NCBI GenBank assembly: GCA_964411565.1
Contig: CAYPLB010000003.1
Coordinates: 29,953-93,952, forward strand
Direction: 5' to 3'
DNA length: 64,000 nucleotides
Source of the DNA: Candidatus Woesearchaeota archaeon
GTDB lineage: Archaea > Nanobdellota > Nanobdellia > SCGC-AAA011-G17 > GW2011-AR17
Both the position numbers and the translations under genes were made by a program. The notes beneath the pieces were generated by a model. It saw only the letters and a list, made by a program, of their open reading frames with translations, was not told the origin of the DNA and did not search any database. Within the stretch, counting starts at the first letter, position 1. Every line of letters begins with the position of its first letter. Shown one piece after another: positions 1 to 64,000 of this stretch.

Positions 1-1
1 A

Positions 2-136
2 ATATATTCTATAAGAGATATTCCAGCAGATATTTTGAGTAAAGTGGATGTTATAATAGATGTTGGAGAAATAAAAGGTAAAGCTTCAAAAGTAATAGAT
101 TATAGTAAAGATGAAAAAAAAATATTAAGAGACTGA
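2..136 (+). CDS. 3' end of an upstream ORF (partial; start outside window); weak YrdC/Sua5-like C-terminus
   Basis: Open frame from the window edge to TGA at 134-136 (...DVIIDVGEIKGKASKVIDYSKDEKKILRD*). Family assignment rests on weak motif resemblance only. Confidence 0.25.
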   Translation: MYSIRDIPADILSKVDVIIDVGEIKGKASKVIDYSKDEKKILRD

Positions 137-192
137 TATATATATCTAAACTTACAATAAATTATATAAAGTAAGTTAATATTAAGTATTTT

Positions 193-1632
193 ATGAGGAA
201 GGGAATTATATTATTTGTGTTGTTTTTGTTATCAATGAGTGTTGTTTCAGCATATGGGGGGATTGGTTTAGAAGAAGTTAGTTCAACAACTATGATTGAG
301 CCAGGTCAAATTGCTGAATATAGTTTAACTATTAAAAACCTAGGACCTAAATATTATCAATTACAAGTTAGTGGAGATCCTTATGCAGGATTACCATCTT
401 CATATTTTGAATATGTTTTTGTTGATCCAAACTATGTAGAATTATATGGACAAGGAGAAGTTCAAGTAAATGTAAGTATTTTATTGAAAGATGATGTGAC
501 TGTTAAAAAAAGATATGAAACCTATATTACTGTAACAGGAATAAATGATGAAAGTATTTTAGAATCGTACTACATGCAAGTATTTGCAAAAGAACCTACA
601 GAACCAGTAAGTCTTTATGTTTCTGAAGCAGCAGAAAGTGTTGCACCAAATAATGATTATGTCTTGAAATTAGGTCTGTTAAATAATATGAATGAAGATC
701 TGAATAATATTGATGTGTTAGTTTCAAGTGATTTATTTGAAGATCAACAAACTGTACAACTATTTGATGACCAAGAAAGAGAAGTAGAATTTAATTTTCC
801 AATTGAAACAACTGCAAGTCCAGGGAATTATACTTATAGTGTTAGATTGTATCTTGATGATGAATTAAAAGCTACAACTACAGGAGAATTTATTGTTGAA
901 GAAAGTTTGGATGTTAGTGAGACTGTAAAAATTAGTGAAGAGTTTTTGTATAAAGAAATTGTAATTACAATTGAAAATACAGGTAATATGGAAGTTTCAA
1001 GTTCCTATGAATATTCTTTGCCTTGGTATGAAAGATGGTTTGCAAGTTATAGTGTTGATGCAGATGTAGAAGATGGAGCTGCACAGTGGACATTTAATAT
1101 TGCACCAGAAGAAGATGTTGTAGTTGTTATAGGAATAGATTATAGACCATTAATAATTGGAATTATTGCGTTAATACTAGCAGGAATAATTGCTTACTTT
1201 ATGTTTACAAGAAGAGTTACTATAAATAAAAAAGTGTTTAAGATGAAATATAGCACAGATGGTTTGACAGAGTTTAAAGTTAAATTAAATGTGAGAAATA
1301 GAACTAGTAAAAAAATTAAAGATATTACAGTAGTAGATAGGTTGCCAAGAATAATTAGACCAAATATGCATTTTGGAACTTTACATCCAACTGGAGTTGA
1401 AAGAGCTGCAAAAGGTGTAAGAATGATGTGGAAGATTAAAGAATTAGTTCCTGGTGAAGAAAGAATTATTTCTTATGATGTTCAACCAAGAATGGGAGTA
1501 ATTGGAAAATTAACTTTACCTTCAGCTATTGGTAAGTTTAAGAATATTAGAAATAGAGTAACAAAAATTAGGTCGAATAGTCCATTTGTTTATTCAGGTA
1601 TACCAGATGATAGGAAGAAAAAGAAAAGGTAA
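193..1632 (+). CDS. hypothetical cell-surface protein (signal peptide, large ectodomain, C-terminal TM anchor)
   Basis: N-terminal signal peptide MRKGIILFVLFLLSMSVVSAYG; long beta-rich body; single TM IIGIIALILAGIIAYFMF near the C-terminus followed by a basic tail. Confidence 0.6.
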   Translation: MRKGIILFVLFLLSMSVVSAYGGIGLEEVSSTTMIEPGQIAEYSLTIKNLGPKYYQLQVSGDPYAGLPSSYFEYVFVDPNYVELYGQGEVQVNVSILLKDDVTVKKRYETYITVTGINDESILESYYMQVFAKEPTEPVSLYVSEAAESVAPNNDYVLKLGLLNNMNEDLNNIDVLVSSDLFEDQQTVQLFDDQEREVEFNFPIETTASPGNYTYSVRLYLDDELKATTTGEFIVEESLDVSETVKISEEFLYKEIVITIENTGNMEVSSSYEYSLPWYERWFASYSVDADVEDGAAQWTFNIAPEEDVVVVIGIDYRPLIIGIIALILAGIIAYFMFTRRVTINKKVFKMKYSTDGLTEFKVKLNVRNRTSKKIKDITVVDRLPRIIRPNMHFGTLHPTGVERAAKGVRMMWKIKELVPGEERIISYDVQPRMGVIGKLTLPSAIGKFKNIRNRVTKIRSNSPFVYSGIPDDRKKKKR

Positions 1633-1667
1633 ACCTTATAAAGAAATTCTTTTTTTAGATGTTTAAA

Positions 1668-1793
1668 CCCTGTCTGGCTCAACGGTAGAGCACTCGGCTG
1701 TAGATCAATTCGCCCTTTGACAGTGCAAATGCATAGGATGAAAAAGGGAGAGCCGTACCCGAGCGGTTCCTGGTTCAAATCCGGGGGCAGGGA
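1668..1793 (+). tRNA. tRNA-Tyr (anticodon GTA) with 54-nt intron at canonical 37/38 position
   Basis: Acceptor CCCTGTC/GGCAGGG, D-arm GCTC-AACGGTA-GAGC, anticodon stem CTCGG/CCGAG with loop CTGTAG|C, T-arm CCTGG-TTCAAAT-CCGGG, discriminator A, no encoded CCA. Intron 1704-1757 interrupts after position 37. Confidence 0.7.
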
Positions 1794-1800
1794 TTTTTAT

Positions 1801-2139
1801 TTATAACATTTTCAAATTGCCAGTTAAAGAATCAATTTTTTCTTCGTCATCTGGACCAATACCTAAACAAGTAATAGTTGGTCTTTTGAAAAAAGTTTTT
1901 CCTGCATCTTTAATTAAACCAGTTGTAAAACCAGAAGACTTTGCATTAATAAGAAATTGCTTTAGTTCTTTTAAATCTTTAACTTTTAAAACAACTTTCT
2001 TCATTCCTTCATGTTTCCACTCATGAATTTTTGTTTTTGAAGAATTTAATGTTGCTTCAACAGAAGCATGTGCAACCTGAACAGACAATTTTCCCTTGTC
2101 CATTTTTAAATCTTGTCTGACTAAAATTACTTGTTTCAT
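1801..2139 (-). CDS. pth2: peptidyl-tRNA hydrolase, archaeal/eukaryotic type (Pth2)
   Basis: MKQVILVRQDLKMDKGKLSVQVAHASVEA...KRPTITCLGIGPDDEEKID matches the Pth2 family over its whole length. Start taken at the internal Met (aa 22 of the listed ORF). Confidence 0.85.
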   Translation of the reverse strand: MKQVILVRQDLKMDKGKLSVQVAHASVEATLNSSKTKIHEWKHEGMKKVVLKVKDLKELKQFLINAKSSGFTTGLIKDAGKTFFKRPTITCLGIGPDDEEKIDSLTGNLKML

Positions 2140-2239
2140 TACCTTAAGGAAGAATTTTAGATATTTAAACTTATCCAAAAGACTTATATTATATATAATC
2201 AATGATATATTTAATTTAAAGAAGGAGGAATGAAAAAAT

Positions 2240-4000
2240 ATGAAAAAAATATTAGTTATTTCTATGTTTTTAATTTTATTAACAGCAACAGGCGCAAGTG
2301 CAAGTGTATGGGATTCATTAGCAGATGGATTTGAATTTATGACAGGAGCTTCTATAGGAATTATGGAAGGAGAAGAAGATAATACAGGTGGAGAAGAACC
2401 TGCTTCGGAGCCAGAGCCATAACCTGAGCCGGAACCAGAGCCAGAACCAGAGCCAGAACCAGAACCAACTGATGATGGTGGAGATGATGGAAGTCAACCT
2501 GTTGATACTGGAAATGATGGAAGTCAGCCTGTAGATACTGGAGATGATGGAAGTCAGCCTGTAGATGATGGTGGAGATGATTACCAAGATGATGACCAAT
2601 ATCAAGATGATGATGGAGATGACTACCAAGATGATTACCCTTCATATAATTGTGGTGATGGAATTTGTGAACCTGGAGAATATGATTGTCATGATGATTG
2701 TGGTGGTGTAGATTATAATGATCAAGGACCTGGAGATGATGGTCAATACTATCCAGAACAACCTACAGGATATTGTGGTGATGGAATTTGTCAAGAAGCT
2801 GAGAAAAAACCATACCCAGATGGATGTCATGATGATTGTGATCCTAATAGAGGAAGACCAAGAAGAGAAGCTGGACAACCTGTTAGAGGACCAAGTTATG
2901 CACCTGATGTATTTACTGAAGACCTATTAGAAAGATATGGAGAAAATTGGTGTGAAGCTTTAGGAATGGAAGCAGATGTACATCCAGGGATGAGTGGACC
3001 AGTTGTTGAATGTGTTCCTTATGGTCAAGCTAGAAATGGAATGATTGAGAGAGAAATTGATGTTACAAAAGCTTTATCATTAGTTCTAAAATTAGAAGAG
3101 ATTTCTATAAAAATTAGTGAAGATGGACCATTACATAATAAAATTTCAAATCTATATAATTTCTACAAAGATAATGGTGCAGAAGAAGATGCAGAAAGAT
3201 TTGCAAATGCTTTAGAATATATGAGTGAAGGTAAAGTAGCAATTGATACTCTAAAGGAAAATATGAAGACAACAATTGAAAATGAAGGTAAACTAACTGT
3301 TGAATCACTTTATTCCTTTAAGTCAATGTCTAGAGAAATTATTGATGGAGTTTTCAATAAAATAACTTATGCAATGCTTGGAGTAGATGTAGCTGCTTTA
3401 GAAGTTGAAGTTCTTTCTGAAGATTGTGGATATGACCATCTTTGTTTTGAAGAGAAGTTCCATAACTGTGCAGTTGGTTCAAGTTTTAGTCCAGATGAGT
3501 TTATTACATTGTCTATTGTTGAGTTAAATGATGCAGGACAGTGTACAATTGATCTAAGCTTTGATACAGGTGAACAAGTTTCTTGTCTATTTGAAACTAC
3601 AGACTATAAGTATAGACCTTTAGCTGAAGAGTCATTTAAAGAAGTTTGTGGTGAAGAACTTAGAACTGTATTAGAAGAGATGGAGTCAAGATATGGTCCA
3701 GGAGAAGGAGAAGGTCCTGATGGTCCAGAGTACCATAGTGAATGTGGTGATGGAGTTTGTGATGATGATGAAATTGGATACTGTTTTGATGACTGTGATG
3801 AAGGAAGTGGATACGATGACTATTATGAATATGAAGATGAATATAGTGATGATGATAGTCAAGATGTAGATGAAACAACTGAAGAAGCTGTAGAGGAAAC
3901 TACAGAAGAAGAACCAGCTGAAGAAGAAACTGTAGAAGAAACTGTAGAAGAAACAACTGAGGAAGAAACTGTAGAGGAAACAACTGAGGAGGTGGTATAA
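2240..4000 (+). CDS. secreted highly acidic low-complexity protein with repeated Cys motif; reading frame interrupted by one in-frame TAA (2420-2422): possible pseudogene, sequencing error or readthrough
   Basis: Signal peptide MKKILVISMFLILLTATGASA. An EP dipeptide repeat runs straight through the TAA (..EPEP*PEPEPEP..) and the same frame stays open to 4000. Three copies of CGDG(I/V)C...C.DDC; SQPVDTGDDG x3; C-terminal EETVEETTEE repeats. Confidence 0.55.
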
Positions 4001-4001
4001 A

Positions 4002-4193
4002 ATGATGAAAAAAGTTTTGGCAATATTTTGTATCCTATGTCTGTTATTTTTATTAACTGGATGTAGTGAAACAAGTATTGGATCTGATGATGAAGCTGTA
4101 GAAGAAATAGGTGATATTAATGAAGAGATTGCAGAAATTACAGAAGATCTAAATGAAATCAATGAAGAATTAGGCTCTGAAGAAGAAGTCTAA
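4002..4193 (+). CDS. small acidic putative lipoprotein
   Basis: Signal peptide with lipobox-like LLTGC; remainder is Glu/Asp-rich. Start abuts the stop of the preceding gene. Confidence 0.45.
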   Translation: MMKKVLAIFCILCLLFLLTGCSETSIGSDDEAVEEIGDINEEIAEITEDLNEINEELGSEEEV

Positions 4194-4209
4194 AATATTT
4201 TTTCTTTTT

Positions 4210-5316
4210 TTATTTTAAATGAAATTCTACGATATCATCATCTTCTAAACTATATTCAAGACCTACTTTTTGGCCATCATGTTTAGCACCTTTACCCCAA
4301 ACTCTAGCATAACGAAATTTGTTATAGAAATCTTTGTGAATAGTAATAGCTAATTTTTTAATATTATCACCTTTGTGTAAAGCTACTGGTGGCCAATCTT
4401 TATCTTTACCAGGAGTTTTTGTAAAAACTTTTATTAAACCCAAAGCATCAAATATTTGTTTTTTTAATTCTTCAATACCTATTCCAGTTTTTGCTGATAT
4501 ACCTTTTCCTTTAATATCTGATTTGTTGTGAATAATAAGTAAAGGTAAGAAAACTAAAGCTTCGTTCAAAACATCAGCAAGGTCTTCAATAGTAACTTTT
4601 TCATAAGCTGTAATAATAGCATTGTGATATCCGTGAGACTGTAACATCTTTGTTGCTTGTCTTACGGGAAAATTAAAATATTTTTTACCTAGAAATTCTA
4701 TACCACCTTGACCTTGTTTTTTTATTATTACTTTTGGCTTTTCAGCATTAAGTCTTATTTGAGCTTTTTCAAATTCATTATATAATAAGTCTAATTGCTC
4801 TTTTTCATCTTGAGTGTTATCAATAACAAAAATAATTAAATCTGCACTTCTCATTGCACTAAAATATGCAGGACCATCACCTTTGTAAGCAAAATCTTCA
4901 AATATTGCAGGCATTTCAACTATTTGAATACCAACACCTTTGTAATCCATAATTCCAAATTCAGGTTTTACTGTAGTATATTTATATTCAGCAATAGTTG
5001 GTTTTGCATTTGTCAAAACTGTAACTAAAGAAGATTTTCCAGCATTTGTTAAAGAAACTAAAACAACTTGAGCAGCACCTTCTTTTTTTATTGTTAAATG
5101 TTTACCTCTACCCTTTGAGGTCTGTCTAGTTTTTTCAATTTGAGTTCTTAATTTAGAAAGTTTTTGTTTGATTTGTGCTCTAAGATTCTCAGCACCCTTA
5201 TGACTAGGAGCTGTTTTAAGCATTTCTTCTAAGCCTGCAATTTTCTCAGCAATGGTACTAGCTTCATGATATTTTTTTTCAGCTCTAAAATATTCAGGTT
5301 TTGCATTAATTGGCAT
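4210..5316 (-). CDS. Obg/DRG-family GTP-binding protein with C-terminal TGS domain
   Basis: P-loop VVLVSLTNAGKSSL, G-domain motifs, and a C-terminal TGS-like segment (...KVGLEYSLEDDDIVEFHLK). Length 368 aa is typical of archaeal DRG. Confidence 0.8.
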   Translation of the reverse strand: MPINAKPEYFRAEKKYHEASTIAEKIAGLEEMLKTAPSHKGAENLRAQIKQKLSKLRTQIEKTRQTSKGRGKHLTIKKEGAAQVVLVSLTNAGKSSLVTVLTNAKPTIAEYKYTTVKPEFGIMDYKGVGIQIVEMPAIFEDFAYKGDGPAYFSAMRSADLIIFVIDNTQDEKEQLDLLYNEFEKAQIRLNAEKPKVIIKKQGQGGIEFLGKKYFNFPVRQATKMLQSHGYHNAIITAYEKVTIEDLADVLNEALVFLPLLIIHNKSDIKGKGISAKTGIGIEELKKQIFDALGLIKVFTKTPGKDKDWPPVALHKGDNIKKLAITIHKDFYNKFRYARVWGKGAKHDGQKVGLEYSLEDDDIVEFHLK

Positions 5317-5390
5317 AGATAATGTTAAAATTTTAAGCTTTTTAAAGATTTACCAAAGATTTTTAAAGAAATTAGCTATAATATAAGATA

Positions 5391-5918
5391 ATGATAAGTT
5401 TAGAATATCCTCATTTATTAACCAATATAGTTGCAAGTTTGTTAGTAATAGGTTTTGGAATTGTTATTGGAAATATTCTTTCAGTATTAACAAAAAAATT
5501 GTTGGAAAGCTTTGAAGTTGAAAGATTATTAAAAAAAATAAATATACAGTTTCCTGTTGAAGAATTTTTGAGCATTTCTGTAAGATATATCTTTTATTTA
5601 GGTGGTTTAATTTTAGGTTTAACATTTCTAGGACTAGGAGAAATTGTACTAATCGGAGTGTTAATAGGAGTATTAGTAATATTAATAGTATTTATATTAG
5701 CAGCTATTAAAGATTTAATTCCAAACTTTTTTGCAGGTGTTTTAATTTATTTTAAGAAAAAAATAAGAAAAAATGAAATAATTAGTTTTGAACAAGCAGA
5801 AGGAAAAGTTACTAAAATATCATTATTAGATACAAGATTGAAAATGAAAGATGGAGATATTGTTATTGTACCAAATGTTCTTATTCTAAAAAGCAAAATA
5901 GTTAAAAAGAAGAAATAA
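5391..5918 (+). CDS. small MscS-like mechanosensitive channel family membrane protein
   Basis: Three predicted TM helices then the MscS beta-domain signature ...LDTRLKMKDGDIVIVPNVLILKSKIV. Shorter than canonical MscS. Confidence 0.45.
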   Translation: MISLEYPHLLTNIVASLLVIGFGIVIGNILSVLTKKLLESFEVERLLKKINIQFPVEEFLSISVRYIFYLGGLILGLTFLGLGEIVLIGVLIGVLVILIVFILAAIKDLIPNFFAGVLIYFKKKIRKNEIISFEQAEGKVTKISLLDTRLKMKDGDIVIVPNVLILKSKIVKKKK

Positions 5919-5930
5919 ATTAAAGTTCTT

Positions 5931-6671
5931 ATGAAGTACACAATAGTAATTTGTAAAGATGATGCAGGACAGAATATCAAAGGTTTTCTAGATGAATTTA
6001 AAATGAAATACTATGAAGTAGATAAAATCTGTTTAGATTGTGAGAATATTGATGAAGAAACTGAAGGAGATATTTTTGTTTTTGCTACAACACATAGATC
6101 AGAGAAAGGAAATGTTAGTTTAACAGTACATGCTCCAGGTAATTTTGCTAAAGCTGAATTAGGTGGAAAGAATAAAGAACTTTGTGTTGCTCCAGCTTCT
6201 TTGATTAAAAAAATGTATTTGGAACTAAAGAAAAAATTTGATGGAGTTGTTAGTTTAGAAGTTACTCATCATGGACCTTTTATGAAAAAGCCAGTTTGCT
6301 TTATTGAAATTGGATCTTCAGAAAAAGAATGGAATGATAAAAAATTTGGTAAAATTATTGCTGAAGTACTAAGAGAAAGTTTAGGTAAAGAAGAGAAATG
6401 TAAAACTGTAATAGGGATTGGAGGTAATCATTATCCTCATGAATTTAATAAAATTTTAGATAGAACTGAGTATGCAATAGGCCATATTTGTCCTAAATAT
6501 AATCTGGAAAATTTAGATGAAGAAATGTTGAAACAAATGTTAGAGAGAAATTTAGAGGATGTAGAGTTTGTTGTTGTTGATTGGAAAGGTTTAGGACAAA
6601 ATAAAGCTAAAGTTAAAGATTTGTTAGAAAATTTAGGAATTAAATATAAAAAAACAAAAGAATTAAAATAA
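5931..6671 (+). CDS. dtdA: D-aminoacyl-tRNA deacylase, archaeal type (DtdA)
   Basis: Blocks ATTHRS, EVTHHGP, FIEIGSSEKEW, GIGGNHYP, GHICPKY and VVDWKG match the archaeal DTD (tRNA_deacylase) family. Confidence 0.85.
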   Translation: MKYTIVICKDDAGQNIKGFLDEFKMKYYEVDKICLDCENIDEETEGDIFVFATTHRSEKGNVSLTVHAPGNFAKAELGGKNKELCVAPASLIKKMYLELKKKFDGVVSLEVTHHGPFMKKPVCFIEIGSSEKEWNDKKFGKIIAEVLRESLGKEEKCKTVIGIGGNHYPHEFNKILDRTEYAIGHICPKYNLENLDEEMLKQMLERNLEDVEFVVVDWKGLGQNKAKVKDLLENLGIKYKKTKELK

Positions 6672-6911
6672 TTATTTCTTCTTCTTTTTTGCTGGTTTCA
6701 TATCTTGTTTTCTTTTAACTAAGATATAATAAACAACAGCACCAATAATACCAGCTAATAAAACTACAATCAACCAAAGAACTTTGTCAGTTTCTACGTC
6801 AAAATCTCTTTTGATAACATCAACGATCATCCATATCCAAAAAATTAAGAATGCAATAGGGATTAACATTAATAAAATCACAAGAAGTAACATTAATATT
6901 TCTATTATCAT
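6672..6911 (-). CDS. PLD-nuclease N-terminal-like (PLDc_N) small membrane protein
   Basis: Two TM helices with the conserved W...IVDV...W segment (FLIFWIWMIVDVIKRDFDVETDKVLWLIVVLLAGIIGAVVYY) and a basic tail. Confidence 0.55.
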   Translation of the reverse strand: MIIEILMLLLVILLMLIPIAFLIFWIWMIVDVIKRDFDVETDKVLWLIVVLLAGIIGAVVYYILVKRKQDMKPAKKKKK

Positions 6912-6947
6912 TTTATTAAAAGAAGTAAAGATAGTTTAAAAAGTTTT

Positions 6948-7940
6948 TTAATTCAAGTGTTTATTATTTTTGTAAGAAATAATTTTCTTGTGCCATTCCC
7001 AAGCAGATTGAATTATACTATTTAGATCTTCTTTTGCTTCCCAATTAAAAATTTGTTTTATTTTCTCCGGAGATGCAATTAAAGTTGCAGGATCACCCTC
7101 TCTTCTAGGAGATTCTATAGCAGGAATAGGATGTCCAGTTATTTTTCTACATTTCTCAATAATATCTTTTACAGAAATTCCTTTACCTGTGCCAACATTA
7201 AGTTTTAAACTTTCATTTTTATCTTCTAAATGTTTTAATGCTAATAGATGAGCTTTTGCTAGATCTAAAACATGAATATAATCTCTTAAACAAGTACCAT
7301 CTGGAGTAGGATAATCATTTCCAAATATTTTTATGTGGTCTCTTTTTCCTGAAGCAACTTCTAAAACTAAAGGAATTAAATGAGTTTCAGGAGTATGATC
7401 TTCTCCTAAACCATAAGCTGCACCACAAGCATTGAAATATCTTAAACAAATACTTTTTAGACCATAAACTTCATAAGAATCTAATATATTTTCAAACATT
7501 AATTTACTTAAACCATAATAATTAGTAGGAATCTTTTCTGAAGATTCTTTAATAGGAATTTCTTTAGGTTGGCCATAAACACTAGCTGTTGAAGAAAACA
7601 CTATTTTTTTTACATTAAATTCAAGCATTACTTTTAGTAAGTTTAAACCTGCAAAAGTATTATTTTCAAAATATTTGTGAGGGTCTGTCATAGACTCCCC
7701 AACCTCAATAGAGCCAGCAAAATGAATTACAGCATCAATTGTATTTTCAGAAAAAACTTTTCTTATATCTTCAATATTTTTTAAATCTAAGTTATAATGT
7801 TTAATATATTCTGGAATGAAAATTTTATGACCATTGGAAAAATTATCAAGAACAATAATATTATAATTATTTTCAAGAAGTAAACGAACTGTATGACTGC
7901 CTATGTATCCAGCTCCTCCTGTGACTAAAATAGTCTTCAT
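6948..7940 (-). CDS. galE: UDP-glucose 4-epimerase
   Basis: N-terminal Rossmann motif MKTILVTGGAGYIGSH and the YxxxK catalytic region; GalE family length. Confidence 0.9.
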   Translation of the reverse strand: MKTILVTGGAGYIGSHTVRLLLENNYNIIVLDNFSNGHKIFIPEYIKHYNLDLKNIEDIRKVFSENTIDAVIHFAGSIEVGESMTDPHKYFENNTFAGLNLLKVMLEFNVKKIVFSSTASVYGQPKEIPIKESSEKIPTNYYGLSKLMFENILDSYEVYGLKSICLRYFNACGAAYGLGEDHTPETHLIPLVLEVASGKRDHIKIFGNDYPTPDGTCLRDYIHVLDLAKAHLLALKHLEDKNESLKLNVGTGKGISVKDIIEKCRKITGHPIPAIESPRREGDPATLIASPEKIKQIFNWEAKEDLNSIIQSAWEWHKKIISYKNNKHLN

Positions 7941-9304
7941 TTTATTATATTTGGTCTCCCTATTGCATGATATGAAAAGTTAGTATTTTGTATTTGTGTA
8001 TAATTTAATAAATCCTTACCATCAAAAATAATTTTATCTTTCATTTTTTCTTCTAAAGCATTAAAGTCAGGTAATCTATAAGTTTTCCAATCATTTAAAA
8101 TAATTAAAGCATTAGAATTATTTACAGCTTCATATTTATCCTTAAATAATTTAAAATTAGTTAGATCAACACCTTTCCTTTGCATTTCTTTTAAAAATTC
8201 TTCATTAGCTTCGGGATCATGAGCGTGAACAATAGCACCTTGTTCTAATAATTTAGGAACTACTTCAACTGAAGCTGCATCTCGAGTATCATTAGTTTCT
8301 TTTTTGAAAGACAAACCCCAAACTGCAAATACCTTTCCATCAAAATTATTATTATATAACTTATCTAGAGTTCTATTAACTTCTAATCTTTGATATCTAT
8401 TTTGGTTTAATATTTGATCCAAAACAATGAAATCTTGTTCATTTCCCCCAAGGTCTTTGATTGTGTGGTATAACTGTGAAACATCTTTGTCAAAACAACT
8501 TCCACCAAAACCTAAACCAGGATGAACAAATTTCCCTATTCTAATGTCATCTAAAATTGCTGGAATCATATCTCTCCAATTAGCACCAGACTTTTTTGCA
8601 ACATTAGCAAAAATATTAGTTAATACAACTTGAGAAGCTAAGTAAGCATTACAAACATATTTTGTTAACTCTGAACTTTCAGGAGACATAAAATAAATTT
8701 TCTCTTGTTGAGTTAAAAAGAATGGAGCATATAAATCTCTCATTATTTTTTTTGCTCTATCTGAATTTACACCTACAATTATTCTCTTAGGCATTGTAGA
8801 ATCTCTAACAGCTCTACCTTCAGCTAAAGTTTCAGGATTTGATACTACATCAAAATCTCCAGAGTAATATTGTTTTATGATATCTTCAACTTTCTTTGCA
8901 GTACCAACAGGAACAGTACTTTTATTTACTAAAATTTTATAAGAAGGATTTAATTGTAAGGATTTTCCAAGCATATGAGCAACACTTTCAACATATTTTA
9001 AATCTGCTTTTCCATCTTGATCAGGAGGAGTGCCTACACAAGAAAAAATAACTGTTGAAGCATTTATTGCGGATTCAGCATTTGTTGTGAATTTTAAAAA
9101 AGATTTTTCATAAGCTCTTCTTAATAATTCTGGAAGACCAGGTTCATGGATATGTAATTTTGATGATCTGCCTTCACAAAAGTCTATCAAAGATTGAATT
9201 CTTTCTGAGTTTACATCAAAAAGTATTACTTTATTGTCTTGACTAGACATTGTAGCTGCATGAACTACACCAACAAATCCCGCCCCTGCGATTGCGATGT
9301 TCAT
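7937..9304 (-). CDS. nucleotide-sugar dehydrogenase (UDP-glucose/GDP-mannose 6-dehydrogenase family)
   Basis: N-terminal NAD-binding motif MNIAIAGAGFVGVVHA; catalytic Cys region GFGGSCF; 455 aa; overlaps galE by 4 nt (operon). Confidence 0.9.
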   Translation of the reverse strand: MNIAIAGAGFVGVVHAATMSSQDNKVILFDVNSERIQSLIDFCEGRSSKLHIHEPGLPELLRRAYEKSFLKFTTNAESAINASTVIFSCVGTPPDQDGKADLKYVESVAHMLGKSLQLNPSYKILVNKSTVPVGTAKKVEDIIKQYYSGDFDVVSNPETLAEGRAVRDSTMPKRIIVGVNSDRAKKIMRDLYAPFFLTQQEKIYFMSPESSELTKYVCNAYLASQVVLTNIFANVAKKSGANWRDMIPAILDDIRIGKFVHPGLGFGGSCFDKDVSQLYHTIKDLGGNEQDFIVLDQILNQNRYQRLEVNRTLDKLYNNNFDGKVFAVWGLSFKKETNDTRDAASVEVVPKLLEQGAIVHAHDPEANEEFLKEMQRKGVDLTNFKLFKDKYEAVNNSNALIILNDWKTYRLPDFNALEEKMKDKIIFDGKDLLNYTQIQNTNFSYHAIGRPNIIK

Positions 9305-9350
9305 AGAGAAGAATGTAAGATTTGGGTTTATAAGGTTTATGTAGATCTGA

Positions 9351-10136
9351 TTAGATTATAGAATTATTTATGTCAGTTCTACAAGAACATTCAGTTAAAA
9401 TTAATCTAGGTAAAACAGTTTTTATTAATAATTTAACTTTGTCAGAATTTTCTTTCATTACTCTTAAAACTTCTTCAAAAGTAACTGCAGCTGTACTTTC
9501 TCTCCAACAATCATAATCAGTAGACATTGCAATAGAAGCATAACAAATACCAGCCTCTCTAGCTAAAACAACTTCTGGAAAAGTTGACATGTTAATAATA
9601 TCAGCATTCCAAGATCTAAACATATGAGATTCAGCTTTTGTAGAAAATCTTGGACCTTCAATTGTTACTACAGTACCTTTATTGTGAATTTCAAAATTTA
9701 ATTCTGTTGCTGTGGCAATTAACATGGTTCTTAATTTATTACAAAAAGGCTCAGCCATAGGAATGTGACAAACTTGATTTTTATCATAAAAAGTTGATGC
9801 TCTTTTTGTTGTTCTATCAATAAATTGGTCAGGAAAAACTAAGTGACCAGGTTTGATTTCTTCTCTTAAAGAACCTACAGCAGTAGTTGCTATAATATGT
9901 GTACATCCAAGTTCTTTAAGTGCCCAGATATTTGCTCTTGAATTTACATTGGAAGGCATGATTTGATGTTTTGGACCATGTCTTGCTAAAATTGCAACCT
10001 CAATACCATTTAATATACCTACTGTAATTGACGAAGAAGGTTGACCATATGGAGTCTGTATATCTACTTTTTTGTAATCTTCTAAAAGATTTGGATCATC
10101 TAAACCAGATCCACCAATTATACCAACTTTTATCAT
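9351..10136 (-). CDS. mtnP: S-methyl-5'-thioadenosine phosphorylase
   Basis: [14 protein letters not shown]...TPYGQPSS...ILARHG...SLREE matches the PNP/MTAP family. Confidence 0.88.
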
Positions 10137-10231
10137 GAAAATAGAAGGAATACTTGAGTTTTAAAAGAATAATTGTGTTAGAATATACATAGAAATCCTT
10201 ATAAAGAATATTAAAGTTTTATTGGTTAACT

Positions 10232-10337
10232 GGGGTAGTAGTTTAACTTGGCTAGAGCAGTCGGCTCCAACCCGACAGATCGGGGAAACAATCTACATAA
10301 TGGAGAATGTTCCGAAATTCAAATCCCTGCTACCCCA
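10232..10337 (+). tRNA. tRNA-Trp (anticodon CCA) with a putative 32-nt non-canonical intron between positions 53 and 54
   Basis: Acceptor GGGGTAG/CTACCCC, D-arm GTTT-AACTTGGCTA-GAGC (two G-U pairs), anticodon arm GTCGG-CTCCAAC-CCGAC, variable AGAT, T-stem CGGGG/CCCTG, T-loop TTCAAAT, discriminator A. A 32-nt insertion (10286-10317) separates the T-stem 5' strand from the T-loop. The reverse strand also gives an anticodon arm (UGG) but no T-arm. Confidence 0.5.
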
Positions 10338-11004
10338 TTTTTTTAAAAGTTTCATATTTTTTTAACTTTCTTTCATTTTTAGGTTCAATTTGCTCAAAGA
10401 AATTTTTTATACTTGTACTTTTTCTAATTACTACTTGATGAGTATTACCTCTACAGATATAGGAAGAAATACCTAATTTTTTTAATACTTCATGTATGTC
10501 TTTTGCAAATTTATAAGACTTCATTGAATATTTAATCAAAATATAATTATAACCTTTATCTCTTTGTAAAGTTACACACCCATCAGTGTCAAATAAACCT
10601 CTAAGAAATGCAGCAAGATGAGTATTTTTTGAAAGTAAAGAATGAGGTAATCTAAGATTTGTTTTAGGACCTACAGGACATTGAAGATAAATTGAAAGAA
10701 AATTAAAAATCGTTTTTGATCTACCTCTTAAAGTATAACAATTACCAAAAGTTTCATGTTTTAAATTTATTCCAAAAAGATCTTTAAATAAATAATCTAT
10801 TCTTGCCATATATTTAACATCAAATCTGGAATCTCCTGCATATGTAAAACAATAGTCAGATTTTTTAGAATCACACCTTAAACATCCATCTCCATAATGA
10901 ATCCCTAAGAACTCAGAAAGTTTTATGTCCATTTTTTTGGGAAGAATTATTCCTCTAGATAAATCGTTTCTACCTCTTTTTATAATATTAATATCAAAAT
11001 CCAT
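10330..11004 (-). CDS. free-standing LAGLIDADG homing endonuclease
   Basis: Two LAGLIDADG-type motifs (LGIHYGDGC and LRGLFDTDGC) spaced as in double-motif enzymes. The 3' end overlaps the last 8 nt of tRNA-Trp on the opposite strand. Confidence 0.75.
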   Translation of the reverse strand: MDFDINIIKRGRNDLSRGIILPKKMDIKLSEFLGIHYGDGCLRCDSKKSDYCFTYAGDSRFDVKYMARIDYLFKDLFGINLKHETFGNCYTLRGRSKTIFNFLSIYLQCPVGPKTNLRLPHSLLSKNTHLAAFLRGLFDTDGCVTLQRDKGYNYILIKYSMKSYKFAKDIHEVLKKLGISSYICRGNTHQVVIRKSTSIKNFFEQIEPKNERKLKKYETFKKMG

Positions 11005-11088
11005 TAAATATGTTCAAAGAAAAGAGATTAATAATCTTTTACTAGAAAAAACTGAAAATATTTCAAAATTTTTGAAAAGTTTTCAGAA

Positions 11089-11538
11089 TCAAGCAAAAGA
11101 AGAACTTGATTGAGAAACAGATTTTTCTATTTCAATTTTAAAATCAGGTTTTATTTTGTAAACATGATTATGTTTATTATATTCCATTTCATCAACAGCA
11201 TATCCAGTAATAATTGTACTGTCTGTTTTGAAATCATAAATAATAGAAAACTCTACATCTTGTTCTAATAATTCTAAATATTTATTGAATTTTGTTTCAA
11301 ATTCACTTTGAAAATTAGAGGAAGATGCTTCCTTTGCAGCAAGATTTGCTGAGAGTTCAATATAATAAATATCTTTTTCAGCTTCAAAATAAGTGTTAAA
11401 TAATTCAATTTCTTTTTCTCCAAGATATAAATCAGATCCCCCAGGAGAATTTTTCCCAGTATTACCATAAAACATAAAGAGAGCTATAATGAAACCTAAA
11501 CATACAATGTACATGAAAACAGCTGCTCTTTTATTCAT
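11089..11538 (-). CDS. hypothetical N-terminally anchored protein in pilus-like locus
   Basis: MNKRAAVFMYIVCLGFIIALFMF signal-anchor; 4-nt start/stop overlap with the next gene. Confidence 0.4.
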   Translation of the reverse strand: MNKRAAVFMYIVCLGFIIALFMFYGNTGKNSPGGSDLYLGEKEIELFNTYFEAEKDIYYIELSANLAAKEASSSNFQSEFETKFNKYLELLEQDVEFSIIYDFKTDSTIITGYAVDEMEYNKHNHVYKIKPDFKIEIEKSVSQSSSSFA

Positions 11539-12086
11539 TCGTAAACCTCCAAAACAACTTTTAATTTTTTATTACCATCAACTTCAGGAATATTAAGTTC
11601 AGCACTATAAGGATTGTCTATGTCAATTATAATAGGTGTACAAAAGAAAATCATTTTATCTTCTTCATTATATACACTAATATACCAATCTGAAGAAATT
11701 GGATCAAGATAAGTTTCTAAATAAGCTACTAAAACATCATCACAAGATAATCTATCTGAAAATTCAGATTTTAAAAATCCATTAAATAAAAAACCATCTT
11801 GAGGCGAAGGATAATTCCTACCTGTGTAAGACAATATTTCTCCTAATGTATAATCATCATCAATTTGAAGTTTCATTAAATTAATTAAGTCAGTATCTAA
11901 AAATTCTGCGTCCATAGCATTTACTTCATTATTATTTGGAAGAATTGAATCCATTATATTTCCAACACTAAATTTAGAAACAAAATTAAAAGCTATTAAA
12001 ATAACAATAATCACTGCAAGAATAACTAGAGCAGTTCCAAACTCTGTCCAATCATCGAACATTGCAAATCCTTTTTTCTTTAACAT
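11535..12086 (-). CDS. prepilin-like protein with class III signal peptide
   Basis: MLKKKG|FAMFDDWTEFGTALVILAVIIVILIAF: basic N-terminus, [KR]G cleavage motif, hydrophobic helix. Confidence 0.55.
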   Translation of the reverse strand: MLKKKGFAMFDDWTEFGTALVILAVIIVILIAFNFVSKFSVGNIMDSILPNNNEVNAMDAEFLDTDLINLMKLQIDDDYTLGEILSYTGRNYPSPQDGFLFNGFLKSEFSDRLSCDDVLVAYLETYLDPISSDWYISVYNEEDKMIFFCTPIIIDIDNPYSAELNIPEVDGNKKLKVVLEVYE

Positions 12087-12562
12087 TCTATCAACTCAAA
12101 ATTGAATTCTAAAATTGAATTCTTTATTTCTCCATTATCATATACTTGTACTATTTTGTTTATTGTTTGTTTTTCATTGAATTCTTTATCACCAATAGAT
12201 TTCCCATTTAAAGTTAAACCCATTTTTGTATCAATAAATCTTCGCATAACTTCAAATTCTAAATTATCAGGATCTAAATAATTAAAACAGGAACTAATAT
12301 TACCATCATTAAATTTATTTAAGTCAATAGTACCAACAACAGTCCTATCAATGTCTTCATTAAAATAAGCTATACAATCTGAATCTGTTAAAACCTTAGC
12401 TAACATAATTTCATGATAAATAGGATCAACACACTCAGCTTTAATCTTTTGTGTATCAGTAGTAATATTTATGAAAGCAAGAAAAAGAATTGAAACAACT
12501 AAAATACCTACAATAAAATAAATTAATTTTCCTCCAATCATTTGACCTTTATTTGTTTTCAC
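12080..12562 (-). CDS. prepilin-like protein with class III signal peptide
   Basis: MKTNKG|QMIGGKLIYFIVGILVVSILFLAF, a KGQ-type (EppA-like) cleavage motif. Confidence 0.6.
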   Translation of the reverse strand: MKTNKGQMIGGKLIYFIVGILVVSILFLAFINITTDTQKIKAECVDPIYHEIMLAKVLTDSDCIAYFNEDIDRTVVGTIDLNKFNDGNISSCFNYLDPDNLEFEVMRRFIDTKMGLTLNGKSIGDKEFNEKQTINKIVQVYDNGEIKNSILEFNFELIEC

Positions 12563-12896
12563 TGGTTAAGTCACCTCCTTTAGATTCGAGATGTAAAGTA
12601 TAATTTGAAAAAAGATTCGTGAGTTTAGTATTTTTTAAAACATTAACAATTGAATCATCAATTTCTACTTCATAAGTAGATTTAACACTGTAATCATATT
12701 CAATGAAACCTGGAGAAGCAGTCATTGTTTCTGAAAGTAAAGATAAATCCTCTTGTAAGTAAAATTCGTTTATAGTAGAATAAGAATCAGGGTTCATTGC
12801 TAAAGAAACTAAAATACCTAAAATCATAATACCTAAAATAAGTTCTATTATGTAATAAGACTGAAGTTCTATACCAGCTTGGCCTCTTTTATTCAT
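12549..12896 (-). CDS. prepilin-like protein with class III signal peptide (start trimmed to internal Met)
   Basis: MNKRG|QAGIELQSYYIIELILGIMILGILV, with Q at +1 and E at +5. The listed ORF extends to 12983 but the upstream part lacks pilin features. Confidence 0.55.
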   Translation of the reverse strand: MNKRGQAGIELQSYYIIELILGIMILGILVSLAMNPDSYSTINEFYLQEDLSLLSETMTASPGFIEYDYSVKSTYEVEIDDSIVNVLKNTKLTNLFSNYTLHLESKGGDLTSENK

Positions 12897-12968
12897 AAGT
12901 CTATATGAGCTTTTTTTATTTATATAATTATAGGAAGATTTAAAATGTTTTAAGACTAAGAAATAAAT

Positions 12969-13172
12969 ATGAAAGATGGACATAAAAGAAGTTTTTTGAA
13001 AACTGTAAGTTATAGAATTTCTTCAACAATATTAACTGCAGTAATTGTATTTATTTTTACAAGAAATTTAACACTATCCTTAGGAGTTGGTGCAGCTGAA
13101 TGGATTTTTAAGTCTATATGGTATTATGGACATGAAAGACTTTGGAATTGGACAAAATGGGGTAAAAATTAA
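12969..13172 (+). CDS. small membrane protein, DUF2061-like
   Basis: ...SYRISSTILTAVIVFIFT...EWIFKSIWYYGHERLWNW resembles the conserved YY.HER.W motif of the DUF2061 family; sits between divergent pilin genes. Confidence 0.4.
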   Translation: MKDGHKRSFLKTVSYRISSTILTAVIVFIFTRNLTLSLGVGAAEWIFKSIWYYGHERLWNWTKWGKN

Positions 13173-14203
13173 ACAAAAGCTTGTTCTTCCTCAGTTTCTT
13201 GAATATTAGAAAAATCATACTCATAAGGAACAAAAGATAATTTTGAATCCTTGAATAATAAAGTTGAAGAAACTTTTATTTGGGTATTATCATTAACTTC
13301 CCCATTAACATAAGGAGAAATATAAGTGTAAGCATTAGTTTCGGTATCAACAACATCACCATAACCAACAACTTCAGTTATTTCTAAGTTGTAGAGAGTT
13401 ATTGCATCAGCACCTTCTAATTCATCATTAAATTCTACAGCATTAGCAATTTTTGTTTCAAAACTATCTGAAGATAAAATACTTGAAGTAGCTAAATCAA
13501 TAAGTTCTACTTTATCTGTGTAAAAATTTAAACCAGTATCATAATTTAAAAATTCTAAATCTAATTCACAAGGAGCTTCTCCAGTTTTTTCTAAACAAGA
13601 TTTGTAAGTATTAGTTTGTTCTTCAAAACTAGACACAAGTAATTTTTCTGTTGATGTAACACAAGTGTCATCGTCACAGAAATAAATAGTATTACCAAAT
13701 TTTTCATATGTTAAAAACATTAAAGAATCATCTTCACCTTCTCTTAAAACACCATTAGAAGGACAAGTTTTGTCAAGGAAAGTTAGTTCAGTATTATCAA
13801 ACTTTTTACAACCCATTAAATTATCAATACAAATATCTTCTAAGTCAGAGATTATTGAAAAAAATGGACCTTTACAAATACATAAACAAGGATAACCACC
13901 ACATTCATCTTTGGGAATTGTAATCTCTTCTTTACAAGGTTTTTCTTCACCCTTAAAGTCATTACCATTATTGAAAGAAACTAAATAATGATTTTCATAT
14001 AAATAAAATAAAGTAGAATTTGCAGTACCATCATCTAAATTATCAATATTAAAAGCTAAAGATTTGAAACTTTGAGTTGTCTCAGAAGAATCTATTAATT
14101 CTTTTCCAATAATAACTGAAGCAGCAATACCAACTACAGCAACTATCATAGTTATTGTTACAAGGATTAAATAATCCGTAGCTCCTTTTTTTGTAGATAT
14201 CAT
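13169..14203 (-). CDS. large pilin-like/adhesin protein with class III signal peptide
   Basis: MISTKKG|ATDYLILVTITMIVAVVGIAAS followed by a 300-aa Cys-containing ectodomain. Confidence 0.55.
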   Translation of the reverse strand: MISTKKGATDYLILVTITMIVAVVGIAASVIIGKELIDSSETTQSFKSLAFNIDNLDDGTANSTLFYLYENHYLVSFNNGNDFKGEEKPCKEEITIPKDECGGYPCLCICKGPFFSIISDLEDICIDNLMGCKKFDNTELTFLDKTCPSNGVLREGEDDSLMFLTYEKFGNTIYFCDDDTCVTSTEKLLVSSFEEQTNTYKSCLEKTGEAPCELDLEFLNYDTGLNFYTDKVELIDLATSSILSSDSFETKIANAVEFNDELEGADAITLYNLEITEVVGYGDVVDTETNAYTYISPYVNGEVNDNTQIKVSSTLLFKDSKLSFVPYEYDFSNIQETEEEQAFV

Positions 14204-14385
14204 TCTATAGCTAATCCTTCAGTAGCTTGGCCTAATTCTGTACCTAAAGAAGAGGAAGTACCTGATAAACTTTCTACAAAAGTACCAATCTGATCTTGGA
14301 ATATAATAGCAATAACAATTAGTACCATTAAAGCTAGAATCAATAAGATCATAAATCTTAAAGTTAATTCACCTTTTTTTGTCAT
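14200..14385 (-). CDS. minor pilin-like protein with class III signal peptide
   Basis: MTKKG|ELTLRFMILLILALMVLIVIAIIF; 61 aa. Confidence 0.55.
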   Translation of the reverse strand: MTKKGELTLRFMILLILALMVLIVIAIIFQDQIGTFVESLSGTSSSLGTELGQATEGLAIE

Positions 14386-14420
14386 ATTAAAATTAAAAGA
14401 ATAAAAGTATTTAAAAGTTA

Positions 14421-14756
14421 CTAGGAAGAATCCTTACACTCACCATCATCCCAAGTTTTCTTTAAATTGAAATAGTCGTTGTTACAATCAGTTATTTTAC
14501 TACCACTATTATCTTCTAAAGTATCTGGGAAACCAGGATTATTCCAACTTGTTTCATCATCAGTTGCACAATAGAGACTACATTTAGATTTGTACAAAGC
14601 TAATTGCTCTGTGGAAGTTGAACCAACTTCTTCTGTCTGTTTAAATAAAGCACCTAATCCTCCTGTGAAGAAAAGAGCAACTAAGATCAAAGCAATTAAA
14701 GCAAGAACTGCTAAGATTACGAAATTTAAAGAAATATCCATACCTTTTTTATTCAT
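14421..14756 (-). CDS. pilin-like protein with class III signal peptide
   Basis: MNKKG|MDISLNFVILAVLALIALILVALFF; small Cys-containing globular domain. Confidence 0.55.
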   Translation of the reverse strand: MNKKGMDISLNFVILAVLALIALILVALFFTGGLGALFKQTEEVGSTSTEQLALYKSKCSLYCATDDETSWNNPGFPDTLEDNSGSKITDCNNDYFNLKKTWDDGECKDSS

Positions 14757-14808
14757 TGTGTTACACCTCTTAGTATATTTATATGAGAGAGATATTTAAA
14801 GTTTTCTA

Positions 14809-15678
14809 TCAAACACTTTCGATTTTATGACAATATTTTACATCAGAAGCTGTAAAGAAATCTACAACTTTGGTTCTATCTGATGCATCTACACCAAAAC
14901 TGTAATAATTGTCTGAAGGGAAAAATTCTGATAATGGACGTTCAATTAAATCAGAAAGTATACAAATTCTAGTATCATCAATCTTGTAAAATATAGGTGC
15001 AGCTTTTAGTGTATAAGAATAACTAGATTTATCATCGCAAGTTGGAGGCCATGCAGCACAAAGATCTTGTGCTACTTTTTTATCTTCATAAAATTCAAAA
15101 GTATAATCTGCACCTTTTTCAGTAGGATTTTTATTTGTTCTATCATCTTGCCAATAAACATATAAGTGGTTTACTGAACCTTTGTCATCACTTATGATTT
15201 GAAAATTCTCTGGAAAAACACAACCCATATCATTTGGAGTTAATACAAAAGCTCCAGGATCTTTTTTTGTAACCATTAAACCTAGAGTATAAGGTTTTGT
15301 TTCTCTCGCTTCATAAGTTCCATCATCATTATTAATAACAGAAACTACAGATGCACTTTGATCATATACATTTTGAATTAAGTAAGAAGAAGATTCAGAA
15401 ACAGCTCCTAAAGTTTGAGAATAACATAAACATTCAGTTCCAGCTATTGTATTGAAACCACCATAACAATAATCATCAATATTTGAAAATAATTTTTCAA
15501 AAGATTCTACAGTTTGAGTTGTTGCTTCAGCTTCTTTATCTTGAACAAAAACTTTGTCAAAACTATCAGTTATAATACTAAAAATTTCACTAGATTGTTC
15601 GTTAAATACAACTCCAACTACTAAAATGATTATTAAAATAATAATTGCTGCTATAATAGTTTGTCCTACATCTGCCAT
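14809..15678 (-). CDS. pilin-like/secreted protein (weaker class III signal peptide)
   Basis: MADVG|QTIIAAIIILIIILVVGVVF has a G|Q cleavage-like motif but lacks the basic residue. Confidence 0.4.
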   Translation of the reverse strand: MADVGQTIIAAIIILIIILVVGVVFNEQSSEIFSIITDSFDKVFVQDKEAEATTQTVESFEKLFSNIDDYCYGGFNTIAGTECLCYSQTLGAVSESSSYLIQNVYDQSASVVSVINNDDGTYEARETKPYTLGLMVTKKDPGAFVLTPNDMGCVFPENFQIISDDKGSVNHLYVYWQDDRTNKNPTEKGADYTFEFYEDKKVAQDLCAAWPPTCDDKSSYSYTLKAAPIFYKIDDTRICILSDLIERPLSEFFPSDNYYSFGVDASDRTKVVDFFTASDVKYCHKIESV

Positions 15679-15679
15679 T

Positions 15680-15847
15680 TTATTTTCCTAGTACTTTTGT
15701 TGTTAAATATACAATTGTTTCAAGAGCTTTTTCTTTTAATGTAGAAGAAAAAGCAATTACTGCAATTAATACAATTATTACAAGTATAAATGCTGCAATA
15801 TATTCCCAAGCAATATCTCCTCTTTTATTATGCAATAAGGCTTTCAT
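15680..15847 (-). CDS. minor pilin-like protein with class III signal peptide (start trimmed)
   Basis: MKALLHNKRG|DIAWEYIAAFILVIIVLIAVIAF from the internal Met. Confidence 0.45.
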   Translation of the reverse strand: MKALLHNKRGDIAWEYIAAFILVIIVLIAVIAFSSTLKEKALETIVYLTTKVLGK

Positions 15848-16709
15848 CCAATGGTGGACCATATACCAAACACCCCCTGTAAGTTGGATCTTCATCAAGA
15901 ACAGTATCTAATAAGATTTGATTAGTTACTTCAGTACTAGTATCAGTTAATAAGAATATTGCTGACCCTCCTGCAACTGCTAAAGAACCTCCCATAGTAA
16001 GAGGAGCAAAGAAAATTCCAGCAGCAAATATCTGTGGTAAAGCCCATAATTTAGCCATCCCAGTAATAAGACTATCAACATTCTCAGCTTCAAAATTTTC
16101 ATTAGTAGTAATTAAAATTCTGTCATCATCACTATCTCCAATTAAATCCTGATCATCATAAAATATAATGTAATAATATTCATCTTTGACTAATTTTTTA
16201 TCAGGAATCCCTTCTGATTCTATATCAAAACATAAAGTTTGGTAACCTGTATTTTGTTCTAAATAATTATAAGCAGAGTTTGTAACATCTGTTTTTACAC
16301 CATCTTTGTAAGCTATTGAATATGCAAAATATTCTTCTAATGAAATATCTTCTTGAGGAACAATTGCATAAACAAAATAAGTTTCATCAATAGCAGCACC
16401 AAAATCACAAGCTCCTTCTTTAAACATCCACCAAGTATCAGTTAATTTTGTAGAAAATTCCTCCATAACAATAGGTTCTTCTATTACATTGAATCTACAT
16501 GCAGAAGGAAAATGTGAAAAGAAACCACCACCACATTTAGCAGTGTTTGTTAACCAACAAGAAGTTTGAGAAAAAAAGTCAGCAGTAAAAACTCCCTTAG
16601 CACCTAATACTATTCCAGTAATACTAAGAATTACAACTACTGCAATAATTAGAAGAACTGTTTGCTCTGGAGCAAGTTTACCTCTTTTATTTTTAACCAA
16701 TGATTGCAT
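15828..16709 (-). CDS. pilin-like protein with class III signal peptide
   Basis: MQSLVKNKRG|KLAPEQTVLLIIAVVVILSITGIVLG followed by a 250-aa ectodomain. Confidence 0.55.
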   Translation of the reverse strand: MQSLVKNKRGKLAPEQTVLLIIAVVVILSITGIVLGAKGVFTADFFSQTSCWLTNTAKCGGGFFSHFPSACRFNVIEEPIVMEEFSTKLTDTWWMFKEGACDFGAAIDETYFVYAIVPQEDISLEEYFAYSIAYKDGVKTDVTNSAYNYLEQNTGYQTLCFDIESEGIPDKKLVKDEYYYIIFYDDQDLIGDSDDDRILITTNENFEAENVDSLITGMAKLWALPQIFAAGIFFAPLTMGGSLAVAGGSAIFLLTDTSTEVTNQILLDTVLDEDPTYRGCLVYGPPLDESLIA

Positions 16710-16792
16710 TTTTTACACCTATTAAAATTAATGTAACAGCTAGAAACAAAACTAAAATTGAAATTAATATTACTAAAGTTCTCCCTGTCATT

Positions 16793-18952
16793 TTATATCT
16801 GTCCCACCGATAGTGCTAATAAGTTGAAAGCAAATATTGTAACACCAGCAATTAATATGTATAAGAGTGTCCCTCTATATAAATTTTTACCTAAAGTATA
16901 TTCTTCATTTAATTTGTCTACACCATTCTCAATACCATTTGCAAGAATTGTTAAAACTATAACCATTTGTACAACATAAATTCCAACAATCATTTGTAAA
17001 TAAAATGGAGGAATAATTTTATCAACTGGGAAAATGTTGGCAAGATTACTAGCACCAGCTAAAACACTTGTGTCAGAACCAGAAGTTGCAGAATCTAATG
17101 AAGTTCCTAAACTAGAAATTATAGCAGTAATCATAGTACCTATTCCAACTACAATTCCAGCAATTAAAGGAGTTAAAAAACTAACTTGTGATTTCATTGA
17201 AGAAGTAATTTCGGATAACAAATCTTTTAGCCTTTCAGAAACTTTGTAAATTTTATCTAAATAATCAGCAATACTTAACAAAGCTCTTGATACAACCATA
17301 GGACCCTTTCTAGAAGATTCTACTAAGACTTTCATAGTACTTTCAATTAAAGAAGAAGGATAAGCAAGAATAGCTCCATTTGTTTCATTGAAAATTGCAG
17401 CCTGTAAATTCATTCCAAGACTTCTAATATTTTTATCAACTATACCTAAAAATTTTCCAGTAGGTGTTCCAGCTAAACCTCTAGCTACTTCACCGAAAGC
17501 CATCTCTGAAGGCATACCACCACCAATCCTATTTCCTAATTGGAAAATAGCACCCCTAAATTCTGTTTCAAGTTTTTTTGTTTCTTCTCTAATTTTTATT
17601 AATTTGTTTGCTCTTATTGAAAAATAGGAACCTATACCTAAAGCTAAAGCAATTGGAATGAATAAACTTAACATAGTAGCACCAAGACCAAAAGGACCTA
17701 TTGTAGTACCCGCATCAGTTTCTCTGTAATCTAAAAGTAGAATATTATCTGTTAAAAAAACTTCAGTAGATGGATCAATAAAATGTAAAATAATTGGAGA
17801 AAAACCAATTAATAAAAGTATTACAAGTAAGAAAATAGCTATGTGTTTGGGTTCAATAAAAATTTCATTATCTTTAGAAAGTTTAAGAGAAAATTTTCTA
17901 AGTTTTTCAAATTGTGGAAGATTAGTAATATCTGATTGAGCATAACCTATTGGCCTCTTTGATAATAAAGTGTAACCAAAATAAAATACTGCAAAAGGTA
18001 AAAGTAAATTGTAAAGAATAGCTATGTGGAACCATTTAATCCCCATAAAACTTCCAATTAAAGGTAAAATGATTAAACCTAAAATAGGTAAGATAACACC
18101 CATCATGTGAAGCATAGTCATAGGAGACTTGACCTCTTGAGCATAGTGAAGCATACTATCATATGTTCCTTCTAGAATTACTGAAAGAGATTTTTCTAAA
18201 AGTTCAATTCTTCTTTCATCTTTCCCTTCAAAAAGAGAAGATTCAATTAAATGAAAAGATTCAACAAAAGCTAAGTTGTAATCCTTCCAGCCATTTAAAT
18301 AAAATTCTAAAGATTCTTGGACAGTAGGAAATCTTTTTGTTTCAGCATCCCATAAAATTTTTCTTAAGTCTAAAGATAAAGGTTCTCCAACATGTTCACC
18401 AGCAAATTTAATTGCATGTTCTAAATTAGATGTGTGACGCATGTAAATTACTGTGTACAAAACACAAAGTACCATTTGATTAGAAGCTTGAAGTCTTCTC
18501 TTCTGTGCTAAATGCTGAGGAAATTTTGATAAAGGTAAGAAAAGTAAAACTCCACAAAGAACAATCATAAGAGGAACTAAAAGTTGCATAAAACCAAATA
18601 AAAATGTTAAAAACCAAACAACAAAACCTAAGAAAATAAATGAGAACATTGTTAAAATTGCAAAAGTGTAAGCTGCTGCAGGAGTTATGTTTAAATGGAT
18701 TTGATCAATAGCATCCTGCATTTCTTTTTTTACTTCTTCCTTTGCAGGAGCAAAATCAATTATTGAATGTGCAAAATTACAAGCTCGCTCATAAAGAGAA
18801 TTTTCTAAGTGAAGAGCCTCTTTTCTAAAGGTTTCATAATCCTGAGTAAATTTACCTGAAGAAGGTTGATCCATTAAAGAATCTGTATCAGAACCCAACT
18901 TAGCACCATACTTATCCATCACCTTCCGAAATCTCGGATCTATCTGCACCAT
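16793..18952 (-). CDS. large polytopic membrane protein, candidate pilus assembly platform (TadC/FlaJ-like)
   Basis: 719 aa with many TM helices, immediately downstream of the prepilin genes on the same strand. Family assignment rests on context and topology, not on a motif I could read. Confidence 0.4.
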   Translation of the reverse strand: MVQIDPRFRKVMDKYGAKLGSDTDSLMDQPSSGKFTQDYETFRKEALHLENSLYERACNFAHSIIDFAPAKEEVKKEMQDAIDQIHLNITPAAAYTFAILTMFSFIFLGFVVWFLTFLFGFMQLLVPLMIVLCGVLLFLPLSKFPQHLAQKRRLQASNQMVLCVLYTVIYMRHTSNLEHAIKFAGEHVGEPLSLDLRKILWDAETKRFPTVQESLEFYLNGWKDYNLAFVESFHLIESSLFEGKDERRIELLEKSLSVILEGTYDSMLHYAQEVKSPMTMLHMMGVILPILGLIILPLIGSFMGIKWFHIAILYNLLLPFAVFYFGYTLLSKRPIGYAQSDITNLPQFEKLRKFSLKLSKDNEIFIEPKHIAIFLLVILLLIGFSPIILHFIDPSTEVFLTDNILLLDYRETDAGTTIGPFGLGATMLSLFIPIALALGIGSYFSIRANKLIKIREETKKLETEFRGAIFQLGNRIGGGMPSEMAFGEVARGLAGTPTGKFLGIVDKNIRSLGMNLQAAIFNETNGAILAYPSSLIESTMKVLVESSRKGPMVVSRALLSIADYLDKIYKVSERLKDLLSEITSSMKSQVSFLTPLIAGIVVGIGTMITAIISSLGTSLDSATSGSDTSVLAGASNLANIFPVDKIIPPFYLQMIVGIYVVQMVIVLTILANGIENGVDKLNEEYTLGKNLYRGTLLYILIAGVTIFAFNLLALSVGQI

Positions 18953-18978
18953 CTTTTCTAATAAATAATATAAGAATT

Positions 18979-19536
18979 TTATTTATATAGTTGTTGGATT
19001 TCTTCAAAAAGTTCAGGAAGTTCTTTGTAGATCTCAAAATGAGCTCTGTTTTCTAAAACTATAGACTTTGCATTTAATTTTTCTTCAAAAACCTTTGCTT
19101 CAGAAACTGGAACATATTCATCATCTGTTGAAAATAAAGCTATAAATTTTTCACAATTCTGTTTTACTTTTTCTAAATCAATAAAAATTTCTAACCAAGG
19201 ATTAGCTATTTCAACATCATCAGGATGATCTGTTAAATCTAAATGAAAAAAACCTGCAACAAAAAAAGAAGCTTTTACCTTTTTATCAAATTTTTCTAAG
19301 AATCTAATTATAGTTTGACAACCCATACTATGACCAATGAAAATTGATTCTTCATCAGCATCTTTTGCAATTTCTTGTAAGTGAGGAACCCAAGTTTCTA
19401 TTTTAGGTTCTCCTGGATTTGGCATTTGAGGAATAATAACTTCAAAATTTAGTTCTTCTAATTTATTTTTTAACCAAGGAAACCAACAATTATAAGGATG
19501 ACCTTCCCAACCATGAATGATATATGCTTTTTTCAT
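18979..19536 (-). CDS. alpha/beta hydrolase, YdeN/RBBP9-like serine hydrolase family
   Basis: MKKAYIIHGWEGHPYNCWFPWL...IFIGHSMGC (GxSxG nucleophile elbow); 185 aa. Confidence 0.65.
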   Translation of the reverse strand: MKKAYIIHGWEGHPYNCWFPWLKNKLEELNFEVIIPQMPNPGEPKIETWVPHLQEIAKDADEESIFIGHSMGCQTIIRFLEKFDKKVKASFFVAGFFHLDLTDHPDDVEIANPWLEIFIDLEKVKQNCEKFIALFSTDDEYVPVSEAKVFEEKLNAKSIVLENRAHFEIYKELPELFEEIQQLYK

Positions 19537-19573
19537 AATATAAGAATAAATTAAGAATTAAAAAAAGTTTGGA

Positions 19574-21751
19574 TTATAGTTTTTTAAATTTTAGTAATAA
19601 AGAGTTAGTTACAACACTAACACTACTTAGTGCCATAGCACCACCAGCAATTATTGGAGAAAGTAACCAACCTGTGTAAGGATATAAAACACCAGCAGCA
19701 ATTGGAATTCCTAATACATTGTAAAACAAGGCCCAGAATAAATTTCCTTTAATTTTAGACATTGTTAACTTACTAAGTTTGATTGCTTTTGCAACATCAA
19801 CAGGATTGTCTCTCATCAAAACTATGTTTCCAGTTTCCATTGCTACATCAGTTCCAGAACCCATAGCAATTCCAATCTCAGCCTGAGCTAATGCAGGTGC
19901 ATCATTTATACCATCACCAACCATTGCAACTTTTCCTTTTCTTTGTAACTTCTTTACATAATTTGCTTTATCTTTTGGTAAAACTTCTGCGAAAACATGT
20001 TTAATTCCAACACTTTTTGCAATAGCTTTTGCAGTTCTTTTGTTATCTCCTGTAATTAAGTATACTTTAATTCCCATTTTCTTTAATTTGTAAACAGCCT
20101 TACCAGAAGATTCTCTAAGATTGTCAGCTACTGCAATGATTCCAAGTAAAGTTTTTCCAGAACCTAAGAACATTACTGTTTTTCCTTCTTCCTCTAAAGT
20201 ATTAATTTTTTCTAAATGTTTTTTTAAATTTACTTTATTATCCTTCATTAACTTAGTATTACCAAAGAAATAATCTTTTTTTCCGATTTTAGCTTTGATT
20301 CCATGACCAGGTAAAGCTTTGAAATTTGTAGATTTAGGAATTGTAATTTTTTCTTTCTTTGCATAATTGATTATAGCTTCAGCTAAAGGATGTTCAGATT
20401 GTTTTTCTAAAGCTGCAATAATTTTTAAGATGTTTTTATTCTTTCCTGTAATAATTAAATCAGTTAGTTCAGGTTTACCTTTTGTAATTGTACCTGTTTT
20501 ATCAAAAATAACATACTTAATTTTATGAGCTGTTTCTAAAGCTTCTCCACCTTTGATTAAAATACCTTTATTTGCACCTTTACCAGTACCTACCATGATT
20601 GCAGTCGGTGTTGCTAAACCTAATGCACAAGGACAAGCAATTACTAATACAGCTACAGAAGCAATTAATGCAAATGAGATTCCTGCACCAAAAGTTACCC
20701 AAGAAATAAATGTTATCAAAGCAATAGCAATTACAGTAGGTACAAAATAAGCAGAAACTAAATCTGCAAATCTTTGAATTGGAGCTTTTGTTTCTTGAGC
20801 TTCTTCAACTAATTTAATAATTTGTGCTAAAGTTGTATCTGCTCCAATCTTAGTAGCTTTAAACTTGAAAGACCCTAATTTGTTTATAGTTCCACCAATA
20901 ACTAAATCCTTGATATTTTTCTCGACTGGAATACTTTCTCCAGTAATCATACTTTCATCAATAGAAGAATGGCCACTGATTATTTTACCATCAACAGGAA
21001 TTTTTTCTCCAGGTTTTACAAGAATAATGTCTCCTACAATTACTTCTGAAATAGGAATTCTTATTTCTTTTTTATTTCTAATTACAATTGCAGTCTTTGG
21101 ACTTAAACCCATTAACTTTTTTATTGCATCAGAAGTTTTACCTTTAGCAATCGATTCTAACCATTTGCCCATAATAACTAAAGTAATCAAAATTGCTGAG
21201 GTTTCAAAATATTGTCCTAAAGTTGGATTAAATAAAACAGCATAAACACTAAAGAAATATGCAGCACTTGTACCAAGAGCAATTAAAGAATCCATGTTAG
21301 CAGTTTTGTTCTTTAATGCTGCCCAAGCACCTAAATAAAATCTTTTTCCAACATAAAATTGAATTGGTGTAGCTAAAGCCCATAAAATATACTCTTCATA
21401 AGGAATATGAATCTTAAGCCACATAAAAATCATTCCAATAACAAAAACAGGAATAGCAAAAATAAGACTAAGAAAAAACATTTTTTTGTAATAATTTATT
21501 TCTTTCTTTAAGAAATTTGAATGTTTGTCTTTTAATCCTTTAATTTGTGATGCATCATAACCTTTACTTTTAATAATTTCAATAATATTTTTTTCTGAAA
21601 TCTTTTTTTCATCAAAAACAATTTTAGCTTTTGATGTTGCAAAATTTACAGTAGCATCTTGCACACCTTTGGTTTTCTTTAAAGATCTATCAATTATAGT
21701 TGCACAACTAGCACAATGCATTCCACTTATTTGCAAATTTGTTTTTTTCAT
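19574..21751 (-). CDS. copA: copper-translocating P1B-type ATPase
   Basis: N-terminal HMA domain GMHCASCA, the CPC motif ([11 protein letters not shown]), DKTGTIT phosphorylation site and GDGINDAP hinge. Confidence 0.92.
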
Positions 21752-21799
21752 TTCTTAGTCTTCCTTAATATGTTAAAACATATAAGCCTTACTCTAAGA

Positions 21800-23248
21800 T
21801 TATCCTCCACAACCACAACCTCCACCACAACCTCCGCCGCAGCCTCCGCCACTTCCACAAGAACTACCTGTAGGAATAGCTGCAACTTCATTTATAGATT
21901 CTTCAAGGTCTTCACTAGAATAATCACTAAGATCATCAACTACAATAAATGAACCAGGAATCATACCCATCCAACAACTCCAAGAAATTATACCTTCTTC
22001 TGTTGCAGTAAATTCAATTGTTTGTTCACCATATTCAATATCAAAATATAAATCTAAACTTGGAACTTGTATAGCATTGTTACAACCAGTTATTTCTTCA
22101 GCATTAATTATCCAACGAACAGGAACATCTTTTTCAATAACAAATAAATCTGTTTGCCAACCATATCTGTCAACAGTCATATAAATCTCTTGATAACCAC
22201 TCTTCATAACAGCTAAACTATCTGAATCTACTGAATCAACATTGGAAGCTGTAACTTGTCCTATAATAGAATTAAAATCATAACCTGTTCCAGTTAAGGC
22301 TAATGCATTGTTAACCATTAATAATCCTAAGATTATTACAATTGCACCTGATGCTTTTAAAATTTTGTGAGTCATTTTGCTGGAAACTAAACTTGCAAAA
22401 AAACCAAAGCCAAGCATAACAGGTAATGTACCTAAGGCAAAAACAAAAAGGAGGGTTGCACCTTCAATAACACTACCAGTTCCTGCTGCCATAATATAGA
22501 TTGCTTGCAAAGGGCCGCAAGCAATCATAAGTCCATTCAGTAGGCCAATTATCAAAGGACTAGAACTTCTGTTTTTCCCTACAAACTTGTTAAGGAAACT
22601 TGGAGTTTTGAATGTTAATTTTCTTAATATTGGAAATATGTTTAACATTTTTAATCCAAAAATTACTAAGAATAAACCAGCAATTAATCCAGCAATTCCT
22701 CTCATCATTGGAGTGAATGCAATAATTGAACCAATTAAACCAAAAAAAGCACCAATTAAAGTGTAGGAAACAGTCTTACCTAAACCATACATAAAATGAG
22801 ATTTGTAAGATTTTCTTCCAGCTTCAGCATCTTTTGCTGTGTATGAAACAACAAAACCACCACACATACTTATACAATGAAAACCAGTTAGTAAACCAAC
22901 AACAAATAATAAACCATAACTCATACTAGAACTTATTTCAGGTAATTGAATAGCATTTGTCAAATTAATTAGGAAATATAAGGCAATAAATATTCCAACA
23001 ATAGCAAATGCCCAAGCCCAATATTTTCTTTTTGAATTGTTTTGATCACAAGAATAACCTTTTTCAGAAATTTTTGATTTAATATTTTTTAAAGAAATCA
23101 AATCAGGATCAAAAGTTACTTCTGCTTTTGAAGTTGTATAATTTATTTTAAAGTTTTGAATTCCATCTAAGTCTAAAACTTGTTTTTTAATTATCTTTTC
23201 ACAAGATTCACAAGTCATACCATCTACTTTAAAATTTTCTTTTTTCAT
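21800..23248 (-). CDS. HMA-domain membrane protein with C-terminal cupredoxin-like domain and Cys/Gly-rich tail (putative metal transport/binding)
   Basis: N-terminal HMA (GMTCESCEKI), about 8 TM helices including an HC...MCGG segment, a C-terminal soluble beta-domain (SWSCWMGMIPGSF), and a terminal GSSCGSGGGCGGGCGGGCGCGG encoded by a GC-rich island. Confidence 0.5.
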   Translation of the reverse strand: MKKENFKVDGMTCESCEKIIKKQVLDLDGIQNFKINYTTSKAEVTFDPDLISLKNIKSKISEKGYSCDQNNSKRKYWAWAFAIVGIFIALYFLINLTNAIQLPEISSSMSYGLLFVVGLLTGFHCISMCGGFVVSYTAKDAEAGRKSYKSHFMYGLGKTVSYTLIGAFFGLIGSIIAFTPMMRGIAGLIAGLFLVIFGLKMLNIFPILRKLTFKTPSFLNKFVGKNRSSSPLIIGLLNGLMIACGPLQAIYIMAAGTGSVIEGATLLFVFALGTLPVMLGFGFFASLVSSKMTHKILKASGAIVIILGLLMVNNALALTGTGYDFNSIIGQVTASNVDSVDSDSLAVMKSGYQEIYMTVDRYGWQTDLFVIEKDVPVRWIINAEEITGCNNAIQVPSLDLYFDIEYGEQTIEFTATEEGIISWSCWMGMIPGSFIVVDDLSDYSSEDLEESINEVAAIPTGSSCGSGGGCGGGCGGGCGCGG

Positions 23249-23442
23249 TCTAACTTATAACCTTCCTTTTCTATTGTTTTTTTTATAGTCTCAAGAGAAG
23301 TTTTATTTTCATCAAAAGTTATTGTAATAATATCTTTTTCAAAAGAAATATCTTTAACCCTTAAATCTTCTAATGAGTCTCTAATTAGCATCTCACAACT
23401 TTTACAATGCATACCTGTAATTTTGAATTTTTCTGTTTTCAT
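23245..23442 (-). CDS. copZ: copper chaperone (HMA domain)
   Basis: MKTEKFKITGMHCKSCEMLI; 65 aa; 4-nt overlap with the upstream gene. Confidence 0.8.
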   Translation of the reverse strand: MKTEKFKITGMHCKSCEMLIRDSLEDLRVKDISFEKDIITITFDENKTSLETIKKTIEKEGYKLE

Positions 23443-23541
23443 GAAGAAAATATTGTTGTACTCATTTTAATACCATTCCCAATAAAAATTCAGTTGTTTA
23501 TCGTTTATATCTTTAGAATTCTTAAGAGTTATCGTTTATAT

Positions 23542-24072
23542 CTAAAATTTCTTCTTCAAGAAAATTTCTTTAGTTTTACCTGATTCTTTCCTATAAATGA
23601 TATCTCTTTCTTCAAGTTTTTTTAATACTAAGGATAAAAGAGTTTTTGAGATTCCTGTTTTGTACCTCAAAGTAGACTGTTTGATACCTTCTTTATCATA
23701 AACTGTTTTCAGAATTTTTTGTTCTTGATCATTAAAACCAGAAATAAATGCTTTAAATTCATCTTTTTCTTTTGCTGTTTTTAATGCAGATGAAACTTCT
23801 TTGTGTTGTGCAACTAACATTTGTTGAGTTTTATCAAAGTAAATAAGATAAATCCCAAGTATTAAAATTGCTAAAGTTATAATTCCTCCAAGATATAATA
23901 ATGTGAAATTTCTATCCTCATGTAAACAAGTACCATCATCTAAGTAACATGAACCTTGCTCGTCGATAATTGTTGAAATATATTGATCTTGTTGTGCTTT
24001 AAAAAAGAAGAGAAATACTAATAATAATACTGCCATAATAATTAAAATTAGACCAATTTGCTTCTGATTCAT
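23542..24072 (-). CDS. membrane-anchored winged-helix transcriptional regulator (candidate metal-responsive regulator)
   Basis: Two TM helices flank a short Cys-containing loop (QGSCYLDDGTCLHED). C-terminal wHTH (...GISKTLLSLVLKKLEERDIIYRKESGK). First gene of the cop cluster on this strand. Confidence 0.5.
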   Translation of the reverse strand: MNQKQIGLILIIMAVLLLVFLFFFKAQQDQYISTIIDEQGSCYLDDGTCLHEDRNFTLLYLGGIITLAILILGIYLIYFDKTQQMLVAQHKEVSSALKTAKEKDEFKAFISGFNDQEQKILKTVYDKEGIKQSTLRYKTGISKTLLSLVLKKLEERDIIYRKESGKTKEIFLKKKF

Positions 24073-24103
24073 GAGATGAAAAATATATTTGTAGTATATA
24101 TAG

Positions 24104-27100
24104 TTACTGATTTTTCAATTCTTCTTTCAACCAAGCTTCCCATCTTTCTTTTATCAACTTAGTATCTTGAGTTCCCACTTCTTGTTTAACTTCATCAGAA
24201 ATCCTATAGAATTTTTCATTTGATTTTAAGGAAAATTGAGCTTCTAAAATATCTTTATTATTTATTTTTTTAGAATAATCTACTAATAAAGATTTAATCT
24301 CTGCTCTTAGTTTTATGTTGTCCCAAATAGCATCCCAATTACCAACCCATTCTTTTACACTACCACCTATTGCCTTCAATACTTCTGAATCACCATTTAT
24401 TAAATCAGGAGTAGGTTCTAATAAATCAGTTTTCGCATTGTATTTCATTAAGTCTACAAAACCACCTTCTTGTAAAGGATCGTCTTCCCAAGTTTTTCTA
24501 ACCTCAGTAATAGAAGTTACTCTTCTCATTTTACTTAAACCTGAAGCAGATTGAATAGGAGAACACATAACAATAATATCAGTAGCTTTGAAGGAAGTTT
24601 TAGGAACACCTAAATCATTTACAACTCTGTCATAAATACCATAAGGAGAATCACCGTGAATAGTTCCTGCAACTACATTAGCAGAAGCACCAATTCTCAT
24701 TGCTTCATAAAGTGCAACAGCTTCGGTACTTCTCACTTCTCCTACAATCAATGCAGAATCTCCTAATCTTAAAGAAGTTCTAATTCCTTCATCAGCTGGA
24801 ACCTCAGTACCACCTTTAACTAAAGCTGATCTAACTTTTAATGGTTGAACATTGTAACCAAGTTCTCTCATTGACTCTGTTGGGAGTTCTAAAGTGTTAT
24901 GAGCAACAATATTATTACAAACAAAACTTTCATTACTTGGAACTGAGAGATCATAAACAAATTGTTCTTCATTTTTAAGTTTTTTAATTTCAACTATTTT
25001 ATCCCAAAAAATATTTGATTCAGATAAAGATTTTAATTTGGAAAGAATGATTAAATCTGAAGAAAATAATTGAGTCATAAAACCTAATTTAGTTCTTCCA
25101 ATGTTTGAATTTGAATTTATATAATCTCTTGAATTGAAATTTTTATTTAAAACTTTTAATTTTTTCTTAAATTCTAAAGATAAAGGAATTATATCAGAAC
25201 TATCATGTGTAGAAGTTTTTAAACATAAATTTCTTAGATTATCTTTTTTATATTCTTGTAATAAATCTATGTGTTCTTTAAATAAATTAAAATCTCTAAT
25301 AGTAGATATAGCTCCAGGATAAGAATTAGAATTTTTACTAATCTTCCTTATTCTAAAAATTATTCCAAATTGAAGAAGAAGTGTCTGTATATCCTCCATT
25401 AATTTTCTAGAATTAAGACTAATTACAATTTCTTTATTACTAACACAACCATCACCAGAAAATAAACCACATAAAATACATGCAATTTGAGCTTTTGATA
25501 GATTATAAATCCAACTTGGAACTCTTTTTGTAAAAGCATTCCCTTTAAATTCTAGAATCTCTCTAAATAAGAATTTTAAAGTTTTTGAATGTAATAAGGT
25601 TGAGATTCCATCTGAACTATGAATCTTTGGTTTAATTCCCCATTTTTTAGCAAATCTCTTAATTACATTTCTTTCTTCATTTGTACTAACTGAAAAAATT
25701 ATACTATTCTTATCATAACAACCATCAGCAAGCCAAAGACCTATTAGAGTTAGAAAATCCTTGTCCAGTTTTATTTTTATAGGCATCCAAAAAGAATTAT
25801 GACCACATTTCCACTCAATTCCTTTTAAATTACTAATATTAATATTTAAAGAGTGTAAGTCAGATAAAATTTTTCCAGGAATAAGTCCTAATCTAAACCA
25901 TTTATTTCTTTGTGCTTTTTTATAACCATGTTCTTTAGCAAGTTGTTTTACTTCAAATTTATGTTTTTTTAAGAATTCCTTAATATTTTCTCCTCTAAAA
26001 TATAATTTACTCATATGAGAAGGAAATTGAGTGATGAAAAGTTTACTAATACTTAAATTATTATTAATATACTCTCTGGGTGAAGCAATGTAATCTCCTT
26101 GTTTAAGTTCTCCAGTTTTTATTTCTACAATATCTGCATCAGAACCTAAAGTAAATAATGAATGATCTCCAGTTACTTTTATAATTCTACCAGTTGAAGT
26201 TCTAACTTCAAAAATATCTTTCTTAACTTTATGACGAATAAATTTACTTACTTTAGAAAAATTTATTTTTCCATCTTTAGTCATAGATAAAACTTCAATA
26301 TTTAAAGGATTGCCGCAAATTTCATGTTCAGATAAATTATACCAAGCCTGATAGTTTTCAATTTGTTCATTAACAAGATCTCCAATTCTTCTTCTTTTTA
26401 TTAAACCATTCTGTTTGATTAACATTTCACAATCTTCAGTAACACTATCTTCAACAGTCAAAATTCGGTATTTCCTCATAATTTCTAATAAAGTAGAACC
26501 AAGGAAAGATGTTTTTCCAGAAGATCTTGTTCCTGCTACTAAATGTGTTCTTGAACCATGAATTGTAAAACTTAAAAGACCAGCACCTAAAGGTGAAATC
26601 ATTTTATTTTCAATGAACAAAGGTAAAGTCCAAGGTTTATCTCTGTGTCTTCTAAAAGACATACCATAACCATAAGGATTTAATGGTTTTCCAATAATTG
26701 AAAGTCTTGATCTTGCTTTAGGTAAAACTACTTCTGTATCCAAAATAGGGTTTGCTTCGTCTAAAGGTCTTCCAGAAAGTAATCTTAACTTTGTTGCCCA
26801 ACTTTCAAAATCATTTTTTGTGGGTGTAATATTTGTTGTACATTCATTGTGATCATTGTGTAAAAGGAAAATTGGAACTTGACCCATTGGAGAGTTAATA
26901 GTTAAATCTTGAACATTTGGATCTTCTAATAATAATTCAATAACACCAAATCCAATTGTATGTCTTACTAGAATTTCAGTTAAATTTTCTATTTCTTCAG
27001 GAGAAAGCAACATCCCTTTTTGTTCTGCAAGCTCTTGGATCATACCTTTACCTATGTTTGTAAAAGTTTTTCTCATTTTATGAGGATCTAAAAATTCTTC

Positions 27101-27931
27101 ATCTCTTGGTTGATGTTCAGCTAAAACTTTTCTTGCTAATTCTAAAATCTCATATTTATCCTCAGAAATTTTAAATTCAGGAGGATTAATTTGATAAAAC
27201 TTTTTTATGTCATCCTTTAAATCAAAAACAGTTACATCTGTATTAGGATTAATTTTGTAAATAGAAAGTTGTTTTCCATCTAAAGGAGGAGAAGTTATTA
27301 ATTTTGTATACATAAAATCTGGAGTAATAGAAGGTTTGAAAAATAACTTGTAAACTTCCCTGTTTCCAAAAGTATAACCTGGAAGAAATTCTCTTGCTAA
27401 ATTAATTAATTGAGTTTTATCAAACTGTTCAAAAATTTGATTTAATAAATCTAAGTAAACTTGTAAGGATTTTTTTTGATTTATATCTGTATATGATTTT
27501 AAAATAATATTATTTTTTCTAATTAATCTTTTTAATTCAACATAAGCACCAAGAGGATCACTTTTTAGTAAACTGAAAAATATGTACCTTAATGGATCAA
27601 ACCTTTGTCCTAAAACTTGAGGAGAATCTGAAGGTAAACCAAAATTTTGCAAACTTGTAGCCTTTTTACTTCTTACAAAATAATTGTATATGTTTGCAAT
27701 TTCAATTAATAATTGAGTTTCTTCGTAACTATAATTATAATTTCTTCTTTGTGAAAATATTAAACGAGATATAGAAGGATTTTCAGCAAGTTTTTCAATA
27801 GCATCCAACATAACTAAATGATTCTCTTCAATGGAAGGAATATAAGATACAGCTTCATAATTAATTTTGAGAATCTCATCTTCTCCCTCTTTTAAGATTT
27901 CAGTATTCTTAGCTACTTGTGTATAAACCAT
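24104..27931 (-). CDS. FlaI/VirB11/GspE-family secretion ATPase (type IV pilus/archaellum-type) containing a LAGLIDADG intein
   Basis: Walker A GTRSSGKTSF, Asp box ILTVEDSVTED, then after the intein Walker B/His box SALIVGEVRSTEA...AGTIHGDSP. The N-terminal 500 aa match the FlaI N-domain size. Confidence 0.85.
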   Translation of the reverse strand: MVYTQVAKNTEILKEGEDEILKINYEAVSYIPSIEENHLVMLDAIEKLAENPSISRLIFSQRRNYNYSYEETQLLIEIANIYNYFVRSKKATSLQNFGLPSDSPQVLGQRFDPLRYIFFSLLKSDPLGAYVELKRLIRKNNIILKSYTDINQKKSLQVYLDLLNQIFEQFDKTQLINLAREFLPGYTFGNREVYKLFFKPSITPDFMYTKLITSPPLDGKQLSIYKINPNTDVTVFDLKDDIKKFYQINPPEFKISEDKYEILELARKVLAEHQPRDEEFLDPHKMRKTFTNIGKGMIQELAEQKGMLLSPEEIENLTEILVRHTIGFGVIELLLEDPNVQDLTINSPMGQVPIFLLHNDHNECTTNITPTKNDFESWATKLRLLSGRPLDEANPILDTEVVLPKARSRLSIIGKPLNPYGYGMSFRRHRDKPWTLPLFIENKMISPLGAGLLSFTIHGSRTHLVAGTRSSGKTSFLGSTLLEIMRKYRILTVEDSVTEDCEMLIKQNGLIKRRRIGDLVNEQIENYQAWYNLSEHEICGNPLNIEVLSMTKDGKINFSKVSKFIRHKVKKDIFEVRTSTGRIIKVTGDHSLFTLGSDADIVEIKTGELKQGDYIASPREYINNNLSISKLFITQFPSHMSKLYFRGENIKEFLKKHKFEVKQLAKEHGYKKAQRNKWFRLGLIPGKILSDLHSLNINISNLKGIEWKCGHNSFWMPIKIKLDKDFLTLIGLWLADGCYDKNSIIFSVSTNEERNVIKRFAKKWGIKPKIHSSDGISTLLHSKTLKFLFREILEFKGNAFTKRVPSWIYNLSKAQIACILCGLFSGDGCVSNKEIVISLNSRKLMEDIQTLLLQFGIIFRIRKISKNSNSYPGAISTIRDFNLFKEHIDLLQEYKKDNLRNLCLKTSTHDSSDIIPLSLEFKKKLKVLNKNFNSRDYINSNSNIGRTKLGFMTQLFSSDLIILSKLKSLSESNIFWDKIVEIKKLKNEEQFVYDLSVPSNESFVCNNIVAHNTLELPTESMRELGYNVQPLKVRSALVKGGTEVPADEGIRTSLRLGDSALIVGEVRSTEAVALYEAMRIGASANVVAGTIHGDSPYGIYDRVVNDLGVPKTSFKATDIIVMCSPIQSASGLSKMRRVTSITEVRKTWEDDPLQEGGFVDLMKYNAKTDLLEPTPDLINGDSEVLKAIGGSVKEWVGNWDAIWDNIKLRAEIKSLLVDYSKKINNKDILEAQFSLKSNEKFYRISDEVKQEVGTQDTKLIKERWEAWLKEELKNQ
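24896..26431 (-). mobile_element. 512-aa intein with LAGLIDADG homing endonuclease domain inside the secretion ATPase
   Basis: Starts with Cys (CEML...) straight after VEDSVTED, ends ...IVAHN followed by +1 Thr. Internal LIGLWLADGC and LCGLFSGDGC motifs. Exteins rejoin into a canonical ATPase sequence. Confidence 0.8.
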
Positions 27932-28074
27932 CTCCTTGAGAAATTTAATAGATGGAGACTTAAAATAAGTTTCTATTCTGAAAATATAGTTTATATCCTA
28001 TAAAAAGGTTTATTAATTAGTAAAGGATAAATTAAAGTTAAGAGAGGTTGATAGATTCCTCGTTGTTTTAGACT

Positions 28075-28542
28075 ATGGCACAAGAACCTGTACAAGTGGA
28101 TTTTACCCAAGCTATGAATGAATTAGCTAATAGGCTAAGAGTTTTAGAAGGTAAACATGGAACTTATGCTGAGAAATTATTAGTAATGAATCAAAATATG
28201 ATTGAAGAGTATAAAAAAACAATGAGTGAGTTTAAAGTTATTAGGCAAAGTTTAGCTGATATGACAAAAGATATCGATGCTGTGAAAAATGTTGTAAAAC
28301 ATTTAAGTGATGAAGCAGGGAAGTTTGCAAAAAATCAAGATGTGAAAGTTCTCCAAAAATATGTTGACTATTGGAACCCTATGAATTTTATGACAGAAAA
28401 AGATGTTTTAATCTTAGTAGATAAAGTTTTAGGAAAGAAAGGAATAGTCCATAAAAGAGTTGAGAAAATGGAGAAAGAAATAGAAGATAGTCTTGAAAAT
28501 AAATTTGAATTAAATACAGAGGAAGAAAAAGATGGCAAATGA
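28075..28542 (+). CDS. hypothetical coiled-coil protein
   Basis: 155 aa, predicted helical; 11-nt overlap with the next gene. Confidence 0.4.
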   Translation: MAQEPVQVDFTQAMNELANRLRVLEGKHGTYAEKLLVMNQNMIEEYKKTMSEFKVIRQSLADMTKDIDAVKNVVKHLSDEAGKFAKNQDVKVLQKYVDYWNPMNFMTEKDVLILVDKVLGKKGIVHKRVEKMEKEIEDSLENKFELNTEEEKDGK

Positions 28543-29218
28543 AATACCAATTAGTGAAGTTTTAGACCTAATTAAGAAAGGTTTAAGTAATGAAGAGATT
28601 ACTAAACAATTAGAAGCAAAAGGTTTTAATTTGCAACAAATTTCAGATGCTATTAATCAAGCTAAAATAAAAGAAGGAGTTGAAGGAAATATGCCAGAAC
28701 AAAATATGCAAGAACAACAAGCACAACAACAAAGTGCGGAGCAAGAAATTCCGTTACCACAAGGTACACCAGAAGGTCAAAATCAAGTTCAAGGAGTTAC
28801 AGAAGTGCAAGGTGGAATGCCTATGCAACAACAAGATCAATATCAACCTGCTCCACAACAAGCTTATCCACAACAAGGTCAAAGTTATGGAGATATGCAA
28901 GCACTAGTAGAACAAATTATTGAAGAGAAGTGGCAAGCAATGATGAAAGATGTAGGAGATATTAGAGTATTTAAATCCAGAGTTGGAGATGACATGGAAT
29001 CTGTAAAACAGGAACTTATGAGAACACAAAAGAGATTAGAAGATTTACAGGTTGCTGTTATGGGTAAAGTAAAGGATTATAATGATGGAGTTGTAAAAAT
29101 TGGAAGTGATATGAAAGCTCTTGAACAAGTATTTACAAAAATTATGGAACCTTTAACCTTAAATGTAAAAGAATTAGGAAGAATTACAGAAAGTTTAAAG
29201 CATAAAAAGAAAAAATAA
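28532..29218 (+). CDS. hypothetical Gln-rich coiled-coil protein
   Basis: Small N-terminal helical domain, a Q/P-rich low-complexity linker (QEQQAQQQSAEQE...QQQDQYQPAPQQAYPQQGQ), and a C-terminal coiled-coil loosely similar to the upstream ORF. Confidence 0.4.
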   Translation: MANEIPISEVLDLIKKGLSNEEITKQLEAKGFNLQQISDAINQAKIKEGVEGNMPEQNMQEQQAQQQSAEQEIPLPQGTPEGQNQVQGVTEVQGGMPMQQQDQYQPAPQQAYPQQGQSYGDMQALVEQIIEEKWQAMMKDVGDIRVFKSRVGDDMESVKQELMRTQKRLEDLQVAVMGKVKDYNDGVVKIGSDMKALEQVFTKIMEPLTLNVKELGRITESLKHKKKK

Positions 29219-29233
29219 TTTATTTTTTTTATA

Positions 29234-29773
29234 TTAACTCGTGTTGGCCGATATAAATCTAACTCCAAAACCAGCAATAACAATTAATAATAGAAAACCT
29301 AATATCTTAGGAGTAAAAATAATTTGACCAATATTCTGAACTAAGTCACCATCTTCAGTTACTTCACCAGTTGCAGTTATGTCATGTATTTGTTCTCCAT
29401 ATACTTGAGTAAATGCATAACCAAAAATCCCAAGACTTATAATTAAAATTGTCCAAAATACTACAATGTTTGAACCAAATACTCCCGAGACTATGTCAGG
29501 GTTTACTCCCATAAATAAGAAAGTTAATACTAAAAATAATAGGAAAATAAAAAGTACAATAAACCAAGGTAAAGATAAAGTAATTACTTCAGAGATTCCT
29601 GGCACAATAATAAATAAAGCTGCTAAACAAAATGAAATTAATAAGTTAACCCAAGGTTGTCCTGAAAAAAAACCTGTCTTCTCAAGTAATGCCCAAAGTA
29701 CAACCATTACAAAAAGAAATACAATTATAGGAATAAAATATTCAATTAAGCCTAAGTCAAGTACACTAGCCAT
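29234..29773 (-). CDS. 4-TM membrane protein, paralog 3 of a tandem triplet
   Basis: Shares N-terminal architecture with the two upstream genes; start/stop overlaps. Confidence 0.45.
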   Translation of the reverse strand: MASVLDLGLIEYFIPIIVFLFVMVVLWALLEKTGFFSGQPWVNLLISFCLAALFIIVPGISEVITLSLPWFIVLFIFLLFLVLTFLFMGVNPDIVSGVFGSNIVVFWTILIISLGIFGYAFTQVYGEQIHDITATGEVTEDGDLVQNIGQIIFTPKILGFLLLIVIAGFGVRFISANTS

Positions 29774-30330
29774 TATTTCTTTCCTCCTAATTGTTTGGAT
29801 AAACTACCTAGACCCTTAAATAAATCTGCAATGCCTTTGTCAGTTTTACCTGGTTCACTTGTAATAAAGAATAGGAATAAGAAAAATAAACCTATACCAA
29901 TTATAAGGTACCAATCAGATTGTGAAAATTGTAACCAAGATGGAACACTTAAAGATGCTGAAGCAAATAAAGCCCAAGCTACTGCACCTAAAGTTAGTAA
30001 AACACCTAAACCTAAAGGAACTCCTGTCCAACCATCTGAAGGACCTAATAAAATTCCAATTAATAATAAAATTACTACAAAAACTAATGCAACTAATGAA
30101 ATTTGAGGTAAGAATTGGTTCATAATTTCAACAATTGATACTTGTCTAACAACAAGAAGAGCCATTGCTAAAGCAATAACTGCATTGAAATTTTTACTGT
30201 TCTCACCAAAGATTTTTATTTTTTGTAAAATTGCAAAAATTAATGTGAAAACTAAAATAAAAGGTAAAGCTACATCATAGAAACCTAAATTTTCAAGATT
30301 ATTAATAAAATCTGTTAATTCAGATGCCAT
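29773..30330 (-). CDS. 4-TM membrane protein, paralog 2 of a tandem triplet
   Basis: MASELTDFINNLENLGFYDVALPFILVFTLIFAILQKIKIFG, clearly paralogous to 30330..30893. Confidence 0.5.
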   Translation of the reverse strand: MASELTDFINNLENLGFYDVALPFILVFTLIFAILQKIKIFGENSKNFNAVIALAMALLVVRQVSIVEIMNQFLPQISLVALVFVVILLLIGILLGPSDGWTGVPLGLGVLLTLGAVAWALFASASLSVPSWLQFSQSDWYLIIGIGLFFLFLFFITSEPGKTDKGIADLFKGLGSLSKQLGGKK

Positions 30331-30893
30331 TATTCATCATCACCTCCACTTGAATCACCTTTTCCAGAGTCAAATACAAATTTCATAATTCCAAAGGTTA
30401 ATAATAAGAATACTACAATTATAAATACATCACTTCCAATCCCTGATATATAATCATAAATTATGTCTAACCAACCAAAGGAATGGAAGAATACTGCTAC
30501 AATAGCAACAATAAAAACACCAGCAAAGTATTTATTCCAACCTGCAAACATTTTGTAAAAATCAAATTCTTCTTTACCAGAAGCAAATGATCCAACTAAC
30601 ATTAGGAATGAAATTATTGCTACTAAGATTAAAGCTATTAAAGGTAAGGATTCTTGTAAAGATGCTACAATCTCTTTAGCTGCAACTACAAAGAATGCTA
30701 TAGAAAATGCAACCATTGCATTAAGATTTTTTTTAGGAATATCATTTCCTTGGAACTTTTCAGTACCAAAAATTTTGGTTTTTTCAAGAATACCAAAAAC
30801 AATTGTGAAAACTAATAAGAATGGTAGAACCACATCAAAGAATCCAAAGTCTTGTAATAAGTCAATTGCCTCTCCTAAAACAGTAGTCCCCAT
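30330..30893 (-). CDS. 4-TM membrane protein, paralog 1 of a tandem triplet
   Basis: MGTTVLGEAIDLLQDFGFFDVVLPFLLVFTIVFGILEKTKIFG; acidic C-terminal tail. Confidence 0.5.
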   Translation of the reverse strand: MGTTVLGEAIDLLQDFGFFDVVLPFLLVFTIVFGILEKTKIFGTEKFQGNDIPKKNLNAMVAFSIAFFVVAAKEIVASLQESLPLIALILVAIISFLMLVGSFASGKEEFDFYKMFAGWNKYFAGVFIVAIVAVFFHSFGWLDIIYDYISGIGSDVFIIVVFLLLTFGIMKFVFDSGKGDSSGGDDE

Positions 30894-30951
30894 AGAGAGA
30901 TATTAGACTAAGATAATTTATAAAACTATCGTTAATTATTAAAGAAAAAAA

Positions 30952-31248
30952 TTAAAGATCTGCATCCATAGATGAGTCTTCATCAAGTTGGTCTTCATAA
31001 CTAGGTACTGCATTTTTTGAGATTATCATAATGTCACCAACAGCTTTAACTAATTGATGAGGAACTACAACACCTCTTGCACCACTAAGAATTCTAGTTA
31101 AGAAAGAATTTTTGGTAGCTTTTATTCTCCATCCAGCAACTTTGTTACCTTGAAGAACTGCTTCATCTATATCTCCGAAATAATCACCAGAATCTGTGAA
31201 TACTTGCATATTATAAATTTCGTTTACGTTTTTAACCTTTAGAGCCAT
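30952..31248 (-). CDS. PRC-barrel domain protein
   Basis: 98 aa with the PRC-barrel pattern (...VFTDSGDYFGDIDEAVLQGNKVAGWRI...) and an acidic tail. First gene of the operon with the membrane triplet. Confidence 0.55.
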   Translation of the reverse strand: MALKVKNVNEIYNMQVFTDSGDYFGDIDEAVLQGNKVAGWRIKATKNSFLTRILSGARGVVVPHQLVKAVGDIMIISKNAVPSYEDQLDEDSSMDADL

Positions 31249-31311
31249 TTTTATTCCTCCTTGTATTATAAGAGATAATCTTTTAAGTGTTTAAATATTT
31301 TTCTTTACTAT

Positions 31312-31983
31312 ATGCATAAAATAGGCAATTTATGGTTGATTGGAACATCTCATATATCTCCAGAGAGTGTAAAAGAAGTTAGAAAAGTTATTTTGGAAAA
31401 TCATGCTGATATTGTAGCTTTGGAGTTAGATAAAGGAAGATTTTTATCTTTAATGGGGAAAAAATCTAAAATTAGAGTAAGAGATATTAGAAGAGTTGGA
31501 GTGAAAGGATTTTTATTTATGTTGTTAGGAGCATGGGTTGAAGAACAATTAGGAAAAGTTGTGAAAACAAAACCAGGTGCAGAAATGAAAAGTGCTGTGA
31601 AAGCAGCAGCTAAAATAAAAGCTAAAATTGCATTAGTAGATCAAGATATTAATATAACTTTGAAAAGACTGTTTAAAGAAATTACTTGGAAAGAAAAGTT
31701 TAGATTTGTTTGGGATATTATAAAAGGAGTTGTGTTTAGGCAACAAGAAGTAAAAGGTTTTGATTTGAGAAAAGTTCCAAGTGAAGATATGATTGCCAAA
31801 TTAGTTGATAGAGTAAAAGATAGGTACCCTTCAATATATAAAACTCTGATCCATGAAAGAAATGTTGTTATGAGTAGAAAATTATTGAAAATGATGAAAA
31901 TGGAAGAAGATAAAAAAATTGTTGCTGTAGTTGGTGCAGGCCATGTTAGAGGTATGATGAAAATAATAAAGAATAAAATTTAA
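31312..31983 (+). CDS. TraB/PrgY/GumN-family protein
   Basis: LWLIGTSHISPESVKEVRKVI...PDIVALELD and C-terminal AVVGAGHV match TraB-family conserved blocks. Confidence 0.65.
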   Translation: MHKIGNLWLIGTSHISPESVKEVRKVILENHADIVALELDKGRFLSLMGKKSKIRVRDIRRVGVKGFLFMLLGAWVEEQLGKVVKTKPGAEMKSAVKAAAKIKAKIALVDQDINITLKRLFKEITWKEKFRFVWDIIKGVVFRQQEVKGFDLRKVPSEDMIAKLVDRVKDRYPSIYKTLIHERNVVMSRKLLKMMKMEEDKKIVAVVGAGHVRGMMKIIKNKI

Positions 31984-32616
31984 TTATTTTTTCTTAGCTT
32001 TCTTTTTAGTCTTCTTTTTTACTTTTTTCTTTACTTTCTTCTTTACTTTCTTCTTTACTTTCTTCTTTACAGCCTTTTTCTTAACTTTCTTTTTAACTTT
32101 TTTCTTTGTAGGTTTTTTGTAAACTTTTATTTCCTTTCTTTTTTTAGGCCAAAAAGCTAAATATGCAAGAACTAAGAAGACCATAATTAAAATTGCACCA
32201 ATAATCCAATAAATGATTGATAGGCCTCTTTCAACTTCTGCCGCTTGGAATCTTACTTCAACACTCTCTCTATAAGCTACTCTCTTTGAAAACTTTTGAT
32301 CATCTAATTTACCAGTTAATGTAACATATTTTATTTCTTCTTTGTTATAATCTTCTAGAATTTCAGTTAGATCAGCAATAAGATAAACTTTATTTCCTGA
32401 AACATCAATACTCGTATCAACTATGTAAGTGTCTGAAAGAGAATTTGTTTCTACTTTAACAGTTATATCTGAAAATCTAATGTCTAAAGTATTTAATCCT
32501 GAAAATGATAAAGTTAACTCATCTGAATCTAAAGAATCAACATCAACAGTTAATGCTGATGCTGAAAATAAGCTAAGACTTAGTATAATTAGTAAAAGTA
32601 ATGATATCTTTTTCAT
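31984..32616 (-). CDS. secreted/membrane-anchored protein with about 50-aa poly-lysine cytoplasmic tail
   Basis: Signal peptide, ectodomain, one TM helix (IIYWIIGAILIMVFLVLAYLAFW), then the tail ...KKKVKKKVKKKAVKKKVKKKVKKK..., encoded by tandem ctttcttctttac repeats at 32020-32100. Confidence 0.5.
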   Translation of the reverse strand: MKKISLLLLIILSLSLFSASALTVDVDSLDSDELTLSFSGLNTLDIRFSDITVKVETNSLSDTYIVDTSIDVSGNKVYLIADLTEILEDYNKEEIKYVTLTGKLDDQKFSKRVAYRESVEVRFQAAEVERGLSIIYWIIGAILIMVFLVLAYLAFWPKKRKEIKVYKKPTKKKVKKKVKKKAVKKKVKKKVKKKVKKKVKKKTKKKAKKK

Positions 32617-32697
32617 ATTTGTAAATGAGGTTTATTAGTATATAAATGTTTTCCAAGAATAATAAACTATAAATACTTCTTAGTATTATTTTATTCT

Positions 32698-33489
32698 ATG
32701 TTTAGCAAGAAAGAAATTTTTCCATTAGTTGTTTCAATTTTAGTTTTAGCTTTAGCTCTAGGATTAGATGATGGAACAGAAGTGTTTGAATGGTCATATT
32801 GGATAAGCAATTTGATAATGGTTACTTTTATGGTAGCAGTTTCTTTCTTAATACATCAATTAGCACATAAATGGATTGCTAGAAGACAAGGATTTATTGC
32901 TGAATATAAATTATGGGGAATAAAAACATTTAGATGGATGCCTCAATCTATTGTTAGAAAAACAAATAATTTTTTTCCAAGAAAAATTAATTTTATGGGA
33001 AAAAGATATGAAATTCGAAGTTTTCCAATAGGAGTTGTTATTTCTTTAGTTATTTCTTTGATAAGTAATGGAAAATTATTTTTCTTAGCATTAGGAGAAT
33101 ATAATCTTTTATTGAAAAGAGGTTCAAGAGTTGGAAAAAAATATGTTCATGTTACAGATTATGAAGATGCAAAGATTGCGTTGGCAGGTCCTATGTCACA
33201 TATAGTATTGTTATTAATTGCTGGATTTTTTAATTCATATGGAACTTTAGATAATTTTATTTTCATTAATTCAGCTTTGGCAATTTTTTATATGATTCCA
33301 ATACATAGGCTTGATGGATCTAAAATATTTATGGGATCAACATTGTTGTATGTTTCTAGTTTAATATTTATTATTGCTGTAGTTGTGTTAGTATATTTCC
33401 TTTCAGTAATTCCATTGTTAATAATAGCAGGATTAGCAACAGCTATTGGAGCTGCTTTATTTTATTATTTTTCTTACATTAAAAACTAA
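32698..33489 (+). CDS. site-2-protease-like (M50-like) membrane protein with non-canonical HQLAH motif
   Basis: Polytopic; the motif HQLAH sits where M50 has HExxH, and a second M50-like motif is present (MIPIHRLDGSKIF, compare NxxPxxxLDG). Confidence 0.45.
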   Translation: MFSKKEIFPLVVSILVLALALGLDDGTEVFEWSYWISNLIMVTFMVAVSFLIHQLAHKWIARRQGFIAEYKLWGIKTFRWMPQSIVRKTNNFFPRKINFMGKRYEIRSFPIGVVISLVISLISNGKLFFLALGEYNLLLKRGSRVGKKYVHVTDYEDAKIALAGPMSHIVLLLIAGFFNSYGTLDNFIFINSALAIFYMIPIHRLDGSKIFMGSTLLYVSSLIFIIAVVVLVYFLSVIPLLIIAGLATAIGAALFYYFSYIKN

Positions 33490-33748
33490 CCATACTAAGA
33501 ATTCCTTTTTGTAATAACCAAATAATTGCTAACCAAGATAATACATTAAATGAACCAAGTAAAGCAATTACGAAAATAATAACTACAAATATATCAATTA
33601 TACTAGCTAAATCTCTAAAGAAAATTATCGCTTTAATTAGTAAATATATAGCAAATATTGCAGCAAACCAAGGAGCTAAAGAAAATTTTAGTAAGAATAA
33701 GCTCAAAGCAGCTATAATATCCAATAAACCTAGTATGAATGCAAACAT
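33479..33748 (-). CDS. small hypothetical membrane protein
   Basis: 89 aa, three hydrophobic helices. Confidence 0.3.
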   Translation of the reverse strand: MFAFILGLLDIIAALSLFLLKFSLAPWFAAIFAIYLLIKAIIFFRDLASIIDIFVVIIFVIALLGSFNVLSWLAIIWLLQKGILSMVSF

Positions 33749-33787
33749 GAGAATAAAGAAAAATTTGTGATTTATATTGTTTACTAC

Positions 33788-33822
33788 TATGGACAGGACA
33801 TAGACGCGCAGTATTTATATAG
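33788..33822 (+). promoter_or_regulatory. GC-rich motif (TATGGACAGGACATAGACGCGCAG) abutting a TATA box (TATTTATATAG) about 25 nt upstream of the hef ATG
   Basis: Striking GC island in AT-rich DNA; a close second copy sits upstream of the LonB-embedded endonuclease gene (61489-61519). Confidence 0.5.
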
Positions 33823-33845
33823 AAAAAGGAGAATATTATGTAAAG

Positions 33846-36035
33846 ATGTTTCAAATTAAAGGTTTTAAGCCGAGATTGTACCAAGAATCAATATTTAGTA
33901 CTACAATGAAAGCAAATACCTTAATTTGTTTGCCAACAGGAAGAGGTAAGACAAAAGTAGCATTATTGACAGCATTGCATAGATTGAATAGTTTTCCAAA
34001 TTCAAAAATAATCTTTTTAACTCCAACAAAACCATTAGCTAAACAAATTGCTGATGAATTTAAAGAAAGTTCTACAATTGAAAAAGTTGAAATTTTTACA
34101 GGATTAATAAAACCAGAAGTTAGAGAATTAATGTTTAAAGAAAATGATGTTATTGTAAGTACTCCACAAGGAATGAGTAATGATATTATTAATAAAAAAA
34201 TTGACTTGAGAAATGTTAGTTGTATTATTTTTGATGAAGCACAACATGCTGTTGGTGATTATGATTATGTTTGGATTGCTAAGCAATATAATAAAGTTGC
34301 AAATTTTCCTAGAATTATAGGATTGAGTGCATCGCCTGGATCAGATCAAGAAAAAATTAATGAAATTTGTTCCAATCTTTTTATTGAAGATATAGAAATT
34401 AGAACTGATAAAGATGAAGATTTAAAACCTTATGTAAAAGAAACTAAAGTTAAATATGAAATTATTGAATTACCTGAAAATTTTAAAGAAGCAAAAAATT
34501 ATCTTGAAAAATGTTACAAGGATAAATTGACAATTTTGAAAGAGTTTGGTTTGACTAAAACTATTTCTAATGTACATAAAACAGCACTCTTAGGAATGCA
34601 AAGAGAAATCCAAAGAAAAATATCTATGGGAGAAAAAGATCCAGCTACTTGGAAATCAATTTCGGTAGTTGCCGAAGCTATGAAAGTTCAACATGCGCAA
34701 GAAATGTTGGAAAGCCAAGGAATTTATGCAGCTTTTAATTATATGAACAAATTGTACAAAGAAGCTGAAAATGGGAAAGTTAAAGCTACTAAGAATTTAG
34801 TTGTAGATACTAATTTTAAAATGGCTTTTATGAAAATAAATAATATGCATAGTCTAGGAGTTGAACATCCAAAATTAATAAAATTAAAAGAAATTATGAA
34901 AGAAAAAAAGAGAGATAAAGTTTTGATTTTTACAAATTATAGAGCATCAGCACAAAAACTCAAAAAAGAATTGAATGAAATTGAAGGAATAAAAGCTGAA
35001 ATATTTATTGGACAAACAAAGAAGAAAGGAATAGGATTAACACAAAAAGAACAAATAAAAGTTCTTGAAGATTTTAAAAAAGGAGAATTTAATACTTTAA
35101 TTGGAACTTCTGTGGGAGAAGAAGGTATTGATATTCCTTCAGTAGAATTAATTGTTTTTTATGAACCTGTACCATCAGCGATAAGAACAGTTCAAAGAAG
35201 AGGAAGAACTGGAAGATTAGAAGATGGAAAAGTAATTGTTTTAGTTGCGAAAGGTACAAGAGATGAAGCTTATAGATGGACAGCTTACCATAAAGAAAAT
35301 AGAATGCATAGAGTATTGAAAAGTATGAAAACAAAGTTTAATTTAGGTAAATCACAAGAAACGACATTAAAAGATTTTAAAGAAAAAAAGAAATGGAAAA
35401 TGTTTGTTGATTCTAGAGAAAAAGGTTCAGGAATTGCAAGATTTTTAGTTGACAATGATGTAAATGTTACAATGCAAAATTTAGAAGTAGGAGATTTTAT
35501 TATTTCTGATAGAGTTGGTGTTGAAAGAAAAGAAATTAGAGACTTTGTTGATTCTATTATAGATAAAAGAGTACTACATCAATTAAAATCTTTGAAAGAA
35601 ACATTTGAAAGACCAATCTTAATTATTGAAGGTGTTGAAGATATTTATTCTGTTAGAAAAGTTCATCCTAATGCAATAAGAGGAATGCTTGCTTGGATTG
35701 CAGTTGATTTGAAAGTGCCAATTATTTATACAAAAGATTTTAGAGATACAGGAGAGTTTTTAATTACTTTAGCAAAGAGAGAACAAGAAAATAATGATAA
35801 AGAATTTGGAATTAGAGGAGAGAAAAAACCTCTGAGTACAAGAGAGTTGCAAGAATATATTGTTTCAGGTTTACCTGGAGTAGGTCCAAGTTTAGCTAAG
35901 AATTTATTGAAAGAATTTATGACCGTAAAAAGAATTGTTAATGCTTCAGAAGAGGAACTAAAAGATGTTGAGAAAATTGGTAAGAAAAAAGCTTCTGAAA
36001 TTAGAAAAGTTCTAGATGAAAAATATAAAGAATAA
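33846..36035 (+). CDS. hef: Hef helicase-nuclease (helicase-associated endonuclease for fork-structured DNA; XPF/ERCC4 family)
   Basis: N-terminal DEAH helicase (LPTGRGKTKVA, DEAQHA, QRRGRTGR), C-terminal ERCC4 nuclease (VDSREKGSGIARFL...GDFIISDRVGVERKEIRDF) and an HhH2 motif (VSGLPGVGPSLAKNL). Confidence 0.88.
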   Translation: MFQIKGFKPRLYQESIFSTTMKANTLICLPTGRGKTKVALLTALHRLNSFPNSKIIFLTPTKPLAKQIADEFKESSTIEKVEIFTGLIKPEVRELMFKENDVIVSTPQGMSNDIINKKIDLRNVSCIIFDEAQHAVGDYDYVWIAKQYNKVANFPRIIGLSASPGSDQEKINEICSNLFIEDIEIRTDKDEDLKPYVKETKVKYEIIELPENFKEAKNYLEKCYKDKLTILKEFGLTKTISNVHKTALLGMQREIQRKISMGEKDPATWKSISVVAEAMKVQHAQEMLESQGIYAAFNYMNKLYKEAENGKVKATKNLVVDTNFKMAFMKINNMHSLGVEHPKLIKLKEIMKEKKRDKVLIFTNYRASAQKLKKELNEIEGIKAEIFIGQTKKKGIGLTQKEQIKVLEDFKKGEFNTLIGTSVGEEGIDIPSVELIVFYEPVPSAIRTVQRRGRTGRLEDGKVIVLVAKGTRDEAYRWTAYHKENRMHRVLKSMKTKFNLGKSQETTLKDFKEKKKWKMFVDSREKGSGIARFLVDNDVNVTMQNLEVGDFIISDRVGVERKEIRDFVDSIIDKRVLHQLKSLKETFERPILIIEGVEDIYSVRKVHPNAIRGMLAWIAVDLKVPIIYTKDFRDTGEFLITLAKREQENNDKEFGIRGEKKPLSTRELQEYIVSGLPGVGPSLAKNLLKEFMTVKRIVNASEEELKDVEKIGKKKASEIRKVLDEKYKE

Positions 36036-36041
36036 AAAAAA

Positions 36042-36644
36042 TTAACAAATTAACTCTACTGTTGCTGTATCTCCATTTACATTTGTCAGTTTAATTGTCA
36101 AACCATTGATGTCTTCAGTTGAACCTGTACTCATTAATTGTGCTCTACTACCACCAACACTAACTTGAGCAGCAAATGTATCTACCATACCAATTTTTAC
36201 AGTTTTTCCTTCAATTGTAGTTGAATCACCAGATTCTATGTCAAATTGTAAACCGCAATCACTAGTTTCTTCTTCAACAACTTCTTCTTCAGGTTCTTCT
36301 TCAACAACTTCTTCTTCAGGTTCTTCTTCAACAACTTCTTCTTCAGGTTCCTCTTCAACAAATTCTATAACTTCTTCAGGTTCCTCTTCAACAACCTCTT
36401 CAGGTGCAATTTCAAGTTGACCTTCAACAGTTTCTTCTGTTTCTTCAGTATCTAAAACAGCCATTCCTGATAAATTAGAAATATTTGTAGCTGCAAAAAA
36501 AACTGCTGTAAAAAGAAGACCTGCACAAACAAAAGCTAAAAAAGTCATCAAGAATACATCTTTTCTTGTTAAGGATTTTGCCTTTTTTTCTTCGTCAGCA
36601 ACGAATCTTAATTTAGATTGATTATTTTCATCCACTTTAATCAC
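36042..36644 (-). CDS. membrane-anchored acidic-repeat protein
   Basis: N-terminal TM; four 10-aa EEPEEEVVEE repeats (30-nt tandem DNA repeats at 36238-36420); C-terminal beta-rich domain. Confidence 0.5.
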   Translation of the reverse strand: MIKVDENNQSKLRFVADEEKKAKSLTRKDVFLMTFLAFVCAGLLFTAVFFAATNISNLSGMAVLDTEETEETVEGQLEIAPEEVVEEEPEEVIEFVEEEPEEEVVEEEPEEEVVEEEPEEEVVEEETSDCGLQFDIESGDSTTIEGKTVKIGMVDTFAAQVSVGGSRAQLMSTGSTEDINGLTIKLTNVNGDTATVELIC

Positions 36645-36698
36645 AGAGTTAAGAAAGAATATTTTATATTTAAATGTTTTTATAAAAAAATAAAAAAA

Positions 36699-39116
36699 TT
36701 AAGGTTTTTTCCAGAAGAAAAATATTGCTCCTCCTAATATACCTAAAATAACAACTCCAATTCCAGTCCATAACCACCATCTTGAAGAAGATTCTTCTGC
36801 TGCATAAGCAATTTGTTCTTCAATTTCTTCCTCTGGAGTTTCTTCTGCTTCTGTAACTTCTTCCTCGATTACAACTTGTCCAGTAATTTCTTGCTCTACT
36901 ACTTCTTCTTCTTCTTCAGTAGTTGTTGTAGCTGCAGCTCCCCCACTTGAACCACCAGAACCACCACTTGAACTAGAACTAGAATCAGAACTTGTATCAG
37001 CAGTTACTACTGAACCTGTTACTGAAGGACCTGTACCTGAGAAATGAGGTAATCTAATCCAGATTCTATCACCACTAGAATCAATATAACAAGGATTTGT
37101 TGAATTAAAGAAACTACTATTTTGATTTGTTGCACAAGTTACATTACCCATTAAAGTTTGCCACTGAGCAGAATAAGTATTGTAGTGACTAAAGTTTGCA
37201 GCTAAATCATTTCCAGTTGTTCCATTTGCAGATGTGTTCCATATTACATTCCATTCTTCATCATATAAGAATGGAATTGAAATATTTACATCAGAAGTTT
37301 CATCTAAACCAGTTTGAGAAGAACTTCCTACAGTATATGGCATAGCAATTAAAATATAGTCATAAATAGTTGGACCTGCTGAACCAAACCTTAATGCCTT
37401 TGTAAAACCATCGTCTGTTGATTCTGCTGAAGTATCATCATCATCAAACAAAGCATCTGGAGGACCAGAAGCAAATAAGTCTACATTTACATAATGTACA
37501 ATTACATTATCCATTTCCATTCTGAAACTTAAAGCTCCTCCACCTATAACAGTACTAAATGGAGTAAAAGAATCCATAGTTGAACTTGTTAAAGAACAAA
37601 CACTTGGTGCATTAGGTAAATCACAACTGGAATTAGATCTCAAAAGAGTAATTGTAATTCCGCTTGCACCTATTGCACTATCAATATCACCAGGATTAAA
37701 TGCTTTCATAGAAATATTTGAATTTGATTGTATTTGTGCTGCAGTTTTTGTACTCATTCTTTTAGGTGCAAAATTACCCATAGAATATACATTAATTTCT
37801 TTATATCCAGTAACATTTATCATAGGCAAAGAATACATTGCATGACCTGCAGTTATATCATTCATAAAAGTTAATTCAAAGCCCATTTGATAGTTTGTAT
37901 AATCTAATATTGTCTCAATGTGTGCATTAATTCCGGATAAAGTTTGATTATCTGTAGCATTAACTAAACTAAAGGTTTGTCTACTTGTATTAACATAGAT
38001 TGAAGAACCTGCTGCACCTCCACCATCACTCATAGAAATATTTGTTGAATCTCCAAGTAAACCATAAACAGTAAAGTTAATTCTATGATTTGCAGAATTT
38101 ACAGTTAAGTTTCTATAAGCACCATAATAATCAGTACCATTATGTCCAGTCATAAATAAAATATAACCAACAGTTTCTGCAGCTGCATAAGGTAAGGAAA
38201 TGTTTGCCCAACCAGTCATTTGAGATATTCCAGTTGTATAGTTATATACATCTGTAGAACTTACCCAAGCACTTGTATTATAAGGTAAAGTTCCAGCACT
38301 CATAAAAAGCATATTACCTGGTTCAGAAACAAAAGGTACTATAGTAATATTATCCCATCCAGAAATAGTATCAACATTTGATGTATTAATGTAAGCTTCT
38401 AACCTTGCCATAGATTCAGTAACATTGAAAGATTTATGTAAAGTTCTTGTTGTAACATTATATCTAGAATAATTAGTTGTACCAGAATTGTCTGCAATTA
38501 CATAAGTTTCTGTTGCACCAGTAAAATTATTCCAATTAAAACTAACAGGTACAAAATTTTCTGTTCCACCTGATTGAGGATAAGCCATTATAGAATAATT
38601 TCTATCCTTAGGGACATTACAAACATAATTTAAAGTTGTGAGGGAGGAACATGTTTGTACTGGCCATCCAAGTTTTGTATCTTTTACTTGAGCAGCAAAT
38701 GAAGTAAATGAAGCTGAACTATTCATAACAGTTATATTAATAGTAGCTGATTCTTTGAGATAATAATTTACATCTGCTAAAGTTACAAGTTCAGCATAAG
38801 GTAAAGCAGGAAGAGATTGTCCTACATAATCAATGTAATTTAAAGTTGTATTAGTGTGTTTTATACTCACTGAATAGAAATATGATGCATCTGCTGATAC
38901 ATTAACACTAAACCAACCAGAAGCATTTGCTAAAGAACTATTAGTTCCTAAATCTGCCCAGTTAGCATCTTTTAATGTTATTGTTATATTAGTTCCGTTT
39001 AATCGAGTTCCTAAAGAATCAAAAGTTGTTCCATTAAATGGAAATGTGGCTGCAGCAACAGAAGTTACAAAAAGTGTTGCTAAAATAATTATTATACATA
39101 TTAATATTTTTTTCAT
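36699..39116 (-). CDS. putative S-layer / major cell-surface glycoprotein
   Basis: Signal peptide; 805 aa very rich in N-X-S/T sequons; C-terminal Thr/Glu-rich stalk; single TM with a KKP tail. Confidence 0.5.
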   Translation of the reverse strand: MKKILICIIIILATLFVTSVAAATFPFNGTTFDSLGTRLNGTNITITLKDANWADLGTNSSLANASGWFSVNVSADASYFYSVSIKHTNTTLNYIDYVGQSLPALPYAELVTLADVNYYLKESATINITVMNSSASFTSFAAQVKDTKLGWPVQTCSSLTTLNYVCNVPKDRNYSIMAYPQSGGTENFVPVSFNWNNFTGATETYVIADNSGTTNYSRYNVTTRTLHKSFNVTESMARLEAYINTSNVDTISGWDNITIVPFVSEPGNMLFMSAGTLPYNTSAWVSSTDVYNYTTGISQMTGWANISLPYAAAETVGYILFMTGHNGTDYYGAYRNLTVNSANHRINFTVYGLLGDSTNISMSDGGGAAGSSIYVNTSRQTFSLVNATDNQTLSGINAHIETILDYTNYQMGFELTFMNDITAGHAMYSLPMINVTGYKEINVYSMGNFAPKRMSTKTAAQIQSNSNISMKAFNPGDIDSAIGASGITITLLRSNSSCDLPNAPSVCSLTSSTMDSFTPFSTVIGGGALSFRMEMDNVIVHYVNVDLFASGPPDALFDDDDTSAESTDDGFTKALRFGSAGPTIYDYILIAMPYTVGSSSQTGLDETSDVNISIPFLYDEEWNVIWNTSANGTTGNDLAANFSHYNTYSAQWQTLMGNVTCATNQNSSFFNSTNPCYIDSSGDRIWIRLPHFSGTGPSVTGSVVTADTSSDSSSSSSGGSGGSSGGAAATTTTEEEEEVVEQEITGQVVIEEEVTEAEETPEEEIEEQIAYAAEESSSRWWLWTGIGVVILGILGGAIFFFWKKP

Positions 39117-39272
39117 TTCACCTTTCCTCCCCAGTATAGGTTGTTTAAATTTAGAGGCAAAATAATATATAAAAGTATCTAGTCTTTATCAATTACAAAA
39201 GTTCCATTGTAACCACATTTACAAAAGTAAACTCCTGTAAAAGGATCTAAACTGATTTTTTCAGATTTACAT

Positions 39273-39806
39273 TTAGGACAAATTAACATTGTGAAGTTCC
39301 GAATACCTAGGACCTGCTCTTGTGAGTTCAGATTGAAATAATTTTATTGAAGAGATTTCTAGTTCTAAAGGTTTGATTTGAATATTGTTTATTGAAGCTT
39401 GGAAATCTTTATCTCTTCTTATTTGCTTTACTCTACCAAGAGTTAAATGAGATTGAAATTTTTGTTCTGAAGGGATTATTGTTAAAAGTGCTTCGTCTAC
39501 TTTTTGTTGAAGTTTAATAATATTATCTTCAGGTTCTAAAGATACCCAAATTACTTTAGGATTTTTTGAATTAGGAAAGAAACCTATTTTTCCTAAGTTT
39601 ACTTTAATTTTATTGAATTTTATTTTAGATAGTTCTTCTTTAATCTGAGGAATTTTGTCTTCTTTGATCTCACCCATAAATTTTAAAGTTAAATGTAAGT
39701 TCTTTTTAGAAACCCAAGTTATCTTAGCCTCTTTTACTTCCTTTTGAAGATTAAATAAATAATCTTTAATTTCTTTATTTAAGTCTACAGCTACAAAAAT
39801 TCTCAT
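39273..39806 (-). CDS. thpR: RNA 2',3'-cyclic phosphodiesterase (2H phosphoesterase, LigT/ThpR)
   Basis: Two H-x-T-x motifs (HLTLKFMGE and HLTLGRV) in a 177-aa protein. Confidence 0.8.
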   Translation of the reverse strand: MRIFVAVDLNKEIKDYLFNLQKEVKEAKITWVSKKNLHLTLKFMGEIKEDKIPQIKEELSKIKFNKIKVNLGKIGFFPNSKNPKVIWVSLEPEDNIIKLQQKVDEALLTIIPSEQKFQSHLTLGRVKQIRRDKDFQASINNIQIKPLELEISSIKLFQSELTRAGPRYSELHNVNLS

Positions 39807-39827
39807 GTATAATATAATATTTTAGAA

Positions 39828-40532
39828 CTATAAAAACTCTGCTATTATAGAAGCTGCAGTTTTTGCTGTTAAATTGTTAATATCATTGTCAGGATTTAAT
39901 TCTACAATGTCTAAAGCCTTTAAATTATGTAATTTTTTTAACCTTTGAATATAATAAAATAATTCTCTAGTTGTAAAACCTCTTGGTTCTATATATGAAA
40001 CTCCTGGAGCAAAAGCAGGATCTAAAACATCTAAATCAATGGATAAATATAATGCTTCAAATTGTCTGAGAAATTCCATAATTGCATCACAACTAATATT
40101 TAAACTCATATAATTTTGAAATGGGATATATCTAATTCCTTTTTCTTTGTAGTAAGATAACTCTCTTGGATGGATTGCTCTTATTCCAATTACCATAATA
40201 TTTTCAGGTTTCAAAATATTTTCTTCAATTAAAAATTTTAAATAATCTTGATGTGAAGGAAAGTTAAATTGTTGAAATACATCAGGATGAGCATCAAAAA
40301 CAATGAAACCAGGATTTGAATATTTTTTTACAAAATTCTTTACAGTGTAATATGTAATAGTATGATCTCCACCTAAGTAAATTTTTGCATCTTCTATATT
40401 ATGAATATCACACTCTTTGATTTGTGGAACTTTAGGGTTTGACATTAAAGATTTTAGTTGTTCAATAATTAGGTCCGGTGATTTAGCACAAGCTTTATGT
40501 TCTCCATCTGTATAAGGTATCTTTACAATCAT
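39828..40532 (-). CDS. speB: agmatinase/arginase-family ureohydrolase
   Basis: GGDHTITY and SIDLDVLDPAFAPGV metal-binding motifs. Start placed at the internal Met; the listed ORF extends to 40589. Confidence 0.75.
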   Translation of the reverse strand: MIVKIPYTDGEHKACAKSPDLIIEQLKSLMSNPKVPQIKECDIHNIEDAKIYLGGDHTITYYTVKNFVKKYSNPGFIVFDAHPDVFQQFNFPSHQDYLKFLIEENILKPENIMVIGIRAIHPRELSYYKEKGIRYIPFQNYMSLNISCDAIMEFLRQFEALYLSIDLDVLDPAFAPGVSYIEPRGFTTRELFYYIQRLKKLHNLKALDIVELNPDNDINNLTAKTAASIIAEFL

Positions 40533-40563
40533 ATGTAAAAGAAAAAATAAGGGTTTTATAAAG

Positions 40564-41637
40564 TTATCTTGTGACCTTGAAAGACTCAACTTTTTCTAAT
40601 AATTCTTTAGCTTTCTTGTTTTTCAAAAAATGTTCTCTAACAGGGACTAAAAATTCATCAAGATATTTAGCAGCTGTTGCTTTTACATCCATTGGATGAA
40701 CTTTTTTAGCTACAAAATCTTTTTCAAGATCTTCGTAAGAGTTGTATTCTAAGTTTCCACCAAACTTTTCTGGCCTTTCAATTAAAATTTTGTCAACTTT
40801 TTCAAAGATAATATATCTGTAGTATTCTAATACAGGATTATTTTCAACTTCACCCTCAGGGCAATATGCTTTTTTGAATTTTTTATTAATTTCTTCAGTT
40901 GTATCTGTCATGAAAATTGCAGAACTAGGAATTGATTTTGACATTTTTTTTGCAATAGCTGCTTCAACTCCTGTTGCATTTGGATCTGCAGGTTTGTTTA
41001 ATCCCATTAACATGTGATGATGAATAGCAATAGGTTTTTTCTTTCCAATTTTTGGTGCAATTTCTCTAGCCAACATATTTACTTTTCTTTGATCCATACC
41101 AAGTTGAGCAATGTCAACACCTAAATGAAAAATGTCTGTTGCTTGCATACAAGGATAAAATATTTGAGCAGCTGAAAGTTTTTCAGAATCTGATCTACCC
41201 ATAATTTGTGCACATCTAGTAATTCTAGTTACAGAATTAATTCTACCAATTCTAATAACTTGTAACCAATATTCTTGGTTCATATGTTCTGATGCCCATA
41301 AAAATTCTACATTTTTCATATCTAAACCAGAGGCTTTCCAAACTTCAATAAAATATTCACCAACAGTTCTAATCTTTTCTAAATCACCATCCATTTTGTT
41401 GTTCATCAAAGCAAACCAGTCAGCAACCCAGAATTTAAATTTAACACCAGCTTTTGTTAATTTGTTAACATTAATTACTCTTAGAAGTCCTTGAGCTACA
41501 TGAATTCTTCCAGAAGGTTCAAACCCATCATAAGCAACAGGATTCTTCTTAGTTTTAAGAAGTTCTTTTAATTCTTCTTCGTTGATTATTTCTTCCCCTA
41601 CTTCTTTGATTAAATTAAATTTTTCTTCGACATTCAT
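40564..41637 (-). CDS. tyrS: tyrosyl-tRNA synthetase (archaeal type)
   Basis: Class I HIGH-like region AYDGFEPSGRIHVAQ and KMSKS motif; 357 aa. A tRNA-Tyr is also in the window. Confidence 0.75.
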   Translation of the reverse strand: MNVEEKFNLIKEVGEEIINEEELKELLKTKKNPVAYDGFEPSGRIHVAQGLLRVINVNKLTKAGVKFKFWVADWFALMNNKMDGDLEKIRTVGEYFIEVWKASGLDMKNVEFLWASEHMNQEYWLQVIRIGRINSVTRITRCAQIMGRSDSEKLSAAQIFYPCMQATDIFHLGVDIAQLGMDQRKVNMLAREIAPKIGKKKPIAIHHHMLMGLNKPADPNATGVEAAIAKKMSKSIPSSAIFMTDTTEEINKKFKKAYCPEGEVENNPVLEYYRYIIFEKVDKILIERPEKFGGNLEYNSYEDLEKDFVAKKVHPMDVKATAAKYLDEFLVPVREHFLKNKKAKELLEKVESFKVTR

Positions 41638-41702
41638 GTTATCTAGAAATTATCTTTAATTATATAAAAGTGTTGGTCTGAAATATTTAAAATTTAAAAA
41701 AA

Positions 41703-42098
41703 TTAAACAGAATAATTAATAATAATTCCTTGTTTTTCTAAAACTTTGAAAAAGTTTAATACATCTTCAGAAGTTCTCATACCAGGATTATTATGCCCAG
41801 ATGCATTATTATAGCCTGAAGTTAAAACCTCTGGACCATTATAAACTTGAGTTTTAAGAATTTCCATTACTTCGCTTGTAAGTTGAGGTAATTGAGGTTT
41901 CCTTCCTTTTATCCATTGGATTTTAAAGCCACCTTTAAATTTCTTAAAAATAATAATATTAAAATTCTGAACTGTTCCAGTAGCACTTGCTTTTTCAGTT
42001 ATTGTTACAGGTATTGAACCTATTTCATCTCCGTCTTGCAAACTATTTAATTTTTCTAAAAATTCTTTGTCATTTGTCATAGGTAAAATATATAACAA
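41703..42098 (-). CDS. hypothetical protein
   Basis: 131 aa; no family recognised. Confidence 0.3.
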   Translation of the reverse strand: MLYILPMTNDKEFLEKLNSLQDGDEIGSIPVTITEKASATGTVQNFNIIIFKKFKGGFKIQWIKGRKPQLPQLTSEVMEILKTQVYNGPEVLTSGYNNASGHNNPGMRTSEDVLNFFKVLEKQGIIINYSV

Positions 42099-42172
42099 AA
42101 CAAATTTATAAAATTATCTGTGTTAGTCTGAAATATTTTCAGAAATTCTTAAGTCCTAGTTATAAAGTTCAT

Positions 42173-42811
42173 TTGAGTAATAATCTTATGGAAGAAAAAG
42201 ATATTTTTAGACTTGCTTTATTCACAGTATTTATTGGAATTATTAGTTTATTTCTTATTTCAGAAGTTTTTAGTGACCAATTATTGTTAGAAGGACCATT
42301 TATTGTAACAAATGTTGTTGATGGTGATACTATTGATTTAGATAATGAGGAAAGGATAAGATTCTCAGGAATTAATACTCCAGAAAGTGGAGAATGCTAT
42401 TATGATGAAGCGAAAAAAGAATTAGCTAGTTTAGTCTTAGGAAAAGAAGTTTATTTAGAACCAGATATGACAGATACAGGAAAGTATGGAAGAAAATTAA
42501 GGTATGTTTATGTTGAAGATATTTTTGTTAATGGATATTTAGTTGAAAATGGTTTTGCTAAAGTTTATGATAAATATAATTCAAGTACAAAGAAGTATGA
42601 TGAATTGAAAGAATTAGAAAAAATGGCAATGGATAAAGGATTATGGAATTGTGTAGATCCTAAAGAAGGTTGTATGTTTGTTGCAAGTAAAAATTCAAAA
42701 ATTTATCATAAACCTGAATGTAAATGGGCAAAAAAAATAAAAGAAGAAAATTTAATCTGTTTTCATTCAGAAGAAGAAATTGTAGGATTTGAGCCAGCTA
42801 AGAGTTGTTAA
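42173..42811 (+). CDS. thermonuclease (staphylococcal nuclease-like) with N-terminal TM anchor
   Basis: VVDGDTIDLDNEERIRFSGINTPE...GRKLRYVYV SNase catalytic signature. Confidence 0.8.
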   Translation: MSNNLMEEKDIFRLALFTVFIGIISLFLISEVFSDQLLLEGPFIVTNVVDGDTIDLDNEERIRFSGINTPESGECYYDEAKKELASLVLGKEVYLEPDMTDTGKYGRKLRYVYVEDIFVNGYLVENGFAKVYDKYNSSTKKYDELKELEKMAMDKGLWNCVDPKEGCMFVASKNSKIYHKPECKWAKKIKEENLICFHSEEEIVGFEPAKSC

Positions 42812-43635
42812 TAATTTTCAAATAAATCTATAATATTTTCTGCATGATATCCATCATTATTTAATTTTTCAAAAAGAATATTGTAATTTACAGGAGTTTC
42901 TTGATAATCATAAACATGAAAAACAATACCTACAAATTCGTTATCATCTGCAGTCTCTAAAGCTTCATATAATTCTTCAAAAGATACGGCAACATTCCCT
43001 TCATTACCATAAAGTGCAAAAGAAATTTGTAATGGATTTGCATTTTCAAATTCTACTCCAGTAGGGATACTAATTAAGTCTTCAACTCCTTCAGAACCTC
43101 CATTAGTAGCATAAGGAATCTCAGAAGGATAATCAAAAAAATCTTGATCACCAACACAAGCAAAAAGAATCTCTTCTGAAGCAGGAAGTTGTTTCATTAA
43201 ATCCATCATTTCATCAATTGATCCAATGTATTTATCACTAATCATAAATTCTTCTTGATAAGTGTAACCATTCCAATGGTTTTGATGTGGACCATGATGA
43301 TGTAAACCAATACCATGTCCATTAGCTTCCCAAGATCTTAACAAATCTAATCTTGCATTATCTTCTAAAATATAAGTTGCCCATTGAGGATTCATTTCTA
43401 AACTTAATTTCTGGTTATATTGGTCAGCTAGTTCAACTAAAGAAATTAATGAAGACCAATATTCTTCAGGGTAGTCTGTAGTTTGAGGATTTCCACCAGG
43501 TTCATGATGAATAGCAATGTAAAAATTAATATCTTTATCTAATACTATGTCTCCAGGAATCAAATTATTATTATTTTCACAAGAACAAGAAGTAATAAAT
43601 ATTAAAATACAAAGTAAGATAAATAATTTTTTCAT
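42808..43635 (-). CDS. hypothetical secreted lipoprotein (His-rich)
   Basis: Signal peptide with lipobox ITSC and His clusters (HHEPGG, HHHGPHQNH). Confidence 0.4.
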   Translation of the reverse strand: MKKLFILLCILIFITSCSCENNNNLIPGDIVLDKDINFYIAIHHEPGGNPQTTDYPEEYWSSLISLVELADQYNQKLSLEMNPQWATYILEDNARLDLLRSWEANGHGIGLHHHGPHQNHWNGYTYQEEFMISDKYIGSIDEMMDLMKQLPASEEILFACVGDQDFFDYPSEIPYATNGGSEGVEDLISIPTGVEFENANPLQISFALYGNEGNVAVSFEELYEALETADDNEFVGIVFHVYDYQETPVNYNILFEKLNNDGYHAENIIDLFENY

Positions 43636-43656
43636 AAAAGTTTTGTGTTTTGCAAG

Positions 43657-44223
43657 TTAATAAATATTCCTTCTAGGCATTTTTTTAATTGGAGATTTTT
43701 CAAACTTGATAATATGTTCTTGTTGATTAATACCCATAAAATCTAAATCTTCCAAAAACTTAGAGAAAATTTCAACTGTTGCAAGTACATCAGTCATTGC
43801 TCTGTGTTCTTGTTTGTTTACAATTCCAAGATGATTACAAATAATAGAAAGTTTTTTGCTTGGTAATTCTGGAAGGAGTCTATTTGCTAACTTTCTTGTA
43901 CAAAGTCTTTTGTTTTCAAAGTTTAAACCTAGTCTTTCAGCATTTTTTGACAAAAAACCATGGTCAAAAGTTGCATTATGAGCGACAACAATCGAATCTC
44001 CTACAAAGTTTAAAAAATGAGGCATGATCTTATCAATAGTTGGAGCATTGCTAACCATTTCGTTAGTAATTCCAGTTAATTTAACAATAAAAGAAGGGAT
44101 TGGGGTTTGTGGGTTAACTAAAGTTTCGAATTGATCTACAATTTTATTATTCTCAAATTTAACAGCAGCTATCTCTGTGATTCTATGATAATGTTTAGAT
44201 AAACCTGTTGTTTCAATATCCAA
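43657..44223 (-). CDS. DnaQ-like 3'-5' exonuclease (DEDDh)
   Basis: Exo I MDIETTGL, Exo II VAHNATFDHGFL and Exo III EHRAMTDVLA. Confidence 0.8.
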   Translation of the reverse strand: MDIETTGLSKHYHRITEIAAVKFENNKIVDQFETLVNPQTPIPSFIVKLTGITNEMVSNAPTIDKIMPHFLNFVGDSIVVAHNATFDHGFLSKNAERLGLNFENKRLCTRKLANRLLPELPSKKLSIICNHLGIVNKQEHRAMTDVLATVEIFSKFLEDLDFMGINQQEHIIKFEKSPIKKMPRRNIY

Positions 44224-44381
44224 AATAATGTATGAACTAATAGTATCACCCCTTTTTTAATTTTGAATAGGAAAGGATTAATAAATATTTGGATAGTTTT
44301 TTGAAAATAATTAATCAAAGATGAAAAATTTTCAGTTTTTTTTAGATCCTAGTTATAAAGTTTATTTGTAAGTTTAGTTTT

Positions 44382-45566
44382 ATGTTTTTTGAAATTTTAT
44401 TAATTGTAGGAATTGGAATTTGTTTAGGAATAATAACAGGATTAATTCCAGGAATACATGTTAATCTTATTTCTGTGATAATTCTTAGTTTGTCAGTATT
44501 TCTTTTAAAATATTTTAGTGCATTAGATGTTTGTATTATAATTATTTCAATGGCAATAACTCATTCTTTTTTAGACACTATTCCTTCAGTATTTTTAGGA
44601 GTCCCTGAAGAAGATACAGCTCTTTCTATTTTACCTGGGCATAGATTATTATTAGAAGGAAGAGGATTTGAAGCTGTAATGTTAACAGTAGTTGGTTCTC
44701 TAGGTGGTTTATTAGTAGGATTTATGTTTATACCTTTACTTCTGAAATTAGTTAGTATAATTTACCCTTTGATTAAAGATTATATAGGTTGGATTTTGTT
44801 AACTGTAAGTATTTTTATGATTTTGAGAGAAAAAAACAAATTATGGGCCTTAGTAATATTTATCTTATCAGGAGTTTTAGGATTAATTGTATTAAATTCA
44901 ACAGTAGATGAAGTTTTGTTTCCATTATTTTCTGGATTGTTTGGAGTTAGTATGTTGTTAATGAGTTTACAAGATAATGTTAGTATACCTAAACAAAAAG
45001 TTACAAGTATAATTGCAAAAGGAAAATATAAAGCAATAGGATGTTCTGTTATTGTTGGTTGGTTTGCAAGTTTCTTGCCAGGATTAGGACCAGCACAAGC
45101 AGCAGTTATAGGATCTCAATTCGTAAAGTTAACAGAAAAAGGATTTATGATTTTAATTGGAGGATTGTCAACAGTAAATATGTTATTATCTTTAGTAACA
45201 TTTTATGTTTTAGATAAAGCAAGAAATGGAGCTGTTGTAACTGTCTCTAAAATTATTGAGATTAGTTTTTATGAATTTTTAATATTTATTACAGTAGCTT
45301 TAATTGTAGGAGGAGTTGCAAGTATTTTAGCAATAAAGTTAACAAAAGTTTTTTCAAAGTTAATTAGTAAAGTTAATTACAAAAAATTGTGTATAAGTAT
45401 AATTTTACTGATTTGTGTATTAGTTGGAATAATTACTGGTTGGGTTGGGTTGATTATCTTAGTTGTAAGTACAGCTTTAGGAATAGTTCCTGCAATAAAA
45501 AATGTATCTAGAAGTCATATGATGGGATGTTTATTAATTCCAGTAATGAGTTATTTTTTATTATAA
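44382..45566 (+). CDS. TctA/DUF112-like polytopic membrane transporter
   Basis: GLIPGIHVN and LPGLGPAQAAVIG resemble the duplicated TctA signature; 394 aa. Confidence 0.4.
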   Translation: MFFEILLIVGIGICLGIITGLIPGIHVNLISVIILSLSVFLLKYFSALDVCIIIISMAITHSFLDTIPSVFLGVPEEDTALSILPGHRLLLEGRGFEAVMLTVVGSLGGLLVGFMFIPLLLKLVSIIYPLIKDYIGWILLTVSIFMILREKNKLWALVIFILSGVLGLIVLNSTVDEVLFPLFSGLFGVSMLLMSLQDNVSIPKQKVTSIIAKGKYKAIGCSVIVGWFASFLPGLGPAQAAVIGSQFVKLTEKGFMILIGGLSTVNMLLSLVTFYVLDKARNGAVVTVSKIIEISFYEFLIFITVALIVGGVASILAIKLTKVFSKLISKVNYKKLCISIILLICVLVGIITGWVGLIILVVSTALGIVPAIKNVSRSHMMGCLLIPVMSYFLL

Positions 45567-45803
45567 AAAAAGAAATAAAAAGATTAGTCTTCGTCTATAT
45601 CTTCCATCTCAGAATAATCTTCTTCGTAGTTGTCGTCATAATCTCCGTCGGACCAATCTTCGTCTGCTCTCAAAAATAAATCTTTATCTAATAAATTCCT
45701 CATTTTTTATCACCTTTTTGTCGAAGAATAGTCTAACTTATTTATATATTTTTGCTTGTCAAAAAAAGAATAATTTATTAACCCAATTGATTTAATTTTT
45801 AGA

Positions 45804-46076
45804 ATGAAAGAAAAAATTCTAATTGTTATATTATTAATTTCGATAGGATTAAATGTGTTCTTTTTAGTGAATTCAGCTATTACAGGACAAACTGTGGTAG
45901 AAGTTGAAGAACAAACAGATTTTAATGTTTATACAGAGGCTGTTTGTGAAGAAAATGAAAATATAGAATGTCATGATGAAGTATTTGTTGCTTGTAATGG
46001 TGTTGAAACAAAATTAGGAAATATAGTAGGAAATAATCCTGAGTTTGAATTAGATTGGGAAGATCCAAGAGAGTAA
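45804..46076 (+). CDS. small secreted Cys-containing protein
   Basis: Signal peptide plus a 60-aa acidic domain with 4 Cys. Confidence 0.3.
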   Translation: MKEKILIVILLISIGLNVFFLVNSAITGQTVVEVEEQTDFNVYTEAVCEENENIECHDEVFVACNGVETKLGNIVGNNPEFELDWEDPRE

Positions 46077-46109
46077 GTTTTATAAATTAAATGTAGTACT
46101 ATAATAATT

Positions 46110-46679
46110 ATGTTAGATAATTGGTTTTCAAAAAAGGTTAAAAAAGTTGAAGAAAAAGTTCTTGATCCTTCTGTTAGAGAATTTGAAGAAATAGGAAAAG
46201 GTTTTAACCATCTTACAGATAATTTTCTAAAAAGGATATTAACAGAGGAATGGAAAGATGTTTCAGGAAAAAAAGTAAAAAGTATTATGGAGAAAGCAAC
46301 CGTAGTAAAAGAAAGTACTTCTATGAAGATAGTAATTAATAAGTTAAAGAGAGTGGAAGATACATTAATTGTTATAGATAACAATGGAAAATTATTAGGT
46401 ACTATAGAAGAATCAGATATTATTCAATTACTTATTCCTCAAGATAGAGTTACAGATTTAATTGGTGTTATGGGGAGCTATTATAATAAAACATACTTTG
46501 CAAAAAAAGCTGGTGAAATTATGAAAAAAAATATTTATTTTGTTACACCAGAAACAGCAATTGAAAAAGCAGCATATCTTATGTATAAGAATAAATTAAT
46601 TACTATTCCTGTTATTAAAAAAGATAAAATTGTTGGTGTTGTACATCAAAGAGATCTAATTAAAAAAATAAAGAGGTAA
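46110..46679 (+). CDS. CBS-domain pair protein
   Basis: Two CBS-like segments (...LIVIDNNGKLLGTIEESDI... and ...ITIPVIKKDKIVGVVHQRDL...). Confidence 0.65.
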   Translation: MLDNWFSKKVKKVEEKVLDPSVREFEEIGKGFNHLTDNFLKRILTEEWKDVSGKKVKSIMEKATVVKESTSMKIVINKLKRVEDTLIVIDNNGKLLGTIEESDIIQLLIPQDRVTDLIGVMGSYYNKTYFAKKAGEIMKKNIYFVTPETAIEKAAYLMYKNKLITIPVIKKDKIVGVVHQRDLIKKIKR

Positions 46680-46680
46680 A

Positions 46681-47883
46681 ATGAGTGGAGAAGTAGCTAT
46701 AAGTAATGTATTATTATCTTTGTTTGCAGTTTTAGCTAGTTCTTTAATTCTTGGTGAAATATTTGAACGTTTAGGTTTAGATGCAGTTATTGGATATATT
46801 ATTGCAGGTTTATTATTAGGACCATCTGTTTTAGGTTGGGTTTCTCCACATGCAATGGAAGAATTTGCAATTATTGGAGCAGTGTTAAATTTATTTTTAG
46901 CAGGATTAAAAGAAGAAGATTAATCTGCATTGTATAAAAATAAAACAGCAATGATGATGGGACTTGGTTTACTTGTTTTTGGTTTTGTAATTATCTTTGG
47001 AGTTTTAAGTACACCATTAATGAGTCTTGTTGCAGGAAAATCTTATACATTTGTACAAATAGCTTTCTTAGCTTTAGCTTATGCAGTTGTAGATTTAGGT
47101 GTTCCAGCAAAAATGTTAATGTCAAAAAGATTGTTGAATACAGAGTTTGGACAAATGGTTTTGAATGGAGCAGTTATTAATGTAATTGCAGGATTAAGTT
47201 TGTTAACATTATTTACATTATTCTTTACACCTGAACTAGGTGCAATAGCTAGTAAGTTTATTGGAGTTATTGCTTTTATGGCTTTGTTTATGGGTTTATT
47301 TTGGATAGTTTCAAGATTTGGAAAGTATATGATTTTGTTAGAATCAGAAGAAGCACAGTTTACTTTGACAATGGCTTTAGTATTATTAATGGCTTTCTTA
47401 ACTGAGAGTTTAGGATTCTCAAATATTCTAGGAGCTTTCTTAGCAGGAATTATTATCTCAAGATCAACATTCTCTGGAACAAGAAGTTTTGTAGATAGAT
47501 TTAAAGCAGTATCAATGGGATTATTTGTACCATTATTCTTTGCATGGTTTGGTTTAGAATTAGTATTAAGTGGTGAGGCAGGAATTATTGCTAATATTAT
47601 TCCAGCTTTGATATTCTTTGGATTGTCTTGTGTGTTAAAATTTAGTTATACATATGTATATAGTAAGATAAAGAAAATACCAGCTCCAGGTTTAGTTTCT
47701 TCTTCAATGTTGAGTTTAGATGTAGAAACTTTAATTATTTTAATCCTAGCAATTGAAATCGGAGTCTTTGAAGGAACAGAAATGTTGTCTATATTTGCAC
47801 CTTCTGTTTTATTGACTACAATATTAGTAGCTGTTCTTGTAAAAGTGTTTATGAAATTAGAAGCTAAAGATATAAAAGTTTAA
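46681..47883 (+). CDS. CPA2-family cation:proton antiporter (Kef/NapA-like), interrupted by an in-frame TAA at 46921-46923 (split gene, pseudogene or error)
   Basis: The first 80 aa (…GYIIAGLLLGPSVLGW…) are the antiporter N-terminus. The frame reopens two codons later (TTG 46930) and continues with typical CPA2 membrane-domain sequence; both parts share one frame. Confidence 0.65.
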
Positions 47884-48218
47884 AGTAATCTTTCAATTTC
47901 TCTAATCAATCTCTGTTCTTTTAAATCAATTTCATCAATCTCTGCTTCATCTTCACCTTGACTAGAAATAATATTTTGTTCTATAATTTTTAATTCAGCT
48001 CTTATTTGTGTAGGATTGAAAGGTTTTTGTCTCTTTAAAGTTTTAAGTCTTTTTTGACTATCTGAAACTCTACCTAATTCTCTTGAAAGAAAACTTTTCT
48101 TAGTTGTAGCTAATTCTATGAAAGTAATAATTTTTTCTTTTATTATTTCTTCTTTAGTTTTTATTTTTTGAGAATCTTCATCTTTTTTTATAAATTTTTT
48201 TAATAAGTTTCTTACCAT
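47880..48218 (-). CDS. hypothetical charged helical protein
   Basis: 112 aa; K/E-rich. Confidence 0.3.
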   Translation of the reverse strand: MVRNLLKKFIKKDEDSQKIKTKEEIIKEKIITFIELATTKKSFLSRELGRVSDSQKRLKTLKRQKPFNPTQIRAELKIIEQNIISSQGEDEAEIDEIDLKEQRLIREIERLL

Positions 48219-48271
48219 TAGTGATATATTAGAAGAAAAACTTTATAAATGTTTTTAGGTATTAGAAAGCT

Positions 48272-48706
48272 ATGGCAACAGAAGTAAGTTCTTTATTGAT
48301 ATTACCAGCTTTAGCTATGGGTATAGTAATAGGTATAATAGAAATGTTTTTTCTACATGGAGATGAAGCATTTTCAGGATCACATTGGTTAAAACATGGT
48401 TTGACACATATCTTCCCAGTTTTAATTATAGCTTTACTAATTTCTATGAATGTAGATTTTTTTATAGCCCAATTTGGTGGATCTCTACCAGCAATATTAA
48501 CTAATCCATATATTTTGAGAGGTGCAATAGCATTAGTAGTAACAATAAAAGTATATTCAGGATCAGCAGTTGTAGCTGGAGGTAGAGGTAAAGGTATGCA
48601 TGAAAGTGTTATCCATTGTTTAATTATTGGTGGATTAGTAGCAGTTGCTCCTTATATTTGGCCTTTTATAGCACCATTTATGCCAACATGGTTAGGTGGA
48701 AGTTAA
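48272..48706 (+). CDS. hypothetical membrane protein
   Basis: 144 aa; about 4 TM helices. Confidence 0.3.
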   Translation: MATEVSSLLILPALAMGIVIGIIEMFFLHGDEAFSGSHWLKHGLTHIFPVLIIALLISMNVDFFIAQFGGSLPAILTNPYILRGAIALVVTIKVYSGSAVVAGGRGKGMHESVIHCLIIGGLVAVAPYIWPFIAPFMPTWLGGS

Positions 48707-48766
48707 TTCTTTTTTTATTTTTAATACATAATTATTATAAAGTGATGAAAAAAGTTTTTTATAAAA

Positions 48767-49417
48767 ATGGTATTTCATTTAGAAGATATAAGAGATCATC
48801 CTCAATTAGTAAGAGAATGGGAATTTGATAAGGATAAAGGTTTATTTTATCCGAGATTTGGTGGAATGAAAATGTATGCAGTCTGTAATGAACAAGGTAG
48901 GGCTATTTTTGATAGACCTATAAGACAACAAAAAAATAGTGGTGTAGTTATTGTACCATATTCAAAAAGTAAGGATTCTATTCAAGTAGGATTAATAAAA
49001 CAATATAGATGGGAACAAGGAAAAGATATATGGCTTTTTCCAATGGGACTTAAAGAAGAAGGTGAAAGTTATGAAGATGCATGTTTAAGAGAAATGGGAG
49101 AAGAATCAGGATTAAAATCTAAAAATCTACCAGAATATTTAGGTGAAGGTGTTCCAAATGTATCTTGGGATCTTACAATAGATAAATTCTATGCTGTAAA
49201 TGTAGAAGAAATAGTAAATAGTGAAGAAGAATTTGGAGAAGAAAGTGAGAGAGTTAGAGCAGTAAGAGGATATAATTTTAGTCAATTACAAGATATGCAA
49301 AGAGATGGACAATTATATGATGGTTTATTTAAAGCTGGTTTAACAGAATTTATCCTAAAACATCCGAATTTGTTTATAGATAATTTTATAAATTCAGATT
49401 TTTTAATTTTTTTATGA
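48767..49417 (+). CDS. NUDIX hydrolase
   Basis: Nudix box GLKEEGESYEDACLREMGEESGL fits Gx5Ex7REUxEExGU. Ends with TGA overlapping the next start (ATGA). Confidence 0.75.
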   Translation: MVFHLEDIRDHPQLVREWEFDKDKGLFYPRFGGMKMYAVCNEQGRAIFDRPIRQQKNSGVVIVPYSKSKDSIQVGLIKQYRWEQGKDIWLFPMGLKEEGESYEDACLREMGEESGLKSKNLPEYLGEGVPNVSWDLTIDKFYAVNVEEIVNSEEEFGEESERVRAVRGYNFSQLQDMQRDGQLYDGLFKAGLTEFILKHPNLFIDNFINSDFLIFL

Positions 49418-49728
49418 TATTAGATAAATTAGTTCCACAAGCACATTATTGGTATAAAAACAAAATGTCAGAAATATGGATCCCTATTTCTATGAGAGAA
49501 ACTTTTAGATATAATAAAGTAGAGACTTGTGTATCTCTTGTATTAGGTATAGGATATGGTTTAGCAAATTATTTAGGAATTGCAGAGATTGATGATCTTA
49601 CAAGTCAAGTTACATATTTAACAACAACAAACACTATTGTAGCAAAGCTTGTTTTTAAAGCAGCACACCAAACAGGTGAAAAAGCAAGAGAAAGAAAATT
49701 AGAGAATGTTTTAAGAAAAATTAGATAA
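49414..49728 (+). CDS. hypothetical protein
   Basis: 104 aa; no family recognised. Confidence 0.3.
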   Translation: MILDKLVPQAHYWYKNKMSEIWIPISMRETFRYNKVETCVSLVLGIGYGLANYLGIAEIDDLTSQVTYLTTTNTIVAKLVFKAAHQTGEKARERKLENVLRKIR

Positions 49729-49767
49729 ATTTTTTATTAATTTTAAAATAAATATTAAATTAAACAC

Positions 49768-49783
49768 ATTAGCGGTAAAACGC
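49768..49783 (+). promoter_or_regulatory. conserved motif ATTAGCGGTAAAACGC just 5' of a TATA-like box
   Basis: A near-identical copy (ATTAGCGGTATAACGC) lies at 57689-57704 in the same position relative to a TATA box and a plus-strand gene. Confidence 0.4.
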
Positions 49784-49858
49784 TTTTTAGTATAATTTAG
49801 TTAAAATATGTGATAGAAGAGAAAAAAGTTTTTATAATCAAAGAAAAAATTTATTGGA

Positions 49859-50425
49859 ATGTTAGTAAGAAATTACTCTACCTTAGATAGTTTTTTTTAT
49901 GAAGAAATTCCGAGATGTCTTTCTAGAAGAGATGTAAAAGTATCTGAGCATACAGAGTGGTATTTGACTCATTTGTTAAGTAATTGTAAAAGTCATTTAT
50001 TATCTGATGAAGATGGGTTTGAGTCAGTTACATTATTACAAGAAAAAAGTTATGAAAATCCAAGTTTAACAAAAAGAATAGGTGATCAGTGCTTAATTTG
50101 GGTAGGTTTATTTTATGATTATATTGAAAGAATAGGAAAGGGACAATTAGATTATCATTGTTCAGTTGGTAGTATATCTTATGATACTTTTGCTAATCTT
50201 GCTAGACAAGGGGGAGATATTTTAAAAGATACATATCTAGAACTAGCAAATAAATTTATAGAAATTGCAGAAGCATTAAGATTAATTGAAACACAAAAAG
50301 AATTGAAACCTAAACAACTAGTTGATACTATTGAAAGATACAAAAAAGAAAGAAGAATAAAAGATTTATTATTATTACAAGCAAATGGAATATATCCTGA
50401 ATATACAATAAATGTATTGGCTTAG
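49859..50425 (+). CDS. hypothetical protein
   Basis: 188 aa; no family recognised. Confidence 0.3.
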   Translation: MLVRNYSTLDSFFYEEIPRCLSRRDVKVSEHTEWYLTHLLSNCKSHLLSDEDGFESVTLLQEKSYENPSLTKRIGDQCLIWVGLFYDYIERIGKGQLDYHCSVGSISYDTFANLARQGGDILKDTYLELANKFIEIAEALRLIETQKELKPKQLVDTIERYKKERRIKDLLLLQANGIYPEYTINVLA

Positions 50426-50769
50426 AATTTTTGGTCAATAATGTTTCTTTTCATAGCATTTATTTTTTGCATAAATACATCTGGAATATCTAAATACTGT
50501 AATTCTGGATCTTCTAAAGTTTCTAAAAATTCCTTTTCTTGTTTCTTTAAATCATAATAAAGACTTAAGTATTGGCCAGAATCTGCAAGCATCTTTTGTT
50601 TTGTAGAATTTATTGAAGACATTAATTTCTCTATTTTTCGCATGAATATAGACTCAGGACTAAGAAGAACTTTCTCAGGTTTTGGATTAATTTCATCTTC
50701 TGATAAAGGTAAACCTACCTTTCTAGGCTGAGATTTTATTCTTTCTAAACGCTCACGAACACTATCCAT
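50422..50769 (-). CDS. hypothetical protein
   Basis: 115 aa. Confidence 0.3.
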   Translation of the reverse strand: MDSVRERLERIKSQPRKVGLPLSEDEINPKPEKVLLSPESIFMRKIEKLMSSINSTKQKMLADSGQYLSLYYDLKKQEKEFLETLEDPELQYLDIPDVFMQKINAMKRNIIDQKF

Positions 50770-50817
50770 ATAAGGAGATAATATAAATGATTTAATAAAG
50801 TTTTATAGGATAGAGTA

Positions 50818-51675
50818 TTAATTTCCTTTCTCCCATAAATCACCAGCTTTATTGAAAGCTAATTTCCTTTGGAATTTAGAGTTCTTTACATAAATTTGAG
50901 TTGTGCCAATGTCAGAATGACCAGCATATGATTTGATTAGAAAAGAATCTACACCTTCATCAGCCATATGTTGTAACCTAGTGTGTCTTAACATGTGAGG
51001 CCTTAAATCTCTGTTTAAAATCTCCCTACCATATTTTTTTAAATGATACCATACAGTGATAGGTTTTATTATAAAAATTTTCTCAGAAGGATTTATGAGC
51101 TTTTTAGAATCTAGATATTCTTCAAGTAAAACTTTTGTAGAATCTTGGAAATAAACAGTTCTAGGTTTCTTACCCTTGCCCATCAAAGTAGCTTCTTTAA
51201 TATCTAAATCAATATCCTTAAGTTGTAAATTTGTTAATTCAGAAACTCTAGCACCAGTATCATAAAGAAATTTAATGATTAATTTGTCTCTTGGCTTTTT
51301 AATATTATCAACAAGATAAAGTAATTCTTTCTTAGAAAGTACATAATTAGCTAATTTTTCTGCATCATTCAATGCAGTACTAGGCTTCTTGTTGAAATTA
51401 ACTATTCTTTTAATTAAATCTTCTTCATAACCCAAACTTTTGAGATACAAGAAAAGAGCATATCTAGCAATAGGATGGTTTCTTTCTTTGAGATATTTCT
51501 CATGTTTTTTTAAGAGTTTATCAAAATTTTCTTTCTTCTTCGTATCAGGAATATATTTTGCAAGAGTTAATACTCCTTCAATAGTTCTTTCGCCTAATTT
51601 CTTTTCAGAGTTCCTTTTAGAAAAATCTCTTAGAAAAGCTTCAAATTTTAGAATTTTTCTTCTTTTTAGTGTAGT
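50818..51675 (-). CDS. tyrosine recombinase/integrase (XerA-like); catalytic domain starts at TTG 51450, in-frame N-terminal extension to 51675 lacks a canonical start codon
   Basis: Catalytic residues: TGARVSEL (Arg I), HMLRHTRLQH (H-x-x-R) and the Tyr in GTTQIYV. The 75-codon upstream open frame (…FEAFLRDFSKRNSEKKLGERTIEGVLTLAKYI…) looks like a core-binding domain. Confidence 0.75.
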   Translation of the reverse strand, partial: TTLKRRKILKFEAFLRDFSKRNSEKKLGERTIEGVLTLAKYIPDTKKKENFDKLLKKHEKYLKERNHPIARYALFLYLKSLGYEEDLIKRIVNFNKKPSTALNDAEKLANYVLSKKELLYLVDNIKKPRDKLIIKFLYDTGARVSELTNLQLKDIDLDIKEATLMGKGKKPRTVYFQDSTKVLLEEYLDSKKLINPSEKIFIIKPITVWYHLKKYGREILNRDLRPHMLRHTRLQHMADEGVDSFLIKSYAGHSDIGTTQIYVKNSKFQRKLAFNKAGDLWEKGN

Positions 51676-51746
51676 TCACCTCGACTAAATTAAAGATGTA
51701 ATAAGTTATATAAAAAAGTATAGTTTGATGATTAAAATTTTAGATC

Positions 51747-52139
51747 TTAGATTAAATGTTTTAATTGAGGTTCTAACTCAGGATGTTGCTTTAAAAGAAG
51801 ATCTAATCTAAAATAAGCACCACCACAAGAAATATCTATATCTTCAGAAGGATCTACAATAATTTGTTCTTTAGGTATATTTTTTAAAACACTAGTAGAA
51901 TAATCTCTATTTTCAATAAACCTTTGGTAAGTTTCTCTATCCATTGGTATACCATTCCAATTAAAATCTTCACAACCTAATTCATAATCTTCAATACTTA
52001 GAGATATATCTATTCCATTAAATGATACCATAGGATTAGGAAATCTATTTGAACAATAATCAAAGGCTGCATGAGTGCCAAATTCTTCTAAATGTTTACA
52101 TCTTAAGCATGCTGCAAGATTTTTTAAAGGGTTATACAT
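51747..52139 (-). CDS. hypothetical Cys-containing protein
   Basis: 130 aa. Confidence 0.3.
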   Translation of the reverse strand: MYNPLKNLAACLRCKHLEEFGTHAAFDYCSNRFPNPMVSFNGIDISLSIEDYELGCEDFNWNGIPMDRETYQRFIENRDYSTSVLKNIPKEQIIVDPSEDIDISCGGAYFRLDLLLKQHPELEPQLKHLI

Positions 52140-52202
52140 ATTAAAACTGAGGAAAAATAATGGTTTAAATAGTTTACCTATTAAGAATATTTAATGAAAA
52201 AA

Positions 52203-53084
52203 TTATTCAATTTTCTCAATTGTCCATGTAACAGTTCTAATCCTATTTTCAAATCCATTATCTAATTCTTTGTAAGCTGAATCTGTATAAGTACCAGAAC
52301 TATCTTCTGAAAAATATAATTTACAAATTGAAGCAGGACTTAAAACATCATCAGATAAATCAGCTTCACAAGGATAAACATCTCCTCCACCTGTACTAAT
52401 GCCATCAAAACCAACTAACTTATCTTCAACATCTGTTTCACCAGTATCACTATAATGAATTGTTTTAGAAGTAGAAACTGAAGAATCTTCTGTAACATAA
52501 CCAGGAGCTATGTAAAACCAAAATTCATCATTTGCATCAAGACTAATAACTCTAACAAACCCTTCAATTTCTTCAGAAAATGAACTAGAAGCAGGACCTA
52601 TAGAAGTTGTTATGTAATAAGATTCAGGAATGTATTCTTGTTCTTCAGTATAATCATAATAATAATCAGCGCTAACATCCATTACATAAAAATTTGAAGT
52701 ATCACCAAAATGTATTCTAACAAGATTAAAATCATAAGAATTAGTAGTTATTGAATCTAATTCATAACCTCATTCTTCACTTCTTGTACTTTTCATAATA
52801 GTTATTTCATCACTTATTGAAGCTGTATAAAATTCTAAAGAAGTTTCACCATATACTTCATCTAAACTGAAAGGTAAACCACTATCATCTAAATCTTCAT
52901 TATCATAATCGTAAGATTGACTACCTGGATTTTGACCTTGACCAGAACTACTTGATTGACTTGAACCAGAAGAAGAACTTGAATCAGAACTTGAATTATC
53001 TGAAACAGGTATTTCAATATCACATGAAGTTATTAGTAATAATGATATGATTATTAAAAGTAATAATTTTAATCTCATATACAT
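52203..53084 (-). CDS. secreted Ser/Asp-rich putative lipoprotein interrupted by a single in-frame TGA (52770-52772)
   Basis: Lipobox signal peptide (MYMRLKLLLLIIISLLLITSC). 52770..53084 and 52203..52682 are in the same frame with no other stop between them. Confidence 0.45.
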
Positions 53085-53317
53085 AAAAAAGATGCTAAGA
53101 TATATAAGTTTAATGTAAGATTTTATGGAAAATAAGGCAAAAATAAAGATTTTTGATAAAATATGAGGAATTAAGCCTGTTAAATTAAGATTAAATAAAA
53201 GAAGGTATATAGTTTAATAAAAATATTAATTTTATCGTCGATAAATGATTAAAAGTTTTGATCAAAAACTAAAAATTTTAAAGTATAGAATATTTGATAA
53301 AAGATTAAAAGTTTTAA

Positions 53318-53812
53318 TCAGTTTTTAGATAAGTATTTTTTCAATTTTCTGGCTGCTTTTTTAACTTCTTTTATGTTTTCTTCTGTTTTCATATTTTTTC
53401 TAGCATATTTCAAAATACTAAGGACATCAGGAAAATCTTTCATCCATTCATACTTTGGAAGTAAAGCAATATGAAAATGTGAAGGATTTACTTTACTTTC
53501 AATAGTTTCTTCTTTAAAGAGAATTTGAATATATTTGATATTAAGTACTTCCTTCATAGCTTTTCGAGTTTCACAAATAAAGTTGATAAATTCAATTCTT
53601 TCCTTTTTATTGAAATCAGCAAATCCCACAATATGTCTTTTAGAAGCAATAACAATAAATCCAGGAATAGGAATTTCATAATCTTGTTGAAGATCAAAAT
53701 ATTTTGTTTCAGAAATAACTCCACCAATTCTTTTTATTTCACCAGACTGTAAAGCACAACTTATACAATGAATGTCTTTTTCAATGTTTTCTATAGATTT
53801 AATCTTCGGCAT
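53318..53812 (-). CDS. HIT-family (histidine triad-like) protein
   Basis: N-terminal C-x-x-C (HCISCALQSGE) and the triad region PSHFHIALLP (third His replaced). Start trimmed to the internal Met. Confidence 0.6.
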   Translation of the reverse strand: MPKIKSIENIEKDIHCISCALQSGEIKRIGGVISETKYFDLQQDYEIPIPGFIVIASKRHIVGFADFNKKERIEFINFICETRKAMKEVLNIKYIQILFKEETIESKVNPSHFHIALLPKYEWMKDFPDVLSILKYARKNMKTEENIKEVKKAARKLKKYLSKN

Positions 53813-54416
53813 TTTTCTTTTTCTTCTTGGTTTTTTTAGAAGATTTAATATCAATTACTATCTCTTTTGAGCTTCCTGAAGGAATGATGATATCTTCATC
53901 AACTCTTACTAATACTTGATTTCCAGATCTTTTTCTTTTAACATATCCTATTTTTTCTAATAAGTTAATGTATTTGATTAAAGTACTTTTTACTTGTTCG
54001 TAAGATTTTTTAGGATAATTTTCCTCAGCAACTTCTCTAAATGAAAACCATTTATTTGGTCTTTCTCTACAAATACCAGAAATAACTCTCACTAAATCTC
54101 TTTGAGCATCAGTTAAACTATTCCACTTCTTTTCGTCATCTTCACTAGGTTCGAAAGTACTTTCATATATAGGTTCTACTGAACTCTCACTTATGGTATT
54201 CTGTTCAAGATTTATTAGTCTTTCATCTATATTTTCTAATTTATCAATAATACTCTGAAAATTACCATGATGAAATTCATCTCTATTTTTGAAATGATTT
54301 ATCCATTTAGAAATATGATCCATATCATTTCTAATATTTTGAAATGAACTTTTTACAGAATTATTAAATTCAGAAGAATGTTTCTGAATGCCTCTTTTTA
54401 TCAACCAATTTAACAT
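53799..54416 (-). CDS. coiled-coil plus C-terminal winged-helix DNA-binding protein (paralog A)
   Basis: C-terminal wHTH-like ...SYEQVKSTLIKYINLLEKIGYVKRKRSGNQVLV; similar N-terminal region to 54659..55405. Confidence 0.45.
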   Translation of the reverse strand: MLNWLIKRGIQKHSSEFNNSVKSSFQNIRNDMDHISKWINHFKNRDEFHHGNFQSIIDKLENIDERLINLEQNTISESSVEPIYESTFEPSEDDEKKWNSLTDAQRDLVRVISGICRERPNKWFSFREVAEENYPKKSYEQVKSTLIKYINLLEKIGYVKRKRSGNQVLVRVDEDIIIPSGSSKEIVIDIKSSKKTKKKKKNAED

Positions 54417-54470
54417 AGAATTATTACAAGAGTAGAAAGTTTATAAAGTTTTCGTCGAGAAAAAATGATT

Positions 54471-54562
54471 TGTAGACCACTTATAGACCGATTGTAGTCC
54501 GATTATAGTCCGATTGTAGACCAGTCTATAGACCGATCTATAGACCAGACTATAGCCCAAAA
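54471..54562. repeat. iteron-like array: 8 imperfect direct repeats of an 11-12-bp unit T(A/G)TAGACCGAT(C)
   Basis: Units read off in order: tgtagaccact, tatagaccgat, tgtagtccgat, tatagtccgat, tgtagaccagtc, tatagaccgatc, tatagaccagac, tatagcccaaaa. No spacers, so not CRISPR. Lies between the two paralogous wHTH genes, about 55 nt upstream of the 54416 start. Confidence 0.85.
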
Positions 54563-54658
54563 TAGATAATAATTATGTGAATAATGAATGATTAATTAAT
54601 AATAAAATATTGTCAATTTAAAATTATATATTAATATAAATAGATATAAAATGAGACT

Positions 54659-55405
54659 TCAAAAATCATCTCCTAGCTTCTTTTGAGAAGGATCTAAATT
54701 GTAAAATATCTGAATTAATTGTTTTTTTATGTTTAATCCTCTTATTTCTGAGGGAACTGAAAGTATGATTACTTTATTATTATATTTAGATTTAACTATA
54801 GGAATACCTTTCTTTATGAGACCACTAACATAAGTTCTTACACATCCAGAAGATATTTTGAGTTCTTTTGCTAAAGTTTCGTAAGTAACATGCTTAATTT
54901 GCTCTTCTTGCTGATAAATCACAAGAAAAGTCATAAATTCTTGTCTTGAGAGCTTACTTAAGATCCTTGGAAGATCTTCTTTAAAGCCTCGAATATCAAG
55001 TGAATAACCAGGAAGTGAATAACCAGGAAGTGAATAACCATCTAATGAAACCCCTTTATTTCCACTGGAGATTTCATTTTTTAGTAGTAAATCTTCTCTT
55101 TTAAAGCTAATTTCAGCCTTTTTTAGAGATTTAGAGACTATATTATCTTTATTTTTATTATCTTTATTATCCGAAAATGAGAGTTTAGAAGCCTCTAAAA
55201 CTTGAATTTTAGCTTCTAAAGCCTTAATTTTAGCATTTAAAGCCTCAATACTAGTATTTTGTTTAATAATATAATCTCTATTATGTCTAACTTCACCCTC
55301 TAATGCCTCGAAATGGTCCTTTACCCTCTTAAAAGACTTCTTTACAGCTTCCCTGAGATCAGATCCTAACATAAAGATAAGAAATAAAATGAGATATATA
55401 TACAT
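54659..55405 (-). CDS. coiled-coil plus C-terminal winged-helix DNA-binding protein (paralog B) with GYSLP x3 repeat
   Basis: C-terminal wHTH-like ...TYETLAKELKISSGCVRTYVSGLIKKGIPIV; internal 15-nt tandem repeat (55010-55055). Confidence 0.45.
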   Translation of the reverse strand: MYIYLILFLIFMLGSDLREAVKKSFKRVKDHFEALEGEVRHNRDYIIKQNTSIEALNAKIKALEAKIQVLEASKLSFSDNKDNKNKDNIVSKSLKKAEISFKREDLLLKNEISSGNKGVSLDGYSLPGYSLPGYSLDIRGFKEDLPRILSKLSRQEFMTFLVIYQQEEQIKHVTYETLAKELKISSGCVRTYVSGLIKKGIPIVKSKYNNKVIILSVPSEIRGLNIKKQLIQIFYNLDPSQKKLGDDF

Positions 55406-55473
55406 TTATGTGAATAATAAGTGAATAACCAAGTGCATAAGATGTGCATAATGAATATAATAAAAAGAAAAAT

Positions 55474-55926
55474 TTATCCAATATACTCTTCAGCCTTTTT
55501 ATCCTTAGTTACAGGAGTTTTTGGACTGATTGTTGGAATTCTTATATGAGGTGGTAAACCAACATCTTGAGCTAATGTTAATGCTTTTATTTGACATCTA
55601 ATTAAAACATTATTCATTACTTGTTGCATCATCTCAGGAGGTAATTGTTTTGATTTATTCCAACCTTTCATTAATTCATCAGATTTACCTTCAGGATCAT
55701 GAAAAACTAAATTACCAGCAATTTCAATAATAGCTTGATCAGGTTGATAATCTACTTTATATTCATAATAAAATCTTAGAACTTTTTCTTTCTTTCCACT
55801 TGAAATAGGTACGTCTTCTAACTTAAGATCTACAATAGTCATTCCATTATCTACTTTAATAGGAGCTTCTAATGTCTTCTTTTTCTCGATATTGATCTTG
55901 TCAAAACTAAATGATATAACTGGCAT
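55474..55926 (-). CDS. hypothetical protein
   Basis: 150 aa. Confidence 0.3.
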   Translation of the reverse strand: MPVISFSFDKINIEKKKTLEAPIKVDNGMTIVDLKLEDVPISSGKKEKVLRFYYEYKVDYQPDQAIIEIAGNLVFHDPEGKSDELMKGWNKSKQLPPEMMQQVMNNVLIRCQIKALTLAQDVGLPPHIRIPTISPKTPVTKDKKAEEYIG

Positions 55927-55983
55927 ATTTTTTCACCGAGACAAAGAAAAGAAATAACTTATTTAAAAGTTGTGGTTGTAGAA

Positions 55984-57639
55984 CTACATCTCTTCAGGAG
56001 TAGAAATAGCTAATAATGATAATCCTTCTTTTAATATATCTCTAGTCTTAGATACAAGGTTTAACCTTGCTTTAGCTAAGGATTTATCTTCTTCATAAAG
56101 TACAGGACAAGCTTGATAAAATTCGTTAAATTTTTGAGCTAAGTTAACTAAATACTTTGCTAATACAGAAGGCTTATACTGTTGTGCAGCATTTTCTATT
56201 GTAGATTCAAAGTTAAATATTAGTTTAATTAACTCAGCTTCCTTAGGATTTATTAATTTACTATAATCTACTTTAGAATTATTTTTTACCTTTCTTAATA
56301 TTGAAGATGCTCTAGCATAAGTATATTGTACATAAGGTCCAGTTTCTCCATTAAAATCTAATATAGTCTCCCAATCAAAATTAATATCTTTTACTCTATC
56401 ATGAGATAAATCCCAGAATATAATTGACCCTATACCAACTTGTTCAGATATTTTATCTTTATTTTTTAATTTAGGATTTTTTTCTTCAATTATTTCTTTT
56501 ACTTTTTCAACTGTTTTATCTAATACTTCCTCCAAGAAAACTATTTTTCCTTTTCTTGTAGACATAACAATACCTTTACCAAACTTCATCTTACCAAAGG
56601 AAATATGTAAATTATCTTTTGCCCAAGGATATTTAGCTAATTCTAACACTTTGAAAAATTGTTTAAAATGTAAAGATTGACCAGCATCAACAACATAAAG
56701 ATTTTTATAAAATTTATATTCCTTCTTTCTGTATAAAGCTGCAGCTAAGTCTCTTGTAGCATATATTGTTGCTCCATCAGATTTTTGGATTATACAAGGA
56801 GCCATATTATATTTGTCTAAGTTTACAATTAAAGCTCCTTCACTTTCCTCTATAATTCCTTTTTTATCTAAAATATTAATAGTATCTTTAAGCATGGGTT
56901 CATAAAAAGATTCTCCTGCCCAAGAATCAAAATCTACATTAAGTCTTTTGTATATCTTTTTGTATTCCTTTAAAGATAAATCACTAAATTCTTTCCAATA
57001 AGCTCTAGCTTTTTTATCTCCTTGTTCAAGTTTTGCAAAATATTCTCTACCTTTATCTACTAATTTAGGATCTTTTTCAGCTTCTTTATGGAACTTAACA
57101 TATATTTTTAACATATGTTTTAAAGGATTTTTTTTCAATTCTTTTCTATCACCCCAAGTTTCGAATGCAAAAATCATTTTACCAAATTGAGTTCCCCAGT
57201 CACCTAAATGATTAATTCTAATTACTTTGTAACCTTCAAATGTAAGTATTTTATATATTGAATTTCCGATCATAGTTGATCTTAAATGACCAATACCAAA
57301 AGGTTTCATAATATTTGGATGAGAAAAATCCATAGTAACTGTTTTTTTATTTGATTTCTTTTTCTTTATTTTAGACTCTATAATAGTTTTATTGAAAATA
57401 TCTTTATTTATAAAAAAGTTTAAGTATGGACCATTTGCTTCAACCTTCTCTAAAAATTTAGCTTTAAATTTAGGTTGTAAGTTTTTAGCTATTTCTACAG
57501 GAGATTTTTTTAATTGTTTAGATAGAGAAAAACAAGGAATAGCATAATCACCCATCTCTGGATTAGGTGGAGCTTGAAGAAGTTCAATTGAAATTTTTTC
57601 TTTCTTTAACAATTTTGAAATTTCTTTTTTAAAATCCAT
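55984..57639 (-). CDS. argS: arginyl-tRNA synthetase
   Basis: HLGDWGTQFGKMI (ArgRS HIGH region) and C-terminal DALR anticodon-binding region; 551 aa. Confidence 0.9.
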   Translation of the reverse strand: MDFKKEISKLLKKEKISIELLQAPPNPEMGDYAIPCFSLSKQLKKSPVEIAKNLQPKFKAKFLEKVEANGPYLNFFINKDIFNKTIIESKIKKKKSNKKTVTMDFSHPNIMKPFGIGHLRSTMIGNSIYKILTFEGYKVIRINHLGDWGTQFGKMIFAFETWGDRKELKKNPLKHMLKIYVKFHKEAEKDPKLVDKGREYFAKLEQGDKKARAYWKEFSDLSLKEYKKIYKRLNVDFDSWAGESFYEPMLKDTINILDKKGIIEESEGALIVNLDKYNMAPCIIQKSDGATIYATRDLAAALYRKKEYKFYKNLYVVDAGQSLHFKQFFKVLELAKYPWAKDNLHISFGKMKFGKGIVMSTRKGKIVFLEEVLDKTVEKVKEIIEEKNPKLKNKDKISEQVGIGSIIFWDLSHDRVKDINFDWETILDFNGETGPYVQYTYARASSILRKVKNNSKVDYSKLINPKEAELIKLIFNFESTIENAAQQYKPSVLAKYLVNLAQKFNEFYQACPVLYEEDKSLAKARLNLVSKTRDILKEGLSLLAISTPEEM

Positions 57640-57688
57640 GTTTGAAAATAATTGCCTTAAGTTCTTAAGTTTTTTGATTAATTTATTA

Positions 57689-57704
57689 ATTAGCGGTATA
57701 ACGC
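57689..57704 (+). promoter_or_regulatory. conserved motif ATTAGCGGTATAACGC about 40 nt upstream of the 57743 start
   Basis: Second copy of the motif at 49768; followed by a TTTTTAAAG TATA-like box. Confidence 0.4.
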
Positions 57705-57742
57705 AATAAAGTTTTTAAAGAGAAAAATATTTAAAATTAATT

Positions 57743-57997
57743 ATGAGTCGGATATCAAAAGAAAATTTAGAAAAAATAAAAAGTAATGTTTTAAGAGTTT
57801 TATTTGATGAGTCTCCAAGATCATTAAGTGCAACGAATATTGCAAATCAAGAAGCTAGAGATAAACAATTTATTTTGAAAATCTTAAAAGATTTAGAAAC
57901 TAAAAAAATAGTTAAAAATGTTACAAAAGATTTTTCAAGAAAAAGTTATTGGATTATGCATGAAGAAGCGTATAAAAAATATAAAGAATTACTTTAA
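57743..57997 (+). CDS. small putative winged-helix DNA-binding protein
   Basis: 84 aa; ...SATNIANQEARDKQFILKILKDLETKKIV is HTH-like. Confidence 0.4.
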   Translation: MSRISKENLEKIKSNVLRVLFDESPRSLSATNIANQEARDKQFILKILKDLETKKIVKNVTKDFSRKSYWIMHEEAYKKYKELL

Positions 57998-58989
57998 TAA
58001 TTTTCTTGACCATCTTCAATATAAGAAATATCAATACTTGCTTTTTTGAATATATCTCTTGAATCTTGTGCTGCATGGTATTTTCTTAAACATACTACTC
58101 TTATTATCCCAGCATTAATCATCATTTTTGCACAAATGTAACAAGGCTCTAGTTTACAATACATTGTTGCACTATCTATAGCAATACCATTCTTTGCAGC
58201 TTGGCAAATAGCATTTTGTTCTCCATGAGAAGTTCTTACACAATGTTTGGAAGTAGATCCATCTTGATGAGTTGTTTTCTTAATCTGATGTCCGACTTCA
58301 TCACAATGAGGTAAACCTTTAGGTGAACCAGCATAACCAGTAGCTAAAATTTGTTTATCTCTCACAATTAATACTCCAGTTCTTCCTCTATCACATGTAC
58401 TTCTTTTTCCTACTTCTAAAGCTAAATTCATAAAATATTCATCCCAGGTAGGTCTTTTGTAATCAATTCTTTCTATTATAGAATCTATTTGTAAATAAAT
58501 ATCTTCTAATGGACCTTCATTTTTTATATTATAATCTGCTTTCTCCATTACTTTACCTAAACCTTTGAAAAGAATGTCTCGTTCATCTCTTTCAAAAAAT
58601 TCTTCAGGAGTTTGAGGATCTTTTTCTGATCTTCTATTGTATCTAATTTCTCTAGAAGCTTGTATTGCAATTAATTTGAATCTTTTTGTATTGTTTTGTA
58701 AATAATCTAATTCTTCAGGACTTCTAATTCCTGTAATAATAACTTTATCATGATTTTCTGCTTTTTCTAAAGTTTTCCGCATAACAATATCTTTACCATG
58801 AAGTTTTCTCCATTCATCTGCTAGAATAGACATATTCATTTTTGTTGGCTCTCTGCCTTGTTCAATTAATTCATCTTTAATTACATCTGACATATTTAAT
58901 TGAATATAATTATATTTATTGATAATATAATGAGCTACAAAATCTTTTCCAGAACGCATTAAACCAGTGATACATAATGTAGTTTGCAT
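57994..58989 (-). CDS. fusion of a P-loop (d)NMP-kinase-like domain with dCMP/cytidine deaminase
   Basis: N-terminal CITGLMRSGKD P-loop; C-terminal zinc motifs HGEQNA and PCYICAKMMINAGI (H(A/G)E ... PCxxC). Confidence 0.65.
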   Translation of the reverse strand: MQTTLCITGLMRSGKDFVAHYIINKYNYIQLNMSDVIKDELIEQGREPTKMNMSILADEWRKLHGKDIVMRKTLEKAENHDKVIITGIRSPEELDYLQNNTKRFKLIAIQASREIRYNRRSEKDPQTPEEFFERDERDILFKGLGKVMEKADYNIKNEGPLEDIYLQIDSIIERIDYKRPTWDEYFMNLALEVGKRSTCDRGRTGVLIVRDKQILATGYAGSPKGLPHCDEVGHQIKKTTHQDGSTSKHCVRTSHGEQNAICQAAKNGIAIDSATMYCKLEPCYICAKMMINAGIIRVVCLRKYHAAQDSRDIFKKASIDISYIEDGQENY

Positions 58990-59045
58990 TTTATTTTATT
59001 TAGAAGTTTAGTTTATTAGTATTATTGTTATTGGAAGAATATTAT

Positions 59046-60419
59046 TTACTTTTTCTTTAACTTACCATTAAAAGATTTAAGAATTTTTTCTTTACCAGTC
59101 CAATTTAAAGCTTCTTTGAAAACTTCTTCAATTCTCATAACAGGTATAATTTTTATTTTGTTTAATTTAGTTTTTTCAATAACCAAATCTTTTTCATTTG
59201 ATTTAGGAATAATAACTCTTTTTAATCCAGCATCAATAGCTGCTTCTATCTTTGCAGTTACTCCACCTACAGCTAATACTTCTCCTCTCACAGATAAAGA
59301 ACCGGTCATAGCAGTATCTTGTCTAACTGGAACTTGTTTTAATGCAGATATAATTGAAGTTGCTACAGCAATAGAAGCTGAGTCACCTTCTACACCTTCA
59401 GTTGATTGAACAAATTGTATGAAAACATCATATTTTTCTCTCAAATCTTCTCCAAAATATTTTAGAACCAAAGCTGAAACATTCTTTACAGCTTCTTTTG
59501 CAATCTCACCTAATTTACCTGTTGCAACAAATTCAGTTTTTTTACCACCTGGAGTTACTTCTGATTCAATAGGTAAAACAATTCCTGAAAATGCAGTTTC
59601 TCCACCAATAACAGCTAAACCATTTACTCTACCTACTCTAATTCCAGATGTAACAATTACTTCATATTTCTTTTTTGCTTCAATATATTTATCAGCAATT
59701 TGTTGTTCTAAAGTTCTTGAAAGTTTTTTAGCTTCAGTAACATGTATAGCTTTAACATATTTTGATTTATCTTCTAAAGCTAAATCTCCTGCAGCTCTAA
59801 CTAATCCACCTAACTCTCTTAATCTACAAGTTAACTTACCAGAAGTAGAAGCCATTTTTCTTGCTTCATGTATAATTAATTCAACAGCTTCTTTAGAAAA
59901 ATGAGGTATTTTTTTATCTTTTACAACTTCTTGTGCAACAAAAATAGCTAATTTATTTCTATTCTCTGGAGTATCATTCATTGTATCATTCATGTAAACT
60001 TCATAACCATAACCCCTAATTCTTGATCTTAAAGCTGGATGCATATGTTTAACAGTTTCATAATTTCCTGCAGCCATTAAAATAAAATCTGTTGGTACTG
60101 GTTCTGATCTTGTCATTGCACCACTTGATCTCTCAGATTGTCCAGTGATAGGATATTTTTTTTCTTGTAATGCTGTAAGTAATTCCTGTTGTGAATGTTG
60201 AGTTAATGTTGAAATCTCATCAATAAATAAAACTCCACCAGAAGCTCTATGAATCATTCCAGGAATTAATCTTTCATGAGGAGGAGTTCCTAATCCACCA
60301 GAATTTTTACACAAAATACCATTTGCAAATAAATTACCTGTCTCTGTTGTTAGGTTGTATAAATATCCTTTAAATGGAATTTTTTCAATTTTTACAATTT
60401 TTTCCTTTTTTAAAGTCAT
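59046..60419 (-). CDS. lonB: LonB protease C-terminal fragment: 39-aa C-intein half, then C-extein (rest of the AAA+ module plus S16 protease domain)
   Basis: Starts [39 protein letters not shown]|[30 protein letters not shown]... and continues collinearly with archaeal LonB to the protease site ([30 protein letters not shown]). Confidence 0.85.
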
Positions 60420-61459
60420 TAGATAGAAAAGTTATATTTAATTATATATAAATCCTTTGATGTTAAATTCAATAAGTCTAATGTATAGTCATGAGTATAA
60501 CCTTTATCAATTAAATCAAAATATCTTTTTTCTTTTAAATATTTAAATTCTTCAAAAATTTTATCAAGTTTTTTTCCTTTATAATCACAATAATAAAGCT
60601 TAATATTTTCTTTAAAATTGTAAATATTACTAAATTTTGTAGAAATAGGAATTCTATAAACATAATGTTCTTTTTCTTTACTATAATTTATATAAATTTT
60701 ATTTGTTTTTATCTTTTTTCTATTAAAATATTTTTTAATTTGTTTAAGGTATTTAATTATGTTTAAATCATTGTTTTTCTTAGAAGTAATACCAAATTCT
60801 AAAGAATTTAAACTAGTTCCTGAAACATGCATTTTAGGTATCCCAATCTCAGATCCAAATAAAGCACCATAGAAATAATCTTCAATTTTAAGATCTACTG
60901 AAACCCATTTTGGAATTTTCATAATAGTTTTAGTTTTTTTACCAATTGGAGAACCAAGTGCTTTAAAAAACCTTATAACTTTTCGATTTGTATTTTGATA
61001 AGACCAAGATTCACCATATTCTCCACCTTCAATTTCTCTAGAGTTTAGTTCAATATCTATTCCAAAAATAATATTTAAATCTCTTTTGAATTCATATAAA
61101 GCAAATTTCTCAGAACTTGAAAGGAAAATAGCATTAAGATTTCCAAAAATTCCTCCATCACCGAAAGAAGAACCAAATATTTTTGCAATCAAATGTATTC
61201 TTTTATGATTAAATTTTAAAGGTATTAATCTTCTTTTTTTTAGCCAATTTACAGTTTGAATAGGAATAGGTTTATGTTTTCCAGCATGCCACCATCTTGT
61301 TTTGTGATAAGGTTGATTCATTAATTTAGCAATTTTTTTATATCCAAATTCAGGATTTTCTTGTTTAATTTTTTTATATTCATAATATAATCTAGATTGC
61401 TCTTGCTGTGCTTTACTATAAGTATTGATAATATCATCTTCTTTAATTATATAATTCAT
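60419..61459 (-). CDS. free-standing LAGLIDADG-type homing endonuclease located between the two LonB halves
   Basis: [16 protein letters not shown] and [11 protein letters not shown] motifs. Own ATG and upstream TATA plus GC-rich motif. Different frame from the Lon pieces; its TAA overlaps the ATG of the downstream Lon fragment (TAATG). Confidence 0.7.
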
Positions 61460-61488
61460 ATGTTTAAATTATTGTTTTTTATATATAA

Positions 61489-61519
61489 GTGCTGCGCGCA
61501 CTCATGTCCAGTGTCCATA
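61489..61519 (-). promoter_or_regulatory. GC-rich motif (TATGGACACTGGACATGAGTGCGCGCAGCAC on the minus strand) abutting a TATA box upstream of the endonuclease gene
   Basis: Paralogous to the motif upstream of hef (33788-33811); same spacing to TATA and ATG. Confidence 0.5.
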
Positions 61520-61523
61520 CTTA

Positions 61524-62519
61524 TTAAGAATTTGTTAGAAGAATATTTCCAATTTTTAATTTTTCAGCATCAATATAATTAATATTTTTATTTTCACTTA
61601 TTGCAACTTTATGTTCAGGACTTACTAATAATTCCTTACCAGACTCAGTAATAATTTTGAATAAATTACACTCTTTGTAATGTTTATTTACAGATAAAAT
61701 CTCTGTATTTATAATTTTATTATCCTTAATAGCATTAATTACATATTTATCTTTTTCAAGGAATGTTGCTTCATAACCATCTTGTTTTATTAAGTCTTTA
61801 GTTTTTGTAAGTAAATTATTGACAAAAATTTCTATGTTAATTAAACTATTATTTATTTTTATTTTGTTACTACTTTGAAATGATTGTAAAGGATCGTGAA
61901 GTACATCTCCTAAAAGTGCACCAGCATGTGCACCAGTAGCATCATGGAAAGGTGCTTTCTTTTTCTTTGAACTATCTATTAATAATTTAGGAACAGTAGA
62001 TTGTCCACCAAGTTTTGAAGTTTTTTTACTTAAGTTTAAGAAAAGCATAAAACCAATAATAAATACCATACTTGTAATCATTGAAGCTGCATATATTACA
62101 GCAGAATCAAAAGGAAAAATTTGTCTTGAGTAAAAATAATAAGGAAGTATAGTTGCAATTAATACAAAAACAAATAATAAAATATTTTGATTTCTAAAGG
62201 AACCCATAGCATTCACTTTTGCCTGAGTAACTAAAGTCTTACCTTTTCCTCTAGGATAAGTCTTTATTAAAGGAACATTATCATCTGCAGGATTTGGAAA
62301 AGAAAGTACATCTTTAAGTTTTTCTTGAGGTAATAATTCAGCTAAAGCTTGACCAAGCATACTTTTTCCTGTACCAGGAGAACCAATAAGCAATATATTT
62401 CTTCTTTGATGTGCAGCTTTTTTAATTAAATTTACAGCACCATCTTGACCAATAACTTGACTAACAATATCTTTAGGTATTTTTATATCACTAGTATTGT
62501 TATATTTTAATGTAGACAT
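61524..62519 (-). CDS. lonB: LonB protease N-terminal fragment: N-extein (Walker A, membrane hairpin) plus 119-aa N-intein half
   Basis: QVIGQDGAVNLIKKAAHQRRNILLIGSPGTGKSMLGQALAELLP...VPKLLIDSSKKKKAPFHDATGAHAGALLGDVLHDPLQ matches LonB through the membrane insertion, then intein sequence up to the stop. Confidence 0.85.
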   Translation of the reverse strand: MSTLKYNNTSDIKIPKDIVSQVIGQDGAVNLIKKAAHQRRNILLIGSPGTGKSMLGQALAELLPQEKLKDVLSFPNPADDNVPLIKTYPRGKGKTLVTQAKVNAMGSFRNQNILLFVFVLIATILPYYFYSRQIFPFDSAVIYAASMITSMVFIIGFMLFLNLSKKTSKLGGQSTVPKLLIDSSKKKKAPFHDATGAHAGALLGDVLHDPLQSFQSSNKIKINNSLINIEIFVNNLLTKTKDLIKQDGYEATFLEKDKYVINAIKDNKIINTEILSVNKHYKECNLFKIITESGKELLVSPEHKVAISENKNINYIDAEKLKIGNILLTNS

Positions 62520-62575
62520 GAGGATTAGAAAATATTGTTTAGTTTATATAATTTACTTATTAAAAAAAAATAATA

Positions 62576-62833
62576 TTAAACTATGTCTTCTTCTGCTACT
62601 ACAACAAAATCACCTACAGCAATTACAGATGAAAATGGAACTAACCACTGTCCATTCTTATCTTGCTCAATATCAAGATGATCAATGTAAGAAGTTGGAT
62701 TTTTTAGAATAATGTGCATAATTTCACCAGTTCTTGTTTCGAAAGCTAAATTACCAACTTCACCAAATTTTTTTCCAGATTTTGTCACAACAGTTTTACT
62801 CATAAGAGATCTTGAATTTCTTTTTTCTTGCAT
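62576..62833 (-). CDS. PRC-barrel domain protein
   Basis: 85 aa; ...GKKFGEVGNLAFETRTGEIMHIIL...VIAVGDFVVV fits the PRC-barrel pattern. Confidence 0.5.
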   Translation of the reverse strand: MQEKRNSRSLMSKTVVTKSGKKFGEVGNLAFETRTGEIMHIILKNPTSYIDHLDIEQDKNGQWLVPFSSVIAVGDFVVVAEEDIV

Positions 62834-62887
62834 TATAATTCCTCCTGTAATAAAGTTCTATTTTAAAGGTTTATATAATTTTCTAGA

Positions 62888-63202
62888 CTAAGATTCTAAT
62901 ATGTCTCTAAGAAAATCTTTTGTTTTCTTTTCTGCAGTATCTATAATATTAAGATCTTCCCATTCAATATTCTCAATGTCTTGCTGTACATCTTCAGCTA
63001 TAACTGATCCTGTCTTTGCAAATGTATTATCTGGACTGAAAAAATTACTTAAATCGAAGAAAGAAGCTAAAAACATTAATAACACTAGAAATATTAATCC
63101 TACTATAAAATATCTAAATATATTTTTTGTAAATTTATGTTTAAATAATTCTAATAGAAAAAAAGCTACTAAAATTACAACTACTATTGCTAATAAACCC
63201 AT
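62888..63202 (-). CDS. small hypothetical membrane protein
   Basis: 104 aa with two TM helices. Confidence 0.3.
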   Translation of the reverse strand: MGLLAIVVVILVAFFLLELFKHKFTKNIFRYFIVGLIFLVLLMFLASFFDLSNFFSPDNTFAKTGSVIAEDVQQDIENIEWEDLNIIDTAEKKTKDFLRDILES

Positions 63203-63249
63203 GTATTAATATAAAGAGGTAATAGTTTTTATAATTTGTTATTGTGTAG

Positions 63250-63670
63250 ACCCCCTCAGACCTTAATTTCCTATGGAAAGTTAAATAAAAAATTATAGAT
63301 TGTGTTCATTTTTCTTGTTTGTTTTATTTCAAATGGAGATATTAAAAATCTATTAAGAAAATTAATTATTTATAGAGGAAAAATGATTAAAAAAATTAGT
63401 CAAAAATTATTATTATTTTATTTGTTTTAAATCTTTAGAATTCTTTCTTTTTAGCTTTTAATTCTTTATTATTATTTTTTATATCTTTATATATATTTAT
63501 ATGTATTATTGTATTATTATTATTATTATAGAAAATCTATTTTGTAGTTGTTATTTTTTTGATGTTGTCATTTAAGAGTTCTATATGAAATGATGGGGTA
63601 AATTTATAAAGGAAGAAGAGTCTAAACACATTTAGATTGAGAAAAATGTTTCCAAAGGAAATAAGGGTCT
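63250..63670. promoter_or_regulatory. candidate replication origin (oriC): two inverted ORB-like elements flanking an AT-rich region directly upstream of orc1/cdc6
   Basis: 63250-63280 reads ACCCCCTCAGACCTTAATTTCCTATGGAAAG (reverse-oriented TTTCCATAGGAAA ... GGGGGT). 63648-63670 reads GTTTCCAAAGGAAATAAGGGTCT. Both have the dyad TTCCnnnGGAA plus a G-string; about 365 bp of about 85% AT, including (ATT)n, lies between them. Confidence 0.5.
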
Positions 63671-63728
63671 CTGTCTATATGTTAAACAAGATGAAAGTTT
63701 AAATAATGTTTTTGTTTAAGGAGAGTTT

Positions 63729-64000
63729 ATGGGAAAAGAGGGATTAAATCAATACTTTGAAGATTTTCTTAAAAAAGAACCATTCTTTTTAGATAAATCA
63801 GTGTTACAAGCTAATTATTCTCCTGATATAATATTACATAGAGAAGAACAAGTGAATAAAGTTGCAGGTATTTTAGCTCCTGCATTAAGAAAAGAAAAAC
63901 CTTCTAATATATTTTGTTATGGGAAAACAGGAACTGGAAAAACTTTGACAGCAAAACATGTAACTAATAGTATTATGGAAATTGCTAAGAAAAATGATTT
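63729..64000 (+). CDS. cdc6: Orc1/Cdc6 replication initiator (5' part; continues beyond the window)
   Basis: MGKEGLNQYFEDFLKKEPFFLDKSVLQANYSPDIILHREEQVNKVAGILAPALRKEKPSNIFCYGKTGTGKT: Orc1/Cdc6 N-terminus with Walker A. Confidence 0.9.
   Translation, partial: MGKEGLNQYFEDFLKKEPFFLDKSVLQANYSPDIILHREEQVNKVAGILAPALRKEKPSNIFCYGKTGTGKTLTAKHVTNSIMEIAKKND

Follow-up and report, generated by a model that had tools for sequence, protein, structure and literature searches.

Among the open questions concerning inteins are the origin of their split versions and the route by which homing endonuclease (HE) domains reached the one conserved intein site that they occupy (PMC6801210; PMC2677866). The lonB locus of the window, by which we mean the whole 64,000-nucleotide stretch of woesearchaeal DNA analysed here, poses a related question in a concrete form, namely how a single LonB protease could be made from two ORFs that carry intein halves and flank an endonuclease gene, and how this arrangement came about. 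Taken as a whole, the data are very probably explained by a genuine fractured lonB of three genes, in which a low-GC DPANN-type archaeon would use a split intein, accompanied by its own HE, for protein trans-splicing, and which would have arisen through intein fission. The features of the locus are collected in Table 1.

Table 1. Features of the fractured lonB locus (coordinates refer to the window; promoter roles are putative)
Feature	Coordinates	Strand	Description
TATA-like TTATATAAA	62543..62551	(-)	32 to 24 nt 5' of ORF1 ATG; putative function
ORF1 (LonB N-extein + IntN)	61524..62519	(-)	331 aa; TAA stop, then a second in-frame TAA
LonB N-extein	61884..62519	(-)	aa 1-212 of ORF1; Walker A GSPGTGKS, two-helix membrane anchor; ends ...GDVLHDPLQ
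IntN	61527..61883	(-)	119 aa (SFQSS...LLTNS); Ser1 nucleophile (predicted); block B SPEH; then TAA TAA (61521-61526)
Spacer	61460..61523	(-)	64 nt, between ORF1 and HE ORF; read from sequence
Tandem GGACA-CT-GGACA	61505-61516	(-)	in the spacer; unique within the window
GC-rich stretch	61489-61503	(-)	in the spacer, directly upstream of the TATA-like box
TATA-like TTATATATAA	61479-61488	(-)	29 to 20 nt 5' of HE ATG; putative promoter element
HE ORF	60419..61459	(-)	346 aa; frame 1 mod 3 by start coordinate
TATA-like TTTATATATAA	60442..60452	(-)	inside the HE gene, at its 3' end; 33 to 23 nt 5' of ORF3 ATG; candidate IntC-LonC promoter
ORF3 (IntC + LonB C-extein)	59046..60419	(-)	457 aa
IntC	60303..60419	(-)	39 aa (MTLKK...GILCKN); terminal Asn, then Ser+1; ATG overlaps HE stop
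LonB C-extein	59046..60302	(-)	aa 40-457 of ORF3 + stop; starts SGGLGTP; Walker B VLFIDE, AAA lid, Lon_C protease domain with GDSAS

The first-pass annotation of the window had read lonB as two ORFs in one frame, the first closing with the N-terminal half of a Hint domain and the second opening with the C-terminal half followed by a +1 Ser, with an endonuclease ORF in another frame between them and an extein junction at DPLQ/SGGLGTP. This reading is upheld throughout, including the extents of the ORFs and of both intein halves given in Table 1. ORF1 and ORF3 share a frame (start coordinates 2 mod 3) from which the HE ORF differs, and in the pentanucleotide TAATG the final A of the HE stop codon is the first letter of the ORF3 start codon. 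In profile searches, positions 1-196 of the LonB equivalog TIGR00764 correspond to aa 3-213 of ORF1 and positions 195-605 to aa 38-449 of ORF3 (E=2e-186), and the exteins therefore meet at one point of the LonB sequence. Close relatives without the intein read uninterruptedly through ...GDVLHDPLQSGGLGTP... and carry HDPLQSGGLGTP where the N-extein of the window breaks off, which confirms the junction DPLQ|SGG. The two exteins are also colinear with contiguous LonB proteins, such that both pieces flank a single insertion site, as the alignment to a LonB reference proposed in the annotation was meant to establish. ORF3 is recognized by the Pfam models Lon_C (1.8e-33) and LonB_AAA-LID, and all the parts expected of a LonB, i.e. 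Walker A, membrane anchor, Walker B, AAA lid, S16 protease domain and catalytic Ser, are present, shared out over the two ORFs with Walker A and Walker B on separate polypeptides. IntN follows the N-part in frame and IntC precedes the C-part in frame on the same strand, and the free-standing endonuclease gene lies between the halves behind a short non-coding spacer, as is characteristic of a fractured gene.

IntN is matched by Pfam Intein_splicing, TIGR01445 and a hidden Markov model of the family (E=7.7e-33), and IntC by TIGR01443 (intein_Cterm). The window contains no further intein of this family. When a fused IntN+IntC profile was compared with solved mini-inteins, the best match was the Mja KlbA intein (E=4.7e-17), with an alignment that crosses the split point; hedgehog Hint domains and the CDC21, TvoVMA, NrdJ-1 and Aes123 PolB1 inteins were also matched. 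The significant matches of a fused structural model, itself of low confidence (pLDDT 54, predicted from a single sequence), are nearly all inteins and hedgehog Hint domains. These sequence similarities indicate that IntN and IntC jointly form one HINT domain.

The intein profiles anticipated by the annotation thus match, but the LAGLIDADG profile it expected for the middle ORF does not: a Pfam scan yielded no LAGLIDADG family at E<=0.1 and only chance-level matches, and the only curated profile to match the protein is NF038162, the NCBIfam model of an RtcB intein, through its HE region (2e-23). A search of the PDB with its sequence profile found nothing relevant, and a comparison of folds was therefore needed to identify it. 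The AlphaFold2 model (pLDDT 94) has as its best Foldseek matches I-Tsp061I, E-DreI, I-DmoI, I-SceI and PI-SceI, all with probability 1.0 and TM-scores on the target of 0.54-0.70, with sequence identity of only 11-16%. It displays the double alpha-beta-beta-alpha-beta-beta-alpha unit with two LAGLIDADG helices at the interface, and an acidic residue closes each motif (...FGDGG in motif 1, with D101, and ...FGSEIG in motif 2, with E204), the former being invariant and the latter at least 90% conserved in 24 homologues. By its modelled fold the ORF is a double-LAGLIDADG homing endonuclease, with predicted activity. It shares this fold, and a pair of LAGLIDADG helices that each close with an acidic residue, with the monomeric enzymes I-DmoI, I-Tsp061I, I-SceI and PI-SceI; it differs from these in its extra helical domains at the N-terminus (~85 aa) and the C-terminus (~60 aa), and in being free-standing and yet apparently intein-derived. 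In all, 84 homologues of the HE were found. The HE is better conserved (mean identity 54%) than IntN (43%). For the exteins, the two halves of the intein and the HE, pairwise dN/dS stays far under 1 (0.11-0.28); dS is saturated, at or above ~1 in nearly all usable pairs, and these values can hence be read qualitatively only, as suggesting purifying selection on each of these parts. A viral origin or vector of the HE was considered and rejected, as no relative of it was found in the IMG/VR viral contigs.

The annotation had further proposed that the locus matches a rare fractured-gene arrangement. Every structural element of this comparison holds, but the arrangement is not rare in the lineage, at least 80 species-level genomes (mostly Woesearchaeota/Nanoarchaeia) having this intein, at the LonB site where the window has it. 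The majority of these loci (57 of 80) are two-piece versions, in which LonN, IntN and HE form one ORF that is accompanied by a separate IntC-LonC; 19 have the three-piece layout of the window, and in none of the 80 is the HE in frame with IntC. The LonN+IntN proteins (~325-350 aa, 44-66% identity) form more than 100 clusters at 90% identity. In nearly every readable locus IntC begins with an ATG ~39 codons before Ser+1, and in many two-piece loci this start shows an ATGA overlap and a GAGG-like Shine-Dalgarno motif. The spacing of HE and IntC extends from an overlap of 25 nt up to 2.9 kb, every relative frame occurs, and whole genes are sometimes inserted between the pieces; the small ORFs among the inserts match no Pfam family. 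Genes for Cdc6 and a PRC-barrel protein lie upstream in every examined locus, with PolD genes further upstream in the relatives. A giant ORF upstream in loci L001 and L010, outside the window, encodes a Cys-rich protein of surface type and no intein-laden PolD.

In neighbour-joining trees, which were rooted by taxonomy, the three-piece loci form one clan (185 of 200 bootstraps), and a more inclusive clan unites them with an HE-less split N|C form (L099) and with intein-less lonB alleles (192 of 200), the LonC part of the window itself having an intein-less nearest relative. Two-piece lineages of Heimdallarchaeum and Micrarchaeota branch outside the three-piece clan. The contiguous version of this Lon intein, for which the annotation had suggested a search of related genomes, also exists: distant archaea, including Thermococcus nautili, have contiguous inteins with a homologous HE at the same site.

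These observations bear on the direction in which the family evolved. According to the model published for fractured genes (PMC2677866), a free-standing HE would have invaded a mini- or split intein (step II of Dassa et al.), in which case the three-piece form of the window would be ancestral and the two-piece and contiguous forms later fusions; the unrooted tree alone is compatible with such a root on the three-piece stem. We nevertheless regard this scenario as quite unlikely. The first ~15 residues of the HE align with the in-frame linker between IntN and HE of the two-piece and contiguous relatives. The two-piece forms are spread over Woesearchaeota, Micrarchaeota, Iainarchaeum and Heimdallarchaeum, the three-piece forms being confined to their single clan, and the homologous HE recurs in the contiguous forms of distant archaea. 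Furthermore, LAGLIDADG domains are the usual intein-resident endonucleases. Sequence comparisons thus make intein fission the most likely origin, rather than HE invasion. The starting point of such a history would be a contiguous HE-containing Lon intein, a form persisting in T. nautili; a first break between HE and IntC would have given rise to the two-piece form of most relatives, and a second, between IntN and HE in the clade of the window, to the three-piece form, after which some relatives would have lost the HE or had their pieces drift apart. The middle gene would accordingly encode the LAGLIDADG endonuclease that once belonged to the intein and is at present a separate translation product. 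The suggestion in the annotation that the locus is a snapshot of how split inteins arise is thereby supported and given a direction, the three-piece form deriving from a two-piece form with the HE on IntN.

With regard to the protein product, the intein halves are predicted to associate into a single HINT fold and to undergo class-1 protein trans-splicing, in which Ser1 would carry out the N-O acyl shift, Ser+1 the transesterification and the terminal Asn the cyclization, yielding a normal LonB of ~630 aa with the junction ...HDPLQ-SGGLGTP.... Restoration of LonB in this manner is suggested by the conserved catalytic residues. Position 1 of the intein, Ser in the window, is restricted to S, T or C among the 78 related loci with a readable N-junction, and in block G (CKN|S in the window) the N|S pair is invariant wherever the junction is readable. 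Block B reads SPEH in the window and almost always TPEH in the relatives (T-x-x-H), with the His invariant in the alignment; the Ser of the window is an observation that weighs against splicing. The penultimate His of class 1 inteins is replaced by Lys in the window, and the corresponding position is K, S, R or A, never H, in all family loci with a readable junction. Such a His is common among inteins and is not obligatory. The KN ending, which the annotation had singled out as a departure from HN, is indeed present but is no anomaly, being a trait of the family that extends to the contiguous T. nautili Lon intein (...VKN|S). The objection to splicing that arises from Lys is mitigated by its occurrence across the family and in contiguous inteins of cultured Thermococcus, and the KN|S ending is compatible with splicing because contiguous relatives that end in this way must splice to make LonB.

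Both substitutions could also be accommodated if the Lon halves worked without covalent ligation, the intein halves serving as a non-splicing dimerization module between the piece with Walker A and the piece with Walker B; genes split by HEs whose products reassemble non-covalently are indeed known, e.g. Aeh1 NrdA (cited in Dassa et al. 2009, PMC2677866). This, too, is very unlikely, because a pure docking module would not be expected to conserve S/T/C at position 1, the terminal Asn and Ser+1, as is seen over 80 species, the latter two residues without variation.

Finally, a decaying pseudogene, a sequencing or assembly error, or a frameshift, read-through or bypass that yields one contiguous intein-containing protein is extremely improbable: two frame changes within 1.1 kb could result from error-prone assembly of AT-rich DNA, and a single stop codon parts HE from IntC in two relatives (L033 and L054), but 15 contigs of independent assemblies (ENA, JGI and Logan samples) show 100% identity in the covered parts of the 3474-bp region, both halves retain ~70% identity with the low dN/dS given above, the window has no second lonB, the ATG of IntC is conserved and accompanied by a Shine-Dalgarno-like or TATA-like motif, and the spacing and frame of the pieces vary so widely among relatives, sometimes with genes inserted, that no single recoding signal fits. 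The identity of the 15 assemblies excludes an indel error as the source of the layout and so settles the concern over misassembly raised in the annotation. The sole apparent variant among them, a "truncated HE allele" (L002), proved to be a scaffold gap (a run of N).

Besides the tandem GGACA repeat, the spacer before the HE gene contains both the TATA-like and the GC-rich element that the annotation had described, which may act as a promoter, and the spacers of three-piece relatives display the same module. Where the window has the candidate promoter of the IntC-LonC gene, relatives have, at the same distance from the start, a conserved motif, CATTAAC-TTTAAAA. A TATA-like box at the distance seen before the HE gene precedes 41% of the ORFs in the window, against a background of 5%. 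All three ORFs of the locus have such a box ~25-33 nt before the ATG, which is the usual leaderless layout of this genome and suggestive of promoters. More speculatively, the conserved HE and the operator-like GGACA repeats may have taken on a role in regulating how much of the LonB C-piece is made.

The closest parallels are the fractured genes reported by Dassa et al. in 2009 (NAR 37:2560; PMC2677866), to which the annotation had referred. That citation is right in kind, but the loci described there are mainly from phages and have GIY-YIG or Vsr-like endonucleases, types not found inside inteins, LAGLIDADG enzymes in fractured genes being only predicted. As in gp41-1, NrdJ-1 and IMPDH-1, a conserved enzyme gene of the window is interrupted by a split intein whose break lies where HEs are canonically inserted, with N-part plus IntN, short non-coding spacer, free-standing endonuclease and IntC plus C-part on one strand, and with control elements (candidate ones in the window) preceding the endonuclease gene; a variant without the HE also exists in both cases (gp41-7 there, L099 here). 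Unlike those loci, the host gene encodes a housekeeping protease on an archaeal chromosome, in a conserved gene neighbourhood; the HE is of the LAGLIDADG type and has its homologue in the HE domain that contiguous inteins carry at this site; no relative of the HE was found in viral contigs; and fission of an intein with an HE is better supported than invasion. Our literature search, which covered few subscription journals, found no description of a Lon intein, split or fractured, from DPANN archaea or Woesearchaeota; a fractured-gene arrangement that is cellular, archaeal and of the LAGLIDADG type appears to be new.

Ten LonB inteins were counted by Novikova et al. 2016 (PMC4760082). The contiguous euryarchaeal versions, typified by T. 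nautili (WP_042693108.1), agree with the window in where they are inserted (HDPxQ | SGGLGTP), in the KN|S ending and in having a homologous LAGLIDADG domain (profile E=5e-45); they are single ORFs that splice in cis, whereas the window has three ORFs with added starts, stops and promoter-like elements. The split inteins of cyanobacterial DnaE and Nanoarchaeum equitans PolB have the same structural split position, an IntC of ~35-40 aa, and an essential enzyme that depends on trans-splicing, as is predicted for the window; in contrast to the latter they have no endonuclease, lie with their halves at separate loci, and use Cys where the window has Ser1 and Ser+1. The opposite net charges of the DnaE halves are also absent here, IntN having a charge of +2 and IntC of +4, and the mean for IntN in the three-piece clade is +11, which counts against the trans-splicing reading.

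The value of the family lies in the presence of nearly every intermediate at one largely syntenic site (contiguous, two-piece, three-piece both with and without inserted genes, and the forms that lack the HE or the whole intein), which makes the order of events testable by ordinary phylogenetics. The locus bears out the prediction of LAGLIDADG enzymes in fractured genes (Dassa et al. 2009, PMC2677866) and adds cellular archaea to the phages, and a protease to the enzymes, in which the arrangement is known; a reduced-genome archaeon would here rely on protein trans-splicing for an apparent Lon protease whose Walker A and Walker B are made in separate halves. The family also provides dozens of natural, diverged split inteins with catalytic Ser/Thr instead of Cys, and Cys-free split inteins are currently sought for protein ligation in oxidizing conditions (PMC13014065).

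With its catalytic acidic residues, the HE would most likely still home the whole cassette into intein-less lonB alleles of the nearest relatives. We tentatively raise, as a rather doubtful proposal, that the three-ORF cassette may be an active mobile element and the family a natural four-state series. If so, homing of the cassette would turn an intact lonB into a fractured gene in a single step and render gene fission horizontally transmissible, and the family would be the first natural series comprising contiguous intein, HE-bearing two-piece, three-gene fractured and HE-less split forms, showing that split inteins arise by in-place breakage of HE-containing inteins. Candidate target sequences for the predicted cleavage are the joined exteins of the window and the empty site in an intein-less relative (L101).

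The lonB gene of the window is a fractured gene of the LAGLIDADG type on an archaeal chromosome, in which three consecutive minus-strand ORFs encode, respectively, the LonB N-extein with the N-terminal half of an intein (LonN-IntN), a homing endonuclease (HE), and the C-terminal intein half with the LonB C-extein (IntC-LonC). The first two are separated by a 64-nt spacer, and the last base of the HE TAA is the first of the IntC-LonC ATG (TAATG). The NCBIfam LonB equivalog TIGR00764 is divided between the outer ORFs, with positions 1-196 aligning to residues 3-213 of LonN-IntN and positions 195-605 to residues 38-449 of IntC-LonC (E=2e-186); Pfam recovers Intein_splicing in the tail of the former and Lon_C, LonB_AAA-LID and AAA fragments in the latter. 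The coordinates and half-lengths (IntN 119 aa, IntC 39 aa) given by the first-pass annotation agree with these ORFs and profiles, its KN ending of IntC is correct, and its junction DPLQ/SGGLGTP is the point at which the two TIGR00764 pieces abut. Close relatives with an intein-less LonB, 70-76% identical over the N-extein, read through this junction uninterrupted (...GDVLHDPLQSGGLGTP...), and hence the predicted product of trans-splicing is a normal LonB. The first piece holds the Walker A motif and a two-helix membrane anchor, and the last piece the Walker B motif, the lid and the Ser protease domain; ATPase function is impossible for either LonB piece alone.

Features of the fractured lonB locus and of the related sequences compared with it
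Feature	Sequence	Coordinates	Strand	Length	Details
LonN-IntN	window	61524..62519	minus	331 aa	ends ...LLTNS-TAA-TAA
HE (middle ORF)	window	60419..61459	minus	346 aa	frame differs from that of the outer ORFs
IntC-LonC	window	59046..60419	minus	457 aa	same frame as LonN-IntN
Tandem GGACA-CT-GGACA	window	61505-61516	minus		IntN-HE spacer; unique in window
GC-rich stretch	window	61489-61503	minus		IntN-HE spacer, after GGACA tandem
TATA-like box	window	61479-61488	minus		IntN-HE spacer, after GC-rich stretch
Kinase-deaminase fusion	window	57994-58989	minus	331 aa	adjoins lonB downstream
Joined exteins (synthetic intein-less site)	window				CATGCTGGT...CCTTTACAA/TCTGGTGGA...; empty allele present in L101
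Contiguous LonB	metagenomic			1159 aa	HE match E=3.6e-103
Contiguous LonB, two more versions				1070-1115 aa
Contiguous LonB	cultured Thermococcus nautili, WP_042693108.1			1108 aa	intein ends ...VKN/SGGLGTP
HE-less split lonB	L099	6001-8537
lonB in three extein pieces	L096	6001-10712
Frame offset inside IntN	L095	1515-3037
Walker A-loop intein	L020	1038-3827
Walker A-loop intein	L067	1415-5044
~98-aa ORF	L098	8236-8532

More than 20 contigs, from ENA, JGI and Logan data that were assembled separately, encode identical proteins, and the 15 contigs compared with the window are 100% identical to it over the covered part of the 3474 bp, the lone apparent variant among them being a run of N. The locus is not an artefact.

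A fused IntN+IntC profile (26 pairs) matches the contiguous mini-intein of Methanocaldococcus KlbA (E=4.7e-17) in an alignment that crosses the split point without a break; its other matches are hedgehog Hint domains and the CDC21, TvoVMA, NrdJ-1 and Aes123 PolB1 inteins. The AlphaFold model of the fused halves, built from a single sequence, is poor (pLDDT 54), and its significant matches are nearly all inteins or hedgehog Hint domains. Across the related loci intein residue 1 is Ser, Thr or Cys and nothing else, block B is T-P-E-H in most (S-P-E-H in the window), the Asn preceding Ser+1, the first C-extein residue, is invariant together with that Ser, and the penultimate intein residue is K, S, R or A, with His in none. 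To judge from these alignments, the catalytic positions are those expected of a working intein.

The middle ORF showed no LAGLIDADG match in a Pfam scan and nothing in a PDB sequence-profile search, its sole sequence-profile match being the endonuclease region of an RtcB-intein model (2e-23). The best PDB matches of its AlphaFold2 model (24 homologues, pLDDT 94) are the monomeric double-LAGLIDADG enzymes I-Tsp061I, E-DreI, I-DmoI, I-SceI and PI-SceI. Of the motif-ending acidic residues of this predicted endonuclease, D101 (GDGG) is invariant and E204 (GSEIG) is conserved in at least 90% of the sequences.

Homologues of the N-piece number more than 100 at the cluster level (325-350 aa, 44-66% identity), the named ones being from Woesearchaeota or Nanoarchaeota, and the 84 HE homologues are mostly free-standing (340-380 aa), with some fused to LonN-IntN. 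A scan of one genome per species recovered 80 loci, mostly from Woesearchaeota and Nanoarchaeia, with the remainder in Micrarchaeota, Iainarchaeum and two closed Heimdallarchaeum chromosomes. Layouts were scored locus by locus by placing the five pieces on stop-to-stop reading segments. A two-piece layout, in which LonN, IntN and the HE share a single ORF and IntC-LonC forms the next one, is seen in 57 loci, the three-piece layout of the window in 19, and two have no N-piece within 4 kb; the HE is in frame with IntC-LonC in none of the loci mapped. The first ~15 residues of the window HE ORF are homologous to the in-frame IntN-HE linker of the fused forms. In 66 of 72 readable related loci the distance from the IntC ATG to Ser+1 is exactly 39 codons. 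About 40 two-piece loci have this ATG overlapping the HE stop as ATGA, many of them with a GAGG-like Shine-Dalgarno (SD) motif lying 8-12 nt before it; elsewhere HE and IntC are separated by a single stop codon, by ~220 nt with a small ORF, or by as much as 2.9 kb. Spacings this varied are incompatible with a shared frameshift or read-through signal and show that IntC-LonC is initiated independently.

Mean IntN net charge is +11 in the three-piece loci (18 loci, including the window's own contig) versus -1.6 in the two-piece loci, and that of IntC is +3.6 to +5 in both. DnaE-style opposite-charge pairing of the halves is absent. In five three-piece relatives (L018, L029, L052, L070 and L079) LonN-IntN lies ~2 kb from the HE or is missing within 4 kb, which is the start of a genomic uncoupling of the halves. 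In L095, from an otherwise two-piece-like lineage (N-terminus CFIDSNIYV...), the LonN and IntN-HE frames are offset inside IntN, which reflects a break of independent origin or else an error in sequencing.

The window has a GC content of 28%. Of its 59 ORFs that reach 120 aa, 24 have a TATA-like box 18-42 nt before the start codon, compared with a frequency of 5% in random 24-mers, and SD-like motifs are rare (5 of 59); most window genes appear to be leaderless. Each of the three locus ORFs has one such box (at about -32..-24, -29..-22 and -33..-23). The spacer between IntN and the HE has the same module in the window and in ten further species with the three-piece layout: tandem GGACA or CGACA, a GC-rich stretch and then TTTATAAA ~25-35 nt before the ATG. 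The module supports the earlier proposal that the HE has its own promoter and suggests a putative operator accompanying it.

Fully contiguous versions of the intein at the same insertion site, which the first-pass annotation had proposed seeking, came to light when 1.8 billion representative proteins were searched with a profile; one is from a cultured Thermococcus, and the pieces encoded in the window are colinear with these proteins. In neighbour-joining trees of the C-extein, rooted by taxonomy, the three-piece loci all fall in one clan (185/200 bootstraps) neighbouring the main Woesearchaeota two-piece group (182/200); the two-piece loci of Heimdallarchaeum and Micrarchaeota, along with L019 and L085, lie outside both. 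Later stages of break-up are represented at largely syntenic loci, with Cdc6 and a PRC-barrel gene upstream of lonB in all of them and PolD genes further upstream in the relatives; one such stage is L098, with its extra genes between HE and IntC. In L099 and L100 the HE has been lost entirely, and the 158 nt between LonN-IntN and IntC-LonC show no sign of an endonuclease ORF, matching the gp41-7 stage of the model of Dassa et al. (2009). In L096 and L097 lonB is in three extein pieces: in L096 the DPLQ/SGG split intein has lost the HE, an unrelated 161-aa membrane ORF occupying its place, and further downstream a second split intein (Cys1 ... HN/Cys+1), with its own LAGLIDADG domain fused to the N-half, cuts the AAA domain at EAVP/CDFILVAAG, so that LonB would need two trans-splicing events. 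The most economical order would be from contiguous to two-piece to three-piece forms and then to loss or dispersal of the HE, with an HE-containing intein having been split by fission. The alternative that a free-standing HE invaded a mini-intein, as proposed for phage fractured genes, is less economical than this order. The split LonB intein family preserves most stages of intein break-up.

Mean pairwise identity is 70% for LonC, 65% for IntC, 54% for the HE and 43% for IntN, and the identities of the HE are correlated with those of the exteins (Spearman 0.59). All parts, the HE among them (0.11-0.28), have a pairwise dN/dS well below 1, which is a qualitative indication only, since dS is saturated. 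Intein-less and HE-less sequences, once added, sit inside the three-piece clan (192/200), and the nearest LonC relative of the window is an intein-less allele (distance 0.18 versus 0.29 to the nearest three-piece locus), implying gain or loss of the element between closely related lineages. Empty targets exist for an HE whose catalytic residues are intact, in line with, though not proof of, continued homing of the cassette as a whole. No HE relatives were found in IMG/VR viral contigs.

Fractured genes were defined from 26 GOS loci, mainly phage, with GIY-YIG or Vsr-like endonucleases and spacers of 27-51 nt, and LAGLIDADG and HNH enzymes 'could' likewise fracture genes (Dassa et al. 2009). 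The window locus differs from these in being LAGLIDADG-type, archaeal and chromosomal. The ORFs, junction, intein halves, HE fold and relatives all fit the fractured-lonB reading of the first-pass annotation, from which trans-splicing would follow. LonB is among the intein hosts in Euryarchaeota (Novikova et al. 2016); natural split inteins have been described as a few mini-inteins, and the conserved HE insertion site as an unsolved puzzle (Beyer et al. 2019). Full-text searches of a literature collection with few subscription journals retrieved no account of a Lon intein that is split or fractured, or of DPANN split inteins, and an earlier description may exist; the locus belongs to a large family of split LonB inteins that appears to be undescribed.

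The two closed Heimdallarchaeum (Asgard) chromosomes (L071, CP084167.1; L089, CP084166.1) have the two-piece version of this Lon intein, and their HE shares 44-47% identity with that of the window; thus the element crosses archaeal phyla. An extra contiguous LAGLIDADG intein lies in the LonN Walker A loop (GTGK/C...HN/S) of L020 and L067, and partially in L026 and L035, giving a lonB with one cis-splicing and one split intein. The gene adjoining lonB downstream in the window, in which a nucleotide-kinase-like P-loop domain (AAA_17/AAA_18, DNMK) is fused to a deaminase domain of the dCMP/cytidine type, is present on all strain-level contigs extending past lonB. Additional genes also occur between HE and IntC. 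Three-piece relatives L016, L079 and L098 have a conserved ~98-aa ORF (MINISLYLYGKPEWD...) there, L098 having two extra genes, the second a 186-aa P-loop-like ORF; neither ORF belongs to a Pfam family. A different conserved ORF of ~75 aa (MKPAKSFPLTKAEQRKY...), also without a Pfam family, occupies precisely the interval from the HE stop to the start of IntC in L030, L057, L077 and L088 (gap ~224 nt), with longer related inserts in L043 and L092; the clearest case is L057, where the ORF has an ATGA overlap at each of its ends.
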